64,000 nt of DNA from a virus (taxonomy: Duplodnaviria > Caudoviricetes). The stretch lies in the IMG/VR virus record IMGVR_UViG_3300025018_000001. One strand, 5' to 3'. The notes beneath the pieces were generated by a model. That model searched no databases. It saw only the letters and a list, made by a program, of their open reading frames with translations, and had not been told where the DNA came from. Below, piece by piece: positions 1 through 64,000 of this stretch; the stretch's first letter is position 1; each line of letters opens with the position of its first letter. The position numbers and the translations under genes were made by a program.

Positions 1-18
1 AATCACAATAGTCTGTCA

Positions 19-729
19 TCATTTATTTACCTCTATATAGTAACAATCTGGAAAATTATACATAGTGCACCTTCTTCTTATAGTAGCCCTTGAAACACCA
101 AAACATTTTGCAGCCTCTAAGGTAGATGTAAAATATAAGTCATGCACTATACATTTTGTACTATGTGATGGTGGTGCGCCCTTTATATCTTTATTCCAAG
201 GAATGTTACCTTTTTTAAAATCTACTAAGCCAAGTTTTAACCTATCTTTTAGAGTTAGCTTTTTGCCATATAAGTAATTTTTAATTCCGAGCTTTTTACC
301 TTTCTTAGCCTTACTAATGTTTATTTTTTCCTCTTTAGTACGTGGAATATTTTTATTCCATGAGGGTTTACCTTTGAGCTTGGCCTTTATCATATCCATA
401 ACTTCTTTAGGATGTTTTTTACCATACATGTGGTTATCTCTACCATAAAATGTTGGAGGGTTTCCACCACCTTCTGTAATATTATAACAATTAGTATCCT
501 CTAAAAGTTCATCAGTAATAAAGTTCTTTTCAAAAGCATAAGCACTGGCTTCATCATAAAACAAAGCTAGTGTTTCTCGTGTAAAATTATTACGTCCATA
601 CTTTTTTATAGCTTGAAGTATAAGTTTACCAGAACCTAAATACAAAGTAGATTTTTTACTATTCACTTTATGTACACCAATATAGTATTTGTTATTAATA
701 AGATTTGTTGTTTTATATACTAACCACAT
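19..729 (-). CDS. GIY-YIG homing endonuclease (Seg-like) with NUMOD3-type repeats and C-terminal HTH
   Basis: N-terminal 'VYKTTNLINNKYYIGVH...YLGSG' GIY-YIG core, 'HMYGKKH', 'PSWNK', 'PWNK' NUMOD3-like repeats, C-terminal 'FTSTLEAAKCFGVSRATIRRRC' HTH. ATG abuts the stop of the upstream gene. Confidence 0.9.
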   Translation of the reverse strand: MWLVYKTTNLINNKYYIGVHKVNSKKSTLYLGSGKLILQAIKKYGRNNFTRETLALFYDEASAYAFEKNFITDELLEDTNCYNITEGGGNPPTFYGRDNHMYGKKHPKEVMDMIKAKLKGKPSWNKNIPRTKEEKINISKAKKGKKLGIKNYLYGKKLTLKDRLKLGLVDFKKGNIPWNKDIKGAPPSHSTKCIVHDLYFTSTLEAAKCFGVSRATIRRRCTMYNFPDCYYIEVNK

Positions 730-1683
730 TTAAAAGCTATCCTTAAATTTTGACAGTAGAAACATACCACAACTAGCTGCTATTTCAGCACCTGGTGATA
801 TCTGAACCTTTATATTTTTATGTTTTTCATATAAGGTATCTATAATACTATCAAAGTTTTTAGACTCTGTAAAAGTTGTACCATCACACTTATTGAATCG
901 TAAAAGACGCAACTCAATATTATCAAATACATCTAACAAACCTAATAAATAGGTTATGTCAATATCAGAATCGTTCACGCCATCAAAAAACATATGATGT
1001 AGTATAACAGTTATACCTTGTTGTTCTAGTTCTTTAAAATATTGTATGGCACTATATACATCTACTGTATGGGGTATCAACTCTTTTCTAGTACCTTCAA
1101 AAGCACTATGTACGGAATAGAAAATTCTAAAAGGTTGTCTATCAGTACCTTTTACATAATTACGTTTAGGATTTAGATGCATAGCCCAAACACTGTTAGA
1201 TAAAGCTTTTATATAATCAATCTCAGTTGTAGGTATTTTAGGTAAAGTAGTAGCTATGTCAACACCATCTATACCTAAAGACATATCAAATCCTTGTATA
1301 TAACTTGCTATATCTTCAGTTGCATTATATACTAACTCTGTGTCTAAAAAACCATCTCCCATACCCATCCAAGAAAGCTTGGTGTACATCTGTCTTAATT
1401 CAGGTCTTACTGTTAGCTCACTATTTAGTGCTTCTACTACGTTTAAAGCTATAGCTTCTGCGGATAAACGATGATAAGGGCATTTTTTAACTGTTAGGTA
1501 ACAAAACTTACAACCTACAGGACAACCCACAGAGCTACTTATAAATATATTATATTTGTTACCTATATTACCATAACCACCACACCCCACCTCTCCTGGA
1601 GGGGTGGTTTTTATTGCTGTCTCTGAGCCGTCATCATGTACATATTTAGCCACCTGCCCGTTTTTGGTTCTGTATACTTCCAT
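730..1683 (-). CDS. RlmN/Cfr-like radical SAM enzyme (divergent)
   Basis: 'ISSSVGCPVGCKFC' CxxxCxxC, 'MGMGD', 'YSVHS...R..LIP', 'GVND', C-terminal 'IAASCGM' parallel RlmN SSQVGC..C..C, MGMGEP, ISLHA, HVND and IDAACGQ. Confidence 0.85.
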   Translation of the reverse strand: MEVYRTKNGQVAKYVHDDGSETAIKTTPPGEVGCGGYGNIGNKYNIFISSSVGCPVGCKFCYLTVKKCPYHRLSAEAIALNVVEALNSELTVRPELRQMYTKLSWMGMGDGFLDTELVYNATEDIASYIQGFDMSLGIDGVDIATTLPKIPTTEIDYIKALSNSVWAMHLNPKRNYVKGTDRQPFRIFYSVHSAFEGTRKELIPHTVDVYSAIQYFKELEQQGITVILHHMFFDGVNDSDIDITYLLGLLDVFDNIELRLLRFNKCDGTTFTESKNFDSIIDTLYEKHKNIKVQISPGAEIAASCGMFLLSKFKDSF

Positions 1684-1691
1684 AAACCCTC

Positions 1692-2108
1692 CTACATTTT
1701 TTGTATAATAGCACTAACTAATTTACCATCGACAGAGGCACCAAAATGATTTTTTACAATTTTAACCGCTTGCATTTTATTACTAAGTGCAGAAAAATCT
1801 ATAGTGGTTATAAAAGACAACAACTCTTCCTTTGAAATCTGCTTGGGTAAATAGGTGTCAATTAAAGGTTTTAAAGTACTTACTGATGTAGGCACTAACT
1901 CTAGTAGTTTATCTTCACCTGCTACAATTAACTTTAATACGCGAATAGCTTGGTCATCTGATAAAACACTGCCTATGTATTCCTTACCATCTTTGGTACC
2001 TTTAAGTCTAGAAAATTCACCTAAGATATATTTTAAATCATTCGTATTGTCACTATGGGTTTTCATGGCTGTATGTAAGTCTTCTTTAAGTCTATCATGT
2101 AAAATCAT
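1692..2108 (-). CDS. GatB/YqeY domain protein
   Basis: 'LHDRLKEDLHTAMK...LKYILGE' start, 'YLPKQISKEEL', 'MQAVKIVKNHFGASVDGKLVSAII' match the YqeY pattern. Confidence 0.8.
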   Translation of the reverse strand: MILHDRLKEDLHTAMKTHSDNTNDLKYILGEFSRLKGTKDGKEYIGSVLSDDQAIRVLKLIVAGEDKLLELVPTSVSTLKPLIDTYLPKQISKEELLSFITTIDFSALSNKMQAVKIVKNHFGASVDGKLVSAIIQKM

Positions 2109-2127
2109 TTTGGTACCTCCTTGGATA

Positions 2128-2877
2128 CTATTTTAAAACATATCTTTTACTTTGGTCTACATCGAAGTAGTAACGATTACTACCTTCCAAAAATTTATGG
2201 AAGTTAAAAATACCTGTCTTACGATCATACACCATAAGCCAAGCATATACTGGCTTTTCACCACGTATAACCTCTGTTATCATTTTTTTGGCGTAAAGTA
2301 ATTGACGTATAGTAGCATCTTTATCCTCAGAGTTTTTTGCTTCTACAATATGAATACTTTTAGCCCCCTCATAACAACCATCTACTTCTATTTGTACTTT
2401 TTCTACATCAAAGTCCATTTTCCCCAACTTAAATTTAAAAGATGCACGCCTTTTATTTCGTAGGGTCAACGAAACCTTTTCACCAAAACAATCATCCAAT
2501 ATACTATTATAGTGAGCCAAATCCAAGGCCATAGACTCTGTTTTAGACCCCTTAGCGAACCTATCTATAGTAAGTAATCCTTCCATTTTCTTAATTGGAT
2601 ACACACGCATACCAGAAATATCTGGGATTGGTATAAATGGGTTTTCTTTTGTAAGTCTATATTTACCATTTTTAATAGCAAGTACAGAGATATTATTATC
2701 TCGCATAATAGGTGGTTGTTTACTTTTGTTATCCATCTTAGCTAGTAACCTTGATTCTTCTCCTGTAATTTCCTTTAGTGTATCGGAAGTAACGTCAAGG
2801 TAACCATAAGTATTCACATGTTTAACTACATCCAACTGTTCAAAAATACCATTCCATGCCTGTCTAAATTTACTCAT
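2128..2877 (-). CDS. Putative type II restriction endonuclease (PD-(D/E)XK fold)
   Basis: 'QIEVDGCYEG...IHIVEAKN...IRQLLY' PD-(D/E)XK core. The N-terminus 'ESRLLAKMD...P.IMRDNNISVLAI..GKY' resembles, from memory, the DUF6996/DUF6997-type putative REases found next to Dam-like MTases. Directly downstream of the MTase. Confidence 0.6.
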   Translation of the reverse strand: MSKFRQAWNGIFEQLDVVKHVNTYGYLDVTSDTLKEITGEESRLLAKMDNKSKQPPIMRDNNISVLAIKNGKYRLTKENPFIPIPDISGMRVYPIKKMEGLLTIDRFAKGSKTESMALDLAHYNSILDDCFGEKVSLTLRNKRRASFKFKLGKMDFDVEKVQIEVDGCYEGAKSIHIVEAKNSEDKDATIRQLLYAKKMITEVIRGEKPVYAWLMVYDRKTGIFNFHKFLEGSNRYYFDVDQSKRYVLK

Positions 2878-2892
2878 TAAGTTATTCTCCTT

Positions 2893-3732
2893 TTATAAAA
2901 ATAAACCTGTACAACTTCCCTTGTAGTTTCTTATTAGAACTTCTCCTTTATCTTTTCTAGATTTAGCTGATGCACCTACACTGTGATAAACATCTATTGA
3001 ATTTATTTCAAAATCTTTGAATAAGTCTCTAGTTAAAGGTGTATCAGAATTAGATAGCAAAAACTTTGCACCTTGAGCGTCAACCAACTTACAGTAGTCA
3101 ACTATGCGCTCTTGGTCCTGTACTCCAAAACCAGCCGAAGTATAATTTGCAAAATTGGCTGTGTCCGAGTATGGTATATACGGTGGGTCAAGATAAATAA
3201 ATGTGTCTTTATTTACATAGTTTAAAGTCTCATAAAAATCAACATTTAAAATTAACGTTTTACGTAATATTTTAGAGACGCTTAAAATATGTTCTTCTTG
3301 GGGAAAAGTAACTTTGTCATACTTACCATACGGAGTGTTCATTTTTCCTTTGCTATTACTCCTCCATATACCGTTAAAGGCCGTTTTATTGAGATATAAA
3401 AAACGAGCTGCCCTACTTAAACATGATTTTTCATCACGCCAATCAATATCTCTATCTGTGGCTCTAACGATATAATACTCTTCTTCAGAAACTATAAAAA
3501 GTTTTGTTAAATTTAACAACTCTATAGGGTTATCTCTTATTTGTGTATAAAAATTTATAAGCTCCCTGTTAGCATCATTAATGATACCTATATTTGGATT
3601 TATGTAAAAAAATAATGCACCTCCTCCAATGAATGGCTCTATGTAATTTGTATATTCCAAAGGTACATATAGAGATAAGTATCTTATAAGTTTAGTTTTA
3701 CCTCCTACCCATTTTAATAACGGTTTAGGCAT
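2893..3732 (-). CDS. dam: Dam-family N6-adenine DNA methyltransferase
   Basis: 'KPLLKWVGGKT', 'EPFIGGGA', 'INDAN', 'YLNKTAFNG', 'YLDPPY', 'LSNS'. Start set at the ATG (MPKP) overlapping the HNH stop. Confidence 0.92.
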   Translation of the reverse strand: MPKPLLKWVGGKTKLIRYLSLYVPLEYTNYIEPFIGGGALFFYINPNIGIINDANRELINFYTQIRDNPIELLNLTKLFIVSEEEYYIVRATDRDIDWRDEKSCLSRAARFLYLNKTAFNGIWRSNSKGKMNTPYGKYDKVTFPQEEHILSVSKILRKTLILNVDFYETLNYVNKDTFIYLDPPYIPYSDTANFANYTSAGFGVQDQERIVDYCKLVDAQGAKFLLSNSDTPLTRDLFKDFEINSIDVYHSVGASAKSRKDKGEVLIRNYKGSCTGLFL

Positions 3733-4493
3733 TAAAGTCCTCCACATTGTTTAGTTAAATCTTTATGACATATATTACATAATAGTATATGACCAGCAGA
3801 ACTTATTGCATTAGTACCGTATTTGGCCACTTCCAGTGTATGATGCAATTCTACAACATCGCAAGTAGTACCACATTTTTCACAATAGTTATAACCTACC
3901 GCATCTAATTGAAGCTGCTTAAGATGTGTTGTTTGGCACGATCTGGCTTGTTCTTTATCAGAAGTACTTAGGTTAAGTATCGACTCTGGATCTACTAACG
4001 TGGTATTAAAATTGTAAACTTTACAAGATTGTTTGCATTTATCAGAACAATACATATTAGCATAACCACTTGGTGTTTTTATAAAGTTTTTTATTTCTTC
4101 AACTATAGGTGTATATAACTCTTTACAGTGATAACAGTTAATAACTACAAAATCACCCAATAAAGTAGCAGCGTATCCAGGATCTTTATCATTGATTTTT
4201 TCTATAAAATAAGGATTAGTGCATAAAGATCTATTATTAATTTTATTATTAGCATATTTTTTGTCCCTATTCTTTTCAAGATAGTTCTTGTCATATATAA
4301 TTCGTGTAGGTATACGTGAGTCTCTATAAGTTTTTAAACAACTTTTACAATTAGAAACAAGTTTGGTTAAAGAATCCTTACGTATCCCAAAAGCTTCCTT
4401 ATTCTGCACTTTACCACATTTCGAGCATTTTTTATATCCTCGTGCAAGTAAGGCTAAACGTAGCATTTTTTCATATTTTGATATACCAGCCAT
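3732..4493 (-). CDS. HNH endonuclease with N-terminal zinc-binding repeats (probable homing endonuclease)
   Basis: 'CSKCGK...NCKSC', 'CYHC...YCSDKC', C-terminal 'CEKCG...ELHH...LLCNICH' HNH module. Confidence 0.75.
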   Translation of the reverse strand: MAGISKYEKMLRLALLARGYKKCSKCGKVQNKEAFGIRKDSLTKLVSNCKSCLKTYRDSRIPTRIIYDKNYLEKNRDKKYANNKINNRSLCTNPYFIEKINDKDPGYAATLLGDFVVINCYHCKELYTPIVEEIKNFIKTPSGYANMYCSDKCKQSCKVYNFNTTLVDPESILNLSTSDKEQARSCQTTHLKQLQLDAVGYNYCEKCGTTCDVVELHHTLEVAKYGTNAISSAGHILLCNICHKDLTKQCGGL

Positions 4494-4506
4494 AAAATTA
4501 CCTACT

Positions 4507-4536
4507 AGGCAAGGTATAACTAGTTATACCTTGCCT
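4507..4536. other. Perfect 30-bp intergenic palindrome / hairpin
   Basis: aggcaaggtataactagttataccttgcct is its own reverse complement. It lies between the Hc1-like stop and the HNH RBS, with no U-tract on the coding strand. Confidence 0.8.
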
Positions 4537-4547
4537 TAAAATATTTT

Positions 4548-4727
4548 TTATTCTTTTACTGAAAGTTTTCTAAACTCTTTGCCTAACTTTTCAAGGGTTA
4601 GAGTGGCTTTACGTACACGAGCACCGGCTGACTTATTATTCTTATCAGCCCATTTTTCAGCATCTTCATTAATCTCCGCCATAATTCCCATCATCTCTTC
4701 CAAAACAACTTTTGATGTTCTTTCCAT
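4548..4727 (-). CDS. Histone H1-like (Hc1-family) small basic DNA-binding protein, 59 aa (absent from ORF track)
   Basis: Translation MERTSKVVLEEMMGIMAEINEDAEKWADKNNKSAGARVRKATLTLEKLGKEFRKLSVKE*. The 'NKSAGARVRKA...LEK..KEFRK.S' signature matches bacterial Hc1-like proteins. RBS AGAGGT upstream. Confidence 0.85.
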   Translation of the reverse strand: MERTSKVVLEEMMGIMAEINEDAEKWADKNNKSAGARVRKATLTLEKLGKEFRKLSVKE

Positions 4728-4752
4728 TTGTAACCTCTTAATTTATTTTATT

Positions 4753-7323
4753 TTAACTACACCTTGAGTAAGTACATCCTTCTGAAATACATTTTATGCA
4801 CCCCTCTGTAAACATTAAACTATTTTCACCACATTTAGGACATTTATTCTCATCTCCAGTTAATTCATAGGTGCCAACATACTTACCTAAAACTCTAGAG
4901 ATAGCAGTACTAAAATCAGATATACTGCCATTTGTCTTCTTAAGTTGTTCCACAATGTATCTAGGTAGAGCACCATGACGTAAAGCCAAACTTAAGAGTC
5001 TTGTCATACCTTTCTGACCGTCAGTCATTAATATAGAAGCTAAATCCTTATAAATTACGGGAGACCTTCTAATAACTACATCCAATTCGTATCTTCCTTT
5101 ACCTTGTTTGCGTATTATACCATTGTTACAAGTTTTTGGCAAGTATAAATCTTCAGAGTTACCACAAAAAATCTCGTAAGGTTTCCCATCAAGTAATCCT
5201 ACAAGTACCGTCCACATTTCCCCCTTTATAGATGTATAGTAAATGTCACAAGGTAGTTCAGCAGGTCTTTTAGGTGCACAATTAGGCACTATACCTAAAG
5301 GCCTGTCTAATTCAGAGCAACCTCCGGGTTGTTTCTTTTCAAAATTAGCTTCACTGGTTTTTGGGTCTTCGAAAAGTAGAATACCTTCACGAGAACCATC
5401 AACATAAACAGATACTGCCCGCACACCATGATTAAATGCCTCCATATAAATATTTTCTACGTCTTTAATAGTAGATGTAGCTGGTAAATTATATGTGCAA
5501 CTGATTGCAGCGTCTACCCATCTGTATATTCCAGCCATTAATTTAATTTTTTGTAGTGGATCTATATAATGTGCTGGCTTAAAAAACCCTTTAGGTAGAT
5601 TTCTATTAATAATGTCGGCTAATTTAAGACCTATAGCACCATCTTCATCTAACACTGACCCAGGAAAAGCACTTAATAATTGATAGTCATAAGAATCAGC
5701 ATTCAATTTATCCAGTACATAGTTTTTTATTTTATCTGGTATAATAAAATAATGTATATATTTACCTTTGTCAATTGCACGGGTTCTTCTCCAATAATAA
5801 GGGCCTGGGAAAGGTTCTACCCCAGATGAAAAGCAAGGTATTGGAAATGTACTGGACAATGATCCAGTAGGTGCTACTGACATATGTGCCATATTACGCA
5901 TATACTTTACAGCACTATAATCCCCATCAAATAACTCATCTACTACATTTTTAAAATAAGTGGACCCCATAAAAGCCTTTGTATCTGAGACTAAATTAAA
6001 AGCTGGAGCATTCCCCTTCTCTTTACCTAAAGCCATAGATGCTTTAAATACTGCACAAGAGTAATGTTTAAAAAACTCGCCCACATTGGCTATAGCCTCA
6101 TCGGAATCATAAGCTAAATCTTGCTTAAGAAGCCAACCATGAATATTTGTTATACCCATTCCTATTTCTCTAGTTTGTTCCAGAATCCAAGCTTGTTCTT
6201 TCAATGGAGAAAGTTTATTACGCGCTTCATAAGTAATAACATTATCGGACATACGTACCATATATGGTACTATATAAGCTAATTCTTGTGCATACTCCTC
6301 CGCGTTAGTCGAGAACATAGCATTATTCGGTGAAAGAAGATTACATACTCCATAGGGAGGTAAACTTTTTTCAGAGCACGCATTAGTACTAATTATTTTA
6401 AATCGTTTATCACCTGTGTCTAAAAATATTTGATGTACCATAGACCCTTCTCGTAATAGATCTATATATTGTACTCCTGGCTCAGCGTGCTTAAATGCTT
6501 GTTCCGCTATTAAATCAAATAACTCCTTAGCAGGAACAAATTTAGATATTCGTTCATACTTACTACCTTCTTCGAAATCAAAGTACAACTCCCAAGAAGC
6601 ATCTGCCTTAACAGCTTCAATAAATTTATTAGATATTTGAACAGATATATTTGCATTCTCAAGAATACCTTTTTCTGACTTTGCTCTGATAAATTCATAT
6701 ATGTCTGGGTGATGAACCTTAAGACTTACAAGTATAGCAGGTTTCCTACCTTTCTGTCCGACCCATTCTCCATTGTCTACTAACTTACAAATCCAAGGAA
6801 CAGCTCCTGTAGACTCTTCAGCAGCGTTATTAACAGGGGCACCTCTAGGACGTAGCGCAGATGAATCAAAACCCAATCCCTGTCTAAAAGCTGCGCATTT
6901 CATAATATCATAGTCACATTTAGAAATACTTTCCAAACTATCTTCTGCTAAAGGTAATGTGGTACAATTTAATAGTGATTTTAAGCTTGTAGCACCTACA
7001 CCAGCTAATACACTACCTCCTGGTCTAAACCACCCTGACCACATTAAGGCAAACCACAGAGCACAATATTTTTCTTGTAACTCTTCCGTTTCCTCCATAG
7101 CTGCCAAACCGGAAGCTACACGCTGAAAAACATCTGCTGGCGTCTCTATTCTAGCATAAGGAGTATCAGTATCTGTAATTACTTTACCATCTGCATCCCA
7201 CTTTGTACAATACTTTGTGTCAAACATCTTATGCGCATACTCATCATGTGTAAAATAATCTCTACTAGAAATAGTCTTCACATTCTCATATTTTATTACT
7301 TCAAAAATTTCATCTGATAACAT
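4753..7323 (-). CDS. nrdJ: Class II (adenosylcobalamin-dependent) ribonucleotide reductase with fused C-terminal domain
   Basis: 'LLNCTT', 'QGLGFD', 'GRKPA', 'NANISV', 'EPGV', 'STNACSE', 'SVAPTGSLS', 'SSGVEP', 'AISCTYNLP'; C-terminal 'RPAELP...KPYEIF' and 'CPKCGE...EGCIKC'. No intein seen. Confidence 0.92.
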   Translation of the reverse strand: MLSDEIFEVIKYENVKTISSRDYFTHDEYAHKMFDTKYCTKWDADGKVITDTDTPYARIETPADVFQRVASGLAAMEETEELQEKYCALWFALMWSGWFRPGGSVLAGVGATSLKSLLNCTTLPLAEDSLESISKCDYDIMKCAAFRQGLGFDSSALRPRGAPVNNAAEESTGAVPWICKLVDNGEWVGQKGRKPAILVSLKVHHPDIYEFIRAKSEKGILENANISVQISNKFIEAVKADASWELYFDFEEGSKYERISKFVPAKELFDLIAEQAFKHAEPGVQYIDLLREGSMVHQIFLDTGDKRFKIISTNACSEKSLPPYGVCNLLSPNNAMFSTNAEEYAQELAYIVPYMVRMSDNVITYEARNKLSPLKEQAWILEQTREIGMGITNIHGWLLKQDLAYDSDEAIANVGEFFKHYSCAVFKASMALGKEKGNAPAFNLVSDTKAFMGSTYFKNVVDELFDGDYSAVKYMRNMAHMSVAPTGSLSSTFPIPCFSSGVEPFPGPYYWRRTRAIDKGKYIHYFIIPDKIKNYVLDKLNADSYDYQLLSAFPGSVLDEDGAIGLKLADIINRNLPKGFFKPAHYIDPLQKIKLMAGIYRWVDAAISCTYNLPATSTIKDVENIYMEAFNHGVRAVSVYVDGSREGILLFEDPKTSEANFEKKQPGGCSELDRPLGIVPNCAPKRPAELPCDIYYTSIKGEMWTVLVGLLDGKPYEIFCGNSEDLYLPKTCNNGIIRKQGKGRYELDVVIRRSPVIYKDLASILMTDGQKGMTRLLSLALRHGALPRYIVEQLKKTNGSISDFSTAISRVLGKYVGTYELTGDENKCPKCGENSLMFTEGCIKCISEGCTYSRCS

Positions 7324-7335
7324 AGTTACTCCTTA

Positions 7336-7827
7336 TTATCTTATTATCTTGGCATTGCCTACGAATTCATTGACGCCGGTGGAGCCGAAACCGCCCCTGT
7401 CTTCATTTTCTAGCGAGTCAACTTCTACCCAGTTTACATTTGGTTGCTTAAGTACTAATCTACATTGACAAATACGGTCATCTATACTTATTTTTGTATC
7501 TCTCATAGCTAAAGCGGGCATCTTAACTATATCACCATCACCACTATAACTTTCATCTAATACCCCTACAGAGTTTACCTGTATAATACCAAAATTTTTA
7601 AACGTACTTCCTCTAGGTGCAATATGCATTTCATAACCTGCAGGAACTTCAACAGAAATACCTAAATTTATGAATCTAAAATCACCTGCTTTTAAATCTA
7701 GTTCTTCGGCACATCTTAAGTCTGTCCAATCCCCTATGTTAATATTCTGAACCTTTGTTATATCCTTACTATGGTACTTAACTTTCATGTCTAATGGACC
7801 ATGACTACACCCACAAGCTTTATTCAT
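7336..7827 (-). CDS. dut: dUTPase (trimeric type)
   Basis: 'DWTDL', 'IAPRGS', 'GVLDESYSGD', 'RICQ', 'RGGFGSTG'. Confidence 0.93.
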   Translation of the reverse strand: MNKACGCSHGPLDMKVKYHSKDITKVQNINIGDWTDLRCAEELDLKAGDFRFINLGISVEVPAGYEMHIAPRGSTFKNFGIIQVNSVGVLDESYSGDGDIVKMPALAMRDTKISIDDRICQCRLVLKQPNVNWVEVDSLENEDRGGFGSTGVNEFVGNAKIIR

Positions 7828-7829
7828 TA

Positions 7830-8072
7830 TTAATCCTCCACTAAAGTTTCAACATATAGATATTTTTCTCCTGCTTTACATCCTAAAATAACGAACGGAC
7901 TTGTGTTCGTACTAGAATTCTCCCTACCTCTATCAAAATAGAATAAAGCACACCAATTACCACACAACCTGCCACCATATTTTTCTGAGTATGGACAAGC
8001 ACCATTTAAAAAGAATGTTTCTTTTTCTTTTAAAGATGCTAATGCAGTTTCCTCATTTCTATAAACTTTCAT
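7830..8072 (-). CDS. Hypothetical Cys-containing protein
   Basis: ORF with RBS in operon; 'CP...CGNWCALF'. Confidence 0.6.
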   Translation of the reverse strand: MKVYRNEETALASLKEKETFFLNGACPYSEKYGGRLCGNWCALFYFDRGRENSSTNTSPFVILGCKAGEKYLYVETLVED

Positions 8073-8082
8073 AAGCTCACCT

Positions 8083-8466
8083 CTAATTAGTTTTCTCTAT
8101 AAAATTAGCATAAAACTGGGCGCCAATCCACGAAGAACTTTTAGGCACAAAACTGACAACACATATTGGGTCATCTAATTCTGCTCCTTGTTGTTTAACA
8201 AAAATATAGTTTAAATGTATAAAAAAATCTAGGCTTTCGTCATAGAAATTTTTAATTTCCATTTTCATAACATTTTCTAAATATTCAAGACTGACCCCCG
8301 TGAACCTATAGTCCTTAAGTAAGCTTATAGTAGTCTGGTCAGTGAATCCACACAAGTGTGAGTGGTTGTATAAAAGAAGCTCACCACCAATGTCGTCTAT
8401 TATAACATCTTCAGAATATTTAGTCAACAAAACTTTTATATTATTTCCTATAGTAACCATATTCAT
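8083..8466 (-). CDS. Hypothetical protein
   Basis: Fills the gap after polA. Start moved to ATG at 8466, which follows AAGGAA. Confidence 0.6.
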   Translation of the reverse strand: MNMVTIGNNIKVLLTKYSEDVIIDDIGGELLLYNHSHLCGFTDQTTISLLKDYRFTGVSLEYLENVMKMEIKNFYDESLDFFIHLNYIFVKQQGAELDDPICVVSFVPKSSSWIGAQFYANFIEKTN

Positions 8467-8470
8467 TTCC

Positions 8471-10405
8471 TTAATCTTGTTTAGCAGTACATTTATCACA
8501 TACTAGTCTAGTACCATAATGGTCGTCCGCCTCAAATCTCATTATATTGTGTTCACATTTTTTACCACTTGCATCCTTTTCTTCACATTCATGCTTTATC
8601 CAACAAGGGCCTATTACTGGTGCAGTACGCATGGGCATAACAGGAAAATAATGATTAAAGGCGTCATCCACAGAACTTACAACTATCTTAGCCACCTCAT
8701 CTGCATGAGTTATAGGTGCCTCTACAACAATCTCATCATGTACCGACAATAACAAACGTGCACCAACATCTAATTGTTCTAAACGTTCAACACATAATAC
8801 CATTGCTAATTTAATAGTATCACTGTCGGAACCCTGAATCTTATGATTTTTAGCAGCACGTTCTACCCCACCTATTATCTTCTTCCTTGCTGGGTCACTC
8901 ATAGGTGGTATATTGTAAAAACGGTGTCTACCTGTAATAGTAGTACTACTATGTGTACGTACTGCGTCCTTTGCTGCTTTAGTAAGCCAAGTATTCAAAA
9001 CATTATTGATTCTAAAATATTTATCAATAAGCTTTTGAGCTGTATCCTTAGGTATACCTAAACGTTTACCCAAACCAACAGCAGAAATACCATAAGCAAG
9101 TCCAAATGAAATAGCTTTGGAGGCTTTACGTTGTTCAGGAGTAACCTTATCATATGGCACTTCATAAATTCTAGCAGCGTTTACTGTATGTAAATCTAAA
9201 CCTTTCTCATATGTGTCTAAAAAGTTAGGCTCTCCTGACATAGCACCCATAATAACTAATTCTGCAGAGTTCTGATCCACAGTTATTAAACACATTTTAT
9301 CGTCTGCTATAAAACAAGATCTAAACTTTTGCTTTCCTGGTATATTCTGTAAATTAGGGTTGTTAGAAGACATCCTTCCTGTCGATACCATCTGCTTAAA
9401 CTGTGTATGTAATCTTCCTGTTTTAGGGTGTATACGCTCAATTAAAGCTTCACCATAAGTATTTACTAACTTGGCATTTTGTCTGTAAGATAATAAATCA
9501 TCTACAACTTTATGACCAGAATATTTTTTTAACGCCTCGTTTGCAGTGGACTCAACCTTAATACCAAGTTTGTTTAAGGCTGCCTTAAGTTGAACAGGGC
9601 TTGCAATATTAACTGTTGGTACACCAAATAACGATAACTGGTCTTGTGTGACTTGTAAGCTATCCTCAATATTCTTTTTGAACCCTTCAAGCTCACTAGC
9701 AAATTCATCCATCATAAGACGCCACTTTGTTACATCTAATTTTACACCATTTAATTCCATCTCACACAGTGGTTTTATAAAAGCCATTTCTAGTGCTAGT
9801 ACCTCTTGCAAATTGTACTTCTCTATTCTTTGCATTTGCATACTACGTATTATATCTAATACACAAACATCATTTGCGGCATATGCAACCTGTTTGTCAG
9901 TAAATTCTTGGTCATAAACTTCAAAAGTCCCACGAGGTTCTTTATTCATAACCATTCCTAAGTACTTTTCTACTAATTTAGCTAAACTAAAACCAGATAC
10001 TTGCACACCTAGATACATAAGAATTTCTGCTAGCATTGTATCATAAACATTTTCAATATAAAAACCATACTGAGACTTTAAAACTTTCATGTCATAGCTA
10101 GCATTTTGAAGTATCTTTAATTGCTTTTTACTTGTTAAAATTTTCTTAAATAAACTACCATGAATAGTAATCCCAGGTAAGTCACTTCTTACATCAAATA
10201 CGTAAGCCATATTAGGCACACCTATTTGCAATAGGGTAGTCTTACATCTAAAGGGGTCTAAAGATGTGCCCTCGGTATCTACCTCCAATATTGGCTGGGT
10301 ATATAAAAAATCGAGTACCTCTCTAGCTCTAGCTTCATCTTTTATATATTCATAGTTTGGTGTAGGTAGTTCAGGTAACTCAACAAATGCTTCTAAATTA
10401 TTCAT
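8471..10405 (-). CDS. polA: Family A DNA polymerase with 3'-5' exonuclease (no 5'-3' exonuclease)
   Basis: Exo 'VDTEG', 'NASYDM', 'YAAND'; polymerase 'TGRMSSNNPNLQNIP', motif A 'VDQNSAEL', motif B 'KAISFGLAYG', motif C 'SVHDE'. Confidence 0.95.
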   Translation of the reverse strand: MNNLEAFVELPELPTPNYEYIKDEARAREVLDFLYTQPILEVDTEGTSLDPFRCKTTLLQIGVPNMAYVFDVRSDLPGITIHGSLFKKILTSKKQLKILQNASYDMKVLKSQYGFYIENVYDTMLAEILMYLGVQVSGFSLAKLVEKYLGMVMNKEPRGTFEVYDQEFTDKQVAYAANDVCVLDIIRSMQMQRIEKYNLQEVLALEMAFIKPLCEMELNGVKLDVTKWRLMMDEFASELEGFKKNIEDSLQVTQDQLSLFGVPTVNIASPVQLKAALNKLGIKVESTANEALKKYSGHKVVDDLLSYRQNAKLVNTYGEALIERIHPKTGRLHTQFKQMVSTGRMSSNNPNLQNIPGKQKFRSCFIADDKMCLITVDQNSAELVIMGAMSGEPNFLDTYEKGLDLHTVNAARIYEVPYDKVTPEQRKASKAISFGLAYGISAVGLGKRLGIPKDTAQKLIDKYFRINNVLNTWLTKAAKDAVRTHSSTTITGRHRFYNIPPMSDPARKKIIGGVERAAKNHKIQGSDSDTIKLAMVLCVERLEQLDVGARLLLSVHDEIVVEAPITHADEVAKIVVSSVDDAFNHYFPVMPMRTAPVIGPCWIKHECEEKDASGKKCEHNIMRFEADDHYGTRLVCDKCTAKQD

Positions 10406-10406
10406 T

Positions 10407-11471
10407 CTAACTCCCTAATAAAGTTACTACTTTAAACATTATATTATAAAACATGTGTTCTGCAGGTTTACCTGTAAGATAGATTGGTGTTGTTAATTGT
10501 GATAAAGCGTTTGAAATATTCTTACCACTAGTTAAGTTGCTTCGTTTTAGACAGCCCACAAAAAAGCCGCATACAGCAATACGTATACTCTCTACGGGGT
10601 ATTTCTTGGCTAACTTCTCAAACAATACACAGGATTCTTTAAAATCTCGTTTAATTAATGTCTTACATAGATGTATAGTTTCTGCATCATCTTCATCTAA
10701 GATAATACCTGTTAGTAACTCTTTAACATTAGTTAAATTCCAAGAACCTTCTGTTATTACAGAGTCTAAACAATTAAGCGCTTTTCTAGGTACACCAAAA
10801 GATAAGTCACAAATATACTTTAATACATCAATGTCATAGTTTACCCCTTCAAATTGAGCTACGTTTTCTAACATTTGCATTATCTCTTCAGGAGATAAAG
10901 GTTTCAGATGCAATATCTTACACCTATCTAGAAACGGATCGTCATCCGTATTTTTACTTGTTAGTTTCTCTGGCTCATTAGTACAAAATATAATATACAC
11001 ATGTGAGTAACAATCTTCCATACGCTTTAGTAATAAAGCTTGTGCTGCTGGAGATAATCTATGCGCTTCATCAAATATTAGAACTTTATGTTTAGAGCTA
11101 AATGGTGAAGAGGATAAATTCTCAACTAACCCATCTACGGCGTCTTTACCGTTGTTACTACCTACATTTATTTCATTAACATCCATACTATTTGAATTTA
11201 AAATAGCGGTACAAGAAGAACAAGTAAGACATGGTACTGTATCTTTAGAATTTTCACAATTTAAACTCAGTGCTAAAATCCTAGCTAAAGTAGTCTTACC
11301 TAAACCAGCATCACCTGTTAGTAATAAAATATGAGGTAGTGTACCTTTTATAAGATAATTACTGACCAATGTTTTAACAGAAGGACTTCCTAAAAATTCT
11401 TCTACTGTACAAGGCCTGTACACAGTTAAAAAACCATTTGCGCCTGTCCTTGTTTCTCTTCTTATTAACAT
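10407..11471 (-). CDS. dnaX: DNA polymerase III gamma/tau-like clamp loader ATPase
   Basis: 'YRPCTVEEFLG', Walker A 'GDAGLGKTT', Zn 'CEN...PCLTCSSC', 'DEAHRLS..AQALLLK..E', 'DRC' arginine finger, 'GVPRKAL'. Confidence 0.9.
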   Translation of the reverse strand: MLIRRETRTGANGFLTVYRPCTVEEFLGSPSVKTLVSNYLIKGTLPHILLLTGDAGLGKTTLARILALSLNCENSKDTVPCLTCSSCTAILNSNSMDVNEINVGSNNGKDAVDGLVENLSSSPFSSKHKVLIFDEAHRLSPAAQALLLKRMEDCYSHVYIIFCTNEPEKLTSKNTDDDPFLDRCKILHLKPLSPEEIMQMLENVAQFEGVNYDIDVLKYICDLSFGVPRKALNCLDSVITEGSWNLTNVKELLTGIILDEDDAETIHLCKTLIKRDFKESCVLFEKLAKKYPVESIRIAVCGFFVGCLKRSNLTSGKNISNALSQLTTPIYLTGKPAEHMFYNIMFKVVTLLGS

Positions 11472-11905
11472 AAGTACTCCTTTCGATTTAAATATAATTC
11501 AGTTAAGATACCTCTACCTGAGGTAGTTTTAAATTGTTTAAACCCCAAATCTTTGTTAGTACAAAAAGAATTAGGTATCATACGCATACAAGGTATATCT
11601 GATATAAAGCTTCCAATATAAACAGCGTCATCAGCAGTATAATTGTATTTGCGTAAAATTTCAAGTAAAATATCACGTTTATTTTTTGGTGCCCAGTAAA
11701 AAGGTATATATTTTCTTGTACAGAGATTATAATTAACATTGTTGTCGGCAGATAAGAACACAAACTGGTAGTCGGACTTCAACTTGTTTATAGCTTCAAA
11801 GTCACCAATGTAAAAATCCTTAAACAGTGTTATACCTATGTTATCAATTCTGCTACATCCAGAAGTAATAACTCCATCTATTTCTGAAATTATTATTTTT
11901 GTCAT
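11465..11905 (-). CDS. KdsC/YrbI-like HAD-family protein (degenerate active site)
   Basis: 'EIDGVITSG...KDFYIGD..AI..L...FLS...K..AVYIGSFISDIPCM' follows the KdsC layout. Confidence 0.7.
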   Translation of the reverse strand: MTKIIISEIDGVITSGCSRIDNIGITLFKDFYIGDFEAINKLKSDYQFVFLSADNNVNYNLCTRKYIPFYWAPKNKRDILLEILRKYNYTADDAVYIGSFISDIPCMRMIPNSFCTNKDLGFKQFKTTSGRGILTELYLNRKEYLC

Positions 11906-12462
11906 TTTTTACCTACTATTAATATGTCATTTGGGATATTTAGTATACTACTGGTGGGTGTCTTAATAAAATGTTTAACTGTACAACCTGAATTATTTAT
12001 AATAGCCCTCCAAAGCCCTGAAGATCTGTGTCTACAAGAGTCCTCTGTATACGAGGATTGTAAGTCACCAGTAATTATCATAAAACCACCAGACTTTAAA
12101 TAAGTGCACAAATTTTCTAGAGCCTTCTGCCACATAAAGTCATTTAATTCATAAGATAGAGTGCTTAATACATGTATTACGTCATACTGTCCTATAAATG
12201 GGCCTATGCTTTCATAAAGTTCTTTATCGAGTATGTCATAATTGTACACATCAATAAATTTATTAACACAAGGTGGGTTCTTATCTAAACTCGTAACCAA
12301 AGTAGCCTGTACAGTATTTAAATAAAAGTCAACCCAATATTCCTCTGTAGTTGTATCCAGTACACACAAATCATCGAGGTGGGTACCACAATATTTATAC
12401 AACATTTTAAATATATAGTTCTCTATTAGATTATTGTAGTAGTTACTGAACCATCTATTCAT
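11902..12462 (-). CDS. Putative class I SAM-dependent methyltransferase
   Basis: 'YDVIHVLSTLSY...ALENLCTYLKSGGFMII' class I MTase C-terminal motifs; motif I is degenerate. Confidence 0.55.
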   Translation of the reverse strand: MNRWFSNYYNNLIENYIFKMLYKYCGTHLDDLCVLDTTTEEYWVDFYLNTVQATLVTSLDKNPPCVNKFIDVYNYDILDKELYESIGPFIGQYDVIHVLSTLSYELNDFMWQKALENLCTYLKSGGFMIITGDLQSSYTEDSCRHRSSGLWRAIINNSGCTVKHFIKTPTSSILNIPNDILIVGKK

Positions 12463-12475
12463 TTAATCTCCCAAT

Positions 12476-12504
12476 ATATTAGCATAGAATTATAATTAAA
12501 GCAA
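12476..12504 (-). promoter_or_regulatory. Possible sigma70-type internal promoter
   Basis: Minus strand TTGCTT-N17-TAATAT with TG extended -10, just upstream of the 186-aa MTase. AT-rich context lowers specificity. Confidence 0.4.
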
Positions 12505-12633
12505 CAAAAATTTACTTGTGTAGAACAATTATTTAAATTGCAGTTAAAAACGCTTATAATGCCCCGTAGTAGAGTTTTAATACTAAAGATATGTCAGTAC
12601 ACCTTTTTTAATAAAACACCTATAAAAGACACG

Positions 12634-12667
12634 TGAGGTACCTATACGTTATGCATAGAGTACCTCA
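12634..12667 (-). terminator. Stem-loop after MTase, possible intrinsic terminator
   Basis: UGAGGUAC-U-CUAUGC-AUAAC-GUAUAG-GUACCUCA (one G-U pair), followed by CGUGUCUUUU, right after the stop at 12674. Confidence 0.55.
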
Positions 12668-12673
12668 TTTACT

Positions 12674-13153
12674 TTACTTAATAACTTTAAGAATAAAGTT
12701 AGAATGTACACTTAAAGTACTAATTAATTTTAAGCCTACTTCAGAACACAGTTCTTGTAACCATTTAGTGTTAAAAATAACGTAATGAAAATTTCCTGGG
12801 TAGTCTTGACCTCCAAAAATATGATAAGACACAAATTTAGCATCTTTATTATCTTTGTAGTGCTCAGCAACCCACTCCATATCTGGTGTACGTATTTCCA
12901 AAGTTCCTCCTAATTTTAAGACCCTGTACCATTCAGTTAACAAGGTTAGAGTTTTACTTATTGGAAAATGTTCTATAATATCACTAGCTAATAGGTAGTC
13001 AAAATAATTATCTTCAAACGGAAGTACTTCTGCAGAGCTGACTACATCAACTACACTTAAATCTGAACGTTCATCTAAATTTATACATTTAAATCCTTCG
13101 GGATATTCTGTAAATGTCCTGTCACCACAACCAATATTCAATGTCTTTTTCAA
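12674..13153 (-). CDS. Class I SAM-dependent methyltransferase (Methyltransf_11-like)
   Basis: 'LNIGCG', 'LPFEDNYFDYLLASDIIEHF', 'EWYRVLKLGGTLEIRTPD'. Probable TTG start at 13153 after GAGGT (ORF track gives 13180). Confidence 0.88.
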   Translation of the reverse strand: MKKTLNIGCGDRTFTEYPEGFKCINLDERSDLSVVDVVSSAEVLPFEDNYFDYLLASDIIEHFPISKTLTLLTEWYRVLKLGGTLEIRTPDMEWVAEHYKDNKDAKFVSYHIFGGQDYPGNFHYVIFNTKWLQELCSEVGLKLISTLSVHSNFILKVIK

Positions 13154-13169
13154 ATTAACCTCTAATAAA

Positions 13170-14291
13170 TTAAATTTCAACTGCTTCTATAAAGATCTTT
13201 CCTATAATGTCATCAGAGAAATTACTTATAAGCTCCTTCTTTAATTGGTCACCTCTACGTTTTGCTGTTAACTTATCTTCAAATACACATTGTGCTAAAG
13301 ATGCCCCATGTGTTGGGGATGCTTCTGCCCAGTTCATCGACCCTAAGTACCATGGGGAGAAAGGCATACCTGACACAGGTGTTTCTACGTAGTTAACTAA
13401 GTAACTATTATGACTATTTAAGTACTGTAAAACACCACCATAACCTGTCACTATAACTGGATTACCTGCGGCCCCAGCATTAGCCGTACTCATTCCCCAA
13501 CCTTCTGCCCTGTCTAAAGCTATATAACAATCACACCTTTTATGTAGTGCAGTTATTTCCTCTTCACTCAACAAATCTAAAATCAAATAGATTGGTGGGT
13601 ACTTAGGTAGTACAATCATCTGTTTCATACGTTTAATAGTTGCTCGAATTGCATCTCTGTCTGCATCAGCGTAGCTACTACCGTATGTTTTTAAAACTAG
13701 CGCAACATTTTCATCATTCTGAAAAGCCGACCAATATGCTTTTATAGTGGCCAAAGGATTTTTACGTTCAGTCCATTGATTAATATTATAAAACAAAAAG
13801 GTATCTTTGTCAGGTATGTTTAATATATTACTACAATCTTCATTTTTTGTAAAGTTAAAAGTGTCCACCACATGTGGTACTACATAAATAGGTATAGTAA
13901 CACCACTACTTTCAAATACTTCCTTATTCCATGAACAAGGTACAAAAACTTTGTCTACATTGGTGTTTATATATTTAGGCCATTCTGGATGTAAATGGTC
14001 TGTCTCCCACACAGTGTACCCTATATTTATTTTATCTTCCTCACGGTAACGTTCCCAGAATTCTGGAGTTGTATGTATAATAACAGTGTCATACTCAATA
14101 TCTTTATTAAGCAACTCAGAAATAATTGAAGAAGCCTCTCCTAAATCTGGTCTAGCTTCCTCAAAAGATATGGGCGCTATTGTTAAAGGCACACCTAATT
14201 TATGTAATGCAAGTATGTAGCCTCTAGCCGCTTTAGCGTAACCAGAATTATCAAGACATGGTGCTATATACTTTATCCCTTGTATCCCCAT
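13170..14291 (-). CDS. GT-B fold glycosyltransferase (GT4-like)
   Basis: 'SGYAKAAR', 'YTVWETD', 'VFVPCSWNKEVF', 'ERKN', 'DCYIALDRAEGWGM...GNPVIVTGYGG'. Confidence 0.88.
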   Translation of the reverse strand: MGIQGIKYIAPCLDNSGYAKAARGYILALHKLGVPLTIAPISFEEARPDLGEASSIISELLNKDIEYDTVIIHTTPEFWERYREEDKINIGYTVWETDHLHPEWPKYINTNVDKVFVPCSWNKEVFESSGVTIPIYVVPHVVDTFNFTKNEDCSNILNIPDKDTFLFYNINQWTERKNPLATIKAYWSAFQNDENVALVLKTYGSSYADADRDAIRATIKRMKQMIVLPKYPPIYLILDLLSEEEITALHKRCDCYIALDRAEGWGMSTANAGAAGNPVIVTGYGGVLQYLNSHNSYLVNYVETPVSGMPFSPWYLGSMNWAEASPTHGASLAQCVFEDKLTAKRRGDQLKKELISNFSDDIIGKIFIEAVEI

Positions 14292-14688
14292 ATAAATTCT
14301 CCTTTAAATCATTATTGTAATATAAACGTATTACGTCGTCTGTAGGTGACACTATATCAGAAAAACATAATTCATATAAAGGCCAGATCTCTACCTGCTC
14401 GTCAGTCTTAGAAACGGCCTTTTGTATAGCTGTTGTCTGTATTGTGAAGAAGTGCACATTAAAATTAACATTGTCAGTAAAGTTATCTACTAACAACCAA
14501 TTATATAATAGTAAACCGCACTCCTCCTCACATTCACGTATCATAGCTGCATAAGGTGTTTCATCTACTTCTATTTTACCACCCACACCATTTAACTTTC
14601 CTATTTGCAGCTCAGGTCTTCGTTTACGTATCAGTAAAACATTGTCGTATGTTTCATCAAAAATTACACCAACTACGTATTGTTGCAT
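14251..14688 (-). CDS. Nudix hydrolase
   Basis: Nudix box 'GGKIEVDETPYAAMIRECEEECGL'. Confidence 0.92.
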   Translation of the reverse strand: MQQYVVGVIFDETYDNVLLIRKRRPELQIGKLNGVGGKIEVDETPYAAMIRECEEECGLLLYNWLLVDNFTDNVNFNVHFFTIQTTAIQKAVSKTDEQVEIWPLYELCFSDIVSPTDDVIRLYYNNDLKENLYGDTRDKVYSTMS

Positions 14689-15167
14689 ATTATCTCCTTT
14701 CTTTTGTAAATTCTAAAATCAAGTATACCACTAATTCTACTACTTTGCAACTCCCAAATATTTAAATCTATGTCTTGCCAATAAATATCTCCGACATGTT
14801 CAGCATTGATCCTAGTAATATCTAATACATGCGCATAAGAAAGATAGGCATTAAATATTTCTGACCCACCAATTACATATATTTTATCGTATACACTAAA
14901 ATTAGTAATAACATCTTCTAAATTATTAAATTTGTAAGCCCTACAGCCAGTACTATAGTTTAAGTCACGTGTTAGTACAATATTAGGCCTATTGGGTAGT
15001 GGCTGCACAGATAAAGACTCCCACGTCTTTCTGCCCATAACTATTGGGTAACCTGTAGTTACTTCTTTAAACCTCTTTATATCTTCTGAGTAATGCCATG
15101 GTATACTATTATTACAACCCATTACATTGTTGTTAGCTATAGCTAATATAAATATAACTTGTGTCAT
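14673..15167 (-). CDS. folA: Dihydrofolate reductase
   Basis: 'NNVMG.NNSIPW..SEDIKRFK', 'MGRKTWESL..PLPNRPNIVLT', 'VIGGSEI'. Confidence 0.95.
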   Translation of the reverse strand: MTQVIFILAIANNNVMGCNNSIPWHYSEDIKRFKEVTTGYPIVMGRKTWESLSVQPLPNRPNIVLTRDLNYSTGCRAYKFNNLEDVITNFSVYDKIYVIGGSEIFNAYLSYAHVLDITRINAEHVGDIYWQDIDLNIWELQSSRISGILDFRIYKRKEIICNNT

Positions 15168-15176
15168 AAGTATCTC

Positions 15177-16028
15177 TTACACACTAAAAGGAAAGTTGAT
15201 TCCTGGATGACAGTTGTAGCCTTCAACTATAAAATCATTAGCAGTTACCCAAGTTTCCAAGTCTTTTAAAGTTTTTATATCTGGATTAATCTTTATTTTA
15301 GGTAGAGGTAGAGGCTCACGCTTTAATTGAACATCCTGAATCAAGTTTAGTTGATTTTCATATATATGAGCATTTATAATTTTATGAAAAGCTTTAGCTG
15401 GTTTAAGCCCAGTTATTTGGGCCATAACCATTAAGAACCATGCTACTTGTAGATGATTGAAAACTAAACCTAATGGGACATCACAGGAACGTTGATAAGA
15501 TGTTAGGTATAACTCTCCATCTAAGATACTAAAGGTATGGGTATGCATACACGAGTTAAGACACGCCCTATCTCTCTCGCCTGGATTCATAAAAGTCATT
15601 ATTTCACTACGATTATCTATTCCCTGTTTTAAATCATTATACACATTTAGTAATTGGTCTATCTTATTACCTTCAGGTGTTATCCATCCTCTGCCTTGGG
15701 CGCCATAACATCTACCCATATCGTCCTCACCTTTCCTCCAAGGATTAGCTAACCAAGCTTCATTATCGTTTGCATTAGCTGTCCATGTGTTACACCCTAT
15801 TGCCCTAAATTGTGCTGCACTTGTATATCCACGTAAGTATCCTAACATCTCTGAAATAGCTTGCTTCCAAAAAACCTTTCTGGTAGTTAGCATAGGGAAC
15901 TCTCCCTCACTAACATCATATTCGAAAGAAGCATCTATAACTGTTAGGCACCTATTACCAGTACGAATATTATCTACCCATTTACCTTCACTGACTATTC
16001 TATTACATAGGTCCAAATACTGTTTCAT
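15177..16028 (-). CDS. thyA: Thymidylate synthase
   Basis: 'RTG', 'LTTRK', 'YGAQ.R', catalytic 'SCMH', '[14 protein letters not shown]', 'NAHIYENQ'. Confidence 0.96.
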
Positions 16029-16048
16029 AATTATACTCCTTAAATTAC

Positions 16049-16081
16049 TTCAGAGGACAAGTAGTTTACTTGCCCCCTGAA
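16049..16081 (-). other. 15-bp RNA hairpin upstream of thyA RBS
   Basis: UUCAGGGGGCAAGUA-AAC-UACUUGUCCUCUGAA. Two G-U pairs form only on the minus (coding) strand; no U-tract. Confidence 0.7.
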
Positions 16082-16098
16082 TAATATGACTACTTATT

Positions 16099-17367
16099 TT
16101 ATAGTTGTTCTAAATTTATAGCTTTGGTTTTTGGCTTACTACTTACTCTAGAAGACAATTTAGCAGCTTCCTGGTCAAAAATATTTAACCACTGAGTAGC
16201 AATTTTACCTGACCACTGCATATCTGACTTAACCCACTCATAAGCATTATCAGCTTTAGCCTTTGCTTCTGTATAATTATCATACACATAACACATTTTA
16301 GCTACTAAATCATCTACATCAACCAAAGGCCGGGGGATATCATTATCATTAGGTAAGGTAGTCCATAAACTTAAATTATTACCACTACCCACCAAGTAAC
16401 CACGCTCTTTTGTAATAAGTTCTTCCATTGCAGTATTATTAGGCATGATAGTTGGAGTTTTACAAGCCATAGCCTCTAACCAACCTATACCAAAACCCTC
16501 ACCCAGGGTAGTACTTATTACACAATCACAGCTATTATAGAGGTAGTTAATAACGTCTACAGGAAAGCCCTGATTAGGCTCCATCTTATCCGGTAATACC
16601 ACATCTCTACCTAGTTGCATATCCATCTCCGTAAGTAGTTTAGGAATGTTCCAACCCTGGTCTACACCGCACATGTGTAAGTATAGCATTGATTCGGGTA
16701 CATACTTCTTAAACTCCTTGAACGCTTGGATAGTTCTAGGGATATCTTTTCTCTGCTGATTTCTATTTATATTCATAAATATAAAGCGGTCCTTACCAAT
16801 AGAAAAGTAAGATTCCCTAAATTTAGCAACTTCTTCAGTAGGTAGGGGTTTAAATATATTCATATCTACCCCATGGTAAATTATATCTATATCTGGCTGT
16901 TTACCTCTTACGTGTTTCAAATAAGCTTGTTTTCCAAAGTTAGTATAAGCTACTAACCTATCTACGGGGAGTAAGTTAGGGTACCATTCAGCACGTAGTA
17001 CACTGTCAATAGGGTAGTACATAATAGTTTTAAACGGCTTTACTCTTTTTGCTTTCAAATGCTTAATTAGTTCGGGTAAAAAGTCAACTATAAAGGTATC
17101 CTGCAATACCCAGAGTATGTCAAAGTCATGCTCTAAAGCAAAGTAACAAAATTTACGTCTTCCGTAAGGGTCACCGGCTTGATGATCCATTGCTGGCCAA
17201 ATTCTGTAAGGTAGTGTGTGTGGTGTACCATGATAGTTAATACCGAAAATATCAATATCATACCTACCACTAGCATGTAATTGGGCTAGTATGTTTCTAC
17301 TTACAGTACCAAACCCTGTTGCTACGGTTGGACTATCCGCGTATACTAAAATTTTTGTCTTTTGCAT
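16099..17367 (-). CDS. GT-B fold glycosyltransferase (GT4-like)
   Basis: 'DSPTVATGFGTV', 'IYHGVD..IF.P', 'NRNQQRKD', 'YNSCDCVISTTLGEGFGIGWLEAMACKTP' (intact EX7E). Confidence 0.9.
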   Translation of the reverse strand: MQKTKILVYADSPTVATGFGTVSRNILAQLHASGRYDIDIFGINYHGTPHTLPYRIWPAMDHQAGDPYGRRKFCYFALEHDFDILWVLQDTFIVDFLPELIKHLKAKRVKPFKTIMYYPIDSVLRAEWYPNLLPVDRLVAYTNFGKQAYLKHVRGKQPDIDIIYHGVDMNIFKPLPTEEVAKFRESYFSIGKDRFIFMNINRNQQRKDIPRTIQAFKEFKKYVPESMLYLHMCGVDQGWNIPKLLTEMDMQLGRDVVLPDKMEPNQGFPVDVINYLYNSCDCVISTTLGEGFGIGWLEAMACKTPTIMPNNTAMEELITKERGYLVGSGNNLSLWTTLPNDNDIPRPLVDVDDLVAKMCYVYDNYTEAKAKADNAYEWVKSDMQWSGKIATQWLNIFDQEAAKLSSRVSSKPKTKAINLEQL

Positions 17368-17372
17368 AATTC

Positions 17373-18557
17373 TTAATCCTCTTTGGTTTTTGTTTTCTTA
17401 GCCTTAATCTTTTTTGTAGCAAGAAAGGCGCCATTAAAGTTTGTCTCACTTATATCATCCATTACGGGTAGTATACTTGGATTTTTTTCAAGATACTTTT
17501 TTAGCTTTGTAGGTGATACTGTAACCAATGTTGCAAAGTCTTCTACAGGGATGAAGGTGCTTAGTTTTGCTGCGTTATACGAAGTCCTTGAATTCTGTCG
17601 CATAACCATCTCTTGCTCGCCAGAAACAACCGACTTCTCCTGTATCTTAATCTTTTCTATAAGTACATTTGCAATTTCCTTTTCACGTAGTTCTAGAATC
17701 TTCTGGCTTGCTCTAACAGATTCCCACTCAGTGACTAATTCTTCATCTGGTAGAGTTTGTACATTTAGGAAAGAGAACTCTTTCTTAACACAAAGCTCCT
17801 GATATTTCTCACACACATTAGTATAATCACACCAAGCACATAAAAAGTTGATTGAGGGTTTAGCTTCTTCTCTTGTTAAAGCTGAGATTTCTGCATGTAC
17901 GGCATTTAAGTACTGCTCAAATTCCTCAAGCTCTTCATCAGTCCTATACGTGTAAACTAAATCACCAGAACGTAGCATATCCAAACAAAGTATTACTCTA
18001 CTATATTGGGGATATAACTTTCTAGCTACTAGATTATACATTGATAACTGAATGTCGGAACTTAACTTATTCGCATCCGGTACTGTTTTAGATGTCTTGT
18101 AATCCACAATTAATAAAGTAGTTGGATTGACTTCTACTGCTTTATCAATAGCACCAATCAACTCCACTCCACCGTTAGTAGTGATAACCTGTGTATTTGG
18201 AAATCCAAATCTATCCTCTATACCCACAATTTTATCACCAATCTTAAAAATTTTAAGCTTAGCTTTAATTATATCTTTACCGACTAGATGATCTCCGTAA
18301 TCTTCTATACCATGTTTAACAGAAGCCTTATCATAATAAGCTAGTAATTCTTTAATTTGTGTGGCACTAAATTTTTTAATATCTTGCTCTTTCATGATAC
18401 GACCAGCTTTTTCTAAAGTATCATGGCAAGCAAGCCCTAACTTAAATACAGGGTTAGATAGTTTTTCTAAGTGCTCTTCATATGAGTACCAATATCTAAG
18501 TTTACATTGTAGAAACGTATTTATTCTTGTGGCACTTAATTTAACAATTTTCTTCAC
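17373..18557 (-). CDS. PD-(D/E)XK RecB/Cas4-like exonuclease
   Basis: 'LSATRINTFLQCKLRY', 'GAIDKA', 'VDYKTS', 'QLSMY', 'CAWCDY..VC' Fe-S/Zn cysteines. Probable GTG start at 18557 after GGAGGG. Confidence 0.85.
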   Translation of the reverse strand: MKKIVKLSATRINTFLQCKLRYWYSYEEHLEKLSNPVFKLGLACHDTLEKAGRIMKEQDIKKFSATQIKELLAYYDKASVKHGIEDYGDHLVGKDIIKAKLKIFKIGDKIVGIEDRFGFPNTQVITTNGGVELIGAIDKAVEVNPTTLLIVDYKTSKTVPDANKLSSDIQLSMYNLVARKLYPQYSRVILCLDMLRSGDLVYTYRTDEELEEFEQYLNAVHAEISALTREEAKPSINFLCAWCDYTNVCEKYQELCVKKEFSFLNVQTLPDEELVTEWESVRASQKILELREKEIANVLIEKIKIQEKSVVSGEQEMVMRQNSRTSYNAAKLSTFIPVEDFATLVTVSPTKLKKYLEKNPSILPVMDDISETNFNGAFLATKKIKAKKTKTKED

Positions 18558-19074
18558 TTTTTCCCTCCATATAAAGATAGCCATAATCTCTAGCATATCT
18601 ATATTTATATTTATTTAAAACTGTATCAGCATAACAAAATAGTTGTGCTTGTGCATCAATCATATCATTATCTTTTTTAAATGTCAAGTTTTCTATATCT
18701 AATAAATAGCATACGAAATTAAATAGGTCTTCTTTATTAGGTGATGCAAAGTAAGACTTGACAGTAGTATTTGTAATTATGTAAGGTTCAATACCTAGTG
18801 TTTTTATACAGGTGAGTTTGGCTACCCCAGCAAACTCACTAAGTATTTTTAGAGTTCCTACATTAATACCAGAAAAAGTATCCTCCTGGACTATAAAGTC
18901 AGGGGCTAAGTCTATAAGTAACTGCTCTAATAAATTACTAAATAGTAATAATCTTTCAGACCTAGTAGATTTAGGGCTAGTACAAATAACACCCTTTTTA
19001 AAAGTCATACCATCTGAAGTAAAACACCAACCTGTAGAGGAGGCAGAAACATCTATACTTAAAATTTTACACAT
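18541..19074 (-). CDS. ruvC: RuvC-like Holliday junction resolvase
   Basis: '[13 protein letters not shown]', 'IVQED', 'VKSYF...KE', 'NDMIDA'. Confidence 0.82.
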
Positions 19075-19831
19075 TGCTAACTTCTTTAAGTACTTTCAAT
19101 TGTTCCGGGGTAACTTTGTCAATTGATGGAAGTACTAAGTGCAATTGTACAAATACATTACCATTAGGTCCTCCATTTTTACCAATACCTCCCTTACCCA
19201 TGAACCTCAACACTGACCCATGTGTGGCGCCATTAGGTATAGCTACATCAATCTCTTTCTCTACAATTACCCTCCCAGAGTCACAAGAGGTGCACTTTGT
19301 TTTAACAGTAAAGCCTCGGCCTGAGCAATGTTTGCAAGGTACTTGTGTCATCATACGCACATTAAACTGCATAACGATTTGTTCTGTACTGCCCATACCA
19401 TTACATACATTACATGTGGTACGTTCTGACGCGCCTGTGCCCGCACATTTTTGACAAGGGTCTGCCAGAGTAAACTTAATATTTTTAGTAGCCCCTGATA
19501 GTATATCATATATAGATACAGGTACTTTTATATTTACATCTTGTCCAGGCGTTGGGAAGTTTTGCCTATTATGCTGACCACCCATACCAAAATGGTTTTT
19601 AAAAAAATCATTAATATCAAAGTCACTAAAACCAGACCTAGGATTATCATGTTGGTTTCTTTTCTGGGGGTCAGATAAAATCTGGTAAGCGTCATTTATT
19701 TCTTTAAATTTAGTATCATCACCATTATTCTTATCTGGGTGATGTAGTAAAGCTAACTTTCTGAACGCTTTCTTTATTTCTTCATCTGTAGCATTAGGGG
19801 TGACACCTAAAACTTTATAGTAGTCTTTCAT
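19067..19831 (-). CDS. dnaJ: DnaJ-type chaperone (J domain plus zinc finger, shortened C-terminus)
   Basis: 'DYYKVLGV', HPD motif, four CxxCxGxG-type repeats, '[14 protein letters not shown]'. Start set at MKDYY after GAGG. Confidence 0.92.
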
Positions 19832-19832
19832 T

Positions 19833-20195
19833 TTAATCCTCAAGCATAGTTACAACTTTACCGTCAATAGCTACAAAGTCATCTACAATTTTAAAACTTA
19901 TTGGGCAAAATAGTTGATTATCCGCTAGAGCTGGATATTTTTTAACGCCAAAAAGAACTTTAGTAATAGTAGATACATAGAATATGTTATCACTAAAAAT
20001 AGTAAAGTCTCCATCTTCTTCAGTAAAGAATGTAGGGTCTAAATCATAATAACTACCTTTACAAGGTAATTTAAAAGAGTACATTTCTTCACTAATATGG
20101 ATCTTAAAATTATTAGCTGGTAACATGGCTAAGGTAGGCATTGCGTATATAGCATCAGTTTCCTGTAAACCCATCCCATTTTCATTTTCGTTCAT
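19833..20195 (-). CDS. Hypothetical protein
   Basis: Open frame with GGAG RBS in operon. Confidence 0.6.
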
Positions 20196-20210
20196 TTAGA
20201 TCTCCTTTAA

Positions 20211-20522
20211 TTAGTATAAAACAATAAAATTATCAACAACTACATTTGTCCAGTATGCTTTTGAAGGTCCTTGGCAGTATTTACATTTAGTGTCATAAGA
20301 TGTCTCTTCTATATGCCCAAATAATTTTATATACGTACCATTAGGTAATTCTGCCAACGCTTCAGCAATTTTACCCCATGCCCCTATTTTAACATATTGA
20401 AATTTATCATCAATAGGTAAAGCCAGTTTACATTTGTAATTTGTTATATCACTATATATGCTGACTTCTCTGTAAGAGATTTTACCTACTAATTTTACAA
20501 TATTCTCACCTGATATATTCAT
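20211..20522 (-). CDS. ssb: Single-stranded DNA-binding protein (OB fold)
   Basis: 'VKLVGKI', 'VKIGAWGKIAEAL..L.NG..I.L.GHI', 'WTNVVVDNF' SSB pattern; next to primase. Confidence 0.75.
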   Translation of the reverse strand: MNISGENIVKLVGKISYREVSIYSDITNYKCKLALPIDDKFQYVKIGAWGKIAEALAELPNGTYIKLFGHIEETSYDTKCKYCQGPSKAYWTNVVVDNFIVLY

Positions 20523-21558
20523 CTAGATACCTATAAATTTCGTCTGTTGTCAATTCTGCTGGCCCATCTGTCTCTTTTTTAACAGAAGGAGTGATGTCAA
20601 TGTCTACTACAGGTATGCCCTCTTTTGTAAGAGCTTCAACCCCTAACTTTGCACCACCTCTACCAGCTTTATCAGCATCATACATTATAATAACTCCTTT
20701 AAGTGCATAAATTTTCAACAACTGCACTTGTCCTGGGCTAAGAAAAGAACCCATAGTACAAACTACGTTGTAAATACCATAGTCGTACATGCGCCAAACG
20801 GACTTAAAACCTTCTACAACTATTATAGGTGTTATATTACCATATAGTTTAGCATTTTGCAAGTTATAAAGAACTAGATCTTTAACAAAACCAGTAGTTA
20901 TTATATATTTAAAAGAATCGTCTGGTGGGTTCATCCTTGTATCTTTTAATGAGTAGGCTTTTAATGCACCATCAACATCTCTGATTGGTATTATATCCCT
21001 AAGAATACCAAACTCATCTGTTAAGCCACCAGCAACTTCAAAATAATCTAAGGTAGTATTGCTAAAATTATCTTGTCTAATCATAACCTGCGAACGTAAT
21101 GGCCTGTAAGATATTAAATGATCTTCAGATACATATGCGGGCTGCTGTGAAGTTGCATAACTTTTAATAAACGCATCTCTATCTTTAGAAAATAATCTAT
21201 CAACTTTAAAATTATTAGATAAAACACTATCACCTACAAGATCTTGAAGATATTTTACTGCTTCTTTAAAATCAATTTTAAGTACCCCTTTTATAAGACC
21301 TATTATGTCATAACCATAGGTTTCCTGACATTTAGAGGTAAAACAAAGCCATGTCCTGGTTTGTTTATTTAACCTAAAAGCACTCCTATTATCGCCACCA
21401 TGCACTGCACAAGATGCTCTAATTTGTTTAGCATTTTCATTTGTTATTTTAAAGCCTAGAGAATGTAATAAAAGATGTAGGTCTACACTTTCTTTTAGTA
21501 GTTGTATATCTGTATTATCATAAGAGCGTGTTGTGTTCTGCAAAGCTATCACCTCCAT
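20506..21558 (-). CDS. dnaG: DNA primase (CHC2 zinc finger plus TOPRIM)
   Basis: 'CAVHGGDN.SAF...WLCF..C...DII', 'VVEGFKSV', 'MYDADKAG'. Confidence 0.88.
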   Translation of the reverse strand: MEVIALQNTTRSYDNTDIQLLKESVDLHLLLHSLGFKITNENAKQIRASCAVHGGDNRSAFRLNKQTRTWLCFTSKCQETYGYDIIGLIKGVLKIDFKEAVKYLQDLVGDSVLSNNFKVDRLFSKDRDAFIKSYATSQQPAYVSEDHLISYRPLRSQVMIRQDNFSNTTLDYFEVAGGLTDEFGILRDIIPIRDVDGALKAYSLKDTRMNPPDDSFKYIITTGFVKDLVLYNLQNAKLYGNITPIIVVEGFKSVWRMYDYGIYNVVCTMGSFLSPGQVQLLKIYALKGVIIMYDADKAGRGGAKLGVEALTKEGIPVVDIDITPSVKKETDGPAELTTDEIYRYLDEYIR

Positions 21559-22987
21559 TTTGATTACTACCTAAATCTAATTTTAAATCACTTAAATAGT
21601 CAAATGTTTCTACTTGATTTTCTTGACTTACTTCAACGATTCTAAGCTTAGTCTTTTTAAATTTAAAGCCTATGCCCCACTCACCAGTAGTACCACCACG
21701 ACGCGTATCACGAATACATAGTCCGTAATGCCCAGCTATATCTAAATCTACTGCTTCTTCTTCAGCTTTTTTCAAATCCCTAAGGCCCCAAAAAGCTACG
21801 ATATCTCCATATCTAGCTACTCTATCAGAGTCAGCTACATCCCCTGTTCTATTTACTTGTACTGCTGCTAAGAACGGAATATCTAACTGGCCGGATAAAT
21901 CCTTTAAGCGTGTTGTTACATCACCTAAAATTTGGTATTCTTTCCTACCTGCTTCCACACTGGAAGATTCTGGCTCTTTTATGTAGTCAAAAACAGCTAA
22001 CTTAATATCTTCTTTGAACTTATATTTTTTGTAGAGTGCTGTTATCTTTTCTAAATTATATCCAGGTAAGTAATGATGAAACAACTTACTTTTCTTTAGA
22101 TATTTAGCTGCTTCTTGTATACGTCTAAATACTTCTTTATCATTTCTAAAGCCACCATGTTTGATAGTTCTCTCCTGTACACCACTAATGATTGCTAGTA
22201 CCCGGTCACGCCATTCTTTAAAGGTCATTTCTGTGTCCACGTATAGTGTGGGTAGTCCATCATTAACCGCTACATGAGTAGCTATATTAGTAAGCACAGT
22301 AGACTTACCCATTTTCTTCCTTGCTGCTACAATCATTAATGTTCCAGGAATTAAACCATCAATAACCTTATCGAGTATAGGGAAGCCTGTTGAAATACCA
22401 ATAACAGGTATATGATCATCCATAATACTTTCTATGTATTCATCTAAACCATCTGATATGTGCTTAGGTTCTGCTATAGCTTCACTATGAATAGATAAAG
22501 ATATTAAGTCAGCCTGTACGCCATTAATCAAGTCATCACTAGATACAGAAGCTAACGAAGACGCATTTGCTAAAACGCTATCTGTGTGTAAATTTAACTT
22601 ACTGAATAACTTATATTTTGTACTATCATCTATCAATTTTGTAATTAAATTTGGTAAGTCTTTATCCGGTACTGGTACATTTAATATAGCGTCAATAAAT
22701 GCCTCGCTACAGGTATCTTCAAAATTTAAATCTATTGAAGTTTTAGTTAGTAAAAGTTTACTACATTTCGAGTACCCTGCTTTATTCAATAAACATAAAA
22801 TAGAGAAGAACGCTCTAGACTCAGGTGCAAGGAAATCAGTCTCTTCCACTCTAGCTAGTACATTAAAAAAGTTATCTTCACTATGAGACATAGCAGAAAG
22901 AATACCTCGTTCATTATAAGCATCACAAAAAGTATGCGCAGATTTATCAATACTCTTACTTATAGTGCTTTCTTTGGTATAATTCAT
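21518..22987 (-). CDS. dnaB: DnaB-like replicative helicase
   Basis: 'GISTGF..LD..IDGL', Walker A 'ARKKMGKST', 'DTEM', 'FDYI', 'AAVQVNR'. Confidence 0.92.
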   Translation of the reverse strand: MNYTKESTISKSIDKSAHTFCDAYNERGILSAMSHSEDNFFNVLARVEETDFLAPESRAFFSILCLLNKAGYSKCSKLLLTKTSIDLNFEDTCSEAFIDAILNVPVPDKDLPNLITKLIDDSTKYKLFSKLNLHTDSVLANASSLASVSSDDLINGVQADLISLSIHSEAIAEPKHISDGLDEYIESIMDDHIPVIGISTGFPILDKVIDGLIPGTLMIVAARKKMGKSTVLTNIATHVAVNDGLPTLYVDTEMTFKEWRDRVLAIISGVQERTIKHGGFRNDKEVFRRIQEAAKYLKKSKLFHHYLPGYNLEKITALYKKYKFKEDIKLAVFDYIKEPESSSVEAGRKEYQILGDVTTRLKDLSGQLDIPFLAAVQVNRTGDVADSDRVARYGDIVAFWGLRDLKKAEEEAVDLDIAGHYGLCIRDTRRGGTTGEWGIGFKFKKTKLRIVEVSQENQVETFDYLSDLKLDLGSNQNGGDSFAEHNTLL

Positions 22988-23411
22988 TCTCTCTCCTTGT
23001 TAATTCGCGTTTAAACGCTGCAATAAGTTCCATAATGGTTTTATCTACACCATCTAAAAGAACTAACTCATCTTGTAAAGCATCAATTTCATCTTGTAAA
23101 GTATTTAGTACTTGGTTAGTATATACTAAAGAGGCTCTTGCATCTTTTTTAGTTTTGAACTCTTTTATAATGGCAGGGGTTATTAAACCAAATAAAACAC
23201 CTTCTAATATGCGTTCTTTTCTAGTTATCTCAGCCCTAGTAATATTATATTGTGACTTAAAGTACACTAAGTATTGTGATAAAGCAATAACACCTTTACT
23301 TATAAACATATCGTCTGTCTGTTCTAAGGTACGTACATCGTATGAAAATATGTCCTCTATTAAAGAATTCTCTGGTTTACTTTTTTGAAATAACAATAAC
23401 CCCTCATCCAT
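22956..23411 (-). CDS. Hypothetical helical/coiled-coil protein (possibly UvsY-like)
   Basis: Amphipathic helical heptads; located between the recA cluster and dnaB. Confidence 0.55.
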   Translation of the reverse strand: MDEGLLLFQKSKPENSLIEDIFSYDVRTLEQTDDMFISKGVIALSQYLVYFKSQYNITRAEITRKERILEGVLFGLITPAIIKEFKTKKDARASLVYTNQVLNTLQDEIDALQDELVLLDGVDKTIMELIAAFKRELTRRENELYQRKHYK

Positions 23412-23663
23412 TTATGATACCTCATTGTCGTCTTTTTTATTTTCTTCTGTAACGTAAAAGCCAGTACAAAAATAATCGAAGTCGTACTGCTTGGTTTCAT
23501 AGTTAAAAAAATGATACCAGTCTGTCTTCATACCTATCTGTCTACAATACTGACTTAAGTCGCAGTACTTAATGTCACCTGTTGCAGTTCCATCTTTTAA
23601 AGGACACCAGTCTGCACAGTCCTTTCCATGTCTCTTTGGATTTACATTTATAAGATTAAACAT
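23412..23663 (-). CDS. Small Cys-rich hypothetical protein
   Basis: 'CADWCP...YCDLSQYC...YFC'. Confidence 0.55.
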   Translation of the reverse strand: MFNLINVNPKRHGKDCADWCPLKDGTATGDIKYCDLSQYCRQIGMKTDWYHFFNYETKQYDFDYFCTGFYVTEENKKDDNEVS

Positions 23664-24000
23664 TCATCGCCTCATATATTCTGTTTAGTACAAGTTCATT
23701 GTCTATGCTGTCTATTGTATCAAATAACAACACTAAAGTCAAGTCATTTTCTTCACAATACTCAACTTTTAGACTATCTCTCCTCTTTTGGGCATAAAAA
23801 TTAGAGACGTCACCATGAAAGTGTTTAACAAACTCAGTATGTTGACGTCCCTGACATTCAAATAATAGCCCTAACTCCTTAATATAGAAATCAAAAAATA
23901 ACTGAGTATTTTTAAATCTAACATAATACTCTTTCTCAATATAAGTAAATTGAAATTCTTCTTTTAATATATTATATACATCATCAGCTATTTTACTCAT
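23656..24000 (-). CDS. DUF559/Vsr-like endonuclease
   Basis: 'FFDFYI...FECQGRQH...RRD..K..YC..N.L.L' pattern. Confidence 0.75.
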   Translation of the reverse strand: MSKIADDVYNILKEEFQFTYIEKEYYVRFKNTQLFFDFYIKELGLLFECQGRQHTEFVKHFHGDVSNFYAQKRRDSLKVEYCEENDLTLVLLFDTIDSIDNELVLNRIYEAMNV

Positions 24001-24002
24001 AA

Positions 24003-25103
24003 CTACGCCGTAACTTCTCTAGCTTTATCGTACTCCGCTTGCGCTTTGTAGTATACATCTAAACCAAGTAATACAGTAATTTCCTCTTTTATTAGTAGGA
24101 AAATATCTGGGTTGTCCTCAAAAAACTTTCTTACTCCGTTGTCACCTTGACCTATATTTTCATCGGAGTATTTGTACCAACTACCCGCTTTAGTCAAAAT
24201 ACCTAAATCAGTGGCTATTTTAATAACTTCCCCAGTCATGTCATAACCAACACCATATATTAGGTCTGTCTCGGATTTAACGAAAGGGCACGCCAATTTA
24301 TTTTTAATAGTTTCAAACTCTGTTTTATGCCCAATAACTTTACCTTTTGAATCAACTATTCTATTTGCTTTTGCTCCTATACCAGATACTCTAATCCTGC
24401 CTGTAGAATAAAAAGGAAGTGCATCCCCACCAGTAGTGGTCTCCGGGTTACCATACCCACCTATTTTATTACGTGTTTGATTTATAAATATAACACACGT
24501 ATCTGTCTCAGCAGCTATAGGTACAAACCTAAGAGTAGTTTTACTCATCAGTCTAGCTAATAAAGCTATATTATTATCTTCTAACTCTGAGTCAGCTGCT
24601 ACCTTTGGTATGAGTGATGTAACAGAATCAATAACTATTAGATCTACACTTCCAGTTTTCATAAGTGTTTCAGCAACACCTAAGTTATCCTCCCCTGTAT
24701 ACAGCTCAACTACATGAAGTTTAGCAGTATCAACACCCATACTACTAAATAGTCTTGGGTCAGCACTATGTTCTGCGTCAACGAAAACACAATTCATACC
24801 TCTACGTTGTGCCTCTGCTATAATTGACATAGCTAGTGTGGTTTTTCCTGCACTTGGTGGACCGTAAATTTCATATATACGCCCTTTAGCTACACCACCT
24901 CTATCTAAAGCAGCATCTAACCCTATACTACGTGTAGAAATAGTGTTTATCACTAAAGGTTTATCACACATATATTGTAAAACGCTACCATGTTTTTTAT
25001 TAATAGCCTTTATAGCAATATCAAATGAAGATGTTTTGCCTCCAGTACTTGCCCCAACCTCTGAAGCAGACTCTTTTAATTCTTTTGTTTTTTTAATCGC
25101 CAT
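24003..25103 (-). CDS. recA: Recombinase RecA
   Basis: 'ISTRSIGLDAAL..GG...GRIYEIYGPPSAGKTT', 'DAEH', 'IDSV', 'INQTR', 'ETTTGG.AL.FY', 'GSWY'. Confidence 0.96.
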   Translation of the reverse strand: MAIKKTKELKESASEVGASTGGKTSSFDIAIKAINKKHGSVLQYMCDKPLVINTISTRSIGLDAALDRGGVAKGRIYEIYGPPSAGKTTLAMSIIAEAQRRGMNCVFVDAEHSADPRLFSSMGVDTAKLHVVELYTGEDNLGVAETLMKTGSVDLIVIDSVTSLIPKVAADSELEDNNIALLARLMSKTTLRFVPIAAETDTCVIFINQTRNKIGGYGNPETTTGGDALPFYSTGRIRVSGIGAKANRIVDSKGKVIGHKTEFETIKNKLACPFVKSETDLIYGVGYDMTGEVIKIATDLGILTKAGSWYKYSDENIGQGDNGVRKFFEDNPDIFLLIKEEITVLLGLDVYYKAQAEYDKAREVTA

Positions 25104-25668
25104 GTACTCTCCTTAAATTTTCAAAATTAAACCCTGTGTATTCATTATCCTTTAACTCATCCGCTTCTACCATTTTTTCCATTCTGTATGCATTAAGTAT
25201 TTCTACATTACTATTTAACATACTTATAACTTTATCAGTTATCCATTTACATTTATCACTACCAAAAACCCAAGTACCTATAGGTAAGGTTAGGTCTAAT
25301 TCAGATTCATACACAAATAGGGCGTTAATAATATTAGCACAGTCCTGTATACCATCCTCAAAGGAACACTTAAGCTCTAGCTGTCTATTACTTATAAACC
25401 TTGTAAATAAAGTTCTATCTTTTTGCCTATTAGCTACTAGTGCACAAACATCATTGTGATAGTAGTCCATTAAATTATAAAAGAAATTAACCAACTCGTC
25501 AAGATTTTTTATTTGTCTAGGCCTTGCCTTATTTGCTACTTTGTATCCCAACGATTTTAAAAAGTTTACACATGCCACTTCAACTTCTTTCTCAGGTAGT
25601 TTATCATTTAAAAAACTTGGTGCATCTAACTGTTTTACTTTAGAGATTAAAATATCTAAATTTTTCAT
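25093..25668 (-). CDS. Hypothetical protein
   Basis: Open frame coupled between dnaN and recA. Confidence 0.6.
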   Translation of the reverse strand: MKNLDILISKVKQLDAPSFLNDKLPEKEVEVACVNFLKSLGYKVANKARPRQIKNLDELVNFFYNLMDYYHNDVCALVANRQKDRTLFTRFISNRQLELKCSFEDGIQDCANIINALFVYESELDLTLPIGTWVFGSDKCKWITDKVISMLNSNVEILNAYRMEKMVEADELKDNEYTGFNFENLRRVHGD

Positions 25669-26801
25669 TAATGTCGCCTAACAGGAGTTATTAAAGCCTT
25701 CTGATTACTAAACTGTGCTGAGTCAAATATTACAGCACTTGTATCATTAGAAAACTGCATAATGACTAAATCATCCATTATAGCTGTTAGAGTCTGTAAT
25801 AGATAGGTACCGTTAAGATCAACTATAAAATCACCTGTAAACTTAATGTCTTCGCTATATTCTGCATCAGCAAAATCATTCTTTAATGATAACTTATTAT
25901 TAACTAAAGTTATGGTTAGTCTACTATGATCTTCTTGATCAAGTGACGGAAGTACTGGTGCTAAACTACTTAATAGTATATTCTTATTTAGTGTAATTGT
26001 ATGAGTAAAATTCTCAAAAGCTTTTGTATAGTCTGGGTACTCCTCACCTAGTATTAATTGACCATGTAGTACAGTATTACTAAATTTAGCTTTTATTTTA
26101 CCGTTGTCTATACAAAAGAATACGGTACTATCTGTGTCTAATACACGTTTTAATGCGTTAACAAAACTATAGGTAAGTGTAAAACTACCCTCAAAAAACT
26201 TACTAGTGTTAGGTGTTTTATACTCAGATAGTTTTTGTGCGTCAGTACCTGCAAAATATACATAGTCTTTATCGAAATTTATATTTATACCTTGTAAAAA
26301 ATTACGTATTGATGAGGGATTAACAGCATACATAACTTTAGACAAAGCTAAACGTAGAGTAGCTGCATTAATTTCAAATAAACTTTGTGTAAAAGGTGAT
26401 GGTATTGCAATTTTTTGTGGTGGATATAAACGTAATTTTAATTTATGAGCTGTTTTTTTATTGTTAGCCGCAAGGCTATCAATTGTAACAGATAGGTCAT
26501 TCTTAAGTGCTTTGAATTTAACTATCTTAGCTCCCACACCCTCGGATAGATAGGGGAATGCAAAAAGAAAAGAACTAAGTTTGCCATATAATATAGCATT
26601 AACGCCTACCGTTTTTACGTCACATTTAGGCACTACATGCGTTAGAGATACTAATTTATTACTACAAAGTAGCACTAATTCTCCGGTATCTCTAATGTCC
26701 ATAAACAATTGTCCGTCTGTGTCCTCAGAAGTAGCTTTAGCTACAGCACTAAATAATTTCATGGCTTTCTGAAGAGACAGTAAATCTACACTAAATTCCA
26801 T
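25668..26801 (-). CDS. dnaN: DNA polymerase III beta sliding clamp
   Basis: 377 aa three-domain length; 'LRLALSKVMYA...R.FLQGI', 'GTDAQKLS', 'GEEYPDY', 'DLNGTYLLQ.L', C-terminal 'LITPVR'. Confidence 0.9.
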   Translation of the reverse strand: MEFSVDLLSLQKAMKLFSAVAKATSEDTDGQLFMDIRDTGELVLLCSNKLVSLTHVVPKCDVKTVGVNAILYGKLSSFLFAFPYLSEGVGAKIVKFKALKNDLSVTIDSLAANNKKTAHKLKLRLYPPQKIAIPSPFTQSLFEINAATLRLALSKVMYAVNPSSIRNFLQGININFDKDYVYFAGTDAQKLSEYKTPNTSKFFEGSFTLTYSFVNALKRVLDTDSTVFFCIDNGKIKAKFSNTVLHGQLILGEEYPDYTKAFENFTHTITLNKNILLSSLAPVLPSLDQEDHSRLTITLVNNKLSLKNDFADAEYSEDIKFTGDFIVDLNGTYLLQTLTAIMDDLVIMQFSNDTSAVIFDSAQFSNQKALITPVRRH

Positions 26802-26845
26802 AATAACTCCTTTTAGTTAATGTTAAAATACTAAATTGTCTGTAT

Positions 26846-26874
26846 AGTATAAGGTATATTTATTGAAATGTCAA
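26846..26874 (-). promoter_or_regulatory. sigma70/sigmaA-type promoter heading the replication arm
   Basis: Minus strand TTGACA-N17-TATACT, followed by an AAGGAG RBS and the dnaN ATG. Confidence 0.8.
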
Positions 26875-29646
26875 CTATAAAATTAGTTGCGGGGTGATAT
26901 TACTTAAAATAAAATCATTGTGAAGAGAGTCACCAACACCTATTATAAAGTAAGCACTTCTAAATGGCACTTCTAAGTAGTAGAAACCATTATTATCTGT
27001 TATAGATGATCCTAGTAAATCACCAGAATTTTGGTCATATACTAAAACCCTTGTGATGTACGTCTTATTATATATTGTAGTGTAACCTCTCACAAAATAA
27101 TTACTAAATTCTATTAGTTCATCTTTTAAACTTCTGTTCATAAATAGCACAGAGTCGCTAGATATTTGATGCTTGAAAAAAAATACTTCCGATATTTTAC
27201 CAGTTATGCCTGTCTCTAGGTCACCAAGAATCACAGACGTTTCATTTGTACGTACTCCTTCGGCTGTCTTGAATAAAAAGCGGGTATCGGAATCACCTAG
27301 TAAAGCGTTTAAGTCCGTAAAATTACTAGACACACCTAAAGTATAAGATAGCCAGTCAGAGGATAACGTATAATCAGGTAATTCTAAAATATGTGTAATA
27401 TTATTATACCTATACTCCATAGCTAATACATTATTATTACGCGATGAACGTCTGAAAAAAGAGCAATTTTCATTTGTATAGAAATTTGAAATATAAAAAG
27501 AGGTGACCCCACCGGTATTAGACACTCCTTGGGTATTATTAAGAATAATTTTAGTATAAGTTTTTGTGGTTGACCCCACGGAGTAACCATTATACCAGGC
27601 GCCATCATAATAATAAGTATATTTTGTAGTTGTGCCATCATTATATATACGTATCTTACCTGAGAAATAATCTACAACACTACCTATATTAACCCCCCAT
27701 TTTGTTGTAAAAGTTCCTGGGGCTACTTGTTGTATATAAATATATGAAAGGTTATTTGAACGTGTAACACTGAATAGATACTCATTTACTTCCCCAACAA
27801 AGTGTAACCTGACCCTTATGGCCCAATCATCACTTAAGTTCCCGCCAGTGACATCAAAATCAAAAGAGAAATCAAAGTCATCACCCACGTAATAGTTAGT
27901 TGTAATTCTATTATCTAGATTAGTATCGAATTTAATTCTATTCCCATCTAATGTAGCACCACCTAATAAAATAGTCCACAAATAAGGGTCTAGTGGATCA
28001 CCTATAGGTCCAGAAAAATCATCACTTAAACTATCACGGGTTAGTAAGGGTGTTTGTTGATAGTATAAAGACATTGAAGTTTTAGAATATAAACCTTTGG
28101 TCATAATAATATTACCATCATCTATAGTACCGAATATAAGTGCTTGTGAAGTATAACCATAGTTATATCTATGATTAGTACCTAGATCTGCCGTACTAGT
28201 TAAACTATTAAATTTTATGGCATAGCTTCCTAAATTGTCAGAAGTTATAGATACATTATTTAATGCTAACACAGGTGAGTTAATATCTGTGGAGTTAACA
28301 TAACCAAATGAGGGATTAAAGTGGTGTACAGAACTAAACTTATCTTTCCAAACTAGCTGAGAGGGTATTATAGGATTTTCAAGCTTTACCGAGTCCACGC
28401 GTAGAATACAATATTGACTACTTAACACGCCGCTATATAGTAAAGTGTATAAATTACTAAACTCTTTGTATACAAATATACCTGATATATTAGTAAGGTC
28501 GTAAGTACCCTGTAAATTAAACTCAGAAAATAAATGAAAATCAGTGAAGGTTTTACCATCCTCAGAAGAAGCATAATACATTGTGCCTCCACCAGAGACA
28601 TTAACTTTTATCCATACGTAATATAAACCATTCTCAAAGTAGGCGAAATTTATATTTATAGTGCTTATAACAACATCTATGTCAATAGTGGTTTCATGAA
28701 GAAGACCTTGGCGGTTTACCCAAGATATACCATCACTAGACTCAGCATATAATATGGAATAATAATAAGTGTTACCTATACCCACACCACTATACCACAT
28801 TTTATATACAGAACCTTCTGCTATTACACAGGGTGATTGTTTACCGTTACGGGTGTCATAAAAACTAGTGCTATCTAAACCAGTGCACTCTATAAAATTA
28901 TACCAAACTTTACCATCTAAAGATTCACAGTAGAAAATTCTATGCCCCAAAGTGGAGTTAGCATTATTACCAGAATACCACATCTTAAAGACATCATTCT
29001 CAAGAAGTACTGTTCCAGCAGTTTTATATATTCTAGTTTCTGTAGGTACATCATCTACACATATGGTAAAGTTAGTAAAATTTATTAAATCTAAGGATTC
29101 ACAATAATAAATAGCACCGTGCCAGTAACCACCTACAACTACCTTACCCATATACCATAATAAATATTTTCCATTATGTTTTATAATACTAATAGGTTCT
29201 CCGCCGTAAGTATCGTAAACGCTGTAAGATCCGGAAGGTATTAGGGGGTATATAGCTAAGTCACCAGCTTCTGAAATATATGAAACATTACTTTCTTTAG
29301 TTACATCATAATAAAAATAAAAAACATTTGTATAAGTGGAAGAAACTTCTAGAGGTAGAAACCAGAACAATGCTTTCTCAGTGACATGATCCCACATATC
29401 TAATTCAGCATATAACTGTTTCTCTTCCCCATCTACTATTTGCGAAAAAGCTACTTTTTTTCTGCTAGCGTAACTACTACCCGCTATTGCCATATGATTA
29501 AATACGTGACAGATATCTGTTTTTGAGAAACCAGATTGATTGGATAATCTAAAAAGTATAGGTACAATTTCAGTACAAACCCCCACCCTTTCTATTGGTA
29601 CAGTAAATTGTAATCTATTGGAATTCTCCCAGCCTGATAAACTCAT
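26875..29646 (-). CDS. Modular virion/receptor-binding protein (DUF2341-like N-terminus, 5-bladed beta-propeller, LamG-like, C-terminal Ig-like)
   Basis: Repeated 'KMWYSG...IFY.ES.DG..W' Asp-box blades; N-terminal 'ELDMWD...ALFWF...FYFYYD'; C-terminal 'VLVYDQNSGDLLGSSITDNNGFYYL'. Confidence 0.65.
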   Translation of the reverse strand: MSLSGWENSNRLQFTVPIERVGVCTEIVPILFRLSNQSGFSKTDICHVFNHMAIAGSSYASRKKVAFSQIVDGEEKQLYAELDMWDHVTEKALFWFLPLEVSSTYTNVFYFYYDVTKESNVSYISEAGDLAIYPLIPSGSYSVYDTYGGEPISIIKHNGKYLLWYMGKVVVGGYWHGAIYYCESLDLINFTNFTICVDDVPTETRIYKTAGTVLLENDVFKMWYSGNNANSTLGHRIFYCESLDGKVWYNFIECTGLDSTSFYDTRNGKQSPCVIAEGSVYKMWYSGVGIGNTYYYSILYAESSDGISWVNRQGLLHETTIDIDVVISTININFAYFENGLYYVWIKVNVSGGGTMYYASSEDGKTFTDFHLFSEFNLQGTYDLTNISGIFVYKEFSNLYTLLYSGVLSSQYCILRVDSVKLENPIIPSQLVWKDKFSSVHHFNPSFGYVNSTDINSPVLALNNVSITSDNLGSYAIKFNSLTSTADLGTNHRYNYGYTSQALIFGTIDDGNIIMTKGLYSKTSMSLYYQQTPLLTRDSLSDDFSGPIGDPLDPYLWTILLGGATLDGNRIKFDTNLDNRITTNYYVGDDFDFSFDFDVTGGNLSDDWAIRVRLHFVGEVNEYLFSVTRSNNLSYIYIQQVAPGTFTTKWGVNIGSVVDYFSGKIRIYNDGTTTKYTYYYDGAWYNGYSVGSTTKTYTKIILNNTQGVSNTGGVTSFYISNFYTNENCSFFRRSSRNNNVLAMEYRYNNITHILELPDYTLSSDWLSYTLGVSSNFTDLNALLGDSDTRFLFKTAEGVRTNETSVILGDLETGITGKISEVFFFKHQISSDSVLFMNRSLKDELIEFSNYFVRGYTTIYNKTYITRVLVYDQNSGDLLGSSITDNNGFYYLEVPFRSAYFIIGVGDSLHNDFILSNITPQLIL

Positions 29647-29657
29647 TGTTATACCTC

Positions 29658-30032
29658 TTATATAATAGGTGTGGGTACTACGCTTTTGGCCACTATATGG
29701 TTATAGTCAGAGTTATCTGACAAACTTACAATAAAACAAGTACCACTAGTAGTAATAGGAAGTGTAAAAACACCACTTTGATTATTTGATATACATTGCC
29801 CCACTAACCTAAATGATTCACTATCATAGGCGTATATAATAGCTTCTTTAGGCGTACCTTCTAAAGTTACGTCACCGTAAAAATAGTGAGTATTTAAAGT
29901 TATTTTAACCGGTGTATTAAATTTGTGCAGTATTGACACAGTATAGTCTGCAATATATATTGCATTAGTACCTACAAGGGGTGTACTCTCAAGTACACCT
30001 ATACTATAATCTGCTATCCTAATTTCAGTCAT
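29658..30032 (-). CDS. Small virion protein, paralog of the C-terminal domain of the 923-aa protein
   Basis: 'YAYDSESFRLVGQCISNNQSGVFTL...FIV...YNHIV' aligns with the 923-aa C-terminus. Confidence 0.6.
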   Translation of the reverse strand: MTEIRIADYSIGVLESTPLVGTNAIYIADYTVSILHKFNTPVKITLNTHYFYGDVTLEGTPKEAIIYAYDSESFRLVGQCISNNQSGVFTLPITTSGTCFIVSLSDNSDYNHIVAKSVVPTPII

Positions 30033-30034
30033 AG

Positions 30035-31684
30035 TTACCCAGAAATAGTTGTAAAACCGAACTCATTTGCCGTTATGAATGTGTCTTTCCAGTCTTCTAA
30101 AGAGTCTGGTGTTACATCCTGGATAAAACTTAGCATACTGTATTTAGTTGTAGGTAGTATTGAACCACTGTTAGTTGTATTACTACCACTAACCATAGTA
30201 GATGTCAAGTATAAGTCAACGCCCATATCTTTTTTTGCTATTATGTCACTACTTAGTGCCAGTATATTAGTTATACCTGAAGGCACTGATAACATATAAG
30301 TATCTGTACTACCTAGACTACTAGAGTAAATATATTTAGAGCCAGCCTCTTCAAGTAGTTGCCATTCAATGTATAACTTAGGTGAGTTAACGTGGTAAGA
30401 ATCATTATTGGCTTCGTAAGCAGTATAACCTACCCTTATATAAGAATAGTTGGTGTCTACATAATGTAGGTCTATTACAGCCAAAATACTATTATTGTTT
30501 TGTTGCCAATCAGGTAAATCAACTAGTTCTTGTAGTGATGCTTTTATATCTCTATTTGCTATATTGCCCTGCTGAGGTATTTTTGTTTTATTATAAGTAA
30601 ACTTTCTACTTAACAGGTCAGCACTAGAGGTAATTTGCGTAACAGGTGTACCAGACTTTTCAAAAAAAATTAGCTGCTCATTTATATCATCCTCACTAAT
30701 TATCTCAGTAGGGTTTACTAGTAAGTAAGCATTAGTAATTTTGGCATTTTTAGGTATATTAATATTTGAGAACCTGAACCAGTAGTAACAACTTCTAGTG
30801 TTTGTGTCCATATATATTGAAGCTACACTAGGAACCATGACCGATGTATTATTGAATACCCAGTCCGCACCAGAACCATTTCTTACGTAACTACCATCAT
30901 CTGCACCACTGTATTCATAATAGGTACTATTATAAGTTTGGGTGTTAATAGGGTATACTGTATTAGTAATAATACTAGCATTACTAGTACCAGAGTAAGT
31001 TGCTTCAGGAAGGAATTGTTGTGAACTTCCACCAGTTAATACGGGTAAAGTAGAAACGGTACAGTTACCTAAAAATGTATTATTCTTTGTACCTAAAGTG
31101 TTTAAAATATACAAATCTTCTATGTATGCAAAGTCATCAGAAGATAAGGAGCTTACATTTTTACCTATTTTAATATTATTGACTAGGTGTGGTGTAGTAG
31201 TTATGGTGTTTAAAGAGGTTAAACTTAGTATAGCTACCTCATTTATATGAATATCCAATGTGCCCTGTGTATCACTAAACTTAATTTTAATCTCTATATA
31301 GGCCCATTTATTTAATATGAAGCCTTGGTTAAATCCGTAGTTATTGTATATATCATCAGTATACCAATATATACCTGAGGCCATAATAACTATTCTACTT
31401 TGTATGTCATTATTATAACAAAAATATATAGTAAACTGGTCAGTTACATCTTTTACACGCACTAATGCAAAACCAATTACAAGTTCATCGTAGGCATCAT
31501 CCAGATTTTGTTGTATAAAATCATCCTCTGGTTCAGAGTAGGAACATTCCAAGGCTAATACATTACCTCCTCTTCGGCCAAAAGATCCCTCTTTCACATA
31601 CATACTACAATTAGCAGTGCGCTCTTGCCATTTAAGTGGTAAGTGTAAGTAATTTTTAAAACTATCAAAAAATAAAAGAGACAT
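30035..31684 (-). CDS. Putative virion structural protein (LamG/concanavalin-like N-terminus)
   Basis: 'LFFDSF', 'WAYIEIKI...IHINE', 'YIEDLYI'; Ser/Thr/Asn-rich, beta-rich. Confidence 0.55.
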   Translation of the reverse strand: MSLLFFDSFKNYLHLPLKWQERTANCSMYVKEGSFGRRGGNVLALECSYSEPEDDFIQQNLDDAYDELVIGFALVRVKDVTDQFTIYFCYNNDIQSRIVIMASGIYWYTDDIYNNYGFNQGFILNKWAYIEIKIKFSDTQGTLDIHINEVAILSLTSLNTITTTPHLVNNIKIGKNVSSLSSDDFAYIEDLYILNTLGTKNNTFLGNCTVSTLPVLTGGSSQQFLPEATYSGTSNASIITNTVYPINTQTYNSTYYEYSGADDGSYVRNGSGADWVFNNTSVMVPSVASIYMDTNTRSCYYWFRFSNINIPKNAKITNAYLLVNPTEIISEDDINEQLIFFEKSGTPVTQITSSADLLSRKFTYNKTKIPQQGNIANRDIKASLQELVDLPDWQQNNNSILAVIDLHYVDTNYSYIRVGYTAYEANNDSYHVNSPKLYIEWQLLEEAGSKYIYSSSLGSTDTYMLSVPSGITNILALSSDIIAKKDMGVDLYLTSTMVSGSNTTNSGSILPTTKYSMLSFIQDVTPDSLEDWKDTFITANEFGFTTISG

Positions 31685-31687
31685 AAA

Positions 31688-33856
31688 TTATTCCTTCCAA
31701 AAATCTTCTGCTTGAATATGTGTCCAGTTCATATTATTATATGAACCTGGTGATACATAAGTAGGGTCATCGAATTTAAAGTGTATATTAGTAGCTGTAG
31801 GTGCTTCATAAGCCTTACCTACTATAAGCGCAGTTAGATTATTAGTATCCTTATACAATTTAGGTGTAATATACGCATCCAAAAGCTTAAAATTATTTAA
31901 TATTCCTGTTATTGTAGCTTTACAGGAAAGTGACCAATGATTAATCCTTTTAACTTTTATATTAGCTTGTAGATCAGTTGAAGGGAAGGTGGTGGCAATT
32001 ATAGATACCTCTAAATCTCTATGTCTACTAGTAGCTACCCTATCAATTAAGTCATTAAGTGCTTGGTCAAACGTATCATAATTTTTAAGATTAAACACAA
32101 ATAGTTTCTTGACTTTAATTCTTGAGTTGAGTTTATTAGGATCATTAGAGAAACCTAGCACCTGTACTTTCCAAGTACGTTCTCTATTAACTTTGTATAC
32201 TTTATTTTCATTGGGCACATAAAAGAAATGATAGTCCTCATCAGAATTTGTAAAAAACATCATTTCTACAAACCTTCTCCAACGCTCACCAAAACGATCT
32301 AAATTTATAACTACCTCTAGAGTTTTAGGGTTGACCCAATTCGGTACAGTAGTAAAATTAGCTAAAGGTTTAGCAGTTATCTGAGCACTTATATCACGAG
32401 AGTATAATATACCAGTAATAGTAGCTCTTAATATATTAGTAGACCGGTTACCTAGGAGCATAAGGGTATCTAATACCTTATGACTACCTTTTTTAGGCGT
32501 GCTATGTATACCAAAAGTTACGAAAGGAGGTGTTGCATCATATACATTACTTGTAATACTTGTGTAGTTAGCTTGTACGTAGTCAGCTGCATTAATGTAA
32601 GCAGCAAGGTCGATAACGTTGTCAGCAGCGCCGCCATACCACCCTATGATAAAAGCACTCAAATCAAGTCTCTTTATGGTGTATAGATATGCAGGTAAAT
32701 CAACAAAGCTGGATTTTAGACAGTTGTAATTAACAACAGCCCTTAAATCCTTATGTTCAAATAAAGATATTGATATAATTCTCTTTATATTAATAGTTTT
32801 TGGCACTATCTCAGCTAATAAGTCTAGATACTTACCTGTAGCTACTATGTAAGCTAGAAAAGAAGCTGAGCCTATGGATGTTATATACGCAGCTATATCT
32901 CTTGTAGAAAAACCTTGTATATTAGCGGGTAAATCAAAAAACATATCCTGTGCCTTCATACCATATACATAAGCTGGAAGGTCTCTAGGACGTACTGCAC
33001 GTATACTTGAAGGCAAGTCATATGGTTGATAACCGACAATAGTTATAGCGTTTAAATCTGCCTTTGCATAACCATGTAAAGTGGCTTGTAAGTCTACTGG
33101 CGCAACACAGGCTAAATACGCGGATAAATTTTTAGATACTCTAAAGTAACCAGAGAAAATAGTAGCTTGTAAATCTGCCGTTGAAAATGCACCAATCATT
33201 GCAGCTAAATCACTTATATGCCAACTAGTTATATAAGAATTTAAATTTTTATTACTTTTAATTGTAACCTTACCAAAAGTAGCTGCCAAATCTAGATTAC
33301 CTTTGAATAACGTACCTGATATGCTCGCTGTAATATCTCTTGTTTCAATTATGTTAAAGAATGCGTGTAAGTCTACAGCTGGAATAGTCTGTACTACAGA
33401 TAATATATCCGCATAACTATGTCGTAGAGCTTTGATTCCTGCGGGTAAATCAAAAAATATATCGGTATCACCAATAATGTCCGCGTATAAATCTGTATAG
33501 CTACTATACCATAGTTTACCTGTGGTTATAAATGCACCTAAGTCTCTAATACCTCCAAAAAGACAAGGTAACTCTAATACTTGTACACCTGTATCGCTAT
33601 AACCAACAACAACTTGTCTGCAGCTTTTGACATATGTGTAAGTAGAATCTTGAAACAATGGCCAAACTTCTAAAGAAGCCTCTAAGTCTGCTGTACCATG
33701 TTCATAAAACTGCATGATTTCAATATAAGCCTGTAAATCACTAGTACTATACGCGGCGGCTAAGAAATCAATATTTACAAAATCAGGAGGTGTGTATCCC
33801 TCCTCAGTAAAATCAAATAGTACGTTTTTCCCTTTGGGAGGGCGATAACTAACCAT
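31688..33856 (-). CDS. Repeat-rich putative virion protein (xDLxAxI repeats)
   Basis: More than 20 imperfect 12-17-aa repeats such as 'SDLQAYI', 'FDLPAGI', 'VDLQATL', 'RDLPAYV'. Confidence 0.65.
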   Translation of the reverse strand: MVSYRPPKGKNVLFDFTEEGYTPPDFVNIDFLAAAYSTSDLQAYIEIMQFYEHGTADLEASLEVWPLFQDSTYTYVKSCRQVVVGYSDTGVQVLELPCLFGGIRDLGAFITTGKLWYSSYTDLYADIIGDTDIFFDLPAGIKALRHSYADILSVVQTIPAVDLHAFFNIIETRDITASISGTLFKGNLDLAATFGKVTIKSNKNLNSYITSWHISDLAAMIGAFSTADLQATIFSGYFRVSKNLSAYLACVAPVDLQATLHGYAKADLNAITIVGYQPYDLPSSIRAVRPRDLPAYVYGMKAQDMFFDLPANIQGFSTRDIAAYITSIGSASFLAYIVATGKYLDLLAEIVPKTINIKRIISISLFEHKDLRAVVNYNCLKSSFVDLPAYLYTIKRLDLSAFIIGWYGGAADNVIDLAAYINAADYVQANYTSITSNVYDATPPFVTFGIHSTPKKGSHKVLDTLMLLGNRSTNILRATITGILYSRDISAQITAKPLANFTTVPNWVNPKTLEVVINLDRFGERWRRFVEMMFFTNSDEDYHFFYVPNENKVYKVNRERTWKVQVLGFSNDPNKLNSRIKVKKLFVFNLKNYDTFDQALNDLIDRVATSRHRDLEVSIIATTFPSTDLQANIKVKRINHWSLSCKATITGILNNFKLLDAYITPKLYKDTNNLTALIVGKAYEAPTATNIHFKFDDPTYVSPGSYNNMNWTHIQAEDFWKE

Positions 33857-33960
33857 TAACTTTACCTTTGTAGTTAAGTAAGTTTTTAATAATATATTTA
33901 TAAATGTTCATCTAATATGAAACCTCGTTTACTTAAATTAAATATTAAAAACTATAATAA

Positions 33961-36900
33961 CTAGTCAGTTTCTGCTATATCCCACCATACTTTTATTCTT
34001 GTATCCAGTTGGGTTATATTACCCGCTGGTATATTAGATCGTATAAAAAATGGTTTACTTTTTTGTGGTTGAATATCTGTAATCTGTATAGCAGGGGCCA
34101 TATAAATACCAACAACAGTTGGTGTAGAAGTAGCATCAAAATTCCATAAGGTTACCCTTGCTTGAGTATATTTACTTTTAGTTAAAAAATAACCGTCTTT
34201 ATCCACCTCCTTCCATGGTAATAAAGTACTGTTTGTTGCCCAAAGACTCTCTTCAGGTCTAGGTATTAATTTAGGGAGTGTTATATCACTCTGTTGGAAT
34301 TCTATATCAAACGTAAATAATCTCGGTGTATATGTTTCCATATACGCACTTGTTGTAAAATAGTCTGTATAAAACTTAGTCCAAACAATGGCTTTAGTTG
34401 CTAAAGAAACATAACGCATACGCTTTAAAAGTGTAGAATATACAACTACACCGAATTTGCCACCACTTAACTTATCATCACTAGCAAAATTTTTTATATT
34501 CATAGTTAAATTACCATATTTATCATAATGACTAACTTCCTGGGAAACACCAAAACTTAAGGTGTAAAAACCTCCAACTGTGTCTGAGGATATTACTTTT
34601 ATGGATGATGTTATAGGTATCATAACTATTAACTCGCCAGAACTACTATAATTTTTTATGGCTTTAGTGTTATCTAGCTCGGCATGGTCTACAACCCAAC
34701 ACCCACCATCTTCGTCAGCGCACACCGCTAGGGGTTCTAATATATTTACCACAGTTTCGGTTTCTGCTAAATTATTTAGATGTACCAATGCCTTTGTTAC
34801 ATTACTTATATACCAAACACTGTTAGTATTAAAATCTGTTGCTAACCCACAAAGGCCGTCCACGATAACTTCAGATATAAGTATACAGGCACTATTAAAA
34901 TGCTTTAGAAGTTTGTTTACAGCATCGTAGGACCAGAAGCCACCAGAAACATCAAAGTCACAGAAGTCTGTAGTACCAAAATAAGCTGTATTCGTTGCAA
35001 AAGCTTTACTTACAACCAATTCACCACCAAAATTAAATATAAAAACATTAGAATTGGCAGATTGAGCTATATGCGCGGATATAGATAGTTGGTAGCCTGT
35101 GCGCCTGGAAATTGCCGAGCCATACGTATATACCGTTGATGTGTTTGAAATGGTCAGGGGTATAAAAGAAGTAGCTGCAGTATTATTATTATACTCTACT
35201 CTAAAATATGTTGAGTATGAATTTGCTCTAGCAAGCCAGAAAACATGATCTACCGGTAATGGTGACATATCACTACTTCTAACTTCTATAATACCATCCT
35301 GTATATCTTTATACTTACTGACATTAGTAGTGCCAATGTTAGATAATACAGGTATTCTCAAATAACTTGCTTTATTAGCGTCAGGCAGTGCGAATATAGG
35401 AGTAGTATAGTTACCTGTAATGTGTGTTAAATTTGCTATACTATTATTTAGTGTTTGTGGTAAGTTATACCCAAAAACAGCGTGTATATCCGTAATACCT
35501 GTGAGTATTAGTACAGATTCATCACCATGTGCGTCTAATGGTTCTAGCACTACCATTTTGTTAACTATACCAGTTTTTGTAGGTATATTAACAGGTAGTG
35601 TATCTAATTCATCGGTCGATAAGTTGTATCTATATATTTTACCGTTATACTGTGCAGACTGGAAATATAAATTATCATTATAGAAACAAAAAGCCATATC
35701 CATATTTTGCGCCATGATTCTATTACCGAAGTTAAAAAAAGAGCTATACCAAGTATCAGTTAATACATCATACATTTCAATATAAAAATTATTGTTTTGG
35801 ATACTTTCAGCGTGTAGAACATATATACGATCTCGTATATCATCATAAACTAAGTGATTAACATTAGCTCCTAAACTTGAGAGGAAGAAGTTATTACTAA
35901 CTGGTGTTAATGCTGCTGTAGCTTCATTTAGTTTATATAACTGTCTAGCAGCATCACCTTGATAAACACCATGGCATTTTATCCAAATGTTACCTTTAAA
36001 ATCACCTACCATAAAGTAGTAATAGGTAGAAGTGAACGTGATAGTAAATGTTTTAAATACCGATAAATTTGCTAAACTTCCTGTCATGCTATGTTTTAAA
36101 ATAGTTCTAGTCGCGCCGGACTCGGAGATAACACCTAAAAAATACACGGCAGTATCAGAGCAACCCATGGAAAATGTGTCTGTATCCCATAAAGCACTCA
36201 CAAGGGCGCCTCTAAACGTCCAAGTATTTAACTGTACATCATAACACCAAAGGTTAATAGGAGATCCTTTAGAAGTAATACCTGGCCAGAAAGCGACATA
36301 TAACTTTTTATGAACTTTATCATAAGCGGTACATCTTACAACACCAAAAGGTGACTTAGGGAATGTACTATCAACTACTGGGAGAATACCAATATAAGTC
36401 TCACTTAAATGTTCATATACTGTAGGTTTAGATAAAACCAGCACTGCTCCATCGGATGTATTAGAGACTTTGGTATTATTATGTGTTCCTCTAGACCAAC
36501 TATTTTTTATAATGTCACCCTCAGAGAGGTTATAAAATGGGCCGTTACTTTCTGCAGCTATATCAACATAAAAATCCCCTTGTTGCCCTGTATAATCTAC
36601 ACATACATAAGCGTTGGCTGGCTTATCACCTGAGGTATCGTTATAGATATCAATAGCTTGAACTTCACCAACAACACCTTCTGGAGTGTCCTCTATAAAG
36701 GTATCCGTAAGACTACCATCTGCGCCAAAAGCTACAATGTTGTCATTATTCAGAACCTGTAATTCATGTAGGAGCATATTAGTACCACTTACAACACATC
36801 GAATATATCTTGGTGCACTAGGATTAGGTACTGTACCGACATAAGAAACTGCTGATACTGTTTTTGAACATACACTAAAAACATCAGAAGCAGCACTTTT

Positions 36901-37149
36901 AGAATAAAATGTTACATTGGCCAGCTTAGTTAGATCATTCGTATATAATAAAATACTATCTACCTTTAATTTATAACCTAAGTCAATATCAAGGTATAAT
37001 ACCTCTGTGTCTACTAGTTGTACACCTAGTGTGTATACGTTATTATCTATAAGTGAGTCTAATTCTGGAATAGTTAGTGCACGGTTACCTGTACCGCTAG
37101 TAGTATTAGAGGTAAATGAACTATTCCTTATCATATTATATTTTGACAT
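33961..37149 (-). CDS. Large virion protein with beta-propeller regions
   Basis: Kelch/NHL-like blades ('YDVLTDTW', 'DEDGGCWVVD', 'GGFWSYD'). Start set at MSKY (ORF track gives 37176). Confidence 0.6.
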   Translation of the reverse strand: MSKYNMIRNSSFTSNTTSGTGNRALTIPELDSLIDNNVYTLGVQLVDTEVLYLDIDLGYKLKVDSILLYTNDLTKLANVTFYSKSAASDVFSVCSKTVSAVSYVGTVPNPSAPRYIRCVVSGTNMLLHELQVLNNDNIVAFGADGSLTDTFIEDTPEGVVGEVQAIDIYNDTSGDKPANAYVCVDYTGQQGDFYVDIAAESNGPFYNLSEGDIIKNSWSRGTHNNTKVSNTSDGAVLVLSKPTVYEHLSETYIGILPVVDSTFPKSPFGVVRCTAYDKVHKKLYVAFWPGITSKGSPINLWCYDVQLNTWTFRGALVSALWDTDTFSMGCSDTAVYFLGVISESGATRTILKHSMTGSLANLSVFKTFTITFTSTYYYFMVGDFKGNIWIKCHGVYQGDAARQLYKLNEATAALTPVSNNFFLSSLGANVNHLVYDDIRDRIYVLHAESIQNNNFYIEMYDVLTDTWYSSFFNFGNRIMAQNMDMAFCFYNDNLYFQSAQYNGKIYRYNLSTDELDTLPVNIPTKTGIVNKMVVLEPLDAHGDESVLILTGITDIHAVFGYNLPQTLNNSIANLTHITGNYTTPIFALPDANKASYLRIPVLSNIGTTNVSKYKDIQDGIIEVRSSDMSPLPVDHVFWLARANSYSTYFRVEYNNNTAATSFIPLTISNTSTVYTYGSAISRRTGYQLSISAHIAQSANSNVFIFNFGGELVVSKAFATNTAYFGTTDFCDFDVSGGFWSYDAVNKLLKHFNSACILISEVIVDGLCGLATDFNTNSVWYISNVTKALVHLNNLAETETVVNILEPLAVCADEDGGCWVVDHAELDNTKAIKNYSSSGELIVMIPITSSIKVISSDTVGGFYTLSFGVSQEVSHYDKYGNLTMNIKNFASDDKLSGGKFGVVVYSTLLKRMRYVSLATKAIVWTKFYTDYFTTSAYMETYTPRLFTFDIEFQQSDITLPKLIPRPEESLWATNSTLLPWKEVDKDGYFLTKSKYTQARVTLWNFDATSTPTVVGIYMAPAIQITDIQPQKSKPFFIRSNIPAGNITQLDTRIKVWWDIAETD

Positions 37150-37157
37150 GTAATCAC

Positions 37158-40100
37158 CTAAACAGTTGTTAACCAATCTACTACTATCTGAGCGTTACTG
37201 CCCGTAGATCGAAGTTTTTTATTCTTTATTGTTCTGACATATACAATTTCAATAGCCTGACTAGGTACTTGTTCAAATACCAATGGAAGACTTTCTGAAC
37301 CTGGGCCATAAAAATTTATATTATCTTTAGACAATTCTATAAAATTTTCTGGTGTATACAAATATTCACCCTCAATATCCTGTTTGTTTACTAAGAAGTC
37401 TTCCTTACAGTAATTATACACTTTTATATTTTCAAAGACAAAGGCACTTTGATCATTGTACACTTGGGCCGTTTGTGTTATCCCTCCTCCAAGTTTGAAG
37501 AAAGAGATCTTAGTATCAGAGACATCCCAAGTAGAGGTACTACTCAAAGTAACGACACCATTTATAAATAATTTCATAGTGTGATTCCCCGAAATATCCT
37601 TACCATCATTACTCCATACAAGGCCAATGTGTACTATTTTATTTCTACCTATAAAAGTATGAGCTGGTAGGTCCTCTGTGCTAAATAAACTCTGCTTCCT
37701 TATATTGCCAGCGAAAACCTCAAACCAATTTCCTGGTTTTATTCTAAGTGATACAATATCGTTAGTATTACTACTTAAAGTAAATAACGTAGCTGCATGT
37801 ATTTCACCAAAAGCATCTCTACCCAGTGTGTCAACTCCCATTTTAACCCAAAATTCAATTGATCCTCTATCTAAATTAATGTTAGATAAAGGCATCATTA
37901 AATAGTCATTATAAGTTAAGCAGAGGCCATTAGCATATTTGACAGGGGTATCGAAAACATTTCTTAATATAGCAAAATTATCTACAAACATTACTAACTT
38001 CTTTCCAGTACCTCTATATTGAAAGTACAATGTAGTTATATTTCTTTTATTGCCTTGCAAATTAAGAATAGTCTCTAAGAATTCAGTAGAACCACTAACT
38101 TTTGTAGGGTAGACACCACTGTAATTGTAAAAATTTAACTTAACATTATTCCAGCCAGTAATAAGGGGAATATCTGATACATTCCAAGTGTAATAAAAGT
38201 CATTAGAATTACTATCTACAGAACCTAATAGAACTTTACCATAAGTGGTATCAAAATTATCTATATTATCAATATATAGATAGAAATGGAAAGCATCGGA
38301 AATAGACCATAGTAAATCTTGGCCAAAATGGTCTGCCTCAGATAGTTGTAGGGTGTCAACATCTGAAGATGCTGGATAATCTACACGTAGGGAGCGTCTT
38401 CCTATCTTAGTATTAATACTGTCATTCGACAAAGTGGAGATATCAGAGAGCCACCACCACCAATATTCTGTTGGCACATATTTACCGTCGCCGTATACTT
38501 CTATTTTATCTAAATAATCAGGACTACTCATATCATCTAGGAAGTTGTACGCGTAGTTTGTTGCTGTATCCCTTATAACAGATACCCATCTAGTTAAGTC
38601 ATATAAACGGTAAATCTTTATGTTTCTTACACCCCAAGTATTTTCTGTATCAATATTTTGTCTTGTATATACATTAAAATAACCATCGTACTCTGTAAAA
38701 AATTCATGGCTTTGTTTTTGCCATAAGGTACCATAAACATTAGCAAAAACTATAATTGTTTCACTACCTTCTAATTCTATACTTATTTCTTCCACATTTT
38801 GTGGGTAATACGCCTCCCAGTCAATATAATGATGTCCTTGCGCTAAAAACAAAGAGGTTACTAATAAATATTCCACAGAGTACTTTAAGTCGCCAGAATT
38901 AAAGTCACTCTCATACTCTGTTGTGTAGTCCTGCCCTCTTGTGAATGGTGCTCTACTTGGATCAGAAGTTACGCTATCAGAGTAGCTTATAAATTCACTA
39001 GAGTTATCCCATAAAGTATTGTTGACATGCTCAAGCAATTTAGAGCCTTGTTGAAAAGAGTTATATAGTTTAACATCTACCACATTAAATTTATCTCTAA
39101 GGTCCACACATACGATGGGGAAGTCCTCGCTACTTATATAAGGCACATTAGTTTTTGCAAATATTTCTATTTCCCGTAGAAAGCCTAACTTAGCATTTAA
39201 GTAAGTAGAGTTATATATATCAGTGGGGACATCTATAGTTTCAAAAGAAGTAATTTCGAGTAATGCCCTCCTTGCCTTGACATAGTTAAACTCGTGTGTT
39301 TGAGTAGCAGCATTAGTTATATTAGCTGCCGTATAAACTAAGGTCCATACCCTAGAGCTACCTGAAATAGTGTTATCAAGACTTAATTTATATGACTTAT
39401 TATACCCAAGAGGTATATTAGGGGAATAGCCATTATGTATAGTAAAAGACCCTATGTAGTACTCATCATCAAATTCAATATAAAGTTTTGGTGAGGTGCC
39501 TTCTTCATAGGCCCAGCAGTAATCTACTCCATAGTTTGAGGAATAACCATCTACTGCCTTACTGGGTAAATTTTCACCGTAAAAAGTTGTACCCGATACT
39601 GTTGTGTTTAAAGCCACATTTTTTAAAGGTGTGTACTGTGTTAGTGTAGAGTTAAGTGGTAACCACTTGTTATTAAAACCACCATCTTTACAAAATACAG
39701 TAGTTATATCCGTATAAACACCCAGTTTTTCAATTGATTTGATAATATTATCTGAACAATCAACTTGAATACCTAGCCATCTACAGTCCATATAATCAGA
39801 GTCAAATACTGCATTATCTATTGAACCACTACTATTGGAGTATTGTGTTTTAAGTTGTAATGACACATCAAATAGGTTACCAATACCATAGTGTCTCACT
39901 ATAGATAAACTATGACGACTAATTAAATCAATAACAAACGCTATAAATAAGTCTTCCCTTGTGGCCTCTATAATTGAGTTTAAAGAGTAATTATTATTAT
40001 TTACCCCAGATAGTATATTTAACGTTAACTCATTACCTGTGGATATAAAGAATATTTTGTCAATAGGTACTACATCATAAAGCTCCAAACCTAACCACGT

Positions 40101-43100
40101 TCCTGGCGCCAACATAGGTCTATAATTAAAACTTATATTATATACCCTAACGGTCCACAATGTTGAAGAACCTCTGAAGTAAAATGAGGTTAAACTATTT
40201 GAAGAGGTTAAAGTAAAAGTGGTTATATAAATATGGTTACCTAGATATAAAGATATAGTGTTTCCTGCTTTTCTTAAACATATTTTGTTTTTTTGTAGCA
40301 TATTAAAGTAACACCCTAAAGTATTATTTGTATATAATATGGTGGAACCCTCTACGATGTTCAGTACATGTACTGTACCATCACATGAAGCTATACCTGC
40401 TCCGGCAACACAAGTCCATTCTAAATAAAATACTATTTCTGCACCACTATAAAACTCAAATTTCGCGTATGATAAAGGGTAAATATATGAGGGGTGGTTC
40501 GGGTCAAAATAGTAGTCAAATAAAAACTCAAAGTTATCTGAGTTATTAAATCTATATGTACTCAGATTAATATCACCAGTCTTACCGTTTATTAAAAGGT
40601 ATTCATTATTTACAACAAAAGCTTCTGGGGACTTAGTACCAAAAACGGAAAATTCATCCCAGGTGCCTTCTGCAAAAGAATCTTTGAATGTATAATAATT
40701 TGGTATGTTAGTACCATTAGAGACTATGTAATTAAGAGAAGTATTTGGTATAGTATCAGGTAATAAAATTTTTCTTATATCTACACGTTCTCCAAGATAT
40801 GAAACTATGATATCACTCAGTACACTAACTCTATCTGCTGATAATATTTGTATACGCCAGTACTTACTTGATACAGGCACGATATCTGCAGAAAATTTAT
40901 ATCTATGGAGGTAAGCCTCATTTGAGAAATCTACTGGTATACCTGAGCTTAAGGTACCATAAGTAAACCAATCAAAGGTATTGTATGAATAATAAGCTGT
41001 TTTACCCTCAATAGCGTTAGCTAAACCATAACTAAAACAACTTGTAGCACATTGTCCTCTACTGTAAGTAATAGGGTAGTCATCGCTTTTATACAAGAAG
41101 CATGTAGGGCCTAACTCAGGATCTTTAAGAGTATCAAAAGAATTTAAAGTATTCCAAAAAATAATATTTTTACTGCTGATTAAATCTCTAGGTATATCTA
41201 CGGTAAGATCAAAAGACTTGTTGTATATATTAGTGATTACAACTTCCTTGCTATCACTTATTATACCATTTTTTGCTTCGTCTATTAACACTAAGGAGTC
41301 TTCTGTGTAAGCTTGTTCTGTAGTTGAAACAGCTATCTCACGCATATTAAAAGCCGTCTGTGATTCGAAAGACACCCTAAAGTATCTAGGTGTACCTCCT
41401 ACAAATGCGGCTGTAGTGGTTTCATCTACAGTTTTAAACCCAGTGGTACGCCATTTATCCTTATAATCCGAAAAATGTAATATAGTATTGTCAACCATAG
41501 ATACATCATTAGGTACTCTAGAGTAAACTTCCATCTCGGTTACTTTAGTACTATTATGTCTATCACAATATATTCTAAACCCTTTACATGGTATTGGTTC
41601 AAACTCATGAGCCAATATACTCCAGTCAACAAAGTAAGTAGATATATGATCTTGGCATATTTCAGGATTATCATAGTCTTGACTATATAAGTTAGTTGTT
41701 GCAGGATTCTTAAATAAATACCTATCTATGTTATCATTATCCCCCTTGGTGTACTTAACACCATTTAAATATATAAAGTTGTATTCAGGTACTAAATTAT
41801 ATGCCACATTATCTGCGTCACCTGAGTAGTGATAAGACCCACCATACGTAGATAAAGCAATATTTCTAAAATTATTTTCTTCTTTAAAATATATTATACT
41901 TTTATATACATCGAAAAGGTGCTCAGCTGGGAATAGTAATGTAAAAGCTATTGGATCAGTAGTGTAATTCATAGAACCACTAGTAGGTTTTTTTATACCA
42001 CAGTATTCTGTTAGGCCATTACACACTGTACTATATGGCCATTCGAAATCTCCATTAACATAAAAATAAGCGTGCTCACCAAAAGTAGCTATACCATTAT
42101 CCTGAGTGTATACATCACCCTCTTTTCCGTTATCAGCAGTGATAATTAAATCATCTAAACATTCCTTGCCATAGTATATATTATTATGTGTATCATACCA
42201 AGTACCACCATAAGCTGTAAGATATACACCAGCATGATTATGAGTTTCATTAAATAGATCTACATTCCATGTAACATCTAGACAAGATGCTAAATTAAAT
42301 TCGTAGTAACCCTCTAGTTCTTCACCTGATACTATAAACTCGGAAACATTTAACCGGTAGCCCAAGTCAATATCCAATATAGTATTATTTTGTTTAAGGT
42401 CACCTCTAGCATATATTGCAAAACCTCCGACACCATAAGAATAGGATGTTGCATTTTCCACGATAGTAGTAACTTCACCATTTACTTGTATAAAAGTAGC
42501 GTCTGGTAAACCAGTAGCTGTCTGCCCTACATAAAGGTTTGCATTATATATACCCAATATGTCACCTTTGTTTACTAACACGTCGTAGTCCACTCTAGAA
42601 ACTATAGGACGCATAGTATACAATGTAGCATCCTCAGTAGTAGGTAAAGGTATTGAGTAAACTACTCTAAATGTACCATCATTACGTGGACGTAAAATTT
42701 TTAAGGCTGCTCCTGGGTAGAGCAAACCATACACCCAAAAGTGTTTTAATTTACCGTTGTTATCTATACGTTTTGATAAATCAATAATAGTTTTGCCTGT
42801 ATTATCGAAAGAAGTATAACCTGTAACATCATCTAATTCAGATATTAATTTGGATGTTCCTATTTCATTAAAGTCACGTCTACCTCCTTCAACAGAATAC
42901 TGTGACGGGTTGTGTATGTAAGCTATATCATTATCTCCATCCACTAGCGCGTTTATTTCAAATGTCTGTAGAAGCCTTGTACTAGCATAATCAAACCCAG
43001 TGGCTGGATCTGTACCTGATACACATGTGTATATAGGTTCCATACGGTCATTGAAGAATCCCAATTCTTCAGCTGCCTTAGAGTAACTAATCACTACACT

Positions 43101-43967
43101 ACTATTATTACGGTTAGTGCCACTGGATATTCTTATAACTTCCTTATCCGTGTAGTCTACTTGTGCAAAAGAATAGCCACCTATGTTAACAGTACTTATA
43201 CTATTACCTAATACTTTGGCAATGTCATTACCTGACATTAGAATATTTTCGCCAAGTTCAATATGTTCTATACCGTAGTCGTCTATATCAATTAAAAGTT
43301 CGCTGCTTTCACCTGCTACTAACGTGTAGTTTGCTTTTTTTACTGTTGCTTCACAGTAGGCACGATTACCCGCACCAGGGCACGGATGTGAGTAATACTG
43401 ATAATAAGAACAATTAGTGTTTATACACATCCAAAAATCTTCTGAGGTGATACGTAAAGATTTTAAAAAAAACTTATCCCCAGTATGGCCGTCAATGAAC
43501 GGATAAAATCTAAGGTTATTAATGTCACCCTGCCACCACTTATAAGGGCCTAAATTTAATTTATAGTATTCCCATGTACCTACACCTGTTATATCAAACT
43601 CTATAGTGCGATCATCAGCCCAAGCGACGTCATCAGTCCTGAGCCACATTATCTTACCCTTGGTTAATCCTTTTACTGTTCTAGTTGGGTTTTCATCAAT
43701 AACTTTTAATATAAATTCTATAAAGAAATATTCTTCTGCATTTACTGATAAGAACACTTCTGTCCGACTAATATGACAGTCTGGTAAGTAAGCAGAACCA
43801 AACAAAATATTATTCCAACAACCGTACATATAAATATTATTGTATATAGTCCACCCGTCAACATTACCGTTGTTAGAGAAATCTGTGAAATATCCGTTAG
43901 TAGAATCATAACGACATAATTCAGAGTTACTGATTGACTTGGCGTCTCTTAGAAAATTATGCTTCAT
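37158..43967 (-). CDS. 2269-aa virion protein with discoidin (F5/8C)-like and LamG modules
   Basis: 'NVALNTTVSG...SKAVDG...W...YIEFDDEYYIGSF' discoidin; C-terminal 'GSIEFWVK...HIGLVW...LFING' LamG. Confidence 0.65.
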   Translation of the reverse strand: MKHNFLRDAKSISNSELCRYDSTNGYFTDFSNNGNVDGWTIYNNIYMYGCWNNILFGSAYLPDCHISRTEVFLSVNAEEYFFIEFILKVIDENPTRTVKGLTKGKIMWLRTDDVAWADDRTIEFDITGVGTWEYYKLNLGPYKWWQGDINNLRFYPFIDGHTGDKFFLKSLRITSEDFWMCINTNCSYYQYYSHPCPGAGNRAYCEATVKKANYTLVAGESSELLIDIDDYGIEHIELGENILMSGNDIAKVLGNSISTVNIGGYSFAQVDYTDKEVIRISSGTNRNNSSVVISYSKAAEELGFFNDRMEPIYTCVSGTDPATGFDYASTRLLQTFEINALVDGDNDIAYIHNPSQYSVEGGRRDFNEIGTSKLISELDDVTGYTSFDNTGKTIIDLSKRIDNNGKLKHFWVYGLLYPGAALKILRPRNDGTFRVVYSIPLPTTEDATLYTMRPIVSRVDYDVLVNKGDILGIYNANLYVGQTATGLPDATFIQVNGEVTTIVENATSYSYGVGGFAIYARGDLKQNNTILDIDLGYRLNVSEFIVSGEELEGYYEFNLASCLDVTWNVDLFNETHNHAGVYLTAYGGTWYDTHNNIYYGKECLDDLIITADNGKEGDVYTQDNGIATFGEHAYFYVNGDFEWPYSTVCNGLTEYCGIKKPTSGSMNYTTDPIAFTLLFPAEHLFDVYKSIIYFKEENNFRNIALSTYGGSYHYSGDADNVAYNLVPEYNFIYLNGVKYTKGDNDNIDRYLFKNPATTNLYSQDYDNPEICQDHISTYFVDWSILAHEFEPIPCKGFRIYCDRHNSTKVTEMEVYSRVPNDVSMVDNTILHFSDYKDKWRTTGFKTVDETTTAAFVGGTPRYFRVSFESQTAFNMREIAVSTTEQAYTEDSLVLIDEAKNGIISDSKEVVITNIYNKSFDLTVDIPRDLISSKNIIFWNTLNSFDTLKDPELGPTCFLYKSDDYPITYSRGQCATSCFSYGLANAIEGKTAYYSYNTFDWFTYGTLSSGIPVDFSNEAYLHRYKFSADIVPVSSKYWRIQILSADRVSVLSDIIVSYLGERVDIRKILLPDTIPNTSLNYIVSNGTNIPNYYTFKDSFAEGTWDEFSVFGTKSPEAFVVNNEYLLINGKTGDINLSTYRFNNSDNFEFLFDYYFDPNHPSYIYPLSYAKFEFYSGAEIVFYLEWTCVAGAGIASCDGTVHVLNIVEGSTILYTNNTLGCYFNMLQKNKICLRKAGNTISLYLGNHIYITTFTLTSSNSLTSFYFRGSSTLWTVRVYNISFNYRPMLAPGTWLGLELYDVVPIDKIFFISTGNELTLNILSGVNNNNYSLNSIIEATREDLFIAFVIDLISRHSLSIVRHYGIGNLFDVSLQLKTQYSNSSGSIDNAVFDSDYMDCRWLGIQVDCSDNIIKSIEKLGVYTDITTVFCKDGGFNNKWLPLNSTLTQYTPLKNVALNTTVSGTTFYGENLPSKAVDGYSSNYGVDYCWAYEEGTSPKLYIEFDDEYYIGSFTIHNGYSPNIPLGYNKSYKLSLDNTISGSSRVWTLVYTAANITNAATQTHEFNYVKARRALLEITSFETIDVPTDIYNSTYLNAKLGFLREIEIFAKTNVPYISSEDFPIVCVDLRDKFNVVDVKLYNSFQQGSKLLEHVNNTLWDNSSEFISYSDSVTSDPSRAPFTRGQDYTTEYESDFNSGDLKYSVEYLLVTSLFLAQGHHYIDWEAYYPQNVEEISIELEGSETIIVFANVYGTLWQKQSHEFFTEYDGYFNVYTRQNIDTENTWGVRNIKIYRLYDLTRWVSVIRDTATNYAYNFLDDMSSPDYLDKIEVYGDGKYVPTEYWWWWLSDISTLSNDSINTKIGRRSLRVDYPASSDVDTLQLSEADHFGQDLLWSISDAFHFYLYIDNIDNFDTTYGKVLLGSVDSNSNDFYYTWNVSDIPLITGWNNVKLNFYNYSGVYPTKVSGSTEFLETILNLQGNKRNITTLYFQYRGTGKKLVMFVDNFAILRNVFDTPVKYANGLCLTYNDYLMMPLSNINLDRGSIEFWVKMGVDTLGRDAFGEIHAATLFTLSSNTNDIVSLRIKPGNWFEVFAGNIRKQSLFSTEDLPAHTFIGRNKIVHIGLVWSNDGKDISGNHTMKLFINGVVTLSSTSTWDVSDTKISFFKLGGGITQTAQVYNDQSAFVFENIKVYNYCKEDFLVNKQDIEGEYLYTPENFIELSKDNINFYGPGSESLPLVFEQVPSQAIEIVYVRTIKNKKLRSTGSNAQIVVDWLTTV

Positions 43968-44355
43968 GTTGTTTAACGAACGGACATACAGATATTATAT
44001 CTTTGTAACAATTACCTGCATTGTCTACGCCATCACATATATTACAATACTCTAAACCATTATCTGGATTAATACTCGCAGGATTTATCACATTTTTAAA
44101 AACATGAATCTTTCTAAAACGTCTAATATCGGCATGAATACTTTCACGTCGCTTCTGTTCTAACTCTTTAAAAGAATATTTAAACTTAGCAGAACAACTA
44201 ATACACTTATAAACTAATGGGATGTCTTTAGCTGTATCACATATGTCAGATATTTTATCATTAACATAGTCAACTTTTAGAAGATACTCACTTATAGATG
44301 TGTCATAGTCAAACTCTACCACACCTTTACATTTATCACAAATTATATTAAACAT
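43957..44355 (-). CDS. Cys-rich (putative Zn-binding) protein
   Basis: 'CDKC', 'CISC', 'CNIC...CY...CP'. Confidence 0.6.
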   Translation of the reverse strand: MFNIICDKCKGVVEFDYDTSISEYLLKVDYVNDKISDICDTAKDIPLVYKCISCSAKFKYSFKELEQKRRESIHADIRRFRKIHVFKNVINPASINPDNGLEYCNICDGVDNAGNCYKDIISVCPFVKQHEA

Positions 44356-44365
44356 TATAACCTCA

Positions 44366-47300
44366 TTATAGTGATGATAGCCTGTCTGCTATAGTGTCTG
44401 CAGGATTGGCCATTCGTGTCAATACATCAGACAAACCGTAAGAGTAAAGGTCAAATATATCTCTTTCATGTACAAAACCATATATACCTGATATCCTTCC
44501 CCATTTATAAGCAAAGATAGTAACAATCTGCCTAAGACCTCCACCACCACAATTAAAGAAGTCTTTAAAACTATTATTATCCCAGGTCCAATTATGTCCT
44601 TCTGGGTAATATAGTTGTTTTGGAGGGACTGCTCTTAATGGTACCATAGTAGTATTCTTAAATCTACAAGTCCACTCAGGAAAAGATGTTACTCCTGTAT
44701 TACTCAAGGTTTCTTTAAACACCTCTCTAGCAATGGATACATATGAGATCTCCTCTGTACCAGCTAAAGCTATTTCATCATATAACTCCTTCTGCTTGGT
44801 TTCAAAATCAAGGTAAGACCCATAAAGATTCTCAGCGTCCTGCTGAACTTTTCCACAAATCCTAGACTGAGTTTTTCCTACAGAGGTGAATTCACCCTCA
44901 CTACCAGACATACCAACCATACCAAAAGCATTGTCATATTGATAAGTAGTGGATAATTCAGTTGTGCTAGGGTACAGTAAAGATCCTTGGTTTTCTCTAC
45001 CATGAATTGGAAAAGTTCCATATCCTCCAACAGATATATTAAATTTTCTTTCGTGTACTTGTATAGTTTCTTCCTGAGCTATATAAAAAACCTTCTTAAA
45101 TTTTATTGCCCCAATAAATATATAATGCTGAAACTCAATGTCATCATTTGTGAAATTAATCATGTCTAAAGAGTAGTTAAAGGTAACACTGAAACTAGAA
45201 CTTAACTCAGCCATATAGTCCTGTGTTAAATTTGTTATTTTATATTCTTTACTAAACTGTACTAATTCTTCTTCTATATCCGAAGATACAAAGTCAAATG
45301 TTTCTACATCTTTAAAAACTACGTCATCTACCGAACGTTTTAGCACTACCTCAGGTATATGAAAATAATTTGTTATTGTAGATTCTTCCTCAGAATTTGG
45401 CTCTATTATCTCCCTACCTTTCAAAAAAGATATATCAACTTGGCCTATATTAACTGGAGTTTCAAACTTAAATATAATAGTAACTGTACCACTAGTAAAA
45501 AAGTACTTCATGTCAAAAGAGTCACTGGCTGGATAAAATTCTGAAACGTTTATGGTAGAGTAATTAGAGTCGTCTGCAGAAGGTCTTGACAATTTAACCT
45601 CATAAGGCAGTTCAATGGGTGCCATATCCTTTGGTAGATATTTTACCATACTAGGGTTTACCATTGTGTAAAGACCCCTATTAAAGTACATATCATATTG
45701 TTCTCCATCTTTATAAATAGATACCATCCTCTTACCATCTTTTGCATTATCTTTAGCTAGTTCTTCAGTCTCTACTATTTCTGCTTCCTCGGTATATAAA
45801 ATAAAACCACCAGTTATAGCAGATATGGCCATTACTTCTAGATCAGCCTCACTTGTTACAGAATTTAACCAATATACAGCAGAACACACTTCATAAAAAT
45901 CCATATGTTTTTTAATATCATCTAAACTTAATGAGTCAAAAGCAACACCCTCCTCAATTTCAGATACATCTTTTATTAGCTCTAATTTTGTATTAAGTAA
46001 ACGTACTGGTCCATTATCAAGCCTAACTATAAAGTACGTAGGAAGGGGTGTTTCTGGGTCATATATGGAGGGTTCCCAGGTTATCTTATGAAAACCTTCA
46101 TCAGGTATTCTTCTAAATTCATCAATACGAAAATCATAGGTGTAATTAGTATAGCTTATATCTAAAAAACTTAAATATTTAGAATGAATTTCACTTGTAT
46201 CACAAATGGCAAAGTCTAGATCCATAAGTGATGTACGTATATCTATAAGTTCACGTTCTAATGGTTTCCATTTCTCCCTCCATGCCCATTGAATCGCTGT
46301 ATCTGCCTCTGGGGAATCTTTATATGTCAGCCAGGCTGTTATAGGTCTTGGGGTGTCCGTACCTGAGAAGTATGCCTTCCTAGGAGATGGGTACACCATA
46401 CCAGTAGTCGTACTATGAGCTATAAATATTTCTGAAAATCTATAACGTTTTAGTGAAGAATCCGTACCATCACCCTTTAGTAATCGTTCATTTATAGAAG
46501 TATTATCAACATTTCTAGCAGAAAGCATACCAAACTGGTGTACATATGTAGCCGCTATATCTCCCTCATTAAAGTAATTATTCCAAGGGAATTCAGTAAA
46601 GTCACTACTTAAAGCCATGTCAGAAAAAGCTTCATACATGGGCATCCATTTTTTGTCTTTTGCTATGCCTCCACCATCTGTTACATAATAGTAGTGTAAA
46701 GCAGCAGTAGATCTAAAACTATGTAGATAAGGTCTATTTTTATTACCAAATTGTGGGCCTATACCTCCATTCTGTGTCATATAATAAAGAGCTTCTCCAG
46801 TTACACCAGCACGTATTCTTGCAAACCCACCAAACCACGGAGTAGAAATCATATCATTATTATGATAAACATAGTCACAACCACAAGCCCATACAGTAGC
46901 ATGTGTATCAACTGTATATCCAAAATGTTTTGTAGGGCCTAACATACGTAAATCTTCCGAGCCGTGATCTGTGGCACTGAAGTCAGGTCTACCTACATCG
47001 TTCAACCAAAACTCCATAAGACCTTCGTCATTTTCATAATTACCACTTCTTAGCATATAAGTAGCATATGGGTCACAACTAGTATAAGGGTACCACATAA
47101 GGGATGGTCTGCGTGAAACACTACCAAAGCTATGATCGCCACATCTAGGGCTAGATCCACCTATACCGGTTTCTAGCTTTACTGTACCAATATGTGCTAC
47201 AAAACAGTAACCTGTAGGTAGAAGTAATGTCTCTTGATAATTAGCTTTCCATGAGTACATTATCTCGACATCACTACAGAAAGGTTTTTTAGCCCAAATA

Positions 47301-49855
47301 ATTAAGTCTGACTTAGCTTGGCCCTTTATGCGTTGTGTAATGCTCCCTGAAAAAATAACAGACGCTATAATAGGGGAAGTGGGTAAATTTTCAATCGTAT
47401 AGTTACCACTATTCAGTTCACCGTCAGTCAAACTAGCTAAAGACCTTATAAGTGTTACATCTTCCTCTGGCCAGCCATCCCTTATTTCGGTATAATCTCC
47501 GCTAGGTTCTTTATCAAAGCTCCAACGTTCATAGACATATAAACCGTTTTCAAAGTCTATTACTGGGTTGTATAGTCTTACATATTTGTCCGCATCCTTA
47601 GGCTTTAATAGTATTTGGTTAACTTCCAATCTTGTAGAACAGTACTCTAATACTTCCATTTCTATAGATATATCTTCCTCTAAAGCATTTTTGCCTGTTA
47701 AAAATACTTTTAGTGGTACAGGGTTACCAGCTTCGTCAACTTCACCTGTATCCCATTTACGTATAACAGAGTGTAGTTTGTAATCATCCTGTATAACAAG
47801 AAGCACATAGCCAGCATTACCTAAAAATAACATCTTGCTAGCTGTAGCAGATTCACAAGTACTATCAATAAAAAACCTATCCATAACTTTGATTTTATAC
47901 ATACGATATCCAAGAAAATACGTAGGATTTTCATCAGACATTAATGTACCACCTGCAGCAACTACTACCTTTGTGTCAATATAAGTATGTACAGGCAAAG
48001 CACCATTAACACTGTCTCTACTCTTAAATGGTATAAATTTATAACTTATCTTTGGTGAGTATAATGGGAAGGTTATCGTGTGCTCATACTTAACTATACC
48101 CGAAACTTCTTGCTCAGGGGTGGTTGCTTCAAAGGAAGTTTGTGCTATAACCCCACCACAGAATACCTTTTTTACATGTATGGTAGAAAATGTATATATT
48201 TCAGAGCTTGTATCAAAAACTAATATCTTATTATCGCCAAAGAATGTCTTTACACCTATAGCAAATGCACCACTATTCCCTGGCCACTCATTATAGTACA
48301 TCTTATCTGGTGCTACTTCGTCAAGTAATTTAAAATAGCATTTCAGTTGTGTATGTCTATCTTTAAAACGTTGCTCTGCATAATCAGCATCTATACCCAC
48401 CCCTAGGGCAAACTCCCTGAAAGAGTACATATTTTTAAATCTTGCTATATCATTAAAGGGGAAATCAAAGTTGGGGTCACTAATATTTATAGCAAATAAG
48501 TTAGAATTATATCCAAAATAATCACCAATAATTAGTAAAGAGGTATGGTCAGAATAAGGCGTCTCAAAAACAAAATTATTAATACCTCCAACATCTGAAG
48601 TGTAGTCTGGTGATATATCAAATACAGACCTAATTATAGGTTCAAATAGTATGTCATTAAGCTCTTTTATAAGTGTGGCAAAAGTAGGAACTAGGCTATC
48701 AGAACTTGTACCTTTAGTAAGTAAAGTTTGGGTCCTACTTATAGAAAAACAAATGAAATCAGATATTTCAGTTTTTATTGTTTTCATAGTGTAATCAACT
48801 ATAACATTAGGCCCAGCGTATTGTACTTCAGGAGTAGAACCTTCATGTGCGAATATAAATGCCTCAGGTCCAAAGTAGTTCAAATATTCTTCAGGGTCCC
48901 AAGTTTCTTTTTTTATATTGTAACGTATCTCTAAAATCTGCTCCGCCATCACCTTATCACCGCCGCGCATGTAAACAGAACTTAAATAAGGCATAAAACC
49001 AGAACTAGCTAGATTTCCTGTGTACTTGGGGCAGTCAGGCATAGCACCATTACATGGTGGACGCATGTCCACATTATTTTCATCAGCAAAGAAATCAGCG
49101 AATGGTTGTACAAGAGGAGAAGTATTGGTGCACTTGAATTCTGGTGCCTTAACACTAAGCTTACCTGTCAAAGTATCTTGTTCTAAAGTAAAGGCGTATT
49201 TCTCACTGTTCCACCACTTGCACCTACCTAAAAGTGCACGTTTGTTCAGTACATCATATTTCATAGGTATATGTGACCCTGTAGGAAATCCTGGTTGTGT
49301 TGTTGTACCTTCAACAGTTACTCCTGGTATTGTACATACATCCTGTATAGGGGCTGTACCAAACCCAAGATGATGTGGTGAAAAACCAGCACATGTAACT
49401 TGTGTTCCTCCTGTAAGAGGATTATCCCCCTCTAAATTGCAATTGCCCTCATTATATCCTGTAATATTTGAGTAGTCTAGAGGTGTAGGGTTACCTTCTT
49501 CATCTAGTAATACACTTGGTGGAGTTACCCATTTAGGACAATTAGGTGACATAGCTACATGTCTATAAGGATCAGGTAAAACACACCTAGCTTTTATATC
49601 TGCATCTGTTGGAGGTGCGTCTGTGCTTACTGCATATTTTGTGCAGGAAAACCTCGCGGTTCCTACATAGTTACAGAAAGGGTATAAGTCTCCCCTTTGG
49701 ATAAAAGATGTCTCAACACCATTAACAATGGTAACGACTTCTTCTTCGTAAGTACAGATAGTATTTGTATTGTCCCAGTATATACACTGAACTGGTTCTT
49801 TTTCTATCCAATATTGACATCTATTAGTAGGTCTTGGGTTTCTTGTATAAGCCAT
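44366..49855 (-). CDS. 1829-aa putative virion protein with Cys-rich N-terminus
   Basis: Uninterrupted 5.5-kb ORF within the structural cluster; many C-x-x-W/Y motifs in the first ~280 aa. Confidence 0.65.
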   Translation of the reverse strand: MAYTRNPRPTNRCQYWIEKEPVQCIYWDNTNTICTYEEEVVTIVNGVETSFIQRGDLYPFCNYVGTARFSCTKYAVSTDAPPTDADIKARCVLPDPYRHVAMSPNCPKWVTPPSVLLDEEGNPTPLDYSNITGYNEGNCNLEGDNPLTGGTQVTCAGFSPHHLGFGTAPIQDVCTIPGVTVEGTTTQPGFPTGSHIPMKYDVLNKRALLGRCKWWNSEKYAFTLEQDTLTGKLSVKAPEFKCTNTSPLVQPFADFFADENNVDMRPPCNGAMPDCPKYTGNLASSGFMPYLSSVYMRGGDKVMAEQILEIRYNIKKETWDPEEYLNYFGPEAFIFAHEGSTPEVQYAGPNVIVDYTMKTIKTEISDFICFSISRTQTLLTKGTSSDSLVPTFATLIKELNDILFEPIIRSVFDISPDYTSDVGGINNFVFETPYSDHTSLLIIGDYFGYNSNLFAINISDPNFDFPFNDIARFKNMYSFREFALGVGIDADYAEQRFKDRHTQLKCYFKLLDEVAPDKMYYNEWPGNSGAFAIGVKTFFGDNKILVFDTSSEIYTFSTIHVKKVFCGGVIAQTSFEATTPEQEVSGIVKYEHTITFPLYSPKISYKFIPFKSRDSVNGALPVHTYIDTKVVVAAGGTLMSDENPTYFLGYRMYKIKVMDRFFIDSTCESATASKMLFLGNAGYVLLVIQDDYKLHSVIRKWDTGEVDEAGNPVPLKVFLTGKNALEEDISIEMEVLEYCSTRLEVNQILLKPKDADKYVRLYNPVIDFENGLYVYERWSFDKEPSGDYTEIRDGWPEEDVTLIRSLASLTDGELNSGNYTIENLPTSPIIASVIFSGSITQRIKGQAKSDLIIWAKKPFCSDVEIMYSWKANYQETLLLPTGYCFVAHIGTVKLETGIGGSSPRCGDHSFGSVSRRPSLMWYPYTSCDPYATYMLRSGNYENDEGLMEFWLNDVGRPDFSATDHGSEDLRMLGPTKHFGYTVDTHATVWACGCDYVYHNNDMISTPWFGGFARIRAGVTGEALYYMTQNGGIGPQFGNKNRPYLHSFRSTAALHYYYVTDGGGIAKDKKWMPMYEAFSDMALSSDFTEFPWNNYFNEGDIAATYVHQFGMLSARNVDNTSINERLLKGDGTDSSLKRYRFSEIFIAHSTTTGMVYPSPRKAYFSGTDTPRPITAWLTYKDSPEADTAIQWAWREKWKPLERELIDIRTSLMDLDFAICDTSEIHSKYLSFLDISYTNYTYDFRIDEFRRIPDEGFHKITWEPSIYDPETPLPTYFIVRLDNGPVRLLNTKLELIKDVSEIEEGVAFDSLSLDDIKKHMDFYEVCSAVYWLNSVTSEADLEVMAISAITGGFILYTEEAEIVETEELAKDNAKDGKRMVSIYKDGEQYDMYFNRGLYTMVNPSMVKYLPKDMAPIELPYEVKLSRPSADDSNYSTINVSEFYPASDSFDMKYFFTSGTVTIIFKFETPVNIGQVDISFLKGREIIEPNSEEESTITNYFHIPEVVLKRSVDDVVFKDVETFDFVSSDIEEELVQFSKEYKITNLTQDYMAELSSSFSVTFNYSLDMINFTNDDIEFQHYIFIGAIKFKKVFYIAQEETIQVHERKFNISVGGYGTFPIHGRENQGSLLYPSTTELSTTYQYDNAFGMVGMSGSEGEFTSVGKTQSRICGKVQQDAENLYGSYLDFETKQKELYDEIALAGTEEISYVSIAREVFKETLSNTGVTSFPEWTCRFKNTTMVPLRAVPPKQLYYPEGHNWTWDNNSFKDFFNCGGGGLRQIVTIFAYKWGRISGIYGFVHERDIFDLYSYGLSDVLTRMANPADTIADRLSSL

Positions 49856-49890
49856 TAGTTATCAACACCTATTAGAAAATTGTTTGGCAT
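49855..49890 (-). CDS. Possible 11-aa leader ORF (MPNNFLIGVDN) coupled to the 1829-aa gene
   Basis: RBS AGGGAG precedes the ATG at 49890; its TAA overlaps the downstream ATG (TAATG). Confidence 0.35.
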   Translation of the reverse strand: MPNNFLIGVDN

Positions 49891-49911
49891 TTTTATCTCC
49901 CTATTAAAGTT

Positions 49912-49988
49912 AAAAAAGTGTGGTTAGAGTTAATGTAATAGGCATTACCTCAACCCCCGTCAGGGCTGTCCCACAGATGTTAGGCTGT
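49912..49988 (-). other. GC-rich structured intergenic element ending in a U6 tract (terminator/attenuator-like)
   Basis: UGUGG...CCACA outer pairing enclosing CAGCCCU-GACG-GGGGUUG and GUAAU-GCCU-AUUAC hairpins, followed by CUUUUUU. Confidence 0.5.
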
Positions 49989-49993
49989 ATTAT

Positions 49994-51547
49994 TTAACTA
50001 TAATCAAAAAAAGTTCTATAGTTACAGGTACTTGCTCCTGTTTCTGAACTACCTAATTTTATATTAAACCATACAGGGTCAGCTACTAAAAATTTATTTC
50101 CTACCGCTTGTGAGTCATCTGCAGTAGCGACAACCATTAAATTAGCTTTAGTTGAATATAAGTACGTTGGTGCTATGTCACTGTCTATGTCTCCTGGGAC
50201 AATTCCTGGGTACCATTCTACACCAGTTTCAGTACCTGTACCAGCATTATTACCAGGACCGGCTGTACCAAATCTAAACATAGTATCATTATTACCTGCA
50301 TAATGATGTTGAAAAGAACCATGACTCTGTAAACCAAACTTAACCGAACTTAACTGATAAGCTCCGGACTCAATTTCAAAGGTTACGCATCTTACAGTTG
50401 ACTCAGTAGAAACAGTAACATTACCAAAATTAACACTGGCTATATTATAACTATATGGTTTTGGCCCCTGACACATGACATAAAACTCATCACGTATACC
50501 TAAGTAGTCTGAACCACTTGTAGGTAAAAATTCTACTGCTAGTCCTCTAGTACCTAAAGATATATTTGTACCTGACGCTGGGGTTACAACACCCGCTGCC
50601 ATATCACCTTTTGAGGAACTGTAGGACATCAAAGCACTTCCAGGTATATCGGTAACATTTGTACCACTTGTGTAGTCAGGTTTATAACAAGGTATTGTCC
50701 AATATCCTGCCGCAAATACGGCATCTGTGAACTTAACCATTAAACCTCTTGTACCTATATTATACCAATTTCCTGGGTATAATAATTCTGTAGAAACACT
50801 AGAGTCATCCACAGAAGGAGACGCAGTCCAAGTCATAGTAGGTACATTTCCTGAACCACCAGCTAAGGTAGTACCGTTAGTTACATCCACAGTAACAGTA
50901 TATGTAGTGTCAGCGCTGTAATTATACACGCCACCAGTAGTCATAACACCATCGTATGTTATACTTTTAACTGGGGTACCTATACCTCTAGGGGCGTCAT
51001 TATCATTAGTAATTACAATTTTGTAAACTTCAGGCTCCATGCCTTTAAAATCACCTGTTATATTCAAAGTACCTGCAAAGTTATTTGTACCTGCAGTACC
51101 ACCTACTTCAGATACTGTAGCGAATCCCAATACAGCATGAGCACTCTCAGCACCTATTGTTGTAACCGCCACAGAGGAGGCAACCCCAAGGGTACCAGAG
51201 TATATTTTAAATCTATTACCTTGACCAGGTGTGTTAGTCCATACACATTGTGCATCATCCCACCTGTCGTCATTCTTACCTAAATTACGCATCTTTTCTG
51301 TTATATCTTTTGCAACAAATCTAGGGTCTAGGTCTGTACCTTCATACAAAGTTATGTACGGGCCTGGATCTCCGTCTATACTTAGATAAAGTTTATTTGT
51401 AGTAGGTCCAATAGTAAAAGTATCACTTACACTAGAAGTACCTATAGAGTAGCCTCTTTTTCCAACACAACCTGCGTTTCTACCTTCTCCAATAGTACCT
51501 GTAGACGCTGGGTCGTATTGAACCCATCTCGTTATAGCAGCACACAT
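49994..51547 (-). CDS. Gly/Thr-rich virion structural protein
   Basis: Strong AGGAGG RBS; contains the 'LSIDG...FKIYSGT...SSV...LGF' module shared with the 321-aa and 2269-aa proteins. Confidence 0.6.
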   Translation of the reverse strand: MCAAITRWVQYDPASTGTIGEGRNAGCVGKRGYSIGTSSVSDTFTIGPTTNKLYLSIDGDPGPYITLYEGTDLDPRFVAKDITEKMRNLGKNDDRWDDAQCVWTNTPGQGNRFKIYSGTLGVASSVAVTTIGAESAHAVLGFATVSEVGGTAGTNNFAGTLNITGDFKGMEPEVYKIVITNDNDAPRGIGTPVKSITYDGVMTTGGVYNYSADTTYTVTVDVTNGTTLAGGSGNVPTMTWTASPSVDDSSVSTELLYPGNWYNIGTRGLMVKFTDAVFAAGYWTIPCYKPDYTSGTNVTDIPGSALMSYSSSKGDMAAGVVTPASGTNISLGTRGLAVEFLPTSGSDYLGIRDEFYVMCQGPKPYSYNIASVNFGNVTVSTESTVRCVTFEIESGAYQLSSVKFGLQSHGSFQHHYAGNNDTMFRFGTAGPGNNAGTGTETGVEWYPGIVPGDIDSDIAPTYLYSTKANLMVVATADDSQAVGNKFLVADPVWFNIKLGSSETGASTCNYRTFFDYS

Positions 51548-51617
51548 ATATCAATCCTCCTATTTTTATATCTTTAGGTGTACACTAGCATAACACCTTC
51601 TTCTCAATTTATTATTC

Positions 51618-52232
51618 TTACTGTGGTGCATTTTCCAGAGAGAATGTAAAAGTCTTAGCAGGTAAAATATTACCAGAAAAATCTTTAACCCCTGAGATCG
51701 TCACGCTATATGTCTTACCATACATAAAGTACTTACTTTGTGGTTTAACTTCTGCTAGCATATTGTATTGCCCCGATCCTTCTACAGAAATAAGCGCTTC
51801 TAAACTAGACTCCTTGTAAGTAGTAGTTTTAAAAAATGTAGAAAAATAAGCTGTATTTGCATTTAAAACATCGTTAGTAGCTGTTACTGATATAGGTATT
51901 TCTTTATTAAGAGGCCATTTAACTACTTTATCCCAAGTAAGCTCATACCCATATTGTAGAATAAAAACAGTACTTATGTATTCATCATTACTATTACTTC
52001 CAAAAACCTCTAATAACATAGTACCACTAGGTACGGTAGAGTATGTTAAAGTGTACCCATCACTTATTGGTGTGATTATATAAGGTACGGTAGCACCATT
52101 ATCTGTCATATACGTACCTGACAAAGTAACCATATGAGTATCATCTGTTATGTCCACACTGAAATCCACTAAAGATGTACAATATACTGTAGAATCTTCA
52201 GGTATGGAAAAATTTGTTATATAAAGTGCCAT
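51618..52232 (-). CDS. Ig-like (Big_5-type) virion protein
   Basis: C-terminal 'YSVTISGVKDFSGNILP..TFTF'. Confidence 0.55.
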   Translation of the reverse strand: MALYITNFSIPEDSTVYCTSLVDFSVDITDDTHMVTLSGTYMTDNGATVPYIITPISDGYTLTYSTVPSGTMLLEVFGSNSNDEYISTVFILQYGYELTWDKVVKWPLNKEIPISVTATNDVLNANTAYFSTFFKTTTYKESSLEALISVEGSGQYNMLAEVKPQSKYFMYGKTYSVTISGVKDFSGNILPAKTFTFSLENAPQ

Positions 52233-52269
52233 ATGTTATATTACCTATACTAATTCGTAGTTAGATTAA

Positions 52270-54879
52270 TTATAATATTCTCTTAATTATAGGAGTTACA
52301 TTATGTTCTCTTATAATGTTATCAACAATTAATTCAATACTATCTTCTTTGACACCGTTTCCCCCATCATAAACTACAAATTTAACAATCGTGGTACGTG
52401 TGTTTAGACCCCTCGAACAAGACACGGGTAGAAAACTATCCGAGTCTATAAATGGTGCTAAGCTAGAGGCTAAAGTGAATCTCCACATATCATATAAAAC
52501 ATTTTTTTGTCCCGATGAATCATTTATCTGTATAGATATTTCAATGTCTTGCCCGTAGTAAAATATATTCTCATTAACATATGTTATACTGTAGCCATTA
52601 GGTATAGATGTATAATTGAATATCTTTATTCTATTATTGACATATAGGTCCAAGGAGGTTATGTCAACCCCGACCTCACTATCTAATATATCGAAACTTA
52701 TATCAGTATGTAGTGGTACGCCTACTGCGTCTCTAGGAGGATTTTCATTTATTACAAATGGTGGTTTGTAATCTGGTATAACCTTAAACCAATAGTCGAA
52801 CTCTATTATGTTAGCTGGTATAGCATTATCATAGACGGAAAGGTATACATATACAATGGCGTCATTATGAAAGTAAGCTGGGGGTGTAAACAATACTTCT
52901 AAACCTAATAAACCTCCACCCGCATCAAACTCTGTTACTGTTAATAAAATACTATCCGAGTAGTCTATAAAACCTGTATCGCCCGCATAAGACAGCTCTC
53001 TTACTTTAAAAATTAACGTACTTTTATTTAGATCGAAACCATATGGGGCTAAACTGAGCCAAATAGTAGCGTTTACATTATTCTTATCAGAAAAAGGCAC
53101 AGGTACCGCATCTATTAGAAACCTAAACTGAGCAATAAAAACATTATCTTTATTACTACCTTCTGGTAAATGTCTACTTATATAAGTTTGACTTAATGCA
53201 CATGATCCTAAATGAGTTGTCAACTGTTTTACAGCTGAAGAACTAGTAATTAGTGCCTTTTGTACAACACCTAAATCACCTTCAAAGTCTTGTAGCTGTC
53301 TAATAATAGGAACCCAAGGTAAATTTTGAAAAGTCTCGTGTCCACCTGGCATTTTAAATTTACTATAACTCCGTAAAGAGAATGTAGAAACAAATGATAC
53401 TAGTTGTTTAACTATATTAGTATTACTTTTAGAATCTATCTTCTGTGTTATTATTGGTACACCAAACCCAGCTAAGTCTGTCCTATCCAATATAAATTTA
53501 GCATCTAAATATAATATCATAGATGCCCATACATATATACTACCCGTAAGTATATTTGAACCATCTGTATAAGCTACAACTTTAATATCCCCATTTATAT
53601 TAGATATAAGAGATTCGTTATACCAATTACTAGTATAAGTTATACTTCCCAAACCATTTATATCAGTTACCGCTTCCTTATTTACTTCTCCCCACACTCC
53701 ACCAGTGTCGCCATATTCCTTATCAAAATGAATAGTTTTATTAGATATAACCATACCGTACTGGTCTGTAACTTTAGCATATATAGTTATTGTATCTTGG
53801 TTTGCTATACGTCTTGTATCAGTATAGAGCACTAAACAGTCAGAGTATCTATAAGGGCTATCCTCATGGTAGTTGTACGTTGTCCAAGTAATTTCAGCAT
53901 AAGTACCTGTGTCAGAGCGCATTATCTTACTCTTCTGTAATCTGTACATACTAGAAGGGGTAAACGTTATAGCTTTTATATCTAATACGGTATTACTATT
54001 TATTTTTGTTACGTTTAATCTACTCGACTTGATGACAGTATGATCAAAAATGTCAATGTACAGTAATTCTGCGTTTTTAACAATAGCTACGGAGTTGTAA
54101 TAAGGTATACCATAATTAGCAGTTTCTAAACCATTGTAGAGAGCACTGTCATGTCTACCTAAAGTTTCACCTGTAGTATTATCAATAGTTAACATAACTC
54201 CCCTAGTTGTATCTACACCATAACCTACATCACTAAATAAATACATATCACCTAAGTATGTTACAGGGTCTCCAACGTTAAAATAACTATGAAGTGGTAT
54301 GCCTACGTCTGACTTAATAAAAACAGTAGTACCGGAAACAGAGGTTGCCTCCACTTCTTCATAAGCACCTAAATAGGAGGTGTTACTACTTGGCCCAACG
54401 TACATTCGAGTACCCGACACTACATTATCCACATTATCTAATACAATACTAGCTGTACTGGTTACGGTGGTTAAAGATAAATTTGTGTAATATCTACCGG
54501 CGGCCATAGCTTTACTAACTATAGTATCAAAACCACTTGATGCTTTTGTTATAGTGTAATCTAAATTTAATCTGGTGTTATCTTTATCTAAATCCCATTT
54601 CTTTATTGATACGGAAGATTCTAAATTACTTTCCATTGTTATAAATACCATACCAGACTGTAGGGCACTTAAGTCTCTTGGCCCAATGTAGTCTAGATAG
54701 TATATAATAGTATCTTGTGCTATGTTAGGATTAAAAGTATAGGACACTGTAGTAACACCAGTGCTATTCTTTATCAATAGCCTAGCAGTTGATGTTGTGG
54801 TATCTACAGTAGCGAAAGTACCAAGTAAGGGGGCTATACAGAAGTTAGGTTGCTGTGCTAGTATATTTTCTTGTGCCAT
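52270..54879 (-). CDS. Virion protein, paralog 3 (shared N-terminal domain, Big_1-like and Ig-like C-terminus)
   Basis: N-terminal ~300 aa align with the 854-aa and 615-aa proteins; 'KVTDQYG..ISNKTIHF' Big_1-like. Confidence 0.62.
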   Translation of the reverse strand: MAQENILAQQPNFCIAPLLGTFATVDTTTSTARLLIKNSTGVTTVSYTFNPNIAQDTIIYYLDYIGPRDLSALQSGMVFITMESNLESSVSIKKWDLDKDNTRLNLDYTITKASSGFDTIVSKAMAAGRYYTNLSLTTVTSTASIVLDNVDNVVSGTRMYVGPSSNTSYLGAYEEVEATSVSGTTVFIKSDVGIPLHSYFNVGDPVTYLGDMYLFSDVGYGVDTTRGVMLTIDNTTGETLGRHDSALYNGLETANYGIPYYNSVAIVKNAELLYIDIFDHTVIKSSRLNVTKINSNTVLDIKAITFTPSSMYRLQKSKIMRSDTGTYAEITWTTYNYHEDSPYRYSDCLVLYTDTRRIANQDTITIYAKVTDQYGMVISNKTIHFDKEYGDTGGVWGEVNKEAVTDINGLGSITYTSNWYNESLISNINGDIKVVAYTDGSNILTGSIYVWASMILYLDAKFILDRTDLAGFGVPIITQKIDSKSNTNIVKQLVSFVSTFSLRSYSKFKMPGGHETFQNLPWVPIIRQLQDFEGDLGVVQKALITSSSAVKQLTTHLGSCALSQTYISRHLPEGSNKDNVFIAQFRFLIDAVPVPFSDKNNVNATIWLSLAPYGFDLNKSTLIFKVRELSYAGDTGFIDYSDSILLTVTEFDAGGGLLGLEVLFTPPAYFHNDAIVYVYLSVYDNAIPANIIEFDYWFKVIPDYKPPFVINENPPRDAVGVPLHTDISFDILDSEVGVDITSLDLYVNNRIKIFNYTSIPNGYSITYVNENIFYYGQDIEISIQINDSSGQKNVLYDMWRFTLASSLAPFIDSDSFLPVSCSRGLNTRTTIVKFVVYDGGNGVKEDSIELIVDNIIREHNVTPIIKRIL

Positions 54880-54880
54880 A

Positions 54881-57445
54881 TTAATCCACCTGAGTAACTG
54901 TAGCTTCTATTTCAACTACCCTAAGTGCTGTGCCTGAAGTATAGCCAGTATCAGCTCTTCCCGTATTATAGAAAATATCAGTATAAACTGTTTTAGAAGT
55001 TACAAAACCTATTGGGTCATCATCTGTAAATGAGACGGGCCTGTTTACAACACCTTGACCGTATTGGTCAAAAACTATTGATGTAATTACAGCTGTATTT
55101 CTTCCCGTAGCTGGTAATATATGTGTAGAAGCGTCTACTGATATAAAATCAATAAAAGAACGTATAGGAGATATTTGATAATTATATGTTGCCCATGTAT
55201 AATCCGTACCATAATAGGATGCTTCCATCTGCAGTCTATACAAATTATCACCATCAATATCAATATCATATACTGTTATTATAGTAGATTGATTATTACG
55301 TACATTATCCATAGCCATAGTCCCATAATAGATACTAGAATCAACGGGGTACCTTAAATAACCACTATAAAAAGCTAAGTCATTAAAATAGGCACCAGAT
55401 ATGGTAGTCAGAGAAGAGGTCATACCTAAAGATAATAAGCATTCTTGTGTATAAATGGTTATAGGATTAAAGTTAAACCATGCACTATCAACGCCTGATA
55501 TAGACGTCAAATAGCTTAATTGTAGGCTATTGGGGGTTTTTATAGCTTTAAACTTATAAGATAATCCATCTATACCTGAGGCCACTGTATTATATTGAGT
55601 TAATGAGCCATTTATAGTGACACCTAATACTGTACTACCATTTAAAGCACTAAAATAATCACTGTCTTTATCATAAAAATTTGATATTTCGTAATAAGTT
55701 AAAGCCCTACCATACAGCATAAAGTTATCTAACGCAAAGTTTCTTCCAGGGTACTGTGGGCTGGTACCAAAATATAGAGCGGCTAAAGGGTTACTGGTTG
55801 TGGTACCATTAAGAACTAAAGATCCTTTTAAAACCTTGTCGTAATAAACATAAAGTGTGTTATCTTTTTTTATAAATGCTATATGTACCCAACTATTTAT
55901 AGGGGTTGTTACAGACACGATCTGTGTAGCATTTACAGTAGTAGTTACACCAAACTTTAACACATTAACGTCATTACTGAACCAAATATAAGGAGATCTG
56001 AATGATCCAGCACTTTTCTGTATTATTGTGTGTTGTGCTGTATCAAAACCTCCTATTAGTTTGATCCAAAAAACCATAGAAAAGTCGGCACCGTCTTTAC
56101 CAACTTCTAATAGAGGGGTACTTGTGATATTTACAGAAGTGGTGGCTATAAAACTAGCAGCACCTGATGCTGTTGTATCCATACCATCAATATATGTTGG
56201 GGCTATAACAGTATTATATGGAAAATTATTGCCTGAGTAATCCGTGAATGACCCATTGAAAGGATAGTATAGTACAAGGTTATTTGTACTTACATTACTA
56301 TTAAAATCTGTGGAATACCTCAAACCTATCTCTACATTAGTTTTACTTGTTTGAAAGTCTAACCCCATGTAGTGATTATACTGCTTTAAGTCTACACCAG
56401 AAAAAGTAGTCACTCCCCACAGCGTACCAGAGACCTGGACCTCAAAGTCATTTAGTAATAAGTAGGTTGATTCAACTCTATCATGGCCGTTACCTGTAGT
56501 AGAGAAGTATAAAGAATTATTTAATATCTTGGGATCACCTAAGGGCACAGTCCACTTAGTTTCATCAGGTAGACTGTTATCAACAGCTATAAATGAGTCA
56601 GAGCCTCTAACATCCGCATTATACCTATATAAATCACGTAAGTCACGTAATTTTAAATTAGTTCCTTTAACATAGGCTAATGTAAATACATCTGGAAAAT
56701 CTTGTAGTACACCCTGTAGTCTATAAAATTTAGATGCAGATATGTTTTTGTATTCTACATCTGTGAACCTGCCCATTTCCATACCGGTATAGGGGTTTAG
56801 TGTTATTAACGCTCCTGTATTATCTGATAGATAACTAGAATAGTTATTAAACACATATATTGATGAAATTATATTTACAGGATCTCCTGCTAAATAATTA
56901 TTAACCAGAGGTGCTTTTAAATATATATTCTGTCCTTCAACCCCACTAACTGTAACTAACTCTCTTTGGTCAAATTTGTTAAAACCTAGACCTATAATAG
57001 TTCCAGATACTGTAGCGAATTCAACATACTCATCCATAGAAATAACAAGATCACCATCATAGGCATCTACTGTTAATTTAGTATTGTAGTATTCTACAGA
57101 TATAGTATTAATGTCATATTTTAGGTAGCCTGATATATCAGTCAATGGGAACTGATTTACCATTACACAAGTGAAATTAATTATATTCCAGCATCGTATA
57201 ACGTAGCCAGTGCCTGAGGTGAATTTCTGTAGTGACCAAAAATTGTAGCCATCATACTGTAGACAAAGTATATCCCCTACAGTGTATATAGTAAAACTAC
57301 TAGGTAAATCCACAGGGTATTGGAATGTTGTGGCCCCGGCGGAAGATTTCTGAGAAAGTATTCTATTAGTATAGTCTAAGAGATAGAAATAACCGTCCTG
57401 TACAACTAGGTGTCGTTGATGAAAACGTATATTTTCATAAGTCAT
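54881..57445 (-). CDS. Virion protein, paralog 2 (LamG insertion, Big_1-like C-terminus)
   Basis: 'LYYPFNG...FSMVFWIK...WVHIAF...YYD...LDNFMLYGRALT' LamG; 'DQYGQGVVNRPVSF'. Confidence 0.65.
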   Translation of the reverse strand: MTYENIRFHQRHLVVQDGYFYLLDYTNRILSQKSSAGATTFQYPVDLPSSFTIYTVGDILCLQYDGYNFWSLQKFTSGTGYVIRCWNIINFTCVMVNQFPLTDISGYLKYDINTISVEYYNTKLTVDAYDGDLVISMDEYVEFATVSGTIIGLGFNKFDQRELVTVSGVEGQNIYLKAPLVNNYLAGDPVNIISSIYVFNNYSSYLSDNTGALITLNPYTGMEMGRFTDVEYKNISASKFYRLQGVLQDFPDVFTLAYVKGTNLKLRDLRDLYRYNADVRGSDSFIAVDNSLPDETKWTVPLGDPKILNNSLYFSTTGNGHDRVESTYLLLNDFEVQVSGTLWGVTTFSGVDLKQYNHYMGLDFQTSKTNVEIGLRYSTDFNSNVSTNNLVLYYPFNGSFTDYSGNNFPYNTVIAPTYIDGMDTTASGAASFIATTSVNITSTPLLEVGKDGADFSMVFWIKLIGGFDTAQHTIIQKSAGSFRSPYIWFSNDVNVLKFGVTTTVNATQIVSVTTPINSWVHIAFIKKDNTLYVYYDKVLKGSLVLNGTTTSNPLAALYFGTSPQYPGRNFALDNFMLYGRALTYYEISNFYDKDSDYFSALNGSTVLGVTINGSLTQYNTVASGIDGLSYKFKAIKTPNSLQLSYLTSISGVDSAWFNFNPITIYTQECLLSLGMTSSLTTISGAYFNDLAFYSGYLRYPVDSSIYYGTMAMDNVRNNQSTIITVYDIDIDGDNLYRLQMEASYYGTDYTWATYNYQISPIRSFIDFISVDASTHILPATGRNTAVITSIVFDQYGQGVVNRPVSFTDDDPIGFVTSKTVYTDIFYNTGRADTGYTSGTALRVVEIEATVTQVD

Positions 57446-57453
57446 ACTATCTC

Positions 57454-64000: not shown

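What the first reader, a model, noticed from the sequence alone, without database searches (positions are those of the whole stretch)
730..1683. Phage RlmN/Cfr-like radical SAM enzyme with the resolving cysteine replaced by Phe
Seen: the protein keeps the CxxxCxxC cluster motif and the C-terminal methyl-carrier Cys (AASCGM, codon 769-771, equivalent to RlmN C355). The position seven residues before the first cluster Cys is Phe (FISSSVGC, codon 1543-1545), where RlmN has C118 (CVSSQVGC). It also lacks RlmN's N-terminal ~85-aa domain and has an extra Cys in an upstream insertion (GEVGCGG). Known: in RlmN/Cfr, C118 resolves the covalent enzyme-RNA intermediate, and C118 mutants stay cross-linked to RNA. 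Inference: this enzyme may use the inserted Cys as an alternative resolver, catalyse different chemistry, or act as a suicide cross-linker of host rRNA/tRNA.
Basis: partly seen in the sequence, partly recalled or inferred. Interest (0 to 1): 0.75.

Follow-up and report, generated by a model that had tools for sequence, protein, structure and literature searches.

The report
Phage RlmN-like enzyme lacking resolving cysteine
A giant phage encodes a shortened relative of the RNA-methylating enzymes RlmN and Cfr that keeps the methyl-carrying cysteine but has lost the second "essential" cysteine, and so has a whole phage-only clade, so these enzymes must finish their reaction in a way not yet described.

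Summary
ORF 730..1683(-) encodes a 317-aa radical SAM protein. It has C54xxxC58xxC61, Phe47 where RlmN has Cys118, and Cys305 where RlmN has Cys355. It lacks RlmN residues 1-81. The predicted fold matches RlmN (Z 25.6), ahead of Cfr (18.4).

The Phe is not an error or decay. On a tree of 156 sequences rooted on canonical RlmN, four basal short RlmN-likes keep the Cys. A single well-supported branch leads to 150 rows with no Cys at this site (V/I at the base, then F). The family is almost entirely viral: 3 MAG hits among 185,579 prokaryote species.

It sits in a variable, low-confidence loop. A better candidate is Cys266 (RFNKC; E. coli RlmN has F314 there). It is present in 119 of the 120 closest homologues and 173 of 222 overall, and His most often replaces it. 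Basal members, including cultured Klebsiella phage 05F01, have neither cysteine.

Best reading: an active methyl-cysteine radical SAM methylase of a nucleic-acid base, with the resolving function moved or replaced. The substrate is unknown. I found no description of this in the literature. It is a new variant of a known kind.

The parts
730..1683 (-). Gene for the 317-aa RlmN/Cfr-like radical SAM protein (P0001); the range includes the stop codon
   Evidence: ORF list and translation. Family scores: TIGR00048 RlmN 52.7 bits against a cut-off of 290. The AF2 model has pLDDT 91.4. Structural matches: RlmN Z 25.6, Cfr Z 18.4.
1688..1693 (-). Ribosome-binding site AGGAGG, four bases before the ATG, overlapping the TAG stop of the upstream YqeY-like gene
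   Evidence: Read directly from the sequence.
1501..1524 (-). Radical SAM cluster motif C54-PVG-C58-KF-C61
   Evidence: All three Cys are invariant in 120/120 close homologues. They align to RlmN C125/C129/C132.
1543..1545 (-). Phe47 (TTT), at the position of the resolving/general-base Cys118 of RlmN
   Evidence: Gap-free alignments. Phe in 119/120 close homologues. One Cys to non-Cys change on the tree.
1558..1605 (-). Variable loop, residues 27-42, inserted relative to RlmN; it holds Cys34 (codon 1582-1584) of GEVGCGG
   Evidence: The loop varies in length and sequence. Cys is absent from it in 34/120 homologues. Mean pLDDT is 67 for residues 31-40.
1366..1368 (-). Met106 in SWMGMGD, equivalent to RlmN Met176 (proposed to stabilise the cysteinyl radical)
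   Evidence: Alignment register query p = RlmN p+70. Invariant in the family and in the outgroup. The role of M176 is taken from PMC9692996.
886..888 (-). Cys266 (TGT) in RFNKC, just after strand beta-6; E. coli RlmN has F314 here. It is a clade-specific second non-cluster cysteine and the candidate relocated resolver
   Evidence: 119/120 close homologues and 173/222 of the wider set have Cys; His is the commonest alternative. Some members have only cluster Cys + C266 + C305. Equivalence to F314 was counted from the HMMER alignment and from hhalign.
769..771 (-). Cys305 in AASCGMF, equivalent to the methyl-carrier Cys355 of RlmN (C338 of Cfr), on a flexible C-terminal loop
   Evidence: Alignments. 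220/222 conserved. pLDDT is below 50 at residues 305-307; RlmN's C355 loop is likewise described as flexible (PMC9692996).
1692..2108 (-). Upstream neighbour in the same transcription direction: a 138-aa YqeY-like protein (context only; linkage holds only in the closest relatives)
   Evidence: Pfam PF09424 YqeY, 29.7 bits against a cut-off of 27. A homologue is adjacent or nearby only in L006 and L007.

Best explanation
The gene encodes an active class-A-type (RlmN/Cfr-like) radical SAM methylase that works by the methyl-cysteine route. One SAM methylates Cys305. A second SAM is cleaved at the C54/C58/C61 [4Fe-4S] cluster. The 5'-dA radical then makes a Cys305-S-CH2 radical, which adds to an sp2 carbon of a nucleic-acid base, most probably an adenine of a tRNA of the phage or the host.

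The step that releases the enzyme from the covalent adduct is deprotonation of the attacked carbon, done by Cys118 in RlmN. Here that position cannot do it, because it is a conserved Phe. In the crown clade that holds this protein, the job most likely falls to residue 266 (Cys, or His in some members). This residue sits just after strand beta-6, next to the strand from which the Cys305 loop emerges. Earlier-branching members have neither cysteine and must use another base, solvent or a trans-acting thiol.

Shown: fold, motifs, residue equivalences, the single ancient loss of the Cys, the later gain of Cys266, and restriction to viruses. Inferred: that the enzyme methylates, that residue 266 is the base, and that the substrate is tRNA.
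For: 1. RlmN is clearly the closest fold: Foldseek E about 1e-15; VIA-align Z 25.6 over model 1-316 against RlmN 82-367, Cfr Z 18.4, generic radical SAM enzymes about 16. The profile-profile comparison gives prob 98.9%.
2. The apparatus of the methyl-Cys mechanism is kept under strong selection. This includes the cluster Cys, the GMG(D/E) SAM motif, Met106 (RlmN M176), Glu21 (aligned to the Glu of RlmN's VETV strand), Asn264 (N312) and the (A/S)CG(Q/M)F loop with Cys305, conserved in 220/222.
3. Position 47 changed from Cys once, on a branch with SH-aLRT 99. It stayed non-Cys in 150 rows thinned to below 60% identity, so the enzyme has functioned without it for a long time.
4. Cys266 arose inside that clade and is kept in 119/120 close homologues.
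5. The smallest Cys inventories in the crown are exactly cluster + C266 + C305 (P0120, P0127, P0128, P0173).
6. The commonest replacement at 266 is His (10 rows), although Cys to His needs two nucleotide changes. This is the pattern expected of an acid/base or ligand residue.
7. The current RlmN mechanism gives C118 the role of a general base rather than an obligatory disulfide partner, so another base could do the job chemically (PMC9692996).
8. There are weak hints towards tRNA. Neighbours in different phages include YqeY-like, Thg1-like, RNA ligase, Pth2 and 2H phosphoesterase genes. Earlier notes of this scan report tRNA genes in this phage (untested here).
Against: No coordinates of the model were available, so the distance from residue 266 to Cys305 or to the substrate site was not measured. 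Its proximity is inferred from strand topology only. 39 of 212 clade members have no Cys at or next to position 266 (Cys at the exact column in 173 of 222), and 25 of 212 have neither that nor a loop Cys, including Klebsiella phage 05F01 and Brevundimonas phage Bajun. Residue 266 therefore cannot be a universal solution. Gene neighbourhood is not conserved across the family, and many neighbours are nucleotide or DNA metabolism genes, so the tRNA assignment is weak. Loss of the N-terminal domain and 11 clade-specific invariant residues (H16, K25, S51, N81, R186, F188, R259, R262, E273, K292, Q294) point to a substrate or binding mode unlike RlmN's. No biochemical data exist for any member, as far as my literature searches show.
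Confidence: 0.42

Rival explanations
1. It is a true one-cysteine methylase. The enzyme methylates by the methyl-Cys305 route, but the adduct is resolved by a non-cysteine base (for example clade-specific His16, or Asp142 or His229), by solvent or substrate, or by a diffusible or protein thiol such as a phage thioredoxin or glutaredoxin. Cys266 would be incidental or would have another role.
For: The loss of Cys47 came before the gain of Cys266 on the tree. Basal lineages, including cultured Klebsiella phage 05F01, have neither cysteine. Bajun has only cluster Cys + Cys305. Several polar residues are invariant in the clade but differ in relatives that keep Cys47.
Against: Retention of Cys266 (119/120 close homologues) and its recurrent replacement by His argue for a function at that site in the crown clade. 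No candidate base could be placed in space.
Confidence: 0.22
2. It has the same scaffold but different chemistry. Cys305 is not a methyl carrier. It could be, for example, a hydrogen-atom donor, as the active-site Cys of spore photoproduct lyase is, or the enzyme could act on a free nucleotide or on DNA rather than RNA. A resolving Cys would then never be needed.
For: The RNA-binding N-terminal domain is gone. The substrate-facing floor is rebuilt: C118 to F and Q122 to S, plus new invariant Arg and Lys residues R186, R259, R262, K25 and K292. The gene usually sits in nucleotide or DNA metabolism modules, with neighbours such as RNR, Dam, a PurZ-like gene, IMPDH/GMP reductase, nucleoside deoxyribosyltransferase and NMNAT. 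The family scores far below the RlmN and Cfr equivalog cut-offs.
Against: The C-terminal loop motif is nearly identical to that of RlmN/Cfr, and Met176 and the other mechanism-linked residues are kept. No known radical SAM enzyme with this scaffold does anything but C-methylate adenine.
Confidence: 0.2
3. It is a single-turnover cross-linker. Without a resolving residue, the enzyme ends covalently attached to host rRNA or tRNA and so poisons host translation.
For: RlmN C118A/S and Cfr C105A stay cross-linked to RNA (PMC9692996). The natural enzyme has Phe at that site.
Against: It would act stoichiometrically against abundant ribosomes or tRNAs that the phage itself needs. The later gain and retention of Cys/His266 is hard to explain on this view. 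P0001's net charge is acidic (pI 5.5), which is not what a dedicated RNA trap would suggest. There is no toxin-like context.
Confidence: 0.06
4. It is an inactive relic or a sequencing artefact.
For: TTT (Phe) and TGT (Cys) differ by a single base.
Against: 119/120 homologues share the Phe. There are 25 invariant and 42 nearly invariant columns across proteins down to 37% identity. The ORF is intact with a strong RBS, and the model is confident.
Confidence: 0.02

Closest known systems
RlmN (dual-specificity 23S rRNA A2503 / tRNA A37 C2-methyltransferase; class A radical SAM methylase; PDB 3RFA, 5HR7)
   Same: The fold matches: partial barrel, N-terminal beta extension and C-terminal loop (Z 25.6, rmsd 3.1 A over 268 residues). 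Shared sequence features are the CX3CX2C motif, the GMG SAM motif, the Met176 equivalent, the Asn312 equivalent, and the methyl-carrier Cys in an (A/S)CG(Q/M) loop.
   Different: It has no N-terminal helical domain (RlmN residues 1-81). Cys118 is replaced by Phe and Gln122 by Ser. There is an insertion of about 35 aa between beta-3 and beta-4 with a conserved LNP motif. A new Cys lies at the F314 position. Identity is only about 20%, and TIGR00048 scores 52.7 bits against a cut-off of 290. The family is restricted to viruses.
Cfr (23S rRNA A2503 C8-methyltransferase; PDB 9P0P)
   Same: It has the same class A scaffold and C-terminal methyl-carrier Cys (NCBIfam CfrAB 42.3 bits; Z 18.4).
   Different: Cfr also needs its second Cys (C105) (PMC9692996). 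The phage protein is structurally closer to RlmN than to Cfr, and nothing links it to antibiotic resistance.
Short RlmN-like proteins that keep Cys47 (P0228, P0249, P0255, P0262; metagenomic)
   Same: They also lack the N-terminal domain, they share family-type motifs (LRILRYN, AACGQF), and they branch at the base of the family tree.
   Different: They keep the C118-equivalent Cys and score 125-136 bits on TIGR00048. They look like the two-cysteine ancestors of the Cys-less clade.
Klebsiella phage 05F01 gene_104 product BBK09218.1 ('radical SAM protein') and Brevundimonas phage Bajun UTC29762.1 ('methyltransferase')
   Same: They belong to the same Cys47-less clade, in cultured phages (31% and 23% identity).
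   Different: Position 47 is Val in 05F01 and Tyr in Bajun. Neither has Cys266, and Bajun has no Cys besides the cluster ligands and the C-terminal one. Neither protein has been characterised.

Membership tests
Class A radical SAM methylases (RlmN/Cfr) | CX3CX2C motif that ligates the radical SAM [4Fe-4S] cluster | tested here: met
   C54/C58/C61 are invariant in 120/120 homologues.
Class A radical SAM methylases (RlmN/Cfr) | RlmN-type fold: partial barrel with a beta extension and a C-terminal loop | tested here: met
   The AF2 model has pLDDT 91.4. Foldseek E is 8e-16 to 1e-13 against RlmN chains. VIA-align gives Z 25.6 for RlmN and 18.4 for Cfr.
Class A radical SAM methylases (RlmN/Cfr) | Methyl-carrier cysteine on the C-terminal loop (RlmN C355, Cfr C338) | tested here: met
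   Cys305 in AASCGMF aligns to C355 and is conserved in 220/222 relatives. Whether it is methylated cannot be tested here.
Class A radical SAM methylases (RlmN/Cfr) | Second conserved cysteine that resolves the adduct (RlmN C118, Cfr C105), seven residues before the first cluster Cys | tested here: not met
   Phe47 occupies this site. The clade has F, V, I, L, M or Y here, and never Cys in 150 tree rows.
RlmN (TIGR00048 equivalog) | Score above the curated equivalog cut-off | tested here: not met
   52.7 bits against a cut-off of 290. The Cfr models score 37-42 bits against cut-offs of 468-550.
RlmN (TIGR00048 equivalog) | N-terminal RlmN_N (PF21016) helical domain | tested here: not met
   Pfam finds no hit. 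The model starts at RlmN residue 82 in the superposition.
RlmN / Cfr | C2 or C8 methylation of A2503 in 23S rRNA, or of A37 in tRNA | not testable with these tools
   This needs biochemistry or nucleoside mass spectrometry.

The most novel reading that the evidence does not exclude
A large phage-only lineage of class A radical SAM methylases has dispensed with the 'indispensable' resolving cysteine. It completes catalysis with a relocated Cys/His at position 266, or in basal members with no second cysteine at all. It acts on a substrate other than A2503/A37, for example phage tRNA at another site, phage DNA adenine, or a free purine nucleotide. That would define a new mechanistic subclass and possibly a new C-methylated base in phage biology.
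Probability: 0.3. Interest if true: 0.85.

Novelty: new variant of a known kind. Interest (0 to 1): 0.64.

Why it matters
Class A radical SAM methylases are defined in the literature by two conserved cysteines, and mutating the second one in RlmN or Cfr kills turnover and traps the enzyme on RNA (PMC9692996). This natural, old and diverse clade lacks that residue: 139 clusters at 50% identity score E <= 1e-30. It therefore tests what the second cysteine is really for, general base or disulfide partner, and it shows that evolution found at least one other solution. The family also gives phages a radical C-methylation activity whose target is unknown, which may point to an undescribed modification of tRNA, rRNA, DNA or nucleotides during infection. 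Two cultured phages, Klebsiella phage 05F01 and Brevundimonas phage Bajun, carry members, so the question can be tested directly.

Tried and rejected
1. GEVGC Cys34 as resolver: rejected. It is not conserved and lies in a variable, low-confidence loop.

2. Cys50 (present in some members, and also in Sphaerobacter RlmN 'CVSCQVGC'): rejected as a substitute. It is present in only 34 of 212 members, and by beta-strand alternation it should face away from position 47. The second point is inference.

3. A conserved partner gene: none found. I clustered ORFs around 30 loci, and no neighbour family is shared beyond close relatives. YqeY adjacency holds only in the window, L006 and L007. Thg1 adjacency holds only in one near-identical group.

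4. In related phages, B has Gly at the C118 position and no C-terminal Cys loop, so it cannot supply the missing Cys. It is present in only 4 of 22 records and absent from complete ones.

5. Fused domains in longer family members (P0183, P0189, P0204, P0108): Pfam found no informative extra domain.

6. Isoelectric point as a clue to an RNA substrate: uninformative. The family median is 7.1, the range is 4.9-9.2, and P0001 is 5.5.

7. PurZ-like gene, as seen next to the orthologue in L007: none in the window.

8. tRNA genes in the window: none.

9. Whole-genome search: no genome is held for this window.

10. Literature: four searches found no paper on phage RlmN/Cfr-like enzymes or on natural loss of C118. 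The primary RlmN structure and mechanism papers are not held, so active-site geometry around F314 could not be checked.

12. Model coordinates are not exposed by the tools, so no distances were measured.

Full report
**What is there.** The minus strand of the window carries an intact 317-codon ORF at 730..1683. An AGGAGG ribosome-binding site lies four bases before its ATG and overlaps the stop codon of the upstream gene. The genes are tightly packed and co-directional. In transcription order they are: class II ribonucleotide reductase (4753-7323), a small ORF, a 253-aa Cys-rich ORF (3732-4493), Dam-type methylase (2893-3747), a DUF6996/DUF6997 protein (2128-2877), a YqeY-like protein (1692-2108), this gene, and a 236-aa ORF with a GIY-YIG-like N-terminus (19-729). 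Earlier notes of this scan describe the replicon as a jumbo phage with its own tRNA genes. P0001's 90%-identity cluster (3 member sequences) is recorded on 9 contigs, the longest 264 kb.

**Checking the observation.**
- The protein has C54-x3-C58-x2-C61.
- HMMER against PDB sequences aligns YNIFISSSVGC to TTVCVSCQVGC (Sphaerobacter enzyme, 6FZ6) and to ATLAVSSQVGC (E. coli RlmN C118A, 4PL1/5HR6) without gaps. Phe47 therefore falls on C118.
- The same alignments put Cys305 (AASCGMF) on C355 (AACGQL), Met106 on Met176, Asn264 on Asn312 and Cys266 on Phe314 (counted from the printed register).
- A profile-profile comparison of the family with a canonical gammaproteobacterial RlmN gives the same equivalences (prob 98.9%, E 1.6e-17).
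- NCBIfam ranks RlmN first (52.7 bits), followed by Cfr and other RlmN-family models, all far below their equivalog cut-offs (290 to 633 bits). Pfam sees only a weak Radical_SAM match and no RlmN_N domain.
- An AlphaFold2 model built on 120 homologues is confident: mean pLDDT 91.4, pTM 0.90. The exceptions are the loop at residues 31-40 (mean 67) and the C-terminal loop around Cys305 (below 50), where RlmN's methyl-Cys loop is also mobile (PMC9692996).
- Foldseek finds RlmN chains first (E 8e-16 to 1e-13), then Cfr (3e-9).
- VIA-align gives Z 25.6 for RlmN, with model 1..316 on chain 82..367. Cfr scores 18.4 and unrelated radical SAM enzymes about 16.

**Is the Phe real and conserved?** The large protein database holds 292 relatives at E <= 0.001. 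The best 120 have 37-77% identity and lengths of 300-394 aa, most of them 300-345 aa. In their alignment, position 47 is Phe in 119 and Leu in one, while the three cluster Cys and Cys305 are invariant or nearly so.

An exhaustive profile search of 1.84 billion cluster representatives finds 139 clusters at E <= 1e-30. In 222 full-length sequences, position 47 is F189/V14/I4/L3/C4, with a few other residues in the rest. I built a maximum-likelihood tree of 156 rows, thinned to below 60% identity except for a few rows I forced in, and rooted it on two canonical RlmN sequences.
- Four short RlmN-like proteins that still have the Cys (P0228, P0249, P0255, P0262) branch at the base.
- A single branch (SH-aLRT 99, length 0.7) then leads to 150 rows, none of which has Cys at this site. 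Parsimony needs exactly one change.
- The four Cys-keeping proteins also score higher on the RlmN model (two of them tested: 125 and 136 bits), as intermediates would.

The loss is ancient and maintained.

**Where the family lives.** A pattern scan of one genome for each of 185,579 prokaryote species found only three loci, all on MAG contigs. The ESM Atlas neighbours are 75-89% viral. IMG/VR yields 24 loci, most of them on contigs of 27-543 kb. Among cultured phages, only five records match. They include Klebsiella phage 05F01 (Stephanstirmvirinae, 31% identity, annotated 'radical SAM protein') and Brevundimonas phage Bajun (23%, 'methyltransferase'). At position 47, 05F01 has Val and Bajun has Tyr.

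**The proposed alternative cysteine.** Cys34 lies in a loop (residues 27-42) that is inserted relative to RlmN and varies in length and sequence.
- 34 of the 120 closest homologues have no Cys before Lys43.
- These include most relatives at 52-59% identity, which read ...EFGGVYGKV... there.
- Where a Cys is present, it sits at different positions (SSC, SCGG, DCGG).

It is therefore not a credible conserved catalytic residue, although 138 of 212 clade members do have some Cys in the loop.

**A better candidate.** The only other non-cluster Cys conserved with Cys305 is Cys266 in the motif (L/I)LR(F/Y)NxC, two residues after the Asn312 equivalent at the end of strand beta-6.
- It is present in 119 of the 120 close homologues and in 173 of 222 overall.
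- On the tree it is absent from the basal V/I47 lineages. A few F47 lineages just below the crown have His, and nearly the whole crown has Cys. Parsimony counts 19 changes among Cys, His and other residues.
- His is the commonest replacement (10 rows), although Cys to His needs two base changes.
- Several crown members have exactly five cysteines: the cluster ligands, C266 and C305.
- Strand beta-6 (257-261) and the last strand (291-294), from which the Cys305 loop emerges, are consecutive strands in the model. If they pair as in RlmN, residue 266 and the Cys305 loop leave the same edge of the sheet. This is a topological inference. I could not measure distances because the tools do not expose coordinates.

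**What else changed.** I compared the Cys47-less clade with the six sequences that keep the Cys.
- Shared residues: K13, E21, K/R43, S49, the cluster motif, M106, GxG, S190, R199, P204, N237-D238, N264, G298 and C305-G306.
- Clade-specific invariant residues: H16, K25, S51 (Gln in RlmN), N81, R186, F188, R259, R262, E273, K292 and Q294.
- There is also an insertion of about 35 residues between beta-3 and beta-4 with a conserved LNP motif.

The SAM and methyl-Cys machinery is thus kept, while the substrate-facing surfaces are rebuilt.

**Mechanistic reading.** According to the review PMC9692996, class A enzymes use two conserved cysteines. C355 carries the methyl group and forms the adduct. C118 points straight at the attacked carbon from the opposite side and most likely acts as the general base whose deprotonation triggers radical fragmentation. 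C118 and Cfr C105 variants stay cross-linked.

With Phe in that place, the phage enzymes must deprotonate from elsewhere or do something different. I favour an active methylase in which residue 266 (Cys or His) took over in the crown clade (confidence about 0.42). The alternatives are:
- a true one-cysteine enzyme that uses another base, solvent or an external thiol (0.22);
- different chemistry or a non-RNA substrate on the same scaffold (0.20);
- a single-turnover cross-linker (0.06);
- decay or artefact (0.02).

The basal members without either cysteine show that residue 266 cannot be the whole story.

**Substrate.** Context gives only hints. Neighbours differ between phages. Some are tRNA or RNA-repair genes: a YqeY-like gene next door here and eight genes upstream in 05F01, a Thg1-like gene, RNA ligase, Pth2 and 2H phosphoesterase. 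Many are nucleotide or DNA metabolism genes: RNR, Dam and other DNA methylases, UDG, a PurZ-like adenylosuccinate synthetase, IMPDH/GMP reductase, nucleoside deoxyribosyltransferase and NMNAT-like genes. I rank tRNA first because the closest characterised enzyme modifies tRNA and rRNA, and because these phages invest heavily in tRNA biology. This is inference.

**Comparison with the known.** The protein works like, and descends from, RlmN/Cfr. It fails three membership features that I tested: the second cysteine, the N-terminal domain and the equivalog score. I therefore file it as a new variant of the class A radical SAM methylases and not as RlmN or Cfr. Four full-text searches found no description of phage RlmN-like enzymes or of natural C118 loss. 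That is absence in the held library only.

**Verdict.** Interest is 0.64. The most novel reading, a new mechanistic subclass with a new target, has a probability of about 0.3.

Noticed in passing
It matches TIGR00048 positions about 100-244 (71 bits). It has Gly at the C118 position and ends shortly after strand beta-6, with no C-terminal Cys loop, so it lacks both catalytic cysteines. In one complete 276-kb phage it lies about 230 bases downstream of the family member; in others it is 40-50 kb away. It is present in 4 of 22 records.
   Followed up: partly
L007:4918-5949 (+): In a phage whose orthologue is 70% identical, a 344-aa adenylosuccinate-synthetase-like gene sits between the YqeY-like gene and the radical SAM gene (PF00709, E 5.9e-26). 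It is PurZ-sized, so 2-aminoadenine DNA is a possibility. No counterpart exists in the window.
   Followed up: partly
L039:3704-4984 (+) (Klebsiella phage 05F01 gene_103): A 426-aa protein with eukaryote-type WGR, PARP regulatory and PARP catalytic domains lies directly upstream of the radical SAM gene in a cultured Klebsiella phage.
   Followed up: no
window 2128-2877 (-): The 249-aa protein between Dam and YqeY matches DUF6996 + DUF6997 (E 6.6e-20 and 4.1e-24). Another first-stage note reads it as a PD-(D/E)XK nuclease paired with the Dam methylase.
   Followed up: no
window 19-729 (-): The 236-aa ORF whose ATG directly follows the radical SAM gene's stop codon has a GIY-YIG-like N-terminus by eye (YKTTNLINNKYYIGVH). 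Pfam gave no hit at E <= 0.001. It is possibly a homing endonuclease inserted beside the gene. Homologues occur in four other loci (family 16).
   Followed up: no
L042:2549-3433 (+): A third radical SAM gene (294 aa; weak MoaA and viperin family matches, 44 and 42 bits) lies directly downstream of paralogue B in the phage with the 73% orthologue.
   Followed up: no
L001:3210-3980 (+): A Thg1-like gene (tRNA-His guanylyltransferase family, 256 aa) lies immediately upstream of the family member in a group of phage contigs of roughly 90-150 kb.
   Followed up: no

What the first reader, a model, noticed from the sequence alone, without database searches (positions are those of the whole stretch)
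9626..9640. Family-A polymerase carries a perfect beta-clamp-binding motif (QLSLF) in the thumb: a PolA-clamp-loader replisome
Seen: residues 256-260 of PolA read QLSLF (...IEDSLQVTQDQLSLFGVPTVNIASPVQL...). By-eye alignment to E. coli Pol I (...HEIAGEEFNLSSTKQL...) makes this a short insertion at the thumb H-H1 junction. The same arm encodes a beta clamp, a DnaX-type loader, DnaB, primase and SSB, and no DnaE is in the window. Known: QL[S/D]LF is the consensus beta-clamp-binding peptide of bacterial replicases, and the H-H1 junction is where T7 gp5 carries its thioredoxin-binding processivity domain. Inference: this phage replicates with a family-A polymerase tethered to a ring clamp through the thumb, a hybrid of the T7 and Pol III strategies that I do not know to be characterised.
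Basis: partly seen in the sequence, partly recalled or inferred. Interest (0 to 1): 0.85.

Follow-up and report, generated by a model that had tools for sequence, protein, structure and literature searches.

The report
Clamp-docking peptide on phage polymerase thumb
A jumbo phage's family-A DNA polymerase carries a conserved sliding-clamp docking peptide (QLSLF) at the tip of its thumb. The phage also encodes its own clamp and clamp loader, so this is probably how such polymerases become processive; nothing has been tested at the bench.

Summary
PolA (8471-10405, minus strand, 644 aa) reads QLSLF at residues 256-260, which is nt 9626-9640.

- **Position.** In a confident AlphaFold2 model the motif opens the loop between thumb helices H and H1. 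That is the site where T7 polymerase carries its thioredoxin-binding domain.
- **Conservation.** In 59 family members (48-85% identical) the loop reads Q(56/59)-x-[T/S]-L(58/59)-F(59/59)-G, inside otherwise variable sequence.
- **Gene context.** dnaX lies directly upstream of polA in 10 of 10 related viral records. dnaN was found in 9 of these 10. Neither was found in 29 records with other PolA types. No DnaE or PolB was found in the window or in the relatives' partial records.
- **Clamp.** The phage clamp keeps the canonical peptide pocket.
- **Predicted complex.** Clamp dimer plus PolA thumb scored ipSAE 0.61 against 0.00 for the best control. Q256 sits in subsite 2 and L259/F260 in subsite 1. 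This pass may reflect likeness to solved clamp-peptide structures.

The reading is supported computationally, not biochemically. PolA plus beta plus gamma in large phages was already noted in 2011; I found no report of the thumb-tip tether in the papers searched.

The motif is wider than the finding. It marks a large viral PolA clade, including crAss001 (QGDLF), and most of its members have no detected clamp of their own.

Other first readers of this scan noted the same motif in other genomes; none had been followed up.

The parts
8471..10405 (-). polA: family-A DNA polymerase with a 3'-5' proofreading domain and no 5' nuclease domain (644 aa)
   Evidence: Pfam PF01612 and PF00476. AF2 model pLDDT 95.3. 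Foldseek TM 0.80/0.85 to Klenow fragment 1kfs. Exo residues D43, E45, D105, Y175, D179 and pol residues D377, R426, K430, Y438, H556, D557, E558 are invariant or nearly so.
9626..9640 (-). QLSLF, residues 256-260: candidate beta-clamp-binding motif
   Evidence: sequence. (Q 56/59, L 58/59, F 59/59 in the family). (predicted contacts with the clamp pocket).
9599..9646 (-). Thumb-tip loop, residues 254-269, between helix H (225-253) and helix H1 (270-279). It carries about 11 residues more than Pol I.
   Evidence: DSSP of the AF2 model, with block pLDDT 85-87. Alignment with Salmonella Pol I and PolAs lacking the motif.
10407..11471 (-). dnaX-like clamp-loader ATPase (354 aa, gamma length), ending 2 nt before the polA start codon
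   Evidence: PF13177, E 8.1e-27. Walker A, a 4-Cys module and a DRC motif are visible in the sequence. The same gene sits directly upstream of polA in 10 of 10 related records.
25668..26801 (-). dnaN-like beta sliding clamp (377 aa) with a conserved peptide pocket
   Evidence: PF02767, PF00712 and PF02768. PDB beta clamps. T186, L191, P256, Y258, N330 and P373 are invariant even against bacterial clamps. The predicted interface uses these residues.
21518..22987 (-). DnaB-type replicative helicase
   Evidence: PF03796, E 2.1e-31
20506..21558 (-). DnaG-type primase (Zn ribbon plus Toprim)
   Evidence: PF13662 and PF01807

Best explanation
QLSLF is a functional beta-clamp-binding motif displayed on the loop at the tip of the PolA thumb. 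The phage's DnaX-type loader, possibly with partners not yet identified, puts the phage's own beta-type ring on primed DNA. The ring encircles the duplex leaving the polymerase. The thumb-tip loop inserts L259/F260 into the hydrophobic subsite 1 of one clamp protomer and Q256 into subsite 2, next to the clamp's C-terminal strand. This tethers the polymerase and makes it processive.

Functionally the loop occupies the same structural site as the thioredoxin-binding domain of T7 gp5, but it recruits a ring clamp in the way Pol III alpha, Pol II, Pol IV and Pol V do.

Shown from sequence and models: the motif, its position, its conservation, the clamp pocket, the gene linkage and a predicted canonical docking mode. 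Inferred: actual binding, clamp loading and a gain in processivity.
For: 1. The motif is an exact match to the QL[S/D]LF consensus (consensus as cited in PMC3716654). It is very unlikely by chance, at 0.0008 expected per PolA.

2. The AF2 model (pLDDT 95.3) places it in the coil 254-269 between helices 225-253 and 270-279, which is the H-H1 junction. PMC10201439 states that the T7 TBD precedes helix H1.

3. Column pattern in 59 family members at 48-85% identity: Q 56/59, position 2 variable, T/S at position 3, L 58/59, F 59/59, G 50/59. The flanking loop columns are variable.

4. In 103 more distant PolAs (30-41% identity), strict Q..[LM]F is at this site in 31. The expectation is 0.002 per loop.

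5. Gene linkage. dnaX is directly upstream of polA in 10 of 10 IMG/VR records of this PolA type, down to 31% PolA identity. dnaN is in 9 of 10; the exception is a 54%-complete record with polA near a contig end. Both are absent from 29 records with other PolA types.

6. The clamp keeps T186, L191, P256, Y258, N330 and P373 invariant, even against bacterial clamps.

7. Predicted complex of the clamp dimer with PolA 222-322. ipSAE was 0.61, and the best of 3 controls was 0.00. In the tool's calibration this mark was reached by 58 of 80 solved complexes and 2 of 110 mismatched pairs. The three runs share at least 92% of contacts, and partner pLDDT is at least 79. PolA 254-262 contacts clamp residues 165-169, 186-191, 256-261, 330, 354-356 and 372-375. 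By the offset of the E. coli beta alignment, these correspond to R152/L155, T172-L177, P242-V247, N320, V344/S346 and M362-R365.

8. No PF07733 (DnaE) or PF00136 (PolB) was found in the window or in six relatives' records.
Against: - No experiment exists.
- The complex prediction used only the thumb fragment, without DNA. It may pass because clamp-peptide complexes are abundant among solved structures.
- The loop is modelled with pLDDT of about 85 in the monomer, so it is not an obviously disordered tail like many clamp-binding motifs. I could not obtain coordinates to check whether L259/F260 are exposed.
- Position 2 is Thr in most family members, not the consensus Leu.
- The same motif occurs in many PolAs from phages with no detectable clamp or loader. 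Co-occurrence is therefore not exclusive, and on the tree it amounts to roughly one evolutionary event.
- Two other phages known to combine PolA with beta and gamma show no clear motif at this site. Ma-LMM01 reads DQVVDW, and RSL1 could not be aligned there.
- Only one loader subunit gene is recognisable. No delta or delta' was found.
Confidence: 0.7

Rival explanations
1. The Q-x-x-L-F-G loop is a lineage-specific structural or DNA-contacting element of the thumb tip. It would cap helix H or touch the minor groove. Its likeness to a clamp motif would then be coincidental, and the phage clamp would serve other clients.
For: - The loop is modelled with fairly high confidence in the monomer (pLDDT about 85).
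- 'LF[G/D]' persists in some relatives that have lost the Gln.
- The motif occurs in many phages with no clamp or loader of their own.
- Known thumb tips contact DNA (general knowledge of Klenow, Bst and T7 complexes).
Against: - A structural cap does not explain the near-invariant Gln three residues before LF, or the small polar or acidic residue at position 3. Together these reproduce the clamp consensus.
- The whole loop is dispensable. It is absent from Pol I and from the T7-like PolAs, and inside the clade it has been deleted or replaced by an unrelated insert of about 50 aa.
- The predicted complex docks it canonically: 0.61 against 0.00 for the best control.
Confidence: 0.15
2. The motif is a genuine clamp-binding motif, but its physiological partner is the host's beta clamp, as it would have to be in relatives without a clamp gene. 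The phage-encoded clamp would have a different main role, for example coupling replication to late transcription as T4 gp45 does, or as phage Mu does with the host clamp.
For: - The motif predates the acquisition of dnaN and dnaX on the PolA tree. It is found in crAss001, cr111_1 and in 65-92 kb phages with no clamp or loader detected.
- Clamp-dependent phage transcription is documented (PMC2988020, PMC12867686).
Against: - polA and dnaX are an adjacent, conserved gene pair, always found with dnaN in the sufficiently complete records.
- The phage clamp's own pocket is conserved and is predicted to accept the motif.
- The two uses are not mutually exclusive.
Confidence: 0.1
3. QLSLF is a chance occurrence with no function.
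For: Short linear motifs do arise by chance. Only one copy is present in the window.
Against: The expectation is 0.0008 per PolA. The motif is conserved at the same site in hundreds of homologues down to about 25-30% identity.
Confidence: 0.01

Closest known systems
Bacterial beta-clamp clients with a QL[S/D]LF / QxxLF motif (Pol III alpha internal motif, Pol II, Pol IV, UmuC internal QLNLF)
   Same: The pentapeptide matches the consensus. In the model the Gln goes to subsite 2 and Leu-Phe to subsite 1. As in UmuC, and (from memory) the internal motif of Pol III alpha, the motif is internal rather than C-terminal (PMC3716654 for UmuC).
   Different: The carrier is a family-A polymerase and the motif sits on the thumb-tip loop. 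The clamp is phage-encoded and only about 25-28% identical to the nearest bacterial clamps.
Actinobacterial PolA2 (APEX) with QxxLF (PMC12926913, 2026)
   Same: It is a family-A polymerase with a conserved QxxLF, supported by structure prediction of a complex with the beta clamp.
   Different: [quoted passage not shown] Here it lies at the thumb tip of a proofreading-competent viral replicase. [quoted passage not shown]
T7 gp5 thioredoxin-binding domain
   Same: Both are an insertion at the same H-H1 junction of the thumb that recruits a processivity factor lying over the exiting duplex (PMC10201439).
   Different: This is an 11-residue loop with a linear motif, not a TBD of 50 or more residues. 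The partner is a ring clamp that needs a loader, not host thioredoxin. There is no sequence relationship.
Phages Ma-LMM01 and RSL1: PolA plus polIII-beta plus polIII-gamma (Kazlauskas and Venclovas 2011, PMC3201878)
   Same: They are large phages (over 150 kb) that combine a family-A polymerase with a beta-type clamp and a single gamma-type loader subunit. The authors proposed that the clamp serves PolA.
   Different: No tether was identified there. At the equivalent site I found no clear QxxLF in those two PolAs. Their clamps are too divergent for PF02767.
T4/RB69 gp43-gp45-gp44/62 replicase
   Same: It is a phage-encoded polymerase, ring clamp and loader, with the tether emerging from the thumb region of the polymerase (general knowledge; PMC3012046).
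   Different: That system uses a family-B polymerase, a trimeric PCNA-like clamp and a C-terminal tail motif.

Membership tests
Beta-clamp-binding motif (CBM) client | Peptide matching QL[S/D]LF or QxxLF | tested here: met
   QLSLF at residues 256-260. Consensus as cited in PMC3716654.
Beta-clamp-binding motif (CBM) client | Motif conserved among orthologues while its surroundings vary | tested here: met
   Q 56/59, L 58/59 and F 59/59, with flanking loop columns at entropy 1.8-3.3 bits. 31 of 103 distant homologues carry it, against 0.002 expected per loop.
Beta-clamp-binding motif (CBM) client | Motif on an exposed, accessible segment | tested here: inconclusive
   It lies in a coil at the thumb tip in the AF2 model, with pLDDT about 85. 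No coordinates were available to measure the exposure of L259/F260.
Beta-clamp-binding motif (CBM) client | A cognate clamp with an intact two-subsite pocket is available | tested here: met
   The phage DnaN keeps T186, L191, P256, Y258, N330 and P373.
Beta-clamp-binding motif (CBM) client | Physical binding to the clamp, and dependence of function on the motif | not testable with these tools
   Only a prediction is available: ipSAE 0.61 against 0.00 for the best control. That mark was reached by 58 of 80 solved complexes and 2 of 110 mismatched pairs. The runs agree on at least 92% of contacts and partner pLDDT is at least 79. The pass may reflect likeness to solved clamp-peptide complexes.
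Family A DNA polymerase (Klenow-like, proofreading) | Pol A palm, fingers and thumb with catalytic Asp/Glu, plus a DEDD 3'-5' exonuclease domain | tested here: met
   PF00476 (E 1.4e-85) and PF01612 (E 6.5e-26). Invariant D377, D557, E558, D43, E45 and D179. TM 0.80/0.85 to 1kfs.
Canonical bacterial Pol I | [quoted passage not shown] | tested here: not met
   The protein starts with the 3'-5' exonuclease domain at residue 18. No 5' nuclease domain was found.
T7-like PolA with a thioredoxin-binding domain | TBD insertion of 50 or more residues at the thumb tip | tested here: not met
   The loop is 16 residues, about 11 more than Pol I.
Bacterial Pol III holoenzyme | C-family catalytic subunit (DnaE or PolC) | tested here: not met
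   No PF07733 in the window's ORFs or in six related records. The window's own complete genome was not available.
Bacterial Pol III holoenzyme | Complete DnaX complex with delta and delta' subunits | tested here: inconclusive
   Only one DnaX-like gene is recognised. No HolA/HolB-like ORF was found by Pfam or PHROGs in the window. Divergent subunits could have been missed.
Beta sliding clamp (DnaN) | Three-domain protein of about 370 aa matching the N, central and C-terminal beta domains | tested here: met
   377 aa. PF00712 and PF02767 pass or nearly pass their cut-offs; PF02768 is weak. PDB beta clamps align over residues 102-375.

The most novel reading that the evidence does not exclude
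The thumb-tip QxxLF loop is the ancestral processivity tether of a very large clade of viral family-A polymerases. Most members, including Crassvirales such as the cultured Bacteroides phage crAss001 (QGDLF), encode no clamp and would hijack the host beta clamp. Jumbo phages such as this one later took a clamp and a loader into their own genomes. This would be a third general solution for PolA processivity, beside T7's thioredoxin and the built-in domains of T5 and SPO1.
Probability: 0.45. Interest if true: 0.8.

Novelty: new variant of a known kind. Interest (0 to 1): 0.68.

Why it matters
Family-A polymerases are the commonest phage replicases, but how most of them become processive is unknown outside T7. 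That large phages pair PolA with a beta-type clamp and a gamma-type loader has been known since 2011, with the make-up of the working replicase left open (PMC3201878).

A conserved clamp-docking peptide at the thumb tip gives that question a concrete, mutable handle. It predicts a minimal three-protein replicase (PolA, beta, DnaX) that can be rebuilt in vitro.

If the motif also works in clamp-less relatives, it points to host-clamp dependence in Crassvirales and many mid-size phages. That matters for host range, for phage-host conflict over the clamp, and for engineering processive PolA enzymes.

Tried and rejected
- **Own genome.** No whole genome is held for the window, so a dnaE elsewhere could only be checked in relatives.
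- **The search for related loci with the broad alignment A1.** It failed for lack of a conserved stretch. The single protein found only one IMG/VR relative. The family alignment A3 worked.
- **tblastn of the phage DnaN against cultured-phage genomes.** No match.
- **PF02767 on RSL1 and Ma-LMM01.** It does not detect their known remote clamps. The 'no clamp' calls for other PolA classes therefore rest mainly on the absence of the easily detected DnaX ATPase.
- **Ma-LMM01 and RSL1 as independent PolA-plus-clamp lineages.** No clear motif at the site. This neither supports nor refutes the reading.
- **The look-up of encoding contigs for distant homologues.** The contigs were only 4-7 kb, too short for a co-occurrence test. 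One of them, P0197, showed a cellular gene context.
- **HMMER alignment of the loop to Taq.** It is unreliable in this region. I used MAFFT with a tool-supplied Salmonella Pol I instead. MAFFT pairs F260 with the Pol I 'F' of FNLSS. I rejected that pairing because V265-N266-I267-A268-S269 is the better equivalent of FNLSS.
- **Exposure of L259/F260.** No model coordinates were available, so it could not be computed.
- **SSB.** The ORFs with no Pfam match or only a weak one gave no SSB hit in PHROGs. The 103-aa ORF 20211-20522 looks OB-like by eye only.
- **Literature.** Seven searches found no description of a thumb-tip clamp motif in phage PolA. The library is incomplete, so this is not proof of novelty.
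Full report
**1. The observation**

The minus-strand ORF 8471-10405 encodes a 644-aa protein. It has a DEDD 3'-5' exonuclease domain (PF01612, residues 18-184) and a family-A polymerase domain (PF00476, 238-602), and no 5' nuclease domain.

From the amino-acid composition of the window's ORFs, QL[SD]LF is expected 0.0008 times per PolA and 0.025 times in the whole window proteome. It occurs once.

**2. The surroundings**

The same transcription arm holds these genes:
- a gamma-length DnaX-type AAA+ loader (10407-11471), ending 2 nt before the polA start
- a 377-aa beta-clamp homologue (25668-26801)
- RecA
- a DnaB helicase
- a DnaG-type primase
- RuvC and a PD-(D/E)XK nuclease
- ThyA, DHFR, dUTPase and a ribonucleotide reductase

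No other polymerase domain is present in any large ORF.

No complete genome is held for the window. Earlier notes place at least 175 kb upstream of the window, and an identical DnaN sits on a 264-kb contig, so this is a jumbo phage. The closest cellular clamps are from Solitalea (Bacteroidota), at about 28% identity.

**3. Where the motif sits**

An AlphaFold2 model built on 117 homologues is very confident (mean pLDDT 95.3, pTM 0.93). It superposes on the Klenow fragment with TM 0.80/0.85.

Helix 225-253 is the long thumb helix H. Residues 254-269 are coil, with block pLDDT 85-87. Helices 270-279, 289-293 and 299-317 follow. QLSLF therefore opens the H-H1 loop at the thumb tip.

PMC10201439 states that the T7 thioredoxin-binding domain precedes helix H1, which is the same junction. 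Against a tool-supplied Salmonella Pol I and about 50 PolAs of other types, the loop carries about 11 extra residues.

**4. Conservation**

All 120 closest proteins in the 5.8-billion-protein collection (48-100% identity, on contigs up to 313 kb) carry LF or MF at this site. Nearly all also have the Gln.

In a 59-sequence family alignment the columns read Q 56/59, position 2 variable (T 23, L 6, M 6, N 6), T/S at position 3, L 58/59, F 59/59 and G 50/59. The neighbouring loop columns have 1.8-3.3 bits of entropy.

Among 103 more distant representatives (30-41% identity), strict Q..[LM]F is at this site in 31. The background rate predicts 0.002 per loop.

**5. Co-occurrence with clamp and loader**

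I took 81 PolA loci from IMG/VR and classified their loops. I then searched the full records of the 39 with contigs of about 29 kb or longer.

| PolA loop type | Records searched | DnaX (PF13177) | DnaN (PF02767) |
|---|---|---|---|
| Short Q-x-x-L-F-G loop (PolA identity down to 31%) | 10 | 10 of 10, always directly upstream of polA | 9 of 10 |
| Longer insert with Q[G/L/A/I]D[L/M]F (65-92 kb genomes, two judged complete) | 8 | 0 | 0 |
| No motif (four judged complete, up to 210 kb) | 21 | 0 | 0 |

The one short-loop record without DnaN is 54% complete, with polA near the contig end.

PF02767 misses the remote clamps of RSL1 and Ma-LMM01. The negatives therefore rest mainly on the absent loader.

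No DnaE or PolB domain was found in six relatives' records, including the 228-kb record whose PolA is 86% identical.

**6. The clamp and the predicted complex**

The phage clamp aligns end to end with bacterial beta clamps. T186, L191, P256, Y258, N330 and P373 stay invariant across phage and Solitalea sequences.

A complex prediction of the clamp dimer with PolA 222-322, using my own alignments, gave ipSAE 0.61. The best of 3 controls gave 0.00. In the tool's calibration that mark was reached by 58 of 80 solved complexes and 2 of 110 mismatched pairs. The three runs share at least 92% of contacts, and partner pLDDT is at least 79.

In the model:
- PolA 254-262 lies in the groove formed by clamp residues 165-169, 186-191, 256-261, 330, 354-356 and 372-375.
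- Q256 touches 330 and 372-375.
- L259/F260 touch 186-191, 256-261 and 356.

Using the offsets of the E. coli beta alignment, these are the classical pocket residues: R152/L155, T172-L177, P242-V247, N320, V344/S346 and M362-R365. The numbering is from my knowledge of the E. coli literature; PMC3716654 mentions Arg-152, Gly-174 and Pro-363. That paper describes the same division of labour, with Leu-Phe in subsite 1 and Gln in subsite 2 against the clamp's C-terminal backbone.

The pass may owe something to the many solved clamp-peptide complexes. It shows that this loop and this clamp are compatible with the canonical mode, not that they bind.

**7. Beyond the finding**

A FastTree of 83 PolAs puts every motif-bearing sequence in one clade with 100% local support: 42 QxxLF, 10 LF-like and 7 without. 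Outside that clade no row carries QxxLF. This covers Pol I, the T7-like 'GF-NPDS' group, Bacillus phage KLEB27-1 and Listeria phage LP-013.

Inside the clade, the sequences without a motif have either deleted the loop or replaced it with an unrelated basic insert of about 50 aa. The clamp- and loader-encoding jumbo phages are a subclade.

The clade also holds Crassvirales. cr111_1 reads QGNLF. The cultured Bacteroides phage crAss001 reads QGDLF, and that is the only Q..[LMIF][FLWY] match in its PolA. Neither genome matched the clamp profile, which is a weak negative. One distant homologue with QLSLF lies between an MFS transporter gene and moeA, a cellular context.

Two readings follow. Either the motif is older than the phage-encoded clamp and works with host clamps in smaller phages, or it is a structural hallmark of the clade. 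I favour the first, for three reasons:
- The conserved Gln and the polar or acidic third position reproduce the clamp consensus.
- The loop is dispensable for the fold.
- The predicted docking is canonical.

**8. What is known**

Kazlauskas and Venclovas (2011, PMC3201878) already reported PolA plus polIII-beta plus polIII-gamma in Ma-LMM01 and RSL1. They proposed that the clamp serves PolA and left the composition of the replicase open.

The same group's 2026 survey (PMC12926913) describes a QxxLF in the exonuclease-domain loop of actinobacterial PolA2 as, to their knowledge, the first clamp motif identified in a bacterial A-family polymerase. It reports none for the phage-related PolA3 group.

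The 2023 reclassification of PolAs (PMC10201439) lists thumb-tip insertions (T7, phiKMV, POPs) but no clamp motif.

Seven full-text searches found no description of a thumb-tip clamp motif in phage PolA. The library is incomplete.

Other first readers of this scan flagged the same motif in other genomes, as QTTLF, QKTLL and similar. None had been followed up.

**9. Verdict**

I put the probability that QLSLF is a working tether to the phage clamp at about 0.7.

It is a new variant of a known kind: a canonical clamp-binding motif, in a new carrier family and at a new structural site. That site is the one T7 uses for thioredoxin.

Weak points:
- There is no experiment.
- The docking model used only a thumb fragment.
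- The exposure of the Leu-Phe pair in the free enzyme is unknown.
- Position 2 is non-consensus in most relatives.
- The co-occurrence signal is phylogenetically a single event.
- The loader is incomplete by bacterial standards.

Noticed in passing
window 8474-8605 (-), PolA residues 601-644: PolA ends in a 40-residue tail that lies beyond the end of the Pfam and PDB polymerase matches (residue 602-604). It has conserved cysteines: C617, C636 and C639 are invariant in the family, and C601 and C607 at 90% or more. It is modelled as two beta hairpins (621-627 and 631-636). It looks like a zinc-ribbon-like C-terminal module of unknown role.
   Followed up: partly
L097 (Bacteroides phage crAss001, MH675552, about 71.1-73.3 kb); L091/L096 (cr111_1): Crassvirales PolAs carry QGDLF or QGNLF at the same thumb-tip site, inside a longer insert. 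No clamp or loader was detected in these genomes. This suggests possible use of the host beta clamp and could be tested in a cultured system.
   Followed up: partly
proteins P0006, P0008, P0015, P0017, P0018 and others; L009: Many close PolA homologues are about 1070 aa because of inteins with LAGLIDADG homing endonucleases (PF14528, PF14890). Some representatives reach 1200-1500 aa, which may mean more than one insertion. The window's copy has no intein.
   Followed up: no
L088 (JGI contig, 3981 nt): A 585-aa PolA of this clade with QLSLFE at the thumb tip lies between an MFS transporter gene and moeA. It therefore appears to be in a cellular chromosome rather than a phage.
   Followed up: partly
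window 10405-10407 and 8471-8499: The dnaX stop codon ends 2 nt before the polA start codon. The polA 3' end overlaps the next ORF (8083-8499, 138 aa, no family match) by 29 nt. This is a tightly packed dnaX-polA-ORF138 unit.
   Followed up: no
window 23656-24000 (-) and 19-729 (-): An HNH homing-endonuclease-like ORF (PHROG 559, E 3.5e-16) sits between recA and dnaB. A weak GIY-YIG (SegE-like) ORF lies at the window's start. These are mobile nucleases inside the replication arm.
   Followed up: no
window 19067-19843 (-): A full DnaJ homologue (J domain, Cys-rich domain, C-terminal domain) lies between the RuvC gene and the primase gene, two small unannotated ORFs upstream of the latter. It has QLKVL ten residues from its C-terminus, a loose clamp-motif-like string that is probably chance.
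   Followed up: no
window 20211-20522 (-): A 103-aa ORF just upstream of the primase gene looks OB-fold-like by eye and could be the missing SSB. It has no Pfam or PHROG match.
   Followed up: partly
P0158, P0171, P0198 and about 25 other representatives: A subclade of the motif-bearing PolA clade has replaced the QxxLF loop with a conserved insert of about 50 aa containing a basic 'P[VI]KTK[KR]' core. This may be an alternative processivity or partner-binding module at the same site.
   Followed up: no
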